Shown one piece after another: positions 1 through 33,459 of a DNA stretch of 33,459 nucleotides. Numbering within the stretch: position 1 is the first letter of the stretch; every line of letters starts with the position of its first letter. A model generated the notes under the pieces. It ran no database searches, had not been told where the DNA came from, and saw only the letters and a list, made by a program, of their open reading frames with translations. Origin of the DNA: an uncultured archaeon (lineage in GTDB: Archaea; Asgardarchaeota; Lokiarchaeia; Sigyniarchaeales; SOKP01); NCBI GenBank assembly GCA_964583985.1, contig CAZOYD010000040.1, forward strand, positions 1 to 33,459, read 5' to 3'. Made by a program: the position numbers and the translations under genes.

Positions 1-54
1 CCCCCGACCTCACGGTTATCAGCCGTGCGCTATACCAGGCTAAGCCACTCTCCC
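1..54 (-). tRNA. tRNA-Ile(GAT), 3' part cut off by window edge
   Basis: Reverse complement GGGAGAG-TG-GCTTAGCCTGGTATAGCG-CACGG-CT-GAT-AA-CCGTG-AGGTC-GGGGG: acceptor 5' strand, D arm, perfect anticodon stem with GAT, variable loop and start of the T stem. Confidence 0.93.
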
Positions 55-250
55 GGCTTTACAAATATTTTTTTTGTTTAAAATAGAAAATTATGCTAAT
101 TAAATATTAAAGCGTTAAAAAATTTTTTGAGAATCTCAGATTTCATCAATATTAATCTTTTAAAATATCCTATATTTTCTCCTTTCTCAGCATAAATTTA
201 ATTAATTTAATAAAAAAAAAAATAAAAGGAAAAGTTCATAACTTAGCAAT

Positions 251-370
251 TTAGGGGCCACCTTGACCATCAGCAGGATACCATGATGCTAAACTTACTC
301 GGACCACATTTAAAAAAGCAAGTATGCTAATAATAGAAGTGAGTATCATAAAACGCTTTTGTATATTCAT
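251..370 (-). CDS. Small secreted peptide precursor, copy 1 (39 aa): MNIQKRFMILTSIISILAFLNVVRVSLA|SWYPADGQGGP
   Basis: Hand translation, ATG(370) to TAA(251); GGAGG SD upstream; basic n-region, hydrophobic h-region, S-L-A cleavage motif; C-terminal GQGGP shared with the paralogues. Confidence 0.85.
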   Translation of the reverse strand: MNIQKRFMILTSIISILAFLNVVRVSLASWYPADGQGGP

Positions 371-419
371 TTTATTTATCCTCCAATCCATAGAATGGTA
401 TCATTATTAATCACTGGAA

Positions 420-427
420 TATTTAAA
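420..427 (-). promoter_or_regulatory. TATA box (TTTAAATA on minus strand) for peptide copy 1
   Basis: The same octamer lies 45-50 nt upstream of the ATG of all four intact copies (420-427, 852-859, 1112-1119, 1545-1552). Confidence 0.65.
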
Positions 428-479
428 GTCCTAAAAATTGAAATAATTATAAATACCGTTGAATTAAATTATAAGAATA

Positions 480-637
480 ATGCCCAACTTTCCTAATCTT
501 AACATCATCGAAGAAATTTCTAAAGCTTTTGACAGGATATAATTTAACAGCTGAGGTTTTTGAGAATCTTCTGAAAATCAAAAATTAGGAAAAAAATTGA
601 GATTATTACTCATCACAAAAATTACAATCTTCTTTAA
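480..637 (+). pseudogene. Decayed 5' remnant of a paralogue of the 1181-aa protein (MPNFPNLNIIEEISKAFDRI*, then frameshifted KIEIITHHKNYNLL*)
   Basis: ATG at 480 encodes MPNFP, identical to the first five residues of 1609..5154 (MPNFPDINKI...KIDFIIVEEDSTNL). The upstream intergenic DNA is also homologous. Stop at 540-542. The extension to ~637 is less certain. Confidence 0.7.
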
Positions 638-680
638 AATAAAAAGAAATAAAATAATTTATTAATCTCTATTCTACTAA

Positions 681-806
681 TTAAGGTCCACCGTGACCGC
701 CTGGAAAATTCTCGGCAAGTCCTATTGATGCACCCTGCAAAGTAGAAAGAAAGACGATTAATGACGTAAAAATTGTTAAAATTTTATATCCAAATCTCAT
801 TTTCAT
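681..806 (-). CDS. Small secreted peptide precursor, copy 2 (41 aa): MKMRFGYKILTIFTSLIVFLSTLQGASIGLA|ENFPGGHGGP
   Basis: Hand translation; GGAGGAGAG directly upstream of the ATG; signal-peptide layout with G-L-A; C-terminal GHGGP. Confidence 0.85.
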   Translation of the reverse strand: MKMRFGYKILTIFTSLIVFLSTLQGASIGLAENFPGGHGGP

Positions 807-851
807 CTCTCCTCCAAGATGGAGTAAAGTAAAAATGAGTTATACTCAAAG

Positions 852-859
852 TATTTAAA
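852..859 (-). promoter_or_regulatory. TATA box (TTTAAATA) for peptide copy 2
   Basis: Position conserved relative to the ATG (46 nt). Confidence 0.6.
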
Positions 860-950
860 CCAATAATAATGATAAAAAAAAGTAAAAAAAACCTAAAAAG
901 ATATTCATTGAAAAACGGGATATTTTTGCTAGTTGATGATTAATGGGAGA

Positions 951-1067
951 TTAGGGACCACCCTGGCCACCGGGCCACCATCCGTATGCTACAGAGAGCA
1001 TGAAAAAGGAGAAAGTTATTATCAATACTAGCATCATCGTGAAGCAAAATTTTTTAATCACTCGCAT
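951..1067 (-). CDS. Small secreted peptide precursor, copy 3 (38 aa): MRVIKKFCFTMMLVLIITFSFFMLSVA|YGWWPGGQGGP
   Basis: C-terminal part of ORF-track 951..1199. The likely start is ATG 1067, preceded by AAGGTGG. Hydrophobic h-region; S-V-A or A-Y-G cleavage site; GQGGP end. Confidence 0.85.
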   Translation of the reverse strand: MRVIKKFCFTMMLVLIITFSFFMLSVAYGWWPGGQGGP

Positions 1068-1111
1068 CCACCTTTTTATTATTTTTAGGAGATTCTTTAT
1101 GAATAGAGGAT

Positions 1112-1119
1112 TATTTAAA
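1112..1119 (-). promoter_or_regulatory. TATA box (TTTAAATA) for peptide copy 3
   Basis: Position conserved relative to the ATG (45 nt). Confidence 0.6.
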
Positions 1120-1163
1120 TTACTCTTTTTTGTAAAAAAAACTCTTAAACTTAATCCTTTTAA

Positions 1164-1284
1164 TTGAGACCTACCGTGACCATCTGGAAAATTCGGCAAA
1201 TTCTATCTACGTAACTTGCAAAATAGAATGAAATCCGATTAAAGACATAAAAATTGTTAAAATTTTAACGAGAGTACAATTCAG
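1164..1284 (-). pseudogene. Pseudogenised peptide precursor, copy 4 (paralogue of copy 2)
   Basis: KILTIFMSLIGFHSILQVT*IEFA/NFPDGHGRSQ aligns with copy 2 KILTIFTSLIVFLSTLQGASIGLAENFPGGHGGP*. It has an internal TAG, a 2-nt deletion (GAGAAT to GAAT), TAA changed to CAA, and no ATG. Confidence 0.8.
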
Positions 1285-1378
1285 CCAAAGTTGTTGATGG
1301 AATGGGCATACAATCAATTTATAAAAATATAAAATAAAAGATAAAAAAAAATATTTTAAGCTAATTAATATAATTAAC

Positions 1379-1495
1379 TTAAGGACCACCTTGACCAATT
1401 GCCGGAGCCCAATCTGCCATAACTGCAGAACTTGCTAGCAATATTGATAGTGTTGTAACTATCATAGTCAATAATATGAGAATTTTAACCTTCAT
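1379..1495 (-). CDS. Small secreted peptide precursor, copy 5 (38 aa): MKVKILILLTMIVTTLSILLASSAVMA|DWAPAIGQGGP
   Basis: Hand translation, ATG(1495) to TAA(1379); clear Sec signal peptide with V-M-A; GQGGP end; divergent from the 1181-aa gene. Confidence 0.87.
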   Translation of the reverse strand: MKVKILILLTMIVTTLSILLASSAVMADWAPAIGQGGP

Positions 1496-1608
1496 TTTAC
1501 CTATTCCCTGGTTTATAAGTGTTCAGTATAATTCTAAATAGAGATATTTAAATTCCTATAAATTTGGAATAAAAGATTTATATTCAATTAAACAAAAATA
1601 GTATTGAT
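1496..1608. promoter_or_regulatory. Divergent promoter region between peptide copy 5 and the large regulator-like gene
   Basis: TTTAAATA (minus strand, 1545-1552). The block ATATTTAAATTCCTATAAATTTGGAATAA (1544-1572) resembles ATATTTAAAGTCCTAAAAATTGAAATAA (419-446). Confidence 0.6.
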
Positions 1609-4600
1609 ATGCCCAATTTTCCGGATATAAATAAGATTCACGGATTAATTGAAGATTTAGAAAAAATAAATTTGATTTCAAACGATTTGATTAGCCAATT
1701 TTATCTTTATTTAGGAGTTAAACCTCTGATTGATAAAATTGATTTTATAATTGTTGAGGAGGATAGTACTAATTTAAATTTCATCAATCTCGGCATATCA
1801 GTAGAGAATTATGATGATAATAATAATAGTGTATTGATTAAAATCTATAAAAATTTTACAAAATTTTTACCATTTATAGTTATAAGGGAAGTACTTAGAT
1901 GTTTCATAAATGAGGATTTTAGAAATAATAATTCATTAAATCTCATTATAAATCAAATTACAATTACATTCTTATCAAATCATAATCTTGTAAAAGAATG
2001 GAGATCTGTTATATTAGAAAGTATCCCTCAAAAAAAATTGGAACTTATTAATGAATTTAATAGATTAGAGTACTTGTATAGCAATATAAACCTCATAAAT
2101 GATCCTAATCCCACTCAATTCTTTTTTCAATATCTACATAAACATAAAAATTTGATTAACCAAGATGTTAAATCATTTAGTTTTATCTTTTTTAAAGATT
2201 TCAAAGAAAGTTTTTCAGAATCAACGTTTAATAATGAATTGGTAGAAACATTAAGAATTATAATAATTATTTTTTTAAGAGTTAAGAAACATCACGATTA
2301 TCTTCAATATAAAAATTTTTTTTTAGAGTTTAAGACTAAAAAAATCATTGAAACTGATCTAAGTCTTAGAAAATTCACACAAAATATGGATTGGATAAAA
2401 AATCATAGTTATATAACCCTTTCTTATCAAATTAATTGGCCTGCTCTTAATATCGCTGTTATAATTTTATATATAGAATTTAATCCTTTATTAAATAAAC
2501 TGAAACTACTTAAAATTCTTAAAGATGTTCCCTTTTTTATATCTCCTAAAATTTCAGTTATAAGTAATTCTGTTGATATAAGCGGTTATGTAGTAATTCC
2601 AAAGATTTATTTAGATGATTTTATTAATTTTCTAAATTCTTTAAAAGAAAACAATTACATTAGTAGCTTTAAAGTTTTATTAAGGCTTTCGCAAGACCAT
2701 TGTGTTAATTTGAATTACTTTAAAGAAGAATTTGGGAATAGAGGACTTATCAACTATAAACACTATAAATACCAAAAAAAAAATGAAATTGTAATACATC
2801 TTGAATGGAATGAGAAATATAAAAACCAAGATTTATCCCTGCTTGAATTTTTAATTCTTAACCGAGTTAGGATGTTTCTATTTAGTGGCTTAGGTTTTGA
2901 AAGAAGGGTTGATAATCTTAAAATTATAAAATCTGATATATTTAACGAAATTATAAAACAAAAAACTTTTATTAACAAATTAAAAGAAAATTTAAAAAAT
3001 ATTTACAAATCAGATAGTTTAAAGATTTTTGTCCTCCAAAAATTATATCAGGATCAGGATCTTGGATTCTTTTATGCAAAAAAGAAAATTCATAATTATT
3101 TAGACTTAATAAACAAGCTAGAGCCTCTGATTGAAGAAAATAGAATTGAAAATATCAATGACCTACAAAAATTTTTATCTCGTAATATTATCTCCTCATT
3201 AATTGAGGATAATCTTGTTATAGCTAAAACTAATATCCAAGATTATGTAATTAAAGAATTCTTCAGCGTGTACTTTGATTCAAAAAGAGAATTCTATCAA
3301 AAAGTTGCAAACTACAAAATTTATAATGAATTATTGGAGTTATCTTCTTTTTTGAAGATTTTTAGTCTAAATAATATAATTAAAATTGTTAATGATGAGA
3401 AATTGATTAACATTTTATTTCAGAATAAAGACAAAAAACTAAATGAAATCTATGAACAATATCAAGTTCAAGATTTAAATTCAGAGATGCTTGATAAAAT
3501 CTTAGCTGGTTTTATAGATTCAACGCCTCCTGTATTAACACCTCTTCTTATCAATACTATTATAACTAAAAAATTTGAAAAAGATTATTTTCAGTTAGTA
3601 TTATCAGATTCAGTCGATATACCGAAAAAATTGCAAAATCTTAGAAATTCCTTTCCAAGAACTCTAATAAACTATAATCAAAATTTGATTTCTTCTGAAA
3701 ATCTCTATAGTATAGAAATTTCAATGCCTTCATTAGACATAAAAGAGAAACACTTGTTTATTTCAATTATTTACAATATCTTTAAAAATAGTATAATTTA
3801 TATAAAAAATTATTTATGGAGTGGATTTATACTTGAATTTTTACTTAGAGATTTTTATGATTTTGAAGAAAAAAAGTTTTTTTACACAAAAGACCTATAT
3901 AAAGGATATTTAAAATTTGTATATAATCATTTTAAGAATAAATTAGGGGTGTCAAGAACTAAAAAGTTTAAGAATCAAAAGATTTTATGGACATGTGAAG
4001 ATAATTTTTTCGAGCTTGTAAAAATAGTAGGTAATAGAATAGCAAGAGAAAATAACGTCTATGATTCTTTTATATTGGAACAATTAAAATTCTTATTTTT
4101 AAATATTGAAAGTTTAATATGTATAACAGAAGAGTTTAAAGAAAAAAAGATAGAAATTTTTTTTCAGAATCATATAAAGGCCATTAAATTCATTCCTGTA
4201 TTCAAACGCTTTAATTTAAGTAGATTTATAACTTATTTCTATTCTAGTGATTTAAATCAGATCAATTTTAAATCCTTACTAGGAACTAACTTCTTAAAAA
4301 TAGAATATCCTGCATGCATCGATGATTCCATTCCATTCTTAGTAGACCATATTATTTCCTCCAATCAATTTAATAATTCGATATTAGATAATGTTTTAGC
4401 ACCAGAAAATAAAATTCGCGAGTATTGTGGATTTGTTGTAAAAAAGACTCATATTTTGTTTCATTTTGAAATGAATTTTACTCCGGAGGGTTGGGATTAC
4501 GATAGCGTAATATTTAAAGAGCACCTTGAAAACGTGCTTTTCAATAAAGAGTATCAGTTTAAAATTCCAAATTTAAAATCTTTCCAGTTTTCTGACAATG

Positions 4601-5154
4601 ATGAATTACCTCAATACGATCTTAATTCTCCAGAATTTCAAGATCTTTGCGAGATTTACAACTATCATTCCATCGATATCAAATCCTATATTGGAACTAA
4701 AAAGATTAAAACAGTAGAACGAATCCAAACCTTACTGAAGAAAGGATTAATATTCCCATACATAATCTTAAAGAATTTGGGATTCCAAGAAAGCCTTTAT
4801 CTCATCATCCCTGATCTAAATCAAGATTCCGTGAATACTCTCATTAAAATATTTGGATGGTTTAACTATGGATTTATCCATGAAATTGAAGGGAAGTATT
4901 TCATTTACGGATTTGATGAACCCGTAGAGTTCACTCATGGGTTAATGATGAAAATCTATTTTCCAAAGTGCGAATTGAGTGAATTCAAGCAACTATTTGA
5001 CATAGTGTTTGAATATTTGCAAGTTAAGCATTATCTCATTTTGAAGGATTTTGTAAATGGTGAAACGCTCGTTAAAAACATACATGAGGATCCTGATTTT
5101 TTTAAAACACATCATCCTTTACGAAATATTATAAATGATCATAAAGATGTTTAA
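1609..5154 (+). CDS. Large soluble hypothetical protein (1181 aa); putative transcription regulator with a degenerate zincin-like N-terminus and repeated Lrp/AsnC-like modules
   Basis: Long ORF with no obvious TM segment or signal peptide. FLPFIVIREVLRCF (RExxR where zincins have HExxH). Segments such as VERIQTLLKKGLIFPYIILKNLGFQESLYLIIP and ITLSYQINWPALNIAVIILYIEF resemble the Lrp/AsnC HTH-wing-to-RAM junction. Domain calls are by eye. Confidence 0.6.
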   Translation: MPNFPDINKIHGLIEDLEKINLISNDLISQFYLYLGVKPLIDKIDFIIVEEDSTNLNFINLGISVENYDDNNNSVLIKIYKNFTKFLPFIVIREVLRCFINEDFRNNNSLNLIINQITITFLSNHNLVKEWRSVILESIPQKKLELINEFNRLEYLYSNINLINDPNPTQFFFQYLHKHKNLINQDVKSFSFIFFKDFKESFSESTFNNELVETLRIIIIIFLRVKKHHDYLQYKNFFLEFKTKKIIETDLSLRKFTQNMDWIKNHSYITLSYQINWPALNIAVIILYIEFNPLLNKLKLLKILKDVPFFISPKISVISNSVDISGYVVIPKIYLDDFINFLNSLKENNYISSFKVLLRLSQDHCVNLNYFKEEFGNRGLINYKHYKYQKKNEIVIHLEWNEKYKNQDLSLLEFLILNRVRMFLFSGLGFERRVDNLKIIKSDIFNEIIKQKTFINKLKENLKNIYKSDSLKIFVLQKLYQDQDLGFFYAKKKIHNYLDLINKLEPLIEENRIENINDLQKFLSRNIISSLIEDNLVIAKTNIQDYVIKEFFSVYFDSKREFYQKVANYKIYNELLELSSFLKIFSLNNIIKIVNDEKLINILFQNKDKKLNEIYEQYQVQDLNSEMLDKILAGFIDSTPPVLTPLLINTIITKKFEKDYFQLVLSDSVDIPKKLQNLRNSFPRTLINYNQNLISSENLYSIEISMPSLDIKEKHLFISIIYNIFKNSIIYIKNYLWSGFILEFLLRDFYDFEEKKFFYTKDLYKGYLKFVYNHFKNKLGVSRTKKFKNQKILWTCEDNFFELVKIVGNRIARENNVYDSFILEQLKFLFLNIESLICITEEFKEKKIEIFFQNHIKAIKFIPVFKRFNLSRFITYFYSSDLNQINFKSLLGTNFLKIEYPACIDDSIPFLVDHIISSNQFNNSILDNVLAPENKIREYCGFVVKKTHILFHFEMNFTPEGWDYDSVIFKEHLENVLFNKEYQFKIPNLKSFQFSDNDELPQYDLNSPEFQDLCEIYNYHSIDIKSYIGTKKIKTVERIQTLLKKGLIFPYIILKNLGFQESLYLIIPDLNQDSVNTLIKIFGWFNYGFIHEIEGKYFIYGFDEPVEFTHGLMMKIYFPKCELSEFKQLFDIVFEYLQVKHYLILKDFVNGETLVKNIHEDPDFFKTHHPLRNIINDHKDV

Positions 5155-5500
5155 ATTAGGTTTTGGACAAAAATAATAAGTCAAGAATAAAAATCTCATC
5201 GGATATCATCATTGTAGTGAATTTTTGAAAGTTCTAATTCAAATATTAGTAGAGATCTAAATCTTTTATTTAATCTCTAGCAAATTTCCATCAGTTCCTG
5301 ATTTCCTCATTTCTCCGGGAGAAAATTTTTTGAGGGTGTATCACGGTTTCAACTTTCATATTTAAAGGGTTATTTTTTCTGAAAAAATCAGGTCACGATC
5401 GGTGTTTTTGGGAGCTCAACTCTGTAATTTTAAAACTATCAAAAACTTTATAAATGACACTCTGTCACTTATTAGAATTATGACAATAGAGGTGTTTATT

Positions 5501-5701
5501 TTGGAAGATAAAAATTATCGATGTCCGAGATGTCGGAGTAGGGAGAAAATTATTGATCATGAGAATTCAATATGGTGCATGAGTTGTGATCTGATATTTG
5601 ATAAGGTTGATTTAGAGATGTTTGATGAGGCGGATATTCTAGCGAGATCAGAAAAACAGGGCATAATAGGGGTTTTGCTTGGTGAGTTTCTAAAGGATTA
5701 A
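5501..5701 (+). CDS. Small zinc-ribbon protein (CPRC...CMSC), ~66 aa
   Basis: Two CxxC motifs. GAGGTG SD at 5489-5494 favours the TTG start at 5501 (alternative ATG 5480) over the ORF-track start at 5402. Confidence 0.7.
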   Translation: MEDKNYRCPRCRSREKIIDHENSIWCMSCDLIFDKVDLEMFDEADILARSEKQGIIGVLLGEFLKD

Positions 5702-5702
5702 C

Positions 5703-5733
5703 GTACTCAAGTGAGTACTGCTCTTTATTTTTT
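5703..5733 (+). terminator. Hairpin GTACTC-AAGT-GAGTAC followed by a T-rich tract
   Basis: Inverted repeat directly after the zinc-ribbon stop codon, then TCTTTATTTTTT. Confidence 0.4.
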
Positions 5734-5750
5734 CCCTAATTTTATGATTT

Positions 5751-5794
5751 TTAGAAGATCCTTAGAACATTCTTAGAAAAACCTAAGAAAAAAC
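5751..5794. repeat. Four 11-bp-phased direct repeats with core T[T/A]AGAA
   Basis: TTAGAA at 5751, 5762 and 5773; TAAGAA at 5784. Confidence 0.5.
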
Positions 5795-5925
5795 AGTTGT
5801 ATATATAGTTAGTTTTACTGATCATTTTGCTTTTTCTAGTCAAAAAGTTTAAAATTTGATAATTTAATTGAATGGTAAGAAGTAATTATTATCACAATAT
5901 TTGTATTTTACAAAGGTGTTCATAA

Positions 5926-6933
5926 ATCCCAGAATCAGAGGAATCTAAATCCAATTACGATTTTAACGATTGGAACGTTAAACAACTGAGAGAATTTGCC
6001 AGTAAGAATAACATAAAGGTACCCACGAAATCAAAGAAGGCAGAATTAATAAATATCTTAGAGCCTATAGTCAATCATCCTGAGTTTATTGACAGAACTC
6101 ACGATGTGATTCCTGATGAAGAATTGGAAGAAGAACTGGTTGCTGGTGAGGAATATGACCCTGCATTGTCTCAAAAGGATAAATTAGAATTAAAATTTTG
6201 GCAAAAACCTCCTTATTCAAGTCTTTTAGATCCTGAACTGGCGAAAGACTCTAACGTTGCGTTCTATGATTTATCATCGTTAGTAGATAAGTTTTTCAGT
6301 AACATGTTGTCAGAAGATCTGATTAATTACAAGATTTCTGGGATTGCACTAAAAACTTCGGCTCTTTTGCATCATTATAAAATATCAAGCATAATTAGAG
6401 AGGAAGAGGATATCCAAAAGAAAGAAGAACTCGAATTATTCCGGGAAAGGCACGGAAGATCCATCCCTAAGACATTATCCCAGCCCATTCAACCTAAAAT
6501 GTTGATTTCTACAAAAGAGGAACTATTTGATGCAATGAGATCAGCCATCATCGAGACCATGCAAAATAAAGAGAAATTAAAGAGACGTCGCATTCGCCGT
6601 GAAGAATTAAAACAGAACAAGATAATGGTACGATCAAAGGCTCAATTACCCAAGGAACTCTTGAGACATATAAGTGGGAGGGAACAATCCGTCGAAGAAT
6701 TACATGAATCGTGGTTTAATAGAATAAAAGCAAGAGTAGAATTTGATAATAAGGAAACATCTTTTTATGAGATTGCGAAGATTATTGTTGATGAGGAAAA
6801 AAGTGAGATTGGACGGAAATTTGCATTTGTTAGACTTTTTTTGGCATTAATGTTTCTTTCAACAGGAAATAAATTATACTTATCCCAAGATGAAGATTTT
6901 AAAGATTTTGCCATAGATCTCAAGAAAAGATAA
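5926..6933 (+). CDS. scpA: Segregation and condensation protein A (kleisin) with an N-terminal HeH/Rho-N-like module; probable ATC start
   Basis: C-terminal FVRLFLALMFLSTGNKLYLSQDEDFKDFAI kleisin winged helix; N-terminal kleisin helices (YDLSSLVDKF...INYKISGIAL); adjacent to scpB. The frame is open from ATC 5926 (after AAGGTG); the ORF track starts at 6106. Confidence 0.8.
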   Translation: MPESEESKSNYDFNDWNVKQLREFASKNNIKVPTKSKKAELINILEPIVNHPEFIDRTHDVIPDEELEEELVAGEEYDPALSQKDKLELKFWQKPPYSSLLDPELAKDSNVAFYDLSSLVDKFFSNMLSEDLINYKISGIALKTSALLHHYKISSIIREEEDIQKKEELELFRERHGRSIPKTLSQPIQPKMLISTKEELFDAMRSAIIETMQNKEKLKRRRIRREELKQNKIMVRSKAQLPKELLRHISGREQSVEELHESWFNRIKARVEFDNKETSFYEIAKIIVDEEKSEIGRKFAFVRLFLALMFLSTGNKLYLSQDEDFKDFAIDLKKR

Positions 6934-6950
6934 ATAAAAAACCCAGGTAA

Positions 6951-7724
6951 ATGCTCATGAATAATTCTGAAGAAGAAAACCTGAAAGATATGGAAGAACA
7001 GGATGAAGGTGATGAAGAGATTGACGAAAAAGAACTTCAAGAAAGCGATGAAGACAGCGACGATATGAAAGAAGATGAACCTTTAGAAAATAACGAAAGT
7101 TTACCCATTGTTGAAGAATCTCAACCAATTATTCTTGAAAACGAAAAAGAAACTACTATAGTTGAAAAAGAAAAAAAGTTGGAAATTAGGGACATACAAA
7201 AGAATTTAATTGAGGGGGCCCTCTATGCCGCTGGTCGACCATTGGATATTGAAGAATTAGCAACAAAATTAGAAACCCCTAAGAAATTGACGGAAGAGCT
7301 AGTCAATGAATTAGCCATGGAGTATTTAGAGCGTACTACCTCTTTAGTTATTGCACAAGTAGGAGAAAGATACCAAATGCAACTTAGACCTGAATATACC
7401 GAAAGCGTTGCGAAATTCGCAAAGGGAGGAGCGATAGCTGAACGATATCTACGAACTTTGACCGTTATCGCATTAAAACAGCCCATCTTGAAATCTACAA
7501 TAGTAAAATTACGGGGAAGCGGAGCTTATGAACATATAAAGTATTTAATCGATAATGACTTGATTGAGGCTGTAAAAAAGGGTAGATCATTTGAGTTAAC
7601 GACGTCGGATAAATACTCCGAAATGTTTGGTTTACCAAAAAACAAAACAGAATTAAAAAAGGCAATGATCCAACAATTAGGGATGGAACCATTAAATTTC
7701 GGTCCCGAAGAGCCTTATGATTAA
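6951..7724 (+). CDS. scpB: Segregation and condensation protein B with an acidic N-terminal extension
   Basis: IEGALYAAGRPL, LRTLTVIALKQPI...LRG and LTTSDKYSEMFGL motifs. Confidence 0.92.
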   Translation: MLMNNSEEENLKDMEEQDEGDEEIDEKELQESDEDSDDMKEDEPLENNESLPIVEESQPIILENEKETTIVEKEKKLEIRDIQKNLIEGALYAAGRPLDIEELATKLETPKKLTEELVNELAMEYLERTTSLVIAQVGERYQMQLRPEYTESVAKFAKGGAIAERYLRTLTVIALKQPILKSTIVKLRGSGAYEHIKYLIDNDLIEAVKKGRSFELTTSDKYSEMFGLPKNKTELKKAMIQQLGMEPLNFGPEEPYD

Positions 7725-7726
7725 CA

Positions 7727-8464
7727 TTATTGGGACGATTTCAGAAATTTTTGTTGAAAATAAATAAATAAACTAATTTTGACAATTTTAAAGACGTGGA
7801 TTAAGGGATTTTTTATTAATCTAGACGATCCATTCATTCTTTTAAAGCATTTAACGGGTACTTGATTAATTTTGAAATCATTCATGTATGCAAGTATGAA
7901 CATCTCTTGAGAATAATTGTATGAACCCCTTAAATTCTCTAGTAAAAATTCTCCAAAATCCCAATTAAATGCCCTAAAAGAGGATTGAACATCAAAAATA
8001 TATCGGTTTTTTAGGAGGATCCGAGATATGAAAAATGATAGTAAATAATTCGTTATTTTCTTTAAAACGCTCCCTTGGTAATTGCTATTATCCAAAAACC
8101 GGTTTCCCATGCATAAATCTGTACTGTTTTTAATTAATGGGCTAATGAGACTTGAAATTTGGTTTGGAGAATATTGACCATCGCCATCCAAGATTATCAT
8201 GATGTCTGCGTGATTATCAACGCAATATTGAAGACCCTTGCGAAAGGTTAGCGCTAATCCCATATTGAATCGATTTGATAACACGAGGGCTCCCATATCT
8301 TTCGCAATGTATGCGGTGTTATCCATGCTACCATCATCAATCACTATTATTTGAAGTTCAATATCAGGCAATGATGGAATGCTCTTTAATAATTTTATGA
8401 GGTTCTCTTCTTCATTATAAGCGGGGATGATGATAAATACTTTTTTCATTATAACCTGATTCAT
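7727..8464 (-). CDS. Glycosyltransferase family 2 (DPM1-like)
   Basis: IIIPAYNEE, VIDDGSMD and LDGDGQY motifs; start codon overlaps the valS stop (ATGA). Confidence 0.9.
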   Translation of the reverse strand: MNQVIMKKVFIIIPAYNEEENLIKLLKSIPSLPDIELQIIVIDDGSMDNTAYIAKDMGALVLSNRFNMGLALTFRKGLQYCVDNHADIMIILDGDGQYSPNQISSLISPLIKNSTDLCMGNRFLDNSNYQGSVLKKITNYLLSFFISRILLKNRYIFDVQSSFRAFNWDFGEFLLENLRGSYNYSQEMFILAYMNDFKINQVPVKCFKRMNGSSRLIKNPLIHVFKIVKISLFIYFQQKFLKSSQ

Positions 8465-11058
8465 TTGGATAAATAGATATCAATACCTAATTCGTCATCT
8501 CTCTCTTTATAATCAAAGATATCTCCCATTTTGGATTGACAACCCGTTTCAATTACTTCAAGCTCTCGAATTCTCAGAATTTCTTTAATATCGATAGATT
8601 GATTTAATTGTAGAAGGATCGAATTATTCGTGAATATGGCGATTCGAGAGATTTCTTGATTCAATGGAATTTTAAGCTTAGATTTCAGAGTTCTCAAGCT
8701 TTTAACGGTTTTAATAGTTAGTTCTCCTATTTCTGATGATTTCATTGATATGTTTGTGTAAGGATGAGGCCATGATTCAAAATAGAGCGAAATCAAGGGA
8801 TAAAGGTCTTTATAAAGGATGTCATGAATTTCTTCACAAATGAAGGGCATAATGAAAGATAATGCAGTTAATATTTTATAAAATAGGTTCATCGCGTTTT
8901 TTAACGCATTGGTTTTAATTTCTTCCTTATCGGAATAAAATCTATATTTAATTGCTTCAATGTAATTATCACAGAGATCTTCCCAGAAAAAAGAACGAAG
9001 TATCATGAAACCTTCGTGCCAATTATAGTTATCAAAAAAATCAGTGGCCGTTTCAATAATTTGATTAAATTTAGAGAAGAAATAAGATTCAATATCTGAA
9101 AGAGAATTCTCCTCAATTTCTAAATTTGATATTTCAATATCCCTAGTATTCAGGTATAGAAATCTATAGGCATTCCACATTTTCGTTAAGAATCGTGAGG
9201 CACCAATTAATTGTTCATAATTCTTCTGATATTTATTATTGAATTTGCTCTCAGGAAGACGTTCTTTTTCTTGTAATATGATTTCATTAGATATTGGTTG
9301 TTTTGATTGCTTGTTAATCCAAGTGAATTCAAATGGATAATCATCTCCAAGGGTACCCATTGCAGCCCATTGTCTTATGACATCTGTACCAAAATGAGGT
9401 AACACTTCATCTGGAGAAACAATATTGCCATAACTTTTCGACATGTGCCTTCCATCGGGTCCAGCAACCATCCCGTTTATTAAAGCTTCTGAAAAAGGAG
9501 CTTTTCCAGTTAAGATGCGACAACGAAATAATGTATAAAACATCCAAGTTCTAATTATTTCATAGCCTTGCGGGCGATTAATTTCAGCATTTAAATAAGT
9601 TTTTTTAAAGAATTCCTCGTCATCTAACCATTTTGAGATTATGAGTGGAGTTATGCTCGAATCAATCCAGCAATCGCAGACATCTTTTTCCCCAATTATC
9701 GATTTTCCATTACAATTTGGGCATTGTTTAATCGGGGGTTGCGTTTTTATGGGATCGAGAGGTAAATCTACCTTTTTTGGTGCGATGATATGACCACAAT
9801 CCTTGCAATACCAGAAGGGTATTGGGGTACCAAACACTCTTTGTCGAGATATCACCCAATTCCAATCAAGTCCAGTAGCCCAATCTATAAGTCTCTGCTT
9901 ATGTTTTTCGGGATACCATTTCATTTTTTCCGCAGAGTCAATTATTTCATCCGTGAAATCTTTTAAATTAATGAACCATTGATCGACGGGTAAATACTCA
10001 ATAGGAAATTTGCATGACGATCGCTCCGAATGGATGATTATATTATGTTCATAGTCCTCTATCTTATCTATCAACCCAATCTTCTCAAGGTCTTTTACTA
10101 TCGCATCCCGCGCTTCATTGATGGTTAAATTTTGATATTTAGAATTAGAATTCATTTTTCCATCTTCAGTAAAGATCTGGATCTCGTCAAGTTCGTGTTT
10201 TAATCTCCATTTGATATCCATTTCGTCACCATAGGTACATACATACACGATTCCCGTTCCAAAATGCATATCAACATCTTGATCCAAATATATGGGAACG
10301 ATGCGGTCCGCTATTGGGAGTTTTACTTTCGCAGCGGATAGATCCAAATATCGATCATCATTGGGATTAATTAAGACCCCAACGCAAGCTTCGATGTATT
10401 CGGGTCTTGTAGTTGCGATCTTTATAAATTTATCTTCCCGATCTACTAAAGGTAATTTAATATACCATAATTTTCCTTTTTCAACTTGATATCCAACTTC
10501 TGCCTTGGCAACTGACGTCTCGCAATTTACACAAAAATGGGTCGGGAACTTGGCACGATAAAGAAGTCCTTTTTCATAGAATTCCAAGAGTGATATTTGT
10601 ACTTTTTTCTTGTATTGATCATTCATGGTACGATATGTATACTTCCAATCAGTTGAATATCCCAAATCATTTAATTGGCTAGTCATGTTTGCAATGTTGA
10701 TATCAACCCATTCAACGCATTTCTTCAAAAATTCATCACGATTATCTTTCGAAATCCTATAATTTTTCGTTACAGCTAATTCTACCGGGAGTCCGTGACA
10801 ATCAAATCCTTGAGGGAAATAAACATTGTATCCTCTCATTTTTTTATATCTTGCTACAAAATCGATCCAAGAGTGACCAAGAACATGTCCCATGTGTAAA
10901 GTTCCACTTACGAAAGGTGGAGGCGTATCGATGGTTAATAATTTTTGATTAGGGTTAAATTCAAATCGAAAAATGTTTTCTCCTTTCCAAAATTCAATCC
11001 ATCTTTTCTGAACTTCATTAAAATTAAATCTTTTAGGGAAAGTATTTATTTGAGTCAT
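8461..11058 (-). CDS. valS: Valine--tRNA ligase (archaeal type)
   Basis: DTPPPFVSGTLHMGH (HIGH), ATTRPE editing motif, WNWVISRQR, HMSKS (KMSKS). Confidence 0.95.
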   Translation of the reverse strand: MTQINTFPKRFNFNEVQKRWIEFWKGENIFRFEFNPNQKLLTIDTPPPFVSGTLHMGHVLGHSWIDFVARYKKMRGYNVYFPQGFDCHGLPVELAVTKNYRISKDNRDEFLKKCVEWVDINIANMTSQLNDLGYSTDWKYTYRTMNDQYKKKVQISLLEFYEKGLLYRAKFPTHFCVNCETSVAKAEVGYQVEKGKLWYIKLPLVDREDKFIKIATTRPEYIEACVGVLINPNDDRYLDLSAAKVKLPIADRIVPIYLDQDVDMHFGTGIVYVCTYGDEMDIKWRLKHELDEIQIFTEDGKMNSNSKYQNLTINEARDAIVKDLEKIGLIDKIEDYEHNIIIHSERSSCKFPIEYLPVDQWFINLKDFTDEIIDSAEKMKWYPEKHKQRLIDWATGLDWNWVISRQRVFGTPIPFWYCKDCGHIIAPKKVDLPLDPIKTQPPIKQCPNCNGKSIIGEKDVCDCWIDSSITPLIISKWLDDEEFFKKTYLNAEINRPQGYEIIRTWMFYTLFRCRILTGKAPFSEALINGMVAGPDGRHMSKSYGNIVSPDEVLPHFGTDVIRQWAAMGTLGDDYPFEFTWINKQSKQPISNEIILQEKERLPESKFNNKYQKNYEQLIGASRFLTKMWNAYRFLYLNTRDIEISNLEIEENSLSDIESYFFSKFNQIIETATDFFDNYNWHEGFMILRSFFWEDLCDNYIEAIKYRFYSDKEEIKTNALKNAMNLFYKILTALSFIMPFICEEIHDILYKDLYPLISLYFESWPHPYTNISMKSSEIGELTIKTVKSLRTLKSKLKIPLNQEISRIAIFTNNSILLQLNQSIDIKEILRIRELEVIETGCQSKMGDIFDYKERDDELGIDIYLSK

Positions 11059-11083
11059 TTTGATAAAGATTTATAAGTATACA

Positions 11084-11217
11084 TGGTGGACCTGGCGGGA
11101 GTATCAAGATTAATCGAATAGATTAACCTATTTGAACCCGCGGCCTCTTGATTGCGAACCAAGTTACCAATATGTTGAAATAACATTATTTGCGATCTGC
11201 TACTAATCTACAGGCCC
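11084..11217 (-). tRNA. tRNA-Ala(CGC) with two non-canonical introns (11163-11191 at ~27/28; 11101-11130 at 59/60)
   Basis: Spliced sequence GGGCCTGTAGATTAGTAGCAGATCGCTTGGTTCGCAATCAAGAGGCCGCGGGTTCAAATCCCGCCAGGTCCACCA: G3:U70 alanine identity pair, CGC anticodon, encoded CCA. Both introns fold into relaxed BHB motifs. Confidence 0.85.
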
Positions 11218-11293
11218 ATTTTTATGATATAAATATTAGGGAATAAAAAAGTCAGTACCTAATAATTTTTATGTTTTAATCTATCCTAATTAT

Positions 11294-13672
11294 TTAATAT
11301 TGCGTTCGTGCTATGATATCATCTTGAGCTGTTTTTGATATTTCATTAAATAAAACAGAATACCCCGCAATCCTCACGACTAAACCACGATAATGATTAG
11401 GATTTTTTTGGGCATCGCAGAGAATGTCTTTACCAACAACGTTAAATTGAACGTGATATCCCCCCTCTTTTTTAAAATAAGTTCTAATCAATGGCAAAAA
11501 AGTATTAGGACTTACAGAATTTGGATGAAAAGATAATATCACGGAATTTCCATTCGTCATTAGTCCATTGTCCAATTTCATCACGGAATTTAATATAGCT
11601 GTTGGTCCATTTTTGTCCCTACCATTTGTTGGACCAACTCCATTGGATAAAATATCCCTAGATTTTCTACCATCTGCTGACGCTGCAGTAAATACACCAA
11701 AAGCAATATGAAATGATGTAGTGTAAAAACCTGGATTGTAAATTCCTCCTCTGAAATTCTTATGTTTAACCAGTTCTTTACAAAAAACACGTGCCACGTC
11801 TCTTACAATCGAATCAACATAATCGTCATCATTACCAAATTTGGGTACTTTATTGATAAATATCTCTCGCCACATTTCACCTTTCTTTTCTCGATACGTT
11901 CCCCGATAATTCTTTACAAGTATTTTCACTAGATCTTCATACAAAAGAAGCTTATCCTCGAATACTAACTTTTTTATAACCGCAAGACTATCTCCCACTG
12001 TAGCCAATCCAATTAATTGAGTAGTTGTAAAATCGTACAAAGCACCCCCTCTTGTAATATCTAATCCACGCTCTATGCAGTCATCTATTGTTGCTGATAA
12101 AAAGGGTTGTGGATTTAATTCTGCAATGGCTCTATCAAGGTAATTCATTGTTTCAACTAAGGGTTTTATGAAATGTTTTAGCTGTAATACAAACTCGTTC
12201 CATAAGTCTTCATACGAAGATATTGGTTTGGAATTTTCGATACCATATTTTTTTCTTGTAAACATATCTATTCCATTGTTCAAGGTGAGTTCAAGACATT
12301 TAACAGCATTTAATTCTGTTGCATTTGTACATCCATATGTTTTAAAAGGATGTGAGGGTTCCACACAACCAATAGGGGCATACTCTCTGGCATCTTCAAG
12401 AGAATATCCAAGATCAATTAAACCTGGAATCATGACTTCATCATTAAAAAGAGCAATGCTAGCACCATCTTTTATGGCTTCCCCAGTTTTCAATATCAAT
12501 TCATCGGGTGTATTTTGACTCACTCGTACAGAAAAAGTAGGTTGTACCGTTTTTAATTTATGGTATGCTTCTAAAAAGATGTAAGATAACTCATTGGTCA
12601 CATCATGCCCATCCGCATTAATTCCTCCTATAGTCAAATTCGACGCAATAGGAGGTCCTTCGGCAGCTATAATACCTTTATGCAAAACATAATTCCATAA
12701 GGTAATTAACTTAAGATAAAAACATTCAATGATAAATTTAGCCTCTTCTTGTTTCATGATCCCCTTATTAATGTCATTGATATAATAGGGATACAAAACT
12801 TGATCCAATCGCCCTAAACTTATAGCAAATCCTCCATCTTCTAATCCTGTTATAATATGAGTAAATAACACCAGTTGAATTGCTTCTTTAAAGTTTTTTG
12901 GAGGCTCATTTGAAATATTATAACAAATTTCAGAGATCTCAAGGAGTTCTGCTTTTCTATTTATATCTGATTCCTCTAAAGCCATTTTTTTAGCTAAATC
13001 TGAAAATCTCAGAATATAATGCTTAACTCCGTCTAAAATAATTAAGATTGAATTTAGAAATGTCAATTTATCTTGATCATCCTTGAAATCTTCTATTTTT
13101 TGTTTTGTTTTTGAAAGTAAACCAACAAGACCTCCCTTCAATACATTTTGATGTCCTGGAAAGAAATGACCTACTCCATTCGTAATATGAGTATCAACGA
13201 TATATAGCAGATTAAGCATTAGTTCATTTAACTCGGGACTTAAAAATGAATTAAATCGTGATTTTACGGTCTCTTCCTCATTTTTCCAATATGGGATAAT
13301 CTGTTCTCTCATAAATTTTTTGTTTTCCTCTGAAAACACAAAACTCTGTACATCCCGAGTATCATAGAGTTCAAGATCTAATTCAATCGTGTCTATTCTT
13401 ACTTCAGGATATAATGGAGTTCCAACCAACTTAGTTGTTCTAGTACCAACGAGAAATTCGTCATCCCATATTTTAATTGACATATTCTTCAAGAAATAAG
13501 TCATTGCTTTTGCAAATCTCAAGGGTGGTGATTCTCCTTTTGCTTTTTGATAGGATTCAGTCATTAATTTCGCTCTTTCCACGCAGATTTCATGTGGTTG
13601 ATTGATAAGTTTAAGTCTCATTCGTTCAATTCGCTCTTCATAATCTGAAAAACGATTTAGCTCTAATTGCAT
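11294..13672 (-). CDS. Glycyl-radical enzyme (PFL2/dehydratase-like family)
   Basis: C-terminal LVVRIAGYS glycyl-radical motif; single-Cys IGCVEP loop; ISLGRLDQ, PKFGND and SADGR motifs. Confidence 0.9.
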   Translation of the reverse strand: MQLELNRFSDYEERIERMRLKLINQPHEICVERAKLMTESYQKAKGESPPLRFAKAMTYFLKNMSIKIWDDEFLVGTRTTKLVGTPLYPEVRIDTIELDLELYDTRDVQSFVFSEENKKFMREQIIPYWKNEEETVKSRFNSFLSPELNELMLNLLYIVDTHITNGVGHFFPGHQNVLKGGLVGLLSKTKQKIEDFKDDQDKLTFLNSILIILDGVKHYILRFSDLAKKMALEESDINRKAELLEISEICYNISNEPPKNFKEAIQLVLFTHIITGLEDGGFAISLGRLDQVLYPYYINDINKGIMKQEEAKFIIECFYLKLITLWNYVLHKGIIAAEGPPIASNLTIGGINADGHDVTNELSYIFLEAYHKLKTVQPTFSVRVSQNTPDELILKTGEAIKDGASIALFNDEVMIPGLIDLGYSLEDAREYAPIGCVEPSHPFKTYGCTNATELNAVKCLELTLNNGIDMFTRKKYGIENSKPISSYEDLWNEFVLQLKHFIKPLVETMNYLDRAIAELNPQPFLSATIDDCIERGLDITRGGALYDFTTTQLIGLATVGDSLAVIKKLVFEDKLLLYEDLVKILVKNYRGTYREKKGEMWREIFINKVPKFGNDDDYVDSIVRDVARVFCKELVKHKNFRGGIYNPGFYTTSFHIAFGVFTAASADGRKSRDILSNGVGPTNGRDKNGPTAILNSVMKLDNGLMTNGNSVILSFHPNSVSPNTFLPLIRTYFKKEGGYHVQFNVVGKDILCDAQKNPNHYRGLVVRIAGYSVLFNEISKTAQDDIIARTQY

Positions 13673-13768
13673 TTTAAATCACGGAATTGGTTTTAATTTA
13701 GTTTGAATAATCAACTAACAAAATTATAGTAGTAATACTTATAAAAATATTGAGTATAAAATCAAAAT

Positions 13769-14590
13769 TCAATCAGAACGTGCAGAAAATAACATTGATA
13801 TGGTTTTCTTATCTTTAAACCTTTTAATCGCTAAATCAAGATACTCTTTATTATTATCAATTCCGATAAATCTTCTTCCGAGAACGTTGCAGACTATTCC
13901 TGTCGATCCAGATCCAACAAAAGGATCAAGTACTAAATCATTTTCATTAGATGATGCTGATATAATTCGATTTAAAAGTTCCAAGGGTTTCTGAGTAGGG
14001 TGTTTTCCATATTCTTTTTCGGATTTTGGCAACAAGGGAATTGACCAAACGCTTCTCATCTGCTTATCGATATTTTTTAATTTATCTTTAGGATTATTCC
14101 ACCTTTTCATTAATTCATAATTGAACGCATGTTTTGAGTTACAGCTTTTTCTTGCCCATAAAACGATTTCGTGACTATGCGTGAAATATTTACATGATAA
14201 ATTTGGAGGAGCATTAGGTTTATACCAAACAATGTCATTTATGATGTCATAACCATTTTTCTCCAGTAAATATCCAATTTTATATATAATGTGTAATGTT
14301 CCAGATATCCAAATACTTCCATTCTTTTTTAAAATTCTTTTACATGCTTTTAACCAGTCATCAGTAAATCGTACATCTTCCTCAAAGCCTTGAGATTTAT
14401 CCCAATTTGCCTTATTCACTGAGACCATTTTTCCTGAAACACAAGTCACTCCATCATTAGATAAGAAATAAGGAGGATCAGCAAAAATAAGATCGAAATA
14501 ATCATTATTAAATTGATTTAAGATATCAAGTACATCTCCATGGAACAGTGCAAAATCTTTTGATTTAAAATAAGGGCTTATCTGCAACAT
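13769..14590 (-). CDS. Beta-class adenine DNA methyltransferase, DpnIIB/MboIB-like (probably GATC)
   Basis: IFADPPYFLSNDGVTCVSGKMVSVNK, HPTQKP and LDPFVGSGST, in beta-class motif order. Confidence 0.88.
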   Translation of the reverse strand: MLQISPYFKSKDFALFHGDVLDILNQFNNDYFDLIFADPPYFLSNDGVTCVSGKMVSVNKANWDKSQGFEEDVRFTDDWLKACKRILKKNGSIWISGTLHIIYKIGYLLEKNGYDIINDIVWYKPNAPPNLSCKYFTHSHEIVLWARKSCNSKHAFNYELMKRWNNPKDKLKNIDKQMRSVWSIPLLPKSEKEYGKHPTQKPLELLNRIISASSNENDLVLDPFVGSGSTGIVCNVLGRRFIGIDNNKEYLDLAIKRFKDKKTISMLFSARSD

Positions 14591-14696
14591 CCTTTCTTAA
14601 TAAGATATAGTACCTTTATTTTATTAAGTTTAAAGTTTTAAATTATCAAATTTTTATTATTTCATAGATACATAAATTCTGCATGAAGTTTGAAAA

Positions 14697-15638
14697 ATGT
14701 CAAGTAAAGAGAGATTTGAAGAATTATTCAATAAACATCTGATTAAAGATATAACTGAAGAAAATATTGACATTGTCCTTACAGGTCAATATGGGAAAGC
14801 TTTAGAGTTATTGCGAGATGCTGAATCAACAGGATTATTTCCTGCTTTGGTGGGGCCTCCTGGTGTGGGGAAAACGATCTTATGTAGATATTTCGCAAGT
14901 CTGAGAGCAAGAGAAAATAAGAATAAATCATTTTATTGGCTGACGATGGATGAATCCATTAAACCATCCCATTTTATAGGAAGCTTTGATCCCGCTATTA
15001 CACTCAAGAAAGGGTTTACCTTGGAAGCATTTAATTCTGGACCATTATTAAGTGCCATGTTAGAAGGTGGTACCTTTTTGGCGAATGAAATTAATAGAGC
15101 AACGGAATATTCTCAAAATACGCTTTTGGAACCATTAGAAGAAGCATCTATTGGTATTCCTCATTTAGGAAGAATTAAAGCCGATGAAAATTTCTTCTTC
15201 ATCTCTGCAATGAATCCCGAAGAACTTTCGGGAACACATAGGCTTTCAGAAGCGCTGAAAGATAGGATTAAAGTATGGATCAAATTGACCTATCCTGAAA
15301 AAGCCACTGAATTAGAGATAATTAGAATAAATCTACCGGAGCATTTTACCGTAGAAGAAACTGAGTTAGAATTAATCTATTCAATTATAAATGAAACTCG
15401 AAGAAATAAAATCGACATTGAAATTCCTGCTTCCATTAGAGCCGGTATTGCTATGGCAAAACTATTAGCTAGAAAACGAGTTTTAGAAAAAAGTGGGGAA
15501 CTTAAAGATAAAAAAAGCGTTTATGAACATCTTTCTGATATTTCAAGAAATGTGCTTTTAGGGAGCATTAAACCGAAACCTGGTGTTAAAGCTGAGAGCA
15601 TAATTGAAAATATCATACATAAAACCTTAGGAGCATAG
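14697..15638 (+). CDS. MoxR-family AAA+ ATPase
   Basis: GPPGVGKT Walker A, FLANEINR variant Walker B, AMNP, LSEALKDR; upstream of a VWA gene. Confidence 0.88.
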   Translation: MSSKERFEELFNKHLIKDITEENIDIVLTGQYGKALELLRDAESTGLFPALVGPPGVGKTILCRYFASLRARENKNKSFYWLTMDESIKPSHFIGSFDPAITLKKGFTLEAFNSGPLLSAMLEGGTFLANEINRATEYSQNTLLEPLEEASIGIPHLGRIKADENFFFISAMNPEELSGTHRLSEALKDRIKVWIKLTYPEKATELEIIRINLPEHFTVEETELELIYSIINETRRNKIDIEIPASIRAGIAMAKLLARKRVLEKSGELKDKKSVYEHLSDISRNVLLGSIKPKPGVKAESIIENIIHKTLGA

Positions 15639-15651
15639 GAGGTAATTTTTA

Positions 15652-18153
15652 ATGGGGGTCTTCCCTGAAAATCCTTGTGAATATGCAGTTGATTTCATTA
15701 GAAAAATGAGAAAACATCCCGACATTGTACAAATACCATCTTCACGTCAAGTTCTCTCTATTCCAAAATTAATTTTATCGCGATACTATCGAAATGGAAT
15801 TATTACACCTAATGATTATATTGAAATCAGTGTGGTTACCTCATTTCCAGATAATCAAGAATTAGCTAAGGACTTAGCTTTTGAAATTCTATTTCCTAAC
15901 TATAAAAAGGACATGATGGATTCTTTTTTTGATAGTGATTCAGAATCCCTTGAAAAGAATAACCAAGATCAATTGGAACAAGAGATTCAGTCAGAGTTAG
16001 ATCAAATTCAAGAGATGATTGAGGAGATTGAACTATCCAGTTCAATAGATTCAGATGCTATTCAAGAATTAGAAGACTTCATGAATGAATTAAATCAAAA
16101 AAGGGAAGAAGAACCATATAAATCAGCACTCCACTTTCTTAACGATGATTCTGAGATTTATAAAGAAGAAATATCTTCATTAAAAAAACTCATTGAAGAA
16201 GCACAGAAACGACTAAATCAAAAGATTAATTCATTAGATCCAGAAGATATAAAAGCAGCTGTAAATTTAGGGCTAGAAGATCTAATTCAACAAAAGTCTT
16301 TGCGAGAATGGGAAAAAATTACAAGTAAAGCCTTAAAAGGTGAAGATGTTAACGATGAATTGAATAAATTGCTTAGCTCAGGAAAATTGGATGACCTCTT
16401 ACAAACAATGAAATTTATGGATAGCGCGTCAAAAGAAGATAACATAAAAAATCAGTTAGAAAACATGAAAAATCAACTCCAAACTCAAATTGAAAATTTG
16501 GATCAACTATTTAATGCTGCTAAAACATTAGGAAATCCTCCTCAAGTTAATTTGAATGATATACTTAATAATTCATTGCAAAATGCCTCTTTTGAACATA
16601 ATTTTAATTTAGCAAATTCTTTAGATCAGTATTTTGGGACTGATATTAGATCAAAACTATTAAATAAATTTCAAGAACAACAAGGTAATTTACCCACTAG
16701 TCTTTCGCTGGAAACTTTAGCAAAAAATCCATTTACAAATAAAGCATGGAATTCACTTCTTAATCAAGCTTTAAAAAATGAGATAGACAATGCATTAAAT
16801 CAAAATATTAAGTTTGAAGCGTTGAAATCATTAACACATCAAGTTCAACAACTGATGAATAGTTGTGCAAATCCACATTGTAGTCAAAAATTTAACCAAA
16901 CTATTCCAGATCTCGTAAAAAAAACATTAGAATCGTGTGAAAATGCAGATCAATTAAGAAATTCTACTGAATTCTTAAGAAAGCTTGGATTAAATCCAAA
17001 TCCAGATGATATTAGAAAAATTGGTCAAAAGCTAAACATGCTTGAAGAAGAAATCAATGAACTCATTGAACCAAATTATCAACTGTTAAAAAAAATGATC
17101 GAGAAAAATAAAGCAGATTTTCAAAGAATTTCAAACTTAATGGACCAAATTCAAGATCAATTAAATCCTGATAGACTTAAAGAATTAATGAGCAGTGCTA
17201 TGGCAAGCGATAATCAAGATGCTCTTGGGGCTCTTGGTCATTTCAATTTAAACGAAGCAGTAAAAGCCGCTAATCAAGTGGGGGGAAAAGAAGGCCAAGA
17301 TAAAATGATCTCCTGTTTATCGGCTGGGAGTGGAGAAAATCTACTTAAACAATGGTTTATTCATAGAGATAAGTTGCCTAGTGCTCCTAAAGCGAAAATT
17401 AAGGATTTAGCTAAAAAAATGTTAATTGATTTAGGTATTTATTATTCAAGAGCTCGTTTAGGGAGTGCTAATACTGGTCCAATACCAATTAATATCGTTA
17501 GACCATATACAATTGGCGATGATTTTGAAAATATTGATTTAGAAGAGACAATGTATAATTTATTAGAAAAAGGGAAAGAATTGGACCATATTCAATACGA
17601 AGATTTTTACGTTTCAGAAACGGCAAAAGGAATAAGATCTGCTTGCTTTGAATTAGATATTAGTGGTTCGATGTCAGGAGATAAATTAGCTTACATGACA
17701 ATATGTGCAACAATGCTTATTTATGGATTAAGGAAGGATGAATTAGCTATATCTTTTTTTGAATCAGATACTCATGTCTTAAAAGAAATGAATAAAAAGG
17801 TGGATCTAGAGAAACTTGCAGATGATTTGTTAACAATATCTGCGAGAGGTGGAACTAGAATACAAAGTGCTCTTGAATGGGCTAGAAAGCAGTTTAAAGA
17901 AAACTCAAGTTCGCGCGAAAAGTTGAATGTATTATTTACAGACGCAGAAATTTATGATATTCAACAAGCAATGGAAGAGTTGAGGTTATTTCGCTCTCTT
18001 GGAATAGATTTCATTTTAATTTGCCCTGAAACTTCTTTTGATTTGAAAGAAGCAGAAAGAATGGTAAAGGTAGCAGGAGGGCAATTATTAACTGTAAAGG
18101 ATTGGAATGATTTTCCTAAATTAATTTCTGATATTATAAAATCGAGATTTTGA
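15652..18153 (+). CDS. VWA-domain protein (MoxR partner) with a long helical middle region
   Basis: C-terminal MIDAS residues: LDISGSM, GGT, LFTD; GGAGGT SD. Confidence 0.88.
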   Translation: MGVFPENPCEYAVDFIRKMRKHPDIVQIPSSRQVLSIPKLILSRYYRNGIITPNDYIEISVVTSFPDNQELAKDLAFEILFPNYKKDMMDSFFDSDSESLEKNNQDQLEQEIQSELDQIQEMIEEIELSSSIDSDAIQELEDFMNELNQKREEEPYKSALHFLNDDSEIYKEEISSLKKLIEEAQKRLNQKINSLDPEDIKAAVNLGLEDLIQQKSLREWEKITSKALKGEDVNDELNKLLSSGKLDDLLQTMKFMDSASKEDNIKNQLENMKNQLQTQIENLDQLFNAAKTLGNPPQVNLNDILNNSLQNASFEHNFNLANSLDQYFGTDIRSKLLNKFQEQQGNLPTSLSLETLAKNPFTNKAWNSLLNQALKNEIDNALNQNIKFEALKSLTHQVQQLMNSCANPHCSQKFNQTIPDLVKKTLESCENADQLRNSTEFLRKLGLNPNPDDIRKIGQKLNMLEEEINELIEPNYQLLKKMIEKNKADFQRISNLMDQIQDQLNPDRLKELMSSAMASDNQDALGALGHFNLNEAVKAANQVGGKEGQDKMISCLSAGSGENLLKQWFIHRDKLPSAPKAKIKDLAKKMLIDLGIYYSRARLGSANTGPIPINIVRPYTIGDDFENIDLEETMYNLLEKGKELDHIQYEDFYVSETAKGIRSACFELDISGSMSGDKLAYMTICATMLIYGLRKDELAISFFESDTHVLKEMNKKVDLEKLADDLLTISARGGTRIQSALEWARKQFKENSSSREKLNVLFTDAEIYDIQQAMEELRLFRSLGIDFILICPETSFDLKEAERMVKVAGGQLLTVKDWNDFPKLISDIIKSRF

Positions 18154-18157
18154 GGGA

Positions 18158-20518
18158 TTGATGAAAAATAAATTACCACAGATATTTTTAGAGCTTTTCG
18201 ATGAAAAAAGGATCGCAAAGGCGTCAGAATTTCCAAAAAATAAAATTAGAATAATTTCTTGTAGCGATGATCCAATTCAAATTAGAAGTCTTGTTTTAGA
18301 TAATGATCGTGAGTTTCATATTATAATCAATGAAAAAAATAAAGAAATTTTTCATGATTGCCCTACATTCCTTTTTGAACCTGAAAGAAATGACAAAATT
18401 TGTATCCATCTAATTAAATTACTTCTTTTGTTGAAAGAGGACATTTCCACAAAAATTCTTTTAAATTTGAGTGAATATGAACTTAGTTATGAGGATTTCG
18501 GTTCAAAAAAAAAGAGTCAAAATTTTTTAGAATTAGCAAATCATTGTCTCGATTCAAAAAATTGTATTGAGGGATTAAATTATCTTAATAAAGCTATATT
18601 AAACCAGAATGAATGCGAACCGATTATTGAAAAATATTTAGAGGCATCCATAAATAATAACTTTTTCATCGAATTTTTTGAATTTCTGAAAAATGGATAT
18701 GAGAATGAATTAGATGAATTTTTAATGAAATTTAATTCTATTATTGAAAGGGGATTCTCTAAATTTATGAAATCTATCTCATTGTATTCTTTTTTTGATA
18801 TATTGCGTATAATTGAATCGATAGATGACTTTTTAGGGAGGTATAAATTCCAAAGTAATACATTTCTCTCATCCTTAACAGAAGAATTGGTTAAGCAGAT
18901 AAAATCTGAAAATTTTAATGAAGTGTATTTCTCTACCTTTTTTATTAAGAAAAATTTGATTAAATTGAGGGAAATTAACCCGAAAATTAATGATTTAATA
19001 TTACCTGAGAATTTTGAAAATTTTAAAGAAAAAATACTCTCATACTTTTTTGATCAAATTAACAGTTTTTGTATTATTGATAAACTGGAATTAATGAAAA
19101 AGCAATTTGAAGTATTTGGAATTCCAAAGGAGGCATATGAAAAAAGTTATTATAAATACAAATATGAGATAGATGCTCTAAATCGAAAACTATATTTAAA
19201 AAAATTTGCTTTTCTAAAATTACTGTTAGATAAGTATAAAGTTAGAATTTCTAAAGTAGATTTAAGAAAACAAAGAAATACTTATATAATTAATCATGAT
19301 AAAACAAATCTAAAAAATCCCGCTTATAATTATATAATAAACCATATAGGATTCACAGGAATTGACAATTCCAAAATAAAATCATCAGACATTGGAATTA
19401 ATTATTTAATAATAAAAGAATTGTTTTCTGATGATCTACACTCTTTTGCTGATATTTTTTACTATCATAAACAATTTTGGGGAGAAAATGAGAATTATAA
19501 AATAAACTTAATAGATGGATATTCTCTTCTAAGTAAGCCCATTGAATATAATTATGATATAGATGTGGTCAAAAATAGTGAAGATGTAATGATAATTGAA
19601 TGGGATTTGGCGAGTAAGCCGAGATTAGGAAGTATAGTAAATGCTTATGGCTCTCAAATAATGATCCCAGATCAAAATAATTCGCTTTTCCATGACCTAA
19701 AACCTTTTGATTTATGTTATTGTTTGAATAATCCCGTTAAAATTGAAGGAAATATTGTCAAAACTATTAATGTCTTGATGAAATGTTCCTTTGAAGATGC
19801 TATTAATAGTGTCACGAAAGGGATGACTTTTATAGAGGGCTATTACCCTCTTTCACTTGTTAAAAAGGTAGTAAAAAAACAAATTGATATTTTTGAAGCA
19901 TATGACCTTGTAGTTAATGATCCAAACAAAGTATTTGTCCCAAATTATCAGAATTTTTTAGAAGCATTTCAAAAGTTCCTATTTTCCCATATAGATAAAA
20001 ATAAGGATTCAATATTCAATCAATTAAGATTGAGTGAGGAAAATAACTACTCTAAATTCTTAGTTTTAGCAGATTTAACAACTGAATTAGCAGGAATGAA
20101 TCTTCCTTATAAAGAGATAATTAATGAGACTCTTAAGACAGAAATCCAACTAAGTAATTTTAGATCAAAGCTTCTTGAAGAAATACACAAGTATATCCTT
20201 AAACTGATTAAAAATAACGATCTTGGGAGTACTAGAATTTTTAACTTGAAAAAGATGCGTAATACTCCATTTGTAAGATATATTGATGAAATTACTAAAC
20301 TTAGAAAGCTAGAATTTGAGAATGCCCAAATTTATGTAAAAAAATATGATGATAAGATAGAGTATGATCTTTTAGAAATCTGTAGAACCTATTATGGAGA
20401 AAAATTTTTAAACATTTTAAAATTAGGGTCTAATTTTATATTAAATCGAGAGGATTTTAAAAAATTTGAAGATCTTTCCATAAAATTAAATCTTTCCTTA
20501 AAAATCAATAATAAATAA
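18158..20518 (+). CDS. SWIM zinc-finger protein (hypothetical, 786 aa)
   Basis: HDCPTF...KICIH SWIM-like motif near the N-terminus; 4 nt downstream of the VWA gene. Confidence 0.65.
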   Translation: MMKNKLPQIFLELFDEKRIAKASEFPKNKIRIISCSDDPIQIRSLVLDNDREFHIIINEKNKEIFHDCPTFLFEPERNDKICIHLIKLLLLLKEDISTKILLNLSEYELSYEDFGSKKKSQNFLELANHCLDSKNCIEGLNYLNKAILNQNECEPIIEKYLEASINNNFFIEFFEFLKNGYENELDEFLMKFNSIIERGFSKFMKSISLYSFFDILRIIESIDDFLGRYKFQSNTFLSSLTEELVKQIKSENFNEVYFSTFFIKKNLIKLREINPKINDLILPENFENFKEKILSYFFDQINSFCIIDKLELMKKQFEVFGIPKEAYEKSYYKYKYEIDALNRKLYLKKFAFLKLLLDKYKVRISKVDLRKQRNTYIINHDKTNLKNPAYNYIINHIGFTGIDNSKIKSSDIGINYLIIKELFSDDLHSFADIFYYHKQFWGENENYKINLIDGYSLLSKPIEYNYDIDVVKNSEDVMIIEWDLASKPRLGSIVNAYGSQIMIPDQNNSLFHDLKPFDLCYCLNNPVKIEGNIVKTINVLMKCSFEDAINSVTKGMTFIEGYYPLSLVKKVVKKQIDIFEAYDLVVNDPNKVFVPNYQNFLEAFQKFLFSHIDKNKDSIFNQLRLSEENNYSKFLVLADLTTELAGMNLPYKEIINETLKTEIQLSNFRSKLLEEIHKYILKLIKNNDLGSTRIFNLKKMRNTPFVRYIDEITKLRKLEFENAQIYVKKYDDKIEYDLLEICRTYYGEKFLNILKLGSNFILNREDFKKFEDLSIKLNLSLKINNK

Positions 20519-20519
20519 T

Positions 20520-21719
20520 CTATTCTCCATTTTCAAAACGTAAACTTCCATAAAAATTATCATGTCCCGGGATATAATAATATTTACCATCTCGAATTTT
20601 ATTGATTGCATCAATTATATTAGAAGGAATACCATCAAAATTACTAGAACCTTCCCAAACGCTATACTCTCCTTGATTATTTTCTACAATTTTTTTGTAT
20701 ATTTCTAAATTTTTCTTGTTATACTCAGAGTTTTTATTTACATTTGCAATTAGATGTAAGAGGGGAATAATATATTGAAATCTGTTAGTATTTTCAGCTT
20801 CTTGGTCTTGTAATTCATAAATTCGTGATAACACGCCTTTGGTAAGCCGTTTTCCACAATAAGGACAAACAACATTGTTTCGCCTGGGACTGCAAAAATA
20901 ATCTATTCCATCTTTATGTCTTTCTCCTCGATGTCCATCATAATAATATTTACCTCCAGAAGGTTTAAATTCATATGTCTTAATTACTTTATTAGACCTA
21001 ATGGAATTGATGACTTCTTGGTAATTTAATTTATTAGTTATATGTAATTTTGTTGCTTCTCTGCCAAGTCTATGGAAATTTACTGAATGACAATCTGAAT
21101 TAGAAATTATAGTTAAATCATCTAATTCGGATAGATTTCTAATTAAAATTGGATCGGCACTTAATCCAGATTCAATGGCATTAATATATTGTCGTCCTTC
21201 CCCTAAGGCTTCTCTAAAAGAGCTAAAATTGCATTTTGCACCTAATATACCAAAGTAAGGTGTGAAGATATGAGCAGGAATAATTTCAATTAAAGGATCA
21301 ATTTTCTTTATTTCTATTATAAAATTTTCAGCCGACAAGTAAATTTTGGGTCTCCCATCCTCAACTAATGCTCCTTGAGAAGAGAGAAATTGATATGCTT
21401 CATTTAAAACATGAAAATTCGGGAATAAAATTATGAAATGTACTTTTTTAAATTCTCCTTTTATTTTCCAGATTAGTTCTATTTCGGTTTGTAAGATAAA
21501 ATTGGTTTCAGGAATTTTAGGATGATAATAAATACCACTTTCCAATTCCACCAATTCAGGCTGTAATTCTTTAAGCCAAGATGGATGTAAACAATCTCCT
21601 GTCCCCACAATATCTAATCCTTTTATCTTACTATTTAAAGCGATGTTGTAAATACTTATTCGTTCACTTGTTCCTCCAGAATATTTGCTATGGATATGTA
21701 AATCAATGATTTTCTTCAT
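20520..21719 (-). CDS. Endonuclease Q family (PHP domain plus Zn finger)
   Basis: DLHIHSKYS, GTGD, PAHIFTP, ESGLSAD, SNSDCHS...RLGRE, GKYYYDGH, CPYCG...GV. Confidence 0.88.
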   Translation of the reverse strand: MKKIIDLHIHSKYSGGTSERISIYNIALNSKIKGLDIVGTGDCLHPSWLKELQPELVELESGIYYHPKIPETNFILQTEIELIWKIKGEFKKVHFIILFPNFHVLNEAYQFLSSQGALVEDGRPKIYLSAENFIIEIKKIDPLIEIIPAHIFTPYFGILGAKCNFSSFREALGEGRQYINAIESGLSADPILIRNLSELDDLTIISNSDCHSVNFHRLGREATKLHITNKLNYQEVINSIRSNKVIKTYEFKPSGGKYYYDGHRGERHKDGIDYFCSPRRNNVVCPYCGKRLTKGVLSRIYELQDQEAENTNRFQYIIPLLHLIANVNKNSEYNKKNLEIYKKIVENNQGEYSVWEGSSNFDGIPSNIIDAINKIRDGKYYYIPGHDNFYGSLRFENGE

Positions 21720-21884
21720 GATATATCTGAAAAACTAGTTTACATACATATTAAACTTAGAATTTTTAAAATCCACTAAGATCTTCATATCTAAAAATTT
21801 AAAAATTATAGGGAAACGTTTCCATTATTTTTATATTCCAAATGAAATTTATTAACATATAAATATATGATATAATGATAAATT

Positions 21885-23165
21885 ATGGGCAGAGAAAACG
21901 AGCACCATCCCTCAAAAGATATTGTTGAGAGTAAGGGTACAATTCTTAGAGGAAAAACAATATGTATGTGTTTAACTGGTTCGGTAGCTGTAATAAATGC
22001 CCCAATTATCGCGAGAGAATTAATGCGATTAGGTGCTGAAGTATTTACAGTAATGACAAAGGCCGCTACAGAATTAATAAACCCTTCCTTAATGCATTGG
22101 GCTACAGGTAATCCCACTATAACTAATTTAACGGGTAAAGTAGAACACGTGTTTTTTGCGGGAAATAGACCTAAAGTTTTTGGAAAAGCAGATCTAATCT
22201 TAGTATGTCCAGCTACGGCAAATACGATATCAAAAATTGCTAATGGAATAGACGATACTCCTGTTACTACATTTGTTTCTACAGCGTTTGGATCAAATAT
22301 TCCGATTGTAATCGTCCCTGCGATGCATGAGAGCATGTATCATCCTATTCTTGAACATAACATTTCATTATTAAAAAAATATGGCATGGATATTTTAGGA
22401 CCAAGAATTTCTGAAGGAAAAGCTAAGATTGCAAAGGTGGATGATATTATTGACCGAGTTATAGATTTAATAATTGCCAAGAGAGATTTAGAAGGAATAA
22501 AAATATTGATAACAGCAGGACCCACAAGAGAATACATTGACGAGGTTCGTTTCGTTTCAAATAAATCTTCAGGAAGGATGGGTATTGAAATTGCTAAAGA
22601 AGCATCAGCAAGAGGTGCAGAGGTATTATTGATTGCTGGGAAGTGCATGGTAAAAATTCCAGATTATATAAATACGATTAATGTGATCTCCTCAGATGAT
22701 TTTATAAATGCGGTAAAAAACGAATTATCATATAAAGATTTTGATATTTTTATATGTGCTGCGGCTATTTCTGATTATAAACCAATAGATTGTGTTGAAG
22801 GCAAGATCTCTTCTGATAATGTAAAGGAACTTCAAATTAATATGAGATTAACACCTAAAGTTATAAATGTTGCTCGACAGAAAAACTACAAGGTATTTAT
22901 CGTTGCGTTTAAAGCGGAAACCAATGTTTCAAGAACTCAACTTATCGATCGAGCCCACGAAAGATTGTTAGATTCCCAAGCAGATTTAATTGTAGCTAAT
23001 GATGTAGGAAGAGACGATGTAGGGTTTGGAAGCAAAGAGAATGAGGTTTATATTATCAATAAAGAAAAACAAATTACACATATTGAAAAAAATTCTAAAA
23101 GATATATAGCTTCTAGGATATTAGATATAACATTGGAAAACTTCCGAATACGGGACATCAAATAA
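21885..23165 (+). CDS. coaBC: Bifunctional phosphopantothenoylcysteine decarboxylase/synthetase
   Basis: TGSVA, PATANTISK, PAMH, TAGPTREYID.VRFVSNKSSGRMG, AAAISDY, FKAET, IVANDV. Confidence 0.95.
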   Translation: MGRENEHHPSKDIVESKGTILRGKTICMCLTGSVAVINAPIIARELMRLGAEVFTVMTKAATELINPSLMHWATGNPTITNLTGKVEHVFFAGNRPKVFGKADLILVCPATANTISKIANGIDDTPVTTFVSTAFGSNIPIVIVPAMHESMYHPILEHNISLLKKYGMDILGPRISEGKAKIAKVDDIIDRVIDLIIAKRDLEGIKILITAGPTREYIDEVRFVSNKSSGRMGIEIAKEASARGAEVLLIAGKCMVKIPDYINTINVISSDDFINAVKNELSYKDFDIFICAAAISDYKPIDCVEGKISSDNVKELQINMRLTPKVINVARQKNYKVFIVAFKAETNVSRTQLIDRAHERLLDSQADLIVANDVGRDDVGFGSKENEVYIINKEKQITHIEKNSKRYIASRILDITLENFRIRDIK

Positions 23166-23379
23166 AATTAATGCGACTTCACTTTTTATAGGAAAAGATT
23201 TAAATAATAAATCGATTTCTTTTCAAAATGAATTAAAATTTGGAAGCACAGCCTTCAAGATTTTTACTAATGTTATTAAAATTATGTTGTTAGTAATCAT
23301 TTAGTTGAAAGTTACGTGTTTATAAATTAAATTTGTAATATAATTAAAGTTGATAACATAGGTTTGGAGTGAGATAATT

Positions 23380-26300
23380 ATTCCATCTGATGAAGAAGAT
23401 ATAATAAAGCAAGGTACAATAGCACAATTTATGCGAAAAAGAACCCAATTAGTGGGGTTTGAATTTGGATATTGGAAACATTCTCAATATATCACAGAGT
23501 TCTTAGATAATGCTTTGGACGCCATTGAGTCTTTTCACTGGAAAGAAATTGAAAAATCAGATTCAAGAAATAAATTTTCATTAGATCAAGAAACTGCATT
23601 AGAAAATTTATCTTTGATTCAAGATTTCATCGAAGAAGAAAAAAATGAAAACGAGAAAATAGAGGAAATAGCAATAGAAAAAGAAGAAGAAGCAGGAGAA
23701 ATCATTGATAAAGCAGAAATTGAAGTAGAGGAAGAAGTTCAACGAATTATTGATGATATAGACGAATTAATAAAACCCGTTGTGGATTTAGTTGATATTG
23801 AACCACTTGTGGTAGTTAGACTAAGAGAATCTGAACCCGCTTCTTTTTTGACCTCGGAATTATCTCAAAAAAATGTAATGAATTATACAATCGAGATTTT
23901 TGATAATGGAATTGGGATGAGTAAAGGGGATCTTCGTAAATTTGGAAAATACTTAGCAAGTTCAAAAAGCGTTGAATTAAAACAAACACGAGGTAGTCAA
24001 GGTTTTGGTGCCCCAAGTGCTTTTTCTGATGCTCAAAATACAACGGGAAAACCTATTATTGTAGCTTCTAAGACGAGTGATATGGTATATGCTAATGCAT
24101 CTGAATTTTTTACAACTTCAAAAAATGAAAAACGTTATTTAATACACCCCGTTGATATAGATAGCCCTTTTGGTCATGGGACATATATAAAATTAAATTA
24201 TTTAAACGTGAAATACGTAAGAGGTTATGTTGATACCTATATCAAGGAAACTGCTTTGATGAATCCTCATGTTACAATACTTTTCATTGATCCTTATGGA
24301 GAAAACATAACATATCCAAGATTAGTATCATCTTTTCCTAGACAACCAAAATATGCCAAACCACATCCTTCATCAACCAATATCGGTGATCTGCAGGATC
24401 TAATCGCAAAATCAGAAAATTTGACAGTTTCAGCATTTTTACAAGATAATTTTGTGCGGATTAGCCCTAAAACCGCGAAAGAGATAATAACTCTTGCTGA
24501 AAAAGATTTGCAAGATAAAAACAATCTCATCATTCTTGAAGAGGGTTTCATTACAAAATCAAAAAAAAAAGAAGATCCAATATACTATCTAAGAAATGAA
24601 AAAAGAGTCTATGGACGTTCAGAAAAACTAAGAGATAAGCTCGTTATTTATTTATTAGATTCCGATAATTTAAAGAACGATTACTGGAATTTAATTAGTG
24701 AAATTATTAAGTTGGATAAAAATCTTATTAACATTGATAAAATAATTAGAAAACATAATCATCGAAAAGAAACCATTGATACTAAAAAAGAACTGAAAAA
24801 TATTGACAAAGAAGTTGATAATTTACTAAAACAAATTGAAGAGATCAATATACAAAAAGAGGAAATTAAAAATCAATTATATAAACTAATAAAAAAAAAT
24901 GAAGCTGGACTAATTGAACAAAAAAAATTTGCTGCTAAGACTGAATATGAAGATTTAATTCGAGAAGTACAAATTTCTAAAGCTAAACCTGTTGAATTAA
25001 GCAATGAACAATTTAACTCTCTTTTTCATGCATTTAAATCAATAAAATACATGGCTCCTCCAACTGATACAGCTATACCTGTTGGAGATACTGTATTAGA
25101 AAATACATTAGTAAAGGAAATAGGATTAAAAATTTCGGAAAATATTGAAGATTTTGAGGAATCTGTTGCCAACCTTGTATCTGTCAAGGAAACTTTATTG
25201 AAAGAGAAAAAAAAACAAGGAATCTTATCTGGTGAAGATGCTTCTTCAGATATTAGCGTCAATAATAGTGAAATTGAACTTTCCATCTCAAGAATTCTCG
25301 CAAGTTATGATATTTTAGATAATAATGAAGATCCAACGGAAATCAATAACATTCTTACCAAGGTATTTAAAAAATCAGATGATGAGTCAAAAAGTAGTTA
25401 TCGAGACGTATTAAATTATTTTACTGATGTTCATTCAAAAGATGATGATTTTGTATCTGCTGAAACAAGACCCCCAACAAGTGGAAAAGGTTTAGCATAT
25501 GTAGTTGAAGCAGCTTTGGTATATTGTAATGATCCCAAGAAACTAGATACGCCAAAACGTTCCAGGGATGTATTGTCTAGGTTTGTAAATCGAACACCCA
25601 AATTAAGAGATAGTGCTGAATGTGCTATAACAAAAGCAGTTCAATCTGTTAATTGGAAGAACTATAAATTAGATACTTTTGATAACAACTTACCTAAAGG
25701 GCCTATTAAGCTTTTAGTAAATGTATCAGGTCCTTATGTACATTTAATGTTTAAATCTCAATCAAAAAATAGTCTAGCTGATGATGAAGAATTAATTAAG
25801 GAGATTAAATATTGTTTGGAAGCAATTGGAAGACGTTTAAGATCATACTTGAATAAAAAAGATACTTTTAGAAAGACGGAAAAACGAGCAAGCGTCATTG
25901 AAAGATACATTCCCGCATTTGTAGAGAGTCTATTTAATATTATTAAAACTACAAAAAGTGACTACAAAGAAACGACCTCTCCCGAGGAATTAGAAAATTT
26001 AATGAAAGATGCAATTGGTAAAAAACCCGCTCCTAAATTAGTTGCGGAACCATTAGAAGAGAAAAAAGGTGGATTGGAGGAAAAAGAGATAAAACAAGTA
26101 CCTCAAAAGGTAGAAATTGAATGGGAAAAAGAAGTTGAAAAACCCATTGAGGAGGAAAAAGAAATTGAAGATGAAAAACTTGAGATAGATACTTTTTCAG
26201 AAAAAACTCTTTTAAAATGGACCATCAAAGAATTAATAGAATATAGTAAAGAATTCGGCTTTTCAATATCACCAAATTCAAAAAAAATAGATATAATAAA

Positions 26301-26697
26301 TAAAATATTGTCTTACCAGAAGACTGAAACTATGATTGAAAAACCTACAATAGATGTAGAGGAGGAGCTTGTCAAATTTGTTTCAAAGAAACCCGAACCT
26401 ATTGAAGATTATATCACATCAAAGGAAAGTGAACCTACGAAAATACAACCTCTCAAACCAAAATCTAAGCGCAGTATTCCACAAACCATCCAAACTACTT
26501 TACCCGTTATTACAACAGATAAGATATTAGCGACACTCAACAATGAATGGCAAAATATAACCCATCTTATATTCAAATTAAAAATCAAAGACATGATGGA
26601 TGCAAGGTATCTTCAGAATCGATTAAAAGAATTGGTAAGAAGAGAAAAAGTCGAAATGTCAAATATTAAGAATAAAAAGCATTGGAGACTAAAATGA
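23380..26697 (+). CDS. top6B: DNA topoisomerase VI subunit B with large insertions and a C-terminal extension; probable ATT start upstream of the ORF-track ATG (23431)
   Basis: EFLDNALDA, DNGIG and QTRGSQGFG GHKL motifs; KPHP; RFVNRTP transducer; adjacent to top6A. Confidence 0.9.
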   Translation: MPSDEEDIIKQGTIAQFMRKRTQLVGFEFGYWKHSQYITEFLDNALDAIESFHWKEIEKSDSRNKFSLDQETALENLSLIQDFIEEEKNENEKIEEIAIEKEEEAGEIIDKAEIEVEEEVQRIIDDIDELIKPVVDLVDIEPLVVVRLRESEPASFLTSELSQKNVMNYTIEIFDNGIGMSKGDLRKFGKYLASSKSVELKQTRGSQGFGAPSAFSDAQNTTGKPIIVASKTSDMVYANASEFFTTSKNEKRYLIHPVDIDSPFGHGTYIKLNYLNVKYVRGYVDTYIKETALMNPHVTILFIDPYGENITYPRLVSSFPRQPKYAKPHPSSTNIGDLQDLIAKSENLTVSAFLQDNFVRISPKTAKEIITLAEKDLQDKNNLIILEEGFITKSKKKEDPIYYLRNEKRVYGRSEKLRDKLVIYLLDSDNLKNDYWNLISEIIKLDKNLINIDKIIRKHNHRKETIDTKKELKNIDKEVDNLLKQIEEINIQKEEIKNQLYKLIKKNEAGLIEQKKFAAKTEYEDLIREVQISKAKPVELSNEQFNSLFHAFKSIKYMAPPTDTAIPVGDTVLENTLVKEIGLKISENIEDFEESVANLVSVKETLLKEKKKQGILSGEDASSDISVNNSEIELSISRILASYDILDNNEDPTEINNILTKVFKKSDDESKSSYRDVLNYFTDVHSKDDDFVSAETRPPTSGKGLAYVVEAALVYCNDPKKLDTPKRSRDVLSRFVNRTPKLRDSAECAITKAVQSVNWKNYKLDTFDNNLPKGPIKLLVNVSGPYVHLMFKSQSKNSLADDEELIKEIKYCLEAIGRRLRSYLNKKDTFRKTEKRASVIERYIPAFVESLFNIIKTTKSDYKETTSPEELENLMKDAIGKKPAPKLVAEPLEEKKGGLEEKEIKQVPQKVEIEWEKEVEKPIEEEKEIEDEKLEIDTFSEKTLLKWTIKELIEYSKEFGFSISPNSKKIDIINKILSYQKTETMIEKPTIDVEEELVKFVSKKPEPIEDYITSKESEPTKIQPLKPKSKRSIPQTIQTTLPVITTDKILATLNNEWQNITHLIFKLKIKDMMDARYLQNRLKELVRREKVEMSNIKNKKHWRLK

Positions 26698-26708
26698 GGT
26701 AAGCTTAT

Positions 26709-27893
26709 ATGGCAAGTAAAAACGAAAGTTGGGATTTAAAAGCTACAAAACAACTGTATCAAGAATACCTAAATAGAAGTTTAAAAGGACAGAAAAGAAA
26801 AATTTTACCCGTAGAAACGGTTGAAATTGATGATTTAAACAAAACAGAAGCGCTTACAAGAATACGTGAATTTACAGAGTCTATTATCGAGAAAATTTAT
26901 CAAAATGGAAGACCTTCAATATTTCTTCCTTCAAGAACCACAGGAAATATAATATGGGATGAAGAAAATGATCTGCTTCTCTTAGGTAAGCAAATAATGG
27001 AAAAACAATTCCACTCTCTTGCTAGTGTAGCTGATATGACGCGTTTGATGAAAGTATTAGAAAAGGTTAATGAGTTATTGCTGAAAGATCTTCATGCTAC
27101 TAAAAGAGAAATTTTCTATTCAGCAGTTACACTTTTTGGAGATCAAAAAAATAGCGATAAATGCATTGAAGATGTGGCGAGCATGCTATATACAACAAGA
27201 AATTCAACACATATTGTTGCTTCCGCTAAAGGATCTTGTGTAGGAAGACTTCGTATAAGAGATAGAAATGACATTATTGATCTTGAAGGGTTAGGCGGTG
27301 GTGGATGGACAATATCTCCAATGCTTGATAATATTGAAATTATTGAATCTGATGCGGAATTCATATTGGTTATTGAAAAGGATGCCGCAATGATGCGTCT
27401 GGCAGAGGCAAGGTTTTGGAGGAAATATCCCTGTATTTTATTAACTGCACAAGGAGTAGGAAATGTTGCCGTAAGGATGTTTTTAAAGAGATTAAGTAAA
27501 GAATTAAATCTCCCCGTCTTCAGCTTAGTAGATAGTGATCCTTACGGTCATTATATTCATTCAGTCTATCTCAGAGGATCGAAGAGATTAAGCTATGAAA
27601 GCCCATTTTTAGCGACCCCTAAGATAAAACTTTTAGGTGTTTTAACTCGAGATCTGGATAAATACAAGATCCCAAACTCCGTTCGCATTCCCATGAACAA
27701 GCAAGACATTAAAAGAACTACAGATCTCCTCAACGAGGACTTCGTAAAAAAAAATAAGAATTGGGAAGAGGATCTCAAATTAGCACTGAAATTAAAAATT
27801 AAAGCTGAAATTCAAGCTTTTTCGTCGCATGGTTTCGAATTTCTAACAGATAGATATTTACCTGAAAAATTAACAACAGGAGATTGGATTTAA
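26709..27893 (+). CDS. top6A: DNA topoisomerase VI subunit A
   Basis: TKREIFY catalytic Tyr; VIEKDA and DSDPYG TOPRIM motifs; KAEIQA. Confidence 0.95.
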   Translation: MASKNESWDLKATKQLYQEYLNRSLKGQKRKILPVETVEIDDLNKTEALTRIREFTESIIEKIYQNGRPSIFLPSRTTGNIIWDEENDLLLLGKQIMEKQFHSLASVADMTRLMKVLEKVNELLLKDLHATKREIFYSAVTLFGDQKNSDKCIEDVASMLYTTRNSTHIVASAKGSCVGRLRIRDRNDIIDLEGLGGGGWTISPMLDNIEIIESDAEFILVIEKDAAMMRLAEARFWRKYPCILLTAQGVGNVAVRMFLKRLSKELNLPVFSLVDSDPYGHYIHSVYLRGSKRLSYESPFLATPKIKLLGVLTRDLDKYKIPNSVRIPMNKQDIKRTTDLLNEDFVKKNKNWEEDLKLALKLKIKAEIQAFSSHGFEFLTDRYLPEKLTTGDWI

Positions 27894-27910
27894 TTAGGAG
27901 ATGAGAGAAT

Positions 27911-28432
27911 ATGAGAATATTTCATAAAAAAGACGGAGGAATCGTACAACTAATTGATAAGGATGAAATTAAAGAATGGCCAGTTGAATTGCCTCTAATT
28001 TTCATTGAATATATAAGGAAAAATAAGTTACCTAACTATAATGATAAGAATGTTGAAAAAGAAATAGAACAATATCTTGACGATATTTTAACAGAAATTG
28101 CCATTCCAAGAATGATCTCTGTTTTAGATGGAGATGACGAAACAGAGATTAAAACAGTTCTTGAAAGAATAGATGATCTTGCAAAAAAAAAATTAGAATT
28201 AGTACAACCAATAAAATCTTATATTGAAAAATTAGATAAAAAATCAAGTAAAAAAGATATCAATAAGGTTTGTGGGTCAATTTTATCCACTTTTATTAAA
28301 GAAGAAAATAAAAAAAAACTCGCTGAAAAAAGGAAATTAATGAGACAAATAGAGCAAGAATTTCTTGAAGGTAAAATTAGTGATAAAGATTACTCAAAAG
28401 CGCGAAAAGAATATTTAATTATGAAAGAATAG
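27911..28432 (+). CDS. Hypothetical protein (173 aa) with a SHOCT-like C-terminus
   Basis: AGGAG SD; C-terminal FLEGKISDKDYSKARKEYL; lies in the top6A-pyrE run of genes. Confidence 0.7.
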   Translation: MRIFHKKDGGIVQLIDKDEIKEWPVELPLIFIEYIRKNKLPNYNDKNVEKEIEQYLDDILTEIAIPRMISVLDGDDETEIKTVLERIDDLAKKKLELVQPIKSYIEKLDKKSSKKDINKVCGSILSTFIKEENKKKLAEKRKLMRQIEQEFLEGKISDKDYSKARKEYLIMKE

Positions 28433-28442
28433 GTATGTTAAT

Positions 28443-29114
28443 TTGGAATGGGAAGATAAATCAAAATTTTTAGATTATATTATTGAAAATGGAGTAGTTG
28501 GTTTATTTAATGAACCAATTAAATTAAAGTCAGGGCGGCTATCGAATTGGTATGTAAATTGGAGAACGATTGCTCAAGATGTTTTTCTAATGGATCAACT
28601 AACTGATTTCGTAATATCTTTTGTGAAATTCCTGAATTTGACACCAGATTGTTTTTATGGGGTACCTGAAGGTGCTACTAAATTAGGGATAATCACTCAG
28701 TTGAAGTGGGCAAAAAGTCAACCGAATTATAATAAAGGAAACTATATCTTACCAATGGGGAGAGGAAAATTAAAAGAACATGGAGAACCTAAAGATCGAT
28801 TTTTTCTAGGAGAACCTAAAGGCAAAGTTATCATACTTGAAGATACTACAACAACAGCAGGATCATTAATAACCACAATAAAATCTTTGGAAAAATTAGA
28901 TATAGAAATAATTGCATCAATCGTTATGACAGAAAGGAATGAGATACGGGATGATGGTAAAAATGTAATAGAAATACTTTCAGAAGAGAATGTGAAGTTT
29001 TTTGCCATGAGTAATGCATTGGAAATCATACCTTTATTAAAACCAAATAAACTCCAATCCAATCAAATAAAGAATTATTTTAAGAAATATGGTACAAAAC
29101 AAATTGTCCTTTAA
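28443..29114 (+). CDS. pyrE: Orotate phosphoribosyltransferase
   Basis: LKSGRLSNWY, KEHG and IILEDTTTTAGS PRPP-binding motif. Confidence 0.85.
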   Translation: MEWEDKSKFLDYIIENGVVGLFNEPIKLKSGRLSNWYVNWRTIAQDVFLMDQLTDFVISFVKFLNLTPDCFYGVPEGATKLGIITQLKWAKSQPNYNKGNYILPMGRGKLKEHGEPKDRFFLGEPKGKVIILEDTTTTAGSLITTIKSLEKLDIEIIASIVMTERNEIRDDGKNVIEILSEENVKFFAMSNALEIIPLLKPNKLQSNQIKNYFKKYGTKQIVL

Positions 29115-29116
29115 AT

Positions 29117-29686
29117 TCATTCAAAAGTTAAAAAGAATTTTCTCCATTTTCTAATAATATTATATATCTTATTATATAATAACAGCTCTGATTTCGTTAA
29201 TTTTTTTTCATCATCTAAAGATAATTCGGTTTTTGCTAATTTTAACAATTTCAATAGCCTACTATCAATGATATTAATAGTATATGAATTATATCTATCA
29301 AGATCTATTTTTGGTTTTTTCTTATCTTCAACTTCTTTTTCCATTAATGAACGAAACTCTTTTGATTTAATCAAAAAATTATCTTTATCTTGTTGGATAA
29401 GTCTCTGACTATCACGTTCCCTAATAGCGAACCTTTGGATATCAACATTATCATATTTTTCATTTTCACTAACAACTAAAATCCCACTTTCAATAAATGG
29501 AATTGCTAAAAAATTTTTCATTCTATATTTTTTTCCTTTTTCAAAGGATCCAAAGGATTCTCCTAATAATGAAAAACCTTCATGATCTTTTATACATTCA
29601 GTAGAAATAGGCTCATTTTTAAATATAAAATCCAAACGTTTTAAAGCGTCATCTAAAGGTATTTCAATTGTTATCATTTTTTTCAC
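29117..29686 (-). CDS. gins23: GINS subunit, Gins23-type (beta B-domain first, then helical A-domain)
   Basis: SFGSFEKGKKYRMKNFLAIPFIESG B-domain; IIDSRLLKLLKLA...LTKSELLLY...WRK A-domain; mcm is nearby. Confidence 0.7.
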   Translation of the reverse strand: MKKMITIEIPLDDALKRLDFIFKNEPISTECIKDHEGFSLLGESFGSFEKGKKYRMKNFLAIPFIESGILVVSENEKYDNVDIQRFAIRERDSQRLIQQDKDNFLIKSKEFRSLMEKEVEDKKKPKIDLDRYNSYTINIIDSRLLKLLKLAKTELSLDDEKKLTKSELLLYNKIYNIIRKWRKFFLTFE

Positions 29687-29774
29687 GCCATATTTAATAA
29701 TGTAAAATTCTTTTATCTATTAAATTGTTTAGCAACCAGAAACAACAATATGTTAACTTTTTAACATTTTTAAA

Positions 29775-32700
29775 GTGATCCACATTTTGTTGGGAGAAAT
29801 AGCGATAATTGTAATATTTTTGGTATTCTTCTTTATAGGTTTTTTTATTATTTACAAGCAAGTAGCTTTAGTCAAAAAAGGAGAGTTTAAATTTATTGAT
29901 CGACTTCAATGTTTAATTTATGGCTTGCTATTTAGTATTGCAGTGATGGTTGTTGTTGGAATGGCATTTATCTTCGCTGATAATACACTTCATCCACTTA
30001 TATTAATCATTCCGTTTTCTATATGTCTTGTCTATATCTCCGTTTATCCTCTCATAGATTTTATCTTTATTGCTGTCAGTGAAGAAAAAGATGAAGGATT
30101 AACACCTTTTCATCGATTTATCAGTAAAAATATTATAAATAAATCAGATAATAAAAAAATTTCAGCTTTAATGGCATTAATCTTATATTTATTCTTAATT
30201 ATTCCACCAATTTTACTATCTTTAATGGGATTCCCTTTTCAGACGATGTGGATTTCTTGGATGTTGTTTTATCCTCTCTTGATACTAACATATTATGGAT
30301 CGAAAGGATATATTTCTGGAATTTCGAATCAGTATTATCATATTCCTGATATTAAAAGATCAATTTTCTTAAATTTTGAAGATAATAAAAGAGGGATGCG
30401 TCAATTTATGAAAGATCCCTTTCCATATATCATGGTAGGGTTAATGTTGTTTGTTTTTGTATGGGCATGGATTTCACTTTTCCAAACGATAGGATTCTAT
30501 TTTACTGGTTCTTTAGCAATTTCTACAATGTCTTCTTATTTTGTATATGTTACGTTTTTTTTTGGAATTGTCGGATATTTTACGCGATTTTGGGGTAGAA
30601 AAATTAAGTATCGCGGAATTGATATCTATTTTGCAGCATATTTAATGGCTGCAATAGGTGTAAATGTTCTAGTTAATTTTTTAATCGTTAATATCGATAT
30701 TTTAACATTTACTTTCAATTATTGGTCTTTTACAGCGGGAATAGTCCCCGTTTCTACTAGTTTTGCTTGGCCAGCTGTTATTGAAGAATCAATATTGATA
30801 GTAATAACATCCTATTTCTTTCTTATAAAAAAAAATGAATTCAAATTCAATATTAAATACTCAAAAATAACTGAATGTGGTCAAATTTTTGATCCAATAC
30901 CATTATTTAATTTTATTAAAAATCCAGACCAAAAACTTAGAAAACTTGCAGAAAATACCTTGCTATTAATGTTTGAGCGAATACCATTGAAGTCAAAAAA
31001 TAAATTGAATGAGTTGAAATTTAAAAATTCATTGATAGATGGAATTTGTGATCCAAATCCCTATTCTAGACAAATTTCAATTAAAATCTTAACACAATTA
31101 GAAAATGATGTTCCTGATATTGTATTACCCTGGATTATCGAAGCACTGGAATCTCCAAACTATGATAAAAGTATTTCTATTGCTCGTTCCTTGGTCAAAA
31201 ATGAGAATTCCCTAATTGAAAAATTGCCTGAAAAACTTCTTATCAATCTTATCAACGATCCTGAATGGAGATTAAGATTGATTGGAATGAAATTGTTGAG
31301 AAAAATAAAATTAAATGCCGATCAATTAATCTCAAAATTTAATTTAATGGAATTTATTGATGATCCCAACGTAAATATACAAGTAGAAGTCCTAAAGTTA
31401 TTATCTGAATCATCTTATCAAATTCCTCAGAATATCGTATTCGACAAATTATCTTATCACCAACAAGAAATTAGAGCTGCAGCCATTCAATGTTTAAACA
31501 ATATAGATATAAATAAAATTGATTTGAAATTAATAAAAACGATTATTCCATTTTTAAAGGATCCTAGGAAATCAGTAAGAGCTTCAATGTTCAATATTAT
31601 CTCCAAAATCGGTAACTTTAAGAAGCTATCAATTCCGATATCACATATTTCAGAAGGATTGACAGATTCAGCAGAGAACGTGAGATCCTCTGCTGTAAAC
31701 GCTTTAATTAAATACTATAATGAATACCCTAAAACTTTAGATTTAGACGCTATTATTGGCAAAATCAATGTTTCAGATATGGGGGTTGTATCAAGTATTA
31801 TAACACTATTGGGAAGATTATGGAGTTTTAATCCTGAAAAAATATTAACAACCTTATTAATATACATAAAACTTGGAGATATGGAAGTAAAGCAAAAAAT
31901 CTCTTCTATATTGACTCAAAAATCAGAGGTAAATCCTATTTTTATCGTAAGAGGTCTTATAGTCTTAGAAGATGATTCTGGATTCTTATCAAAAGGAATT
32001 ATATCTACCACTATTTCAAAAATTGCATCTAAATCTCCTGGTGAAGTACTACCCATTTTACACGAATATTTGAAATCAGAAGATCCAAATATAGTCTTGA
32101 ATGCGGCTGTTTCCTTAGAAACTTTAATAGAAAACAATAGTGAAAAATTGAATATGGTAGAAATTATTCAAATCTTAAAATCAAATTTGGATCCTAAAAT
32201 TAAAAAGGTAATAGCTCAAATTATCTCAGGGATTGCTAATAAAAATCCAATTATGCTTAAACCCATAATGAATGATTTGTTAATATCGATTGAAAGCTTA
32301 GATCCTACTTCAAAGATAATGCTTATGAAATCTTTTCTTGAGATTGTTAAAAACTTTCCTGAACTTATTCCAGTACGTTTTGCAATTTCATTTTTGAAAG
32401 ATAATGAATCATTTGTAAGAGAAGCAAGCACTAAAATTTTAGGATATATAGGTGATAAAGCACCGTTAGAATCTACGGATGCTCTTCTTAATTTTTCATT
32501 AAAAGATGATGAGTGGATCGTTCGAGATGCTGCTGTATTAAGTTTAGGAAGACTTATCGATGAATTTAAGGATAATGAGAAAATAATTGGAAAATTGATT
32601 ATTTTACTTGAGGACAAAAATAGTTGGGTCAAGAGATCAGTAATGAATTTGTTATCTTCAATTTCAAGTTTAGATCCAAATCTAATTCCCTTAAATTTTG

Positions 32701-33095
32701 TTGAAAAAAACCTAAAAAATGAGGATCCAAAGATTAGAGAGGGCTTAGCTAATTTATTGAAAATTCTCGGCCTTACCAAAATTGATACAGTATTTGATTC
32801 TATTTTATTATTATTAGGAGATGAATCTAAAGATGTGCGGAATAGTATGATTAATTCTATGGTGTATATTATCCAAGAAAAAGGATTAGCTGTTTTACTT
32901 TCAAAACTACTAAAAAATCTGAGTGATGAGGGAGCAATTACTTCACAACAATCTATTGCTATAATTTTAGGGCGAACCGCGAAATATGAAGAAGATAAAA
33001 TTAAAAAACGCATCATTGCCTTATTAAAAATTAGGTGTGAAGCATCACAAGATCCTATTATATGTGAAACCTTGAATAAATTAAAAGAAGCCTGA
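29775..33095 (+). CDS. Polytopic membrane protein with a C-terminal HEAT-repeat solenoid
   Basis: About 8-9 hydrophobic helices in aa 1-350, then many D-x-x-x-x-VR HEAT units (DPEWRLR, DPRKSVR, DSAENVR, DNESFVR, DDEWIVR, DKNSWVK, DESKDVR). Confidence 0.85.
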   Translation: MIHILLGEIAIIVIFLVFFFIGFFIIYKQVALVKKGEFKFIDRLQCLIYGLLFSIAVMVVVGMAFIFADNTLHPLILIIPFSICLVYISVYPLIDFIFIAVSEEKDEGLTPFHRFISKNIINKSDNKKISALMALILYLFLIIPPILLSLMGFPFQTMWISWMLFYPLLILTYYGSKGYISGISNQYYHIPDIKRSIFLNFEDNKRGMRQFMKDPFPYIMVGLMLFVFVWAWISLFQTIGFYFTGSLAISTMSSYFVYVTFFFGIVGYFTRFWGRKIKYRGIDIYFAAYLMAAIGVNVLVNFLIVNIDILTFTFNYWSFTAGIVPVSTSFAWPAVIEESILIVITSYFFLIKKNEFKFNIKYSKITECGQIFDPIPLFNFIKNPDQKLRKLAENTLLLMFERIPLKSKNKLNELKFKNSLIDGICDPNPYSRQISIKILTQLENDVPDIVLPWIIEALESPNYDKSISIARSLVKNENSLIEKLPEKLLINLINDPEWRLRLIGMKLLRKIKLNADQLISKFNLMEFIDDPNVNIQVEVLKLLSESSYQIPQNIVFDKLSYHQQEIRAAAIQCLNNIDINKIDLKLIKTIIPFLKDPRKSVRASMFNIISKIGNFKKLSIPISHISEGLTDSAENVRSSAVNALIKYYNEYPKTLDLDAIIGKINVSDMGVVSSIITLLGRLWSFNPEKILTTLLIYIKLGDMEVKQKISSILTQKSEVNPIFIVRGLIVLEDDSGFLSKGIISTTISKIASKSPGEVLPILHEYLKSEDPNIVLNAAVSLETLIENNSEKLNMVEIIQILKSNLDPKIKKVIAQIISGIANKNPIMLKPIMNDLLISIESLDPTSKIMLMKSFLEIVKNFPELIPVRFAISFLKDNESFVREASTKILGYIGDKAPLESTDALLNFSLKDDEWIVRDAAVLSLGRLIDEFKDNEKIIGKLIILLEDKNSWVKRSVMNLLSSISSLDPNLIPLNFVEKNLKNEDPKIREGLANLLKILGLTKIDTVFDSILLLLGDESKDVRNSMINSMVYIIQEKGLAVLLSKLLKNLSDEGAITSQQSIAIILGRTAKYEEDKIKKRIIALLKIRCEASQDPIICETLNKLKEA

Positions 33096-33248
33096 TTTTT
33101 TGAAATATTACTAAATTTCATCTCTCTCACTACTTTTTTCTGTAAAATATTATTTTTACCTTAATAAGCTTAAATCATTAATATGTCGGATTAAAATATC
33201 ATGAAATATAATTTTGGCATATTAATTAATTCTCGAAGGTGAATTAAG

Positions 33249-33459
33249 ATTACAACCCCCTCTTCAAAAACTACAATACCTATCCCTATTATCCAACGTA
33301 TTGAAGATTTTTATAGATACTTCGAAGAAAAACCCGGAGTATACAAGTATCAAGATATAATTAATGATCTTTTTTCTAAAGGTGGGAATACTCTCATCGT
33401 TGAGTATGAGGATTTATTAGCATTTGATTCTGAAATAGCAGAAATGTTAAGAAAAGATC
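33249..33459 (+). CDS. mcm: MCM replicative helicase, N-terminal fragment (runs off the window); probable ATT start
   Basis: Hand translation ITTPSSKTTIPIPIIQRIEDFYRYFEEKPGVYKYQDIINDLFSKGGNTLIVEYEDLLAFDSEIAEMLRKD fits the MCM N-terminal A-subdomain pattern; AGGTGA SD 6 nt upstream. Confidence 0.8.
   Translation, partial: MTTPSSKTTIPIPIIQRIEDFYRYFEEKPGVYKYQDIINDLFSKGGNTLIVEYEDLLAFDSEIAEMLRKD

Follow-up and report, generated by a model that had tools for sequence, protein, structure and literature searches.

The window analysed here, a 33,459-nucleotide stretch of DNA from an uncultured archaeon of the Lokiarchaeia, carries near its first end four short genes that have no annotation, a much larger gene on the opposite strand, and a small gene for a zinc-ribbon protein (Table 1). 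An earlier note, made from the letters of the window, had proposed the four minus-strand reading frames together with one pseudogene. All four frames are present, with the tails it described. Gene 4 lies head-to-head with the large gene across a spacer of 113 nt. The pseudogene is real as well: it copies gene 2 and its 3' flank at 74-81% nucleotide identity, its ribosome site, ATG and stop codon are gone, and it has an in-frame TAG and a 2-nt deletion. A fifth intact member, more divergent and absent from the earlier note, is found on contig C102 of the same genome (3965-4084), directly downstream of a paralogue of the large gene.

Table 1. Features of the peptide locus, in window coordinates
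Feature	Position	Strand	Remarks
Truncated tRNA, outer boundary of the variable island	1..54	-	Rfam tRNA 33.2 bits, cut at 3' end
Peptide gene 1, 39 aa + stop	251..370	-	profile E 4.6e-19
TTTAAATA box, archaeal TATA-like promoter element, 50-57 nt upstream of gene 1	420..427	-	repeats D7/D9/D11
Decayed remnant of the 5' end of a second large-protein gene, facing gene 1 head-to-head	480..611	+	
Peptide gene 2, 41 aa + stop	681..806	-	sORF scan, profile search
TTTAAATA box, 46-53 nt upstream of gene 2	852..859	-	
Peptide gene 3, 38 aa + stop	951..1067	-	sORF scan, profile search
TTTAAATA box, 45-52 nt upstream of gene 3	1112..1119	-	
Pseudogene, decayed gene 2 duplicate with 3' flank	1133..1269	-	repeats D1, D3; profile E 2.5e-4
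Peptide gene 4, 38 aa + stop	1379..1495	-	sORF scan, profile search, selection
TTTAAATA box, 50-57 nt upstream of gene 4, within the shared divergent promoter region	1545..1552	-	
Large partner protein, 1,181 aa	1609..5154	+	without membrane segment
Small zinc-ribbon protein, CPxC...CxxC, ~74 aa from likely Met	5477..5701	+	

The simplest objection is that an AT-rich intergenic region has thrown up chance reading frames or non-coding repeats. Only the small size of the frames and their lack of annotation invite this idea, and we consider it refuted. A six-frame scan of the 3,795,352-base genome finds only 16 frames ending in GGP-stop; those ending in G-[QH]-G-G-P-stop number four, all within 251-1495, against a chance expectation of about 0.005. 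The last five codons do use differing synonymous choices among the four genes when matched 18-mers are compared. Selection on the peptide, which had been argued from this, also holds: synonymous sites are saturated and the peptide sequence is kept. Gene 1 and its orthologue in genome G023 give pS 0.86 and pN 0.17, and their tails differ at one of 11 positions. Gene 2 against the copies in G001 gives dN/dS of 0.37-0.40, and two paralogue pairs give 0.11-0.13. The counterpart of gene 3 in G022 has lost both Pro residues. The family supposed in the earlier note does extend beyond this locus, to 25 of the 134 genomes of the taxonomic family and at least five genera, with 51 distinct peptides. A profile search of 1.84 billion proteins returned 20 matches; 19 of them are 37-56 aa long, and all 19 share the build of the window peptides. 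Each of the four genes has a TTTAAATA box 45-57 nt upstream (4/4), a GGAGG-like ribosome site and a T-run, and the sole Rfam match in the window is the tRNA fragment. All of this argues against chance: the frames are unique in the genome and conserved across genera, they are under purifying selection, their promoter boxes are positioned, and no RNA family matches them. The micro-genes are real, selected, independent protein-coding units. Whatever their function, conserved genes of fewer than 45 codons are often uncalled or unnamed in these genomes.

The products had been described as a signal-peptide-like leader followed by a short C-terminal peptide, and this layout stands, with variable residues preceding a near-constant end. 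Behind a basic N-terminus come about 20 hydrophobic residues that form the core, then a conserved G-x-A site, and last a tail of 6-14 residues. Across the 51 distinct peptides the first nine residues have a mean net charge of +2.6 (minimum +1) and the median length of the uncharged run is 23 residues. With the -3/-1 site placed by a rule of our own, position -1 is Ala in 47 of the 51, and position -3 is Gly in 34 and Ala, Ser, Cys, Val or Thr in the others; the G-x-A column is also conserved in unbiased MAFFT alignments. This is the kind of site cut by signal peptidase I, and the precursors may be cut there. The tails are Gly/Pro-rich, acidic or neutral and Pro-ended; they contain no Lys or Arg, and no conserved Cys, Ser, Thr or other usual modification sites. 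The genome carries two S26 peptidase genes, which are permissive for export, and four SBP_bac_5 genes (Opp-type binding proteins), which are permissive for re-import.

Two parts of the earlier description have to be revised. The constant C-terminus is looser than G-[QH]-GGP; what is near-constant is G-x-P, with Gly three from the end in 50/51 peptides and Pro last in 50/51. The leaders are not poorly conserved across the family either, and in genus g22 the hydrophobic leader is the best-conserved part of the peptide. That would be unusual for a disposable signal peptide. Together with the long uncharged run it speaks for uncleaved single-pass membrane micro-proteins, N-terminus inside and 10-residue tail outside, which would modulate a membrane complex and would adjoin the large gene for reasons of co-regulation only. 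We think this improbable, since the (-3, -1) Gly/Ala/Ser...Ala site is kept in 47-51 of the 51 peptides at a fixed alignment column, and since selection keeps the short tail and its terminal Pro.

The large gene belongs to a family of non-membrane proteins of about 1,200 aa that is confined to the Lokiarchaeia. Searched whole and as six pieces, the protein has no match at E <0.01 in Pfam, NCBIfam, PADLOC or PDB sequences, and Pfam gives far-sub-threshold rows only on the pieces. The predicted structure (pLDDT 86.6) has a zincin-like domain at about 1-205, a first Lrp/AsnC-like module at about 206-400, a helical insert at about 401-620 and modules 2-4 at about 621-1150; each of the four modules is modelled as a winged helix plus a RAM domain (beta-alpha-beta-beta-alpha-beta). 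NirDL, a double Lrp-like protein, aligns onto modules 1 and 2 with Z 13.3 over 298 residues, and AsnC, LrpC and other Lrp chains align over their whole chains onto module 1 (Z 5.2-5.6, 138-148 residues). The Pfam models of the HTH_AsnC type and AsnC_trans_reg do not match single modules even at E 5, and there is a weak language-model lead to an HTH_AsnC cluster with a score of 0.80. Foldseek with the full and N-terminal models finds nothing significant except NirDL at E 1.2e-3; a block of RND-pump rows was set aside as due to generic ferredoxin-like repeats. We also rejected an SMC-type partner of the downstream ScpA/ScpB: the adjacency is found in the genus-g1 clade only, and the protein lacks a Walker motif and is modelled with another fold.

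The N-terminal domain was also folded alone, with pLDDT 88.9. Nearly all of its top 50 VIA rows are zincins (Z <=8.2, 165-178 residues aligned), and its Atlas neighbours are M48, BSP and SprT-like clusters. In these 205 residues, which align with the catalytic domains of M1, M4, M36 and M48 peptidases, HExxH is replaced by R93-E94-x-x-[YF] (Arg 53/63, Glu 55/63, His 0/63). We read this confident model as a predicted zincin-like fold without the zinc-binding histidines. TAF2 of TFIID is an M1-aminopeptidase-like protein without activity, and it is in the list of structural matches of the domain (Z 5.9-6.4); the large protein also lacks the metal-binding histidines. It differs from the zincin pseudo-peptidases in keeping the motif Glu, preceded by Arg, and in being fused to modules of a DNA-binding type. 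A predicted domain architecture can thus be given to what is, family-wide, a 'hypothetical protein' of about 1,200 aa.

Short precursors beside a protein with a protease-like domain and winged-helix modules raise the idea of RiPP-like precursors, whose leader would be bound by the winged-helix elements and whose core would be modified or processed by the large protein and the zinc-ribbon protein. One orphan peptide copy does adjoin a weak radical-SAM match. We find this very improbable: neither the large protein nor the two peptides searched match anything in Pfam, NCBIfam or PADLOC, the zinc ligands are absent, the tails offer none of the usual modification sites, and the leader resembles a standard Sec signal.

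The peptide and large genes are linked. For about 26 of 32 strong peptide matches a large-protein gene is no more than about 1.5 kb away, and most copies have one inside 1 kb. The pairing is found in genera g1, g14, g22 and g23, on two metagenome contigs and at the second locus of the window genome. Among the best 30 large-gene loci, a peptide gene is present within 1.5 kb at 10, so the large protein does not generally need the peptide; the other 20 have none in that range by relaxed filters and a relaxed profile. Orphan peptide copies in unrelated surroundings number at least four: two in G003, one in G149 between SRP54 and aIF5A, and one on contig C276 of G122. The zinc-ribbon gene is a third, less regular neighbour of the cassette: in G001, G022, G023, G015, G126 and G122 its homologues adjoin the large gene or the peptide genes. 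The protein has weak, sub-threshold family matches only.

Orphan peptide genes, and a large gene that stands without peptide genes at two thirds of its loci, are what one expects if the link is regulatory only. The Lrp-like protein would then be a local metabolite-responsive switch of the peptide genes, and the peptides would act in some other way outside the cell and would not be its ligand. Divergent transcription from the target gene is typical of Lrp/AsnC regulators, and the large protein has a predicted Lrp-like fold. The peptides might, for example, condition surfaces, interact with metals or partner cells, or serve as a nutrient cue. We regard a purely regulatory link as rather unlikely. 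It leaves unexplained why a single hypervariable block, ending sharply inside a gene, takes in both the peptide array and at least the N-terminal two thirds of the regulator, and why a decayed cassette keeps its peptide paired with the matching allele of the large gene.

Both of these observations come from comparison with close relatives. Identity to them is 53-65% across the array and the first 2.6-3.2 kb of the large gene, counted from its 5' end, and about 87% at the gene's 3' end and in the flanks. Against G001 nucleotide identity is 0.53-0.65 up to about 4195 and 0.86-0.88 thereafter; against G022 the step falls at about 4500-4800. Protein identity is 80-98% for the neighbouring genes and 45-56% for the large protein. 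A single hypervariable segment, set in an otherwise conserved neighbourhood, contains both the peptide array and the part of the large gene for the N-terminal 860-1,000 residues, and the two diverge together. The contig end falls inside the tRNA at the outer boundary, which by synteny is probably tRNA-Ile GAU; G001 and G022 have an intact tRNA-Ile(GAT) beside the peptide array. The joint variability could stem from physical linkage in a recombining island beside a tRNA, and not from co-adaptation. The tRNA-flanked variable position also suggested a defence island, an idea left unsupported by PADLOC, which gave no match.

As for the decayed cassette, the stub between genes 1 and 2 matches the N-terminus of the G023 large protein (tblastn, E 4e-6, 43% over 44 aa, with stops) better than it matches the window's own large protein (E 0.007). 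It is what is left of a second cassette. Since gene 1 faces this G023-like stub and has a tail so close to that of G023, we count the pair as cassette inheritance.

We believe that these data are best read, tentatively and at a little less than even confidence, as a signalling cassette made of an exported peptide and a cytoplasmic regulator. Sec would export the precursors, and a cut after G-x-A would free 8-11-mers. These would accumulate outside and then re-enter the cell, where the large protein would bind them in its variable N-terminal part, the likeliest place being the groove of the dead peptidase. The conserved C-terminal Lrp-like module would then alter transcription, including that from the shared divergent promoter, and tandem copies with allelic replacement would yield strain-specific signal types, or pherotypes. 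There are arguments against signalling. With so much Gly the tails contain little information, and a permanent membrane helix could have an uncharged run like this one. Peptide binding by the zincin-like pseudo-enzyme or by the RAM domains is hypothetical. We also count against signalling both the orphan peptide copies and the large-gene loci without a peptide gene. The fuller claim is doubtful. It holds that this is the first peptide-based cell-cell signalling in an archaeon, for quorum sensing or kin recognition, in which re-imported G-x-P 8-11-mers are read by the dead zincin groove of a tetra-Lrp regulator, with pherotypes held in a mosaic hypervariable island.

Among the closest known likenesses are the RRNPP systems of Firmicutes and their phages (Rgg-SHP, PlcR-PapR, NprR-NprX, Rap-Phr and AimR-AimP). 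There too a precursor of about 40 aa has an N-terminal export segment and a C-terminal peptide of active size, the peptide gene adjoins the gene of a cytoplasmic regulator, often divergently, and there may be several peptide genes per locus. Arbitrium peptides also have constant C-terminal residues with variable residues before them. However, there is no kinship of sequence or fold. The candidate partner here is a zincin-like pseudo-peptidase joined to four Lrp/AsnC-like modules and has no detected TPR: Pfam finds none in it, and its structural matches are Lrp/NirDL and zincins, with the helical insert 401-620 covered only within the whole model. The host is archaeal, the tails are Gly/Pro-rich and end in Pro, and the system is known here from sequence and models. 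The island itself resembles agrBDCA of Staphylococcus and comQXPA of Bacillus, where a sharply bounded hypervariable segment covers the signal gene and the sensing part, and the output end and flanks are conserved. There the sensors are membrane histidine kinases and the peptides are modified, whereas the candidate sensor here is soluble and no modification enzyme is evident. With Lrp/AsnC proteins and NirDL/AhbAB, the Lrp-like siroheme decarboxylase, the large protein shares winged-helix plus RAM modules in its model, but it fuses four of them to a zincin-like head and a 200-residue helical insert, and has no Pfam match. The ligands known for that family are amino acids and not peptides.

A literature search found no published description of the peptide/large-protein system or of archaeal peptide pheromones, and to our knowledge no archaeal peptide pheromone system has been described. 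The known archaeal signals are compounds like acyl-homoserine lactones or diketopiperazines. If the signalling reading is true, peptide/regulator pairs and pherotype loci like those of Gram-positive bacteria would have evolved convergently from unrelated parts. Asgard archaea live in syntrophic consortia, and the Lokiarchaeia are the lineage closest to eukaryotes; the cassette would, if the reading is true, offer a first way to study how Asgard archaea behave socially.

Four minus-strand sORFs lie in 251-1495 exactly where the earlier note placed them, and judged from sequence they are protein-coding genes under selection that belong to a small and narrow family. A GGAGG- or GGTG-like site immediately precedes each of them, and a T-run follows. 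All four are also preceded by an exact TTTAAATA box, on the same strand as the gene and 45-57 nt from the ATG; this octamer is present at 15 sites in the 33 kb window, as expected by chance, with 4 of the 15 in the fixed pre-gene position. When the whole 3.8 Mb assembly (GC 31.7%) is translated in six frames, GGP-stop closes only 16 frames, and G-[QH]-G-G-P-stop closes these four sORFs alone. The kept C-terminus does use different synonymous codons, as seen between copies at the terminal codons. Purifying selection is seen in orthologous and paralogous pairs: gene 1 against its orthologue in the related genome G023 gives pS 0.86 (saturated) and pN 0.17, while dN/dS is 0.11 and 0.13 for two paralogue pairs and 0.37-0.67 for other pairs. 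Two recent tandem copies in G001 have three non-synonymous differences, two of them at variable tail positions. By pattern and profile searches, sORFs of this type occur in 25 of 134 genomes of the taxonomic family, and the convincing ones represent at least four to five genera. When 1.84 billion proteins were searched exhaustively with the profile, 20 matched; 19 are 37-56 aa long, and all 19 proved on retrieval to be built like the window peptides. The ten whose clusters were checked are unnamed or 'hypothetical', on few contigs each.

Coordinates of features in the window and on C102, another contig of the same genome (G000)
Feature	Position	Strand	Remarks
Truncated tRNA	1-54		RNA-family match
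Peptide gene 1	251-370	minus	intact sORF (genes 1-4: 38-41 codons)
Stub of second large gene	480-611		decayed; opposite gene 1; matches G023 allele
Peptide gene 2	681-806	minus	intact sORF
Peptide gene 3	951-1067	minus	intact sORF
Pseudogene	about 1133-1269	minus	decayed duplicate of gene 2 and its 3' flank
Peptide gene 4	1379-1495	minus	intact sORF
Large protein	1609-5154	plus	1,181 aa; head-to-head with gene 4, 113 nt between
Small zinc-ribbon gene	about 5477-5701		within 99-codon ORF 5402-5701
Large-protein paralogue	C102 (locus L104) 117-3731		27% identical
Divergent peptide gene	C102 3965-4084		ends G-M-P; about 230 nt past paralogue's stop

The single pseudogene that had been reported is real: its start region and stop are gone, and it has an in-frame TAG and a 2-nt deletion. 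Its tail (1182-1199, minus) reads L-P-N-F-P-D and the large protein starts M-P-N-F-P-D (1609-1626, plus); the stub at 480 likewise starts M-P-N-F-P. The likeness of pseudogene and large protein is probably chance because the pseudogene tail descends from that of gene 2. No RNA family besides the truncated tRNA matched in the peptide region, and ARAGORN found no tRNA across the entire window.

The build of the peptides, counted over 51 distinct family members, is on sequence grounds that of a standard signal peptidase I substrate, with cleavage predicted. Mean net charge is +2.6 over residues 1-9, followed by an uncharged stretch (median 23 residues) and a G-x-A alignment column with Ala at -1 in 47 and a small residue at -3 in all 51. 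The tail that follows has 6-14 residues, is rich in Gly (39%) and Pro (17%), lacks Lys and Arg, and often begins with Glu or an aromatic residue. The layout described in the earlier note, a signal peptide ending in small-x-Ala and then a short tail, thus holds as anatomy. Its constant G-[Q/H]-GGP end is true of the window copies and not of the family: Gly is third from last in 50/51 and Pro terminal in 50/51, therefore G-[QH]-GGP is the local form of a looser G-x-P. Nor are leaders of little identity a general rule, the hydrophobic segment being the best-conserved part in one genus. Products that remain uncleaved in the membrane are a reading we consider quite improbable. A RiPP-like reading lacks a supporting enzyme and is very improbable indeed.

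Of the 32 strong peptide matches, about 26 have a large-protein gene no more than about 1.5 kb away. The peptide gene is usually divergent from the 5' end of the large gene; in some cases it is co-directional and upstream of it, or a short way downstream. Two metagenome contigs show this linkage, as do G000 and the related genomes G001, G015, G022, G023, G049 (two loci), G083, G093, G099, G107, G110, G122, G126 and G149. The link is asymmetric: just 10 of the top 30 large-gene loci have a peptide gene close by, and at least four orphan peptide genes sit among housekeeping genes. One orphan (L044, G149:C269, 5210-5341) has SRP54 on one side and aIF5A on the other; it and the cassette-linked copy in G149 have identical mature tails, and the pair gives a dN/dS of 0.11. 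On C102 the peptide gene is followed by two small unknown ORFs, a 241-aa ORF and an S26 signal-peptidase gene (5639-6856, minus), which may be a coincidental neighbour or the processing enzyme. The 5402-5701 ORF of the window probably encodes a zinc-ribbon protein of about 74 aa from a Met near 5477, with CPxC...CxxC motifs, a conserved C-terminal helix and weak matches only, to the L37ae, Elf1 and Lar zinc-ribbon families. Its gene adjoins the large gene or peptide genes repeatedly, in seven genomes.

The large protein has no Pfam match and no membrane segment. Its family comprises at least 106 clusters, all of about 1,200 aa, and every cluster with a named source comes from Lokiarchaeia/Promethearchaeota MAGs. 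Members are encoded in 115 of the 133 genomes of the taxonomic family, at 1-4 paralogues per genome; a search of 19 genomes from the order's other families found none. AlphaFold models the protein with confidence (pLDDT 86.6, pTM 0.85), and the modelled secondary structure has four winged-helix plus beta-alpha-beta-beta-alpha-beta units. Residues 209-772 superpose on NirDL, a double Lrp-like protein (Z 13.3, 298 residues), module 1 on whole chains of AsnC, LrpC and other Lrp proteins (Z 5.2-5.6), and the last module matches ACT/RAM-type domains. Residues 1-205, folded alone (pLDDT 88.9), match almost purely zincin peptidases (M1, M4, M36, M3, M48, M9, selecase; Z up to 8.2), and the Atlas neighbours agree. 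These Z values are in the tool's middling range; the case is made by the homogeneity of the list and by alignments that span most of the domain. The helix equivalent to HExxH has a conserved R-E-x-x-[YF] instead, so a zinc site is not expected. The main rival to a signalling role is that the large protein does no more than control the peptide genes, a reading we regard as unlikely.

In the genus g1 clade the gene order is tRNA-Ile, peptides, large gene, zinc-ribbon gene, scpA, scpB. Protein identity between genomes is 80-98% in the flanks and 45-56% in the large protein. Compared with G001, nucleotide identity stays at 0.53-0.65 between 1496 and about 4195 and then rises to 0.86-0.88, a step that falls within the large gene near residue 863; in the comparison with G022 it falls at about 4500-4800. 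Accordingly, within the close clade the zincin-like head is most variable (34% identity) and the last Lrp-like module most conserved (76-81%). The G023 allele is a closer match to the stub (E 4e-6) than the resident large gene is, and the gene 1 tail differs from the G023 tail at only one of 11 positions, so peptide and large-gene head travel together as one unit. The G000 and G023 contigs both end at the island edge (inside tRNA-Ile and at position 1 of locus L040), which suggests assembly breaks from strain-level heterogeneity; such breaks would be expected where the populations sampled contain more than one allele.

The layout, a short hydrophobic precursor divergent from a regulator, is like that of RRNPP cassettes, especially Rgg-SHP, and the population-genetic behaviour is like that of pherotype loci. 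The mosaic resembles agrBDC and comQXP; in those loci it is established that the signal gene diverges jointly with the receptor's sensor part. However, no TPR domain was detected, there is no sequence homology and the receptor architecture is different, so the cassette belongs to neither the RRNPP nor the pherotype systems. We searched the literature and found no description of it. The best-supported reading, which we hold tentatively, is a signalling cassette of peptide and large protein. From export onward we infer the steps: the precursor would be exported by Sec and cut after G-x-A, 8-11-mers would build up outside the cell and be taken up through one of the genome's four Opp-type systems, and the peptide would bind the large protein in its variable N-terminal part, with transcriptional output via its conserved Lrp-like end.

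At L061 (G049:C28) a second, weak peptide-like sORF (E 3.4e-3) without the terminal G-x-P adjoins an intact one and is probably another decaying copy. In genus g22 most members (loci L051, L054, L055, L060, L086-L088 and L100) seem to start with TTG, one with CTG, with GGTG before the start; such peptide genes would escape standard ATG-based sORF calling.

Follow-up and report, generated by a model that had tools for sequence, protein, structure and literature searches.

The peptide array and its large neighbour

The DNA analysed here, called the window below, is a stretch of 33,459 nucleotides from an uncultured lokiarchaeial archaeon. It opens on a partial tRNA-Ile(GAU) gene (positions 1–54, reverse strand), which is truncated by the contig end and identical over 54 of 54 nt to the ARAGORN-called tRNA-Ile of a related locus, L003. 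This tRNA forms the outer edge of an array of four intact peptide genes and one decayed copy, and the same tRNA borders the arrays of L003 and of another relative, L044. All copies lie on the reverse strand. Copy 1 (251–370) encodes 39 residues, MNIQKRF...SLA/SWYPADGQGGP (the slash marks the predicted cleavage point), and has a second possible in-frame ATG at 391; GGAGG precedes its ATG, and its TATA box, TTTAAATA, occupies 420–427, 50 nt upstream of the start. Copy 2 (681–806; 41 residues, ending GLA/ENFPGGHGGP) has a TATA box at 852–859 and a GGAGG Shine-Dalgarno site, and copy 3 (951–1067; 38 residues, ending AYG/WWPGGQGGP) a TATA box at 1112–1119. Copy 4 (about 1164–1267) is a frameshifted pseudogene of the copy 2 type that has lost its stop codon; DNA alignment with copy 2 revealed a 2-nt deletion and a mutated GGP-stop. 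Copy 5 (1379–1495) encodes 38 residues, MKVKILILL...AVMA/DWAPAIGQGGP, with a TATA box at 1545–1552, again 50 nt upstream.

These short reading frames are genuine peptide genes. Each carries its own BRE/TATA promoter, a Shine-Dalgarno site and an oligo-T terminator, the TTTAAATA TATA box standing 45–50 nt upstream of all four of the four starts and GGAGG-type Shine-Dalgarno sites preceding the ATGs. Every copy is matched by an orthologue in L003, L004 or L044, with dN/dS values of 0.38–0.65. Copy 2 has three orthologous copies in L003 (dN/dS 0.38), and the copy 1 orthologue of L004 retains an identical 10-residue tail despite saturated synonymous sites (22.8 differences over 25.2 sites). In L044, the orthologue of copy 3 is divergent from the large gene, and that of copy 5 lies downstream of it. 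Such genes are scarce in the 3.8-Mb genome: only eight stop-to-stop frames of at least 15 residues end in GGP, four of them in the window, and a peptide HMM gave six good matches genome-wide, namely the four in the window, one at a contig end and one on contig C102.

The encoded pre-peptides have a Sec-type layout: the n-region is basic, about 20 hydrophobic residues form the core, and positions −3 and −1 hold small residues. Alignment showed that these small residues, followed by a conserved polar Gly/Pro-rich tail, are maintained in all subfamilies, which is the pattern of a signal-peptidase site. Export and cleavage are predicted, and the mature peptides would be 8–13 residues long, uncharged or acidic, rich in aromatic residues, Pro and Gly, and would end G-x-G-G-P. 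Among orthologues, the hydrophobic core is conserved about as well as the tail. Searches of the peptides against Pfam and NCBIfam returned no family match.

Copy 5 stands head-to-head with a gene on the forward strand (1609–5154) for a protein of 1181 residues, N-terminus MPNFPD, that is predicted to be cytoplasmic. The arrangement reported in an earlier sequence-only reading is confirmed: ATG 1495 faces ATG 1609, 114 nt from ATG to ATG, across a spacer of 113 nt. That reading also described the same layout at copy 1, and it does recur there, the partner being a decayed 5′ stub of the large gene (480–542, forward strand; 20 codons, MPNFPNLNIIEE..., MPNFPNLN...) whose start lies 110 nt, ATG to ATG, from that of copy 1 at 370. 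Stub and intact cassette (1545–1622) have in common ATGCCCAAYTTTCC and a TATA/BRE promoter block.

The intergenic region (1496–1608) probably holds two back-to-back promoters, judging from its motifs. A BRE/TATA element at 1545–1558 on the reverse strand is the likely promoter of copy 5, and a TTTATATT box at 1577–1584 on the forward strand that of the large gene; the latter is only 25 nt from the ATG, which suggests a leaderless mRNA. The cassettes of L003 and L004 preserve a TATTTAAA-CCTA block, as does the fossil cassette of the window. Comparison of the window, L003 and L004 revealed no conserved operator between the two TATA boxes, and an inverted repeat seen in the window, ATTCC-N9-GGAAT, is absent from L003 and L004. 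Because each peptide gene has a near-consensus promoter, an activator would not be needed for its expression.

Predicted fold of the large protein

Searching with the large protein found more than 100 full-length homologues; every one belongs to Promethearchaeota and is annotated as hypothetical. With hmmscan (Pfam and NCBIfam, E ≤ 1), the protein gave no match, including to HTH_AsnC-type/HTH_24, AsnC_trans_reg and TPR, and a profile of 43 homologues found nothing among PDB sequences at E ≤ 10. An AlphaFold2 model (pLDDT 86, pTM 0.84) was more informative. In the models, the protein shows a zincin-like domain lacking HExxH, followed by four winged helix-turn-helix (wHTH) plus RAM modules arranged as two NirDL-like pseudo-dimers, and every domain that could be assigned is either zincin-like or Lrp/AsnC-like. 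The earlier proposal of a soluble, multi-domain protein is borne out to this extent. It had also seen no TPR/RRNPP fold, and indeed no TPR appeared among Pfam, VIA or Foldseek matches, in which the insert at residues 411–640 is barely covered.

The N-terminal domain (residues 12–204; 1642–2220) is predicted to be of the thermolysin/M1 type and has no metal ligands. With VIA-align, it matched thermolysin 5a3y (Z 7.9 over 173 residues), M1 aminopeptidases (Z 7–8.2) and TAF2 (Z 5.5–6.1); many zincins are listed at Z 7–8.2 over 165–175 residues, a range that the tool itself flags as frequent among unrelated models. HExxH is absent from all 43 homologues, and the metal ligands are missing in 43 of 43. 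The possible pseudo-peptidase domain of the sequence-only reading finds a counterpart in a zincin-like fold from which HExxH is missing. After the sheet comes a helix reading L-R-E-x-[YL]-x-C-F, whose Glu is conserved in 38 of 43 homologues and which, from its topology, may be the counterpart of the active-site helix. Dead zincins of the M1/thermolysin type, such as TAF2 of TFIID, offer a parallel: the N-terminal 200 residues superpose on TAF2 as well as on thermolysin and M1 aminopeptidase catalytic domains (Z 5.5–8.2), and HExxH is missing; however, sequence similarity is absent and the Z scores are only middling.

The remainder is built from Lrp/AsnC-like modules. A first fused pair (residues 205–773; 2221–3927), interrupted by a helical insert of about 230 residues (411–640) for which an Atlas feature search returned nothing, matches the siroheme decarboxylase NirDL (4czc_A, Z 13.5 over 301 residues), and its residues 204–372 match the AsnC/Lrp chains 2cg4, 2p5v and 3i4p (Z 5.3–5.6); the closest ESM Atlas clusters bear HTH_AsnC-type/HTH_24. 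Its first wHTH carries a net positive charge (median +4) and contains a well-conserved LSLRKF..N..W helix. The second pair (residues 820–1181; 4066–5151), modelled separately (pLDDT 84), again matches 4czc_A (Z 11.2 over 266 residues) and also the ACT domain 1zpv (Z 6.5), and around residues 1000–1175 the archaeal Lrp/AsnC chains 2ia0, 2dbb, 8q90 and 2e7w (Z 5.2–6.5). The last RAM/ACT module is the best-conserved part of the family. Although NirDL/AhbAB (PDB 4czc, 4ch7), a fused Lrp/AsnC-like pair, is the top structural match for both halves, identity is only 9–10% and no haem-d1 or haem biosynthesis genes are found in the context; as modelled, the match shows the arrangement of modules rather than enzymatic function. 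The top match is nonetheless an enzyme, so the fold is no guarantee of DNA binding.

Distribution and linkage of the two gene families

Within the phylum, both gene families were detected in a single GTDB family of Lokiarchaeia only. The large gene occurs in 83 of 90 genomes of this family and in none of 209 genomes of other families, and the peptide genes in 12 of 67 and none of 232, respectively. The large gene is thus a family-specific, near-core gene. In the genus of the window it is present in 35 of 38 genomes, with a detectable peptide in six of the 38.

Linkage between the two is non-random. A survey covering 150 genomes of the class gave 37 peptide matches in other genomes (E ≤ 1e-5), and 22 of these had a large-gene homologue no more than 750 nt away, the peptide gene lying either upstream of it in divergent orientation or downstream in the same direction. 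This adjacency of 59% compares with about 0.1% expected per gene by chance (some 2–4 kb beside a large gene in a 4-Mb genome). The linked large genes fall into five separate clades, with 27–56% identity, two orientations and differing genes on the far side of the arrays (adenylate-kinase-like plus tRNA-Ile, L15e, a tRNA synthetase, a CxxCxxCC protein and a transposase). Of about 50 related loci, 14 have a peptide gene, forming five clusters on the tree, and equal clustering was obtained in 0 of 500 label shuffles. The large protein has a single paralogue in its own genome (27% identical), and a peptide gene adjoins this one too: it is the match on contig C102, about 240 nt downstream.

Nevertheless, a peptide gene neighbours only about 13–28% of large-gene homologues, and two clades comprising 24 loci have none. 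The sequence-only reading had named a general lack of adjacent peptide genes among homologues as evidence against a signalling pair; about 36 of 50 loci lack such a gene, as do about 145 of 166 matches, which largely corresponds to that adverse outcome. Because most homologues lack a peptide neighbour, the core function of the large protein cannot depend on these peptides. The remaining 15 of the 37 peptide genes are solitary, amid housekeeping genes. Nor does the pairing of peptide and receptor look one-to-one, since close relatives differ in which type stands next to the large gene: type 5 in the window, 2 in L003, 1 in L004 and 3 in L044. The tail type differs by large-protein clade, being GQGGP, GGGP, PGCGEAAP or HWFPPGGGMP.

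A proposed regulator with exported peptides, and rival readings

Our tentative preference, at a probability of roughly 0.45, is for an accessory, lineage-restricted cassette that combines an Lrp-type regulator with exported peptides. The peptide genes would give Sec-type pre-peptides from which signal peptidase would free 8–13-mers, and the large protein would most likely be a DNA-binding regulator of the Lrp/AsnC kind that responds to a ligand and, in cassette-bearing lineages, acts on the back-to-back promoters driving the peptide genes and its own gene. DNA binding and regulation are suggested by the modelled fold. Lrp/AsnC regulators are classically divergent from their targets, as in asnC-asnA, and the large gene is similarly divergent from a candidate target; its wHTH and RAM (beta-alpha-beta-beta-alpha-beta) modules resemble theirs at fold level only (Z 5–6.5). 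Unlike these regulators, the large protein carries four modules in one 1181-residue chain, together with the zincin-like domain and the helical insert, and has no Pfam HTH_AsnC-type or AsnC_trans_reg match. Against the preferred reading stand this lack of an HTH or AsnC family match at sequence level, the enzyme as top structural match, the many peptide-less large genes, the solitary peptide genes, the near-consensus promoters of the peptide genes and the missing conserved operator.

The peptide-receptor systems of Bacillota provide a second comparison. RRNPPA receptors form their peptide pocket from five to nine TPR or TPR-like repeats, some lack an adjacent propeptide gene, and the peptide genes can be duplicated (PMC9765709). 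As in Rgg-SHP, ComR-ComS, PlcR-PapR, NprR-NprX, Rap-Phr and AimR-AimP, a tiny gene here lies divergent from, or just downstream of, the gene for a cytoplasmic protein, the candidate active part is the C-terminal 8–13 residues behind a hydrophobic or Sec-type N-terminus, and oligopeptide-binding proteins are available in the genome. In contrast, RRNPPA systems belong to Bacillota and their phages and mobile elements, whereas the present genes belong to one Promethearchaeota/Lokiarchaeia family; the receptor candidate combines a zincin-like domain with four Lrp/AsnC modules and no detected TPR domain; and four different peptides face one large gene, most homologues of which have no peptide. The large protein is probably not an RRNPP member: its homologues all come from one family of Lokiarchaeia, and no TPR was detected in searches that barely cover the insert at residues 411–640.

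A full quorum-sensing-like circuit, as put forward in the sequence-only reading, is unlikely. Cleaved peptides would accumulate outside and return to the cytoplasm through an ABC transporter of the Opp/Dpp type. There they would bind the large protein, with the dead zincin groove or a RAM interface as possible sites, and change its DNA binding; the logic would be analogous to that of Rgg-SHP, PlcR-PapR or arbitrium, with an unrelated receptor fold. Linkage and joint family restriction fit this circuit, as do the short, uncharged or acidic, aromatic/Pro-rich predicted peptides, the clade-specific tails and a layout resembling Rgg/SHP and Bacillales RRNPPA, in which the peptide gene lies immediately downstream of its receptor gene or upstream in divergent orientation (PMC9765709). 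A zincin fold could also retain a peptide groove after loss of its metal ligands. The sequence-only reading had noted that such a peptide would need an Opp/Dpp-type transporter and that the window encodes none; binding proteins are indeed encoded elsewhere, the genome containing four SBP_bac_5 genes. However, the peptide is undetectable in most large-gene genomes, the four peptides per large gene and the varying nearest type are unlike one-to-one cognate pairing, and a core conserved like the tail is unusual for a signal sequence that is merely discarded. The more specific proposal, that a cytoplasmic receptor made of a dead zincin and four Lrp/AsnC modules, unrelated to TPR/RRNPP, reads the peptides and tunes transcription, is quite unlikely; if true, such a circuit, with Sec-exported 8–13-mers ending G-x-GGP re-imported in an Asgard family, would be the first of the peptide-pheromone type in Archaea.

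We consider it very doubtful that the large protein is instead a cytoplasmic peptide handler (a chaperone, maturation scaffold or enzyme) gripping pre-peptides before export through RiPP-recognition-like winged-helix modules or the zincin-like groove. Winged-helix RiPP recognition elements that bind precursor peptides exist, the nearest solved structure is an enzyme made of Lrp/AsnC modules, and the Glu of the zincin-like helix is widely conserved; yet modifying enzymes are absent nearby, the pre-peptides resemble ordinary Sec substrates rather than leader-core RiPP precursors, no homologue keeps the metal ligands, and most large genes have no peptide neighbour. Equally poor are the prospects of the view that the products of the short frames stay uncleaved in the membrane as single-pass micro-proteins, resembling type I toxins or serving as small membrane subunits, with the large protein at most their regulator. 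Tandem runs of short paralogous genes for hydrophobic products are a typical feature of small membrane proteins and toxins, the hydrophobic segment is as conserved as the tail among orthologues, and one subfamily (...KKVLVALAILLTVSYGLSMAAAGVSIPGCGEAAP) is conserved at full length across genera, but the small −3/−1 residues and conserved Gly/Pro polar tail recur in all subfamilies, neither an antisense RNA nor an antitoxin partner is evident, and the peptides match no Pfam or NCBIfam family. Improbable, finally, is linkage without molecular interaction, in which small, mobile, duplicating peptide genes would persist and be co-inherited in a permissive spacer, a long, AT-rich, promoter-rich and highly expressed spot near a tRNA. 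The solitary peptide genes favour it, as do the duplication and decay of cassettes (stub at 480–542, pseudogene copy 4) and the spacers of 300–2600 nt found upstream of large genes even where a peptide gene is absent. Against it stand the 59% adjacency and the recurrence of linkage in five divergent clades, in two orientations and beside varying far-side genes.

Micropeptide genes and a decayed second cassette

The MAG containing the window measures 3.8 Mb with 31.7% G+C, and the closest protein matches of the window all belong to Promethearchaeota/Lokiarchaeia. Beyond a partial tRNA-Ile(GAU) on the minus strand (1-54), identical to the tRNA called in the related locus L003, the same strand carries four intact peptide sORFs, namely copy 1 (251-370), copy 2 (681-806), copy 3 (951-1067), and copy 5 (1379-1495), together with copy 4 (~1164-1267), a decayed copy-2-type gene whose stop codon is lost and which carries a deletion of 2 nt. 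Copy 5 stands head-to-head with the large ORF of 1181 aa (1609-5154, plus strand), and 114 nt separate the two ATGs (1495 and 1609), a description that the sequence-only reading had right in every detail. The recurrence of this arrangement at copy 1, which it also claimed, is borne out: a 20-codon stub of the large gene, MPNFPNLN... (480-542, plus strand), faces copy 1 and has ATGCCCAAYTTTCC and the promoter block in common with the intact cassette. The stub (MPNFPNLNIIEE) is closer to the large-gene start of L004, a related locus in another genome (MPNFPKLNFIQE), than to the window's own (MPNFPDINKIHG), suggesting that whole cassettes (peptide, promoters, and large-gene 5' end) were duplicated or exchanged. 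A likeness between the MPNFP N-terminus of the large protein and the ENFPGG peptide tail was dismissed as coincidence because this N-terminus varies among homologues.

The sORFs are genes. Each of the four intact ones has TTTAAATA 45-50 nt upstream of its start, a sequence occurring nowhere else in the first 1.7 kb of the window, and ribosome-binding sites of the GGAGG/GGTGG type precede the start codons; behind the stops lie A-runs, which read as oligo-T on the coding strand. Orthologues of copy 1 and copy 2 are found in L004 and in L003 (three copies), respectively, and those of copies 3 and 5 in a third locus, L044, upstream and downstream of the large gene. Orthologue pairs give dN/dS values of 0.38-0.65 (Nei-Gojobori); between copy 1 and its L004 counterpart, the ten-residue tail WYPADGQGGP is identical even though synonymous sites have reached saturation (22.8 differences in 25.2 sites). 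The putative promoters of copy 5 and the large gene stand back to back: the presumed TATA box of the peptide gene occupies 1545-1552, and 25 nt ahead of the large-gene ATG comes a TTTATATT box (1577-1584). An inverted repeat between these boxes, ATTCC-N9-GGAAT, is not kept in L003 or L004. A scan for sigma-70 promoters and terminators scored below shuffled expectation, the sigma-70 model being irrelevant to an archaeon.

All aligned peptide products begin with a basic n-region and a hydrophobic core of ~20 residues, have small residues at -3 and -1, and end in a tail of 8-13 residues with abundant Pro, Gly, and aromatic side chains, which in most cases closes with G-x-G-G-P. From the (-3,-1) rule for signal peptidase I, we infer that the peptides are cleaved and exported. 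No family in Pfam or NCBIfam matches them; the peptide family is undescribed and unannotated, and gene callers miss conserved genes of 38 aa. In other genomes (L031, L034, L074-L077, L081-L089), a subfamily ending ...AGVSIPGCGE[AG][AS]P is conserved over its whole length across several genera, mostly away from the large gene. Its I-P-G-C resembles a lipobox; a lipidated hexapeptide is one possibility for the product, a small membrane protein another.

The large protein and its predicted fold

Searches of the large protein against Pfam, NCBIfam, and PDB profiles returned no sequence match, and its more than 100 full-length homologues of ~1,200 aa are, without exception, annotated as hypothetical. 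A whole-protein AlphaFold2 model built from a 43-sequence alignment reached a pLDDT of 86 and a pTM of 0.84 and was compared with 48,161 PDB representatives using VIA-align. Residues 12-204 superpose, at middling scores, on zincin catalytic domains, including thermolysin (Z 7.9), M1 aminopeptidases (up to Z 8.2), and TAF2 (Z 5.5-6.1). The zincin metal site is missing: HExxH is absent from every one of the 43 homologues, and the helix behind the zincin sheet reads L-R-E-x-[YL]-x-C-F. Residues 209-773 match NirDL, the siroheme decarboxylase composed of fused Lrp/AsnC-like modules (4czc_A, Z 13.5, 301 residues), and residues 204-372 match single AsnC/Lrp chains. A separate model of residues 775-1181 (pLDDT 84) again matches NirDL (Z 11.2, 266 residues), with archaeal Lrp/AsnC regulators and ACT domains as further matches. 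Foldseek against the PDB gave NirDL as the sole credible match (E ~3e-3); AcrB also turned up, but at TM 0.07 this is noise caused by ferredoxin-like subdomains. The nearest ESM Atlas clusters comprise archaeal proteins with HTH_AsnC-type/HTH_24 domains. The likeness to Lrp/AsnC regulators is one of fold only.

An Atlas feature search with the helical insert (residues 411-640, searched as 405-645) yielded no usable match, and no TPR fold was detected in the assigned domains. The earlier description of a multi-domain protein with a dead peptidase-like domain and no visible TPR stands, the other modules being Lrp/AsnC-like. The predicted architecture is new, with four Lrp/AsnC modules following a dead zincin-like domain within ~1,200 residues. 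The gene is near-core, its family is undescribed, and all homologues have the same architecture, with or without a peptide gene. Co-folding of residues 1-960 with a 36-aa pre-peptide scored 0.29 (mark 0.32) and carries no weight either way. Some large-gene homologues (G057:C245, G009:C28, G116:C32) contain internal stop codons, up to three TAG and four TAA; these are probably pseudogenes, indicating that extra large-gene copies decay.

Linkage and distribution of the two families

From GTDB representative genomes, 57 related loci were taken, ~50 of them with usable flanks, and a peptide HMM was built from the first matches and iterated to convergence. It located 22 peptide genes in 14 of these ~50 loci, mostly divergent and upstream of the large gene; co-directional downstream peptides occur in L031, L034, one of two cases in L044, and beside the window genome's own paralogue on contig C102 (27% identical). 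The expectation that each homologue would have a divergent sORF held in part, in that the arrangement recurs in five clusters, and failed in that most homologues have no peptide and some have it downstream. A FastTree phylogeny of the large proteins groups the loci with peptides into these five clusters, and none of 500 label shuffles was as clustered. Two clades, totalling 24 loci, are devoid of peptides; all-against-all BLAST of flanking frames recovered only alternative frames of neighbouring genes, so these clades have no other conserved small ORF.

The large gene was found in 111/125 genomes of the window's family and 0/24 of other families in a 150-genome class sample, in which the peptide HMM matched 33 genomes. 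A 300-genome phylum sample gave 83/90 against 0/209 for the large gene and 12/67 against 0/232 for the peptides. Of 38 genomes in the window's genus, 35 carry the large gene, and a peptide was detectable in only six. The class sample gave 37 peptide matches at E <= 1e-5 outside the window's genome; with coordinates compared by hand, 22 of them are no more than 750 nt from a large gene, and the remaining 15 are solitary, surrounded by housekeeping genes. Seen from the large gene, a peptide gene is adjacent to only ~13% of its matches across the class sample and at 28% of the fetched loci. The coupling of the two families is far beyond chance. The linkage is real, old, and repeated, and the two families share one restricted lineage, which speaks for a functional, though not an obligatory, tie.

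Proposed regulation of putatively exported micropeptides and its alternatives

We tentatively read the large protein, with a probability of about 0.45, as a DNA-binding protein of Lrp/AsnC descent that responds to a ligand and controls the divergently oriented genes for exported micropeptides. As a candidate regulator, it would act on these genes through the back-to-back promoters; less probably, it may also sense the G-x-GGP end shared by the peptides. Its nearest peptide type shifts among close relatives (copy 5 in the window, 2 in L003, 1 in L004, 3 in L044), and one large gene in the window faces four different peptides. Such shuffling, together with optional linkage and a conserved core, fits a regulator of accessory targets better than a strict one-peptide-one-receptor pair. 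The full peptide-signal/regulator model of quorum sensing is unlikely: RRNPPA systems, the TPR receptor/peptide systems of Bacillota, too include receptors without an adjacent propeptide gene as well as duplicated peptide genes (PMC9765709), and the genome has Opp/Dpp-type binding proteins (four SBP_bac_5 matches), but only a minority of large-gene homologues have a peptide neighbour, close relatives differ in peptide type, one large gene faces several peptides, and conservation between orthologues is about equal in the hydrophobic core and in the tail. The window system is not itself an RRNPPA member, because its host lies outside their taxonomic range and a TPR fold was not detected in the domains assigned. 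We know of no peptide-based cell-cell signalling established in Archaea, and full-text literature searches on Asgard/archaeal peptide signalling returned nothing relevant.

Neutral co-location of the peptide genes and the large gene appears quite improbable. On its far side, the array borders different genes in different clades (adenylate-kinase-like with tRNA-Ile, ribosomal L15e, tRNA synthetase, CxxCxxCC protein, transposase), indicating that it is the large gene, and not the other neighbour, that the peptide genes accompany. That the peptides are uncleaved membrane micro-proteins, conserved in their hydrophobic core but with small residues at the predicted cleavage site, is very unlikely, and we give equally little credence to the idea that the large protein, with its zincin-like fold and missing metal site, handles peptides or acts as an enzyme. 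Asgard archaea are the closest prokaryotic relatives of eukaryotes, and their signalling and regulation are, to our knowledge, almost unexplored. Both gene families are undescribed, and neither was found outside a single Lokiarchaeia family. Their coupling makes them a pair open to test with one recombinant protein, synthetic 10-mers, and the putative promoter region of 113 bp. If true, the conservative reading of a giant Lrp-type regulator of exported micropeptides would represent a new type of archaeal regulator.

The window's genome has six good peptide matches: four in the window, a fifth next to the paralogue, and a sixth near the end of contig C1, at a distance of 283 nt (197180-197311, minus strand; 8181-8312 of locus L060), the third peptide of the ...HAHWFPPGGGMP (HWFPPGGGMP) type. 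A join of C1 to C102, at whose start the paralogue lies, was rejected since the two contigs do not overlap; the start of C102 overlaps contig C51. C102 (locus L061, 5639-6856, minus strand) also encodes a 405-aa protein with two S26/S24 signal-peptidase-like halves, at a distance of 1.5 kb from the peptide gene behind the paralogue. The same neighbourhood occurs in G080:C47 and G081:C218, with the S26/S24-like protein 76-77% identical, and not in G141. Downstream of the window's large gene (5402-7724) lie a 99-aa CxxC zinc-ribbon-like ORF, a 275-aa ORF without a Pfam match in the ScpA position, and ScpB (PF04079, E 4e-33), a neighbourhood kept in close relatives only. The size of ~1180 aa and the position upstream of ScpA/ScpB prompted an SMC identity for the large protein, which was rejected because it has no P-loop, no SMC Pfam match, and a different fold. 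The stretch further along (11294-18153) has ordinary annotations with no relation to the cassette: a 792-aa pyruvate-formate-lyase-like glycyl-radical enzyme, a DNA methylase (N6_N4_Mtase), and an 833-aa VWA protein preceded by an AAA ATPase of the MoxR type.
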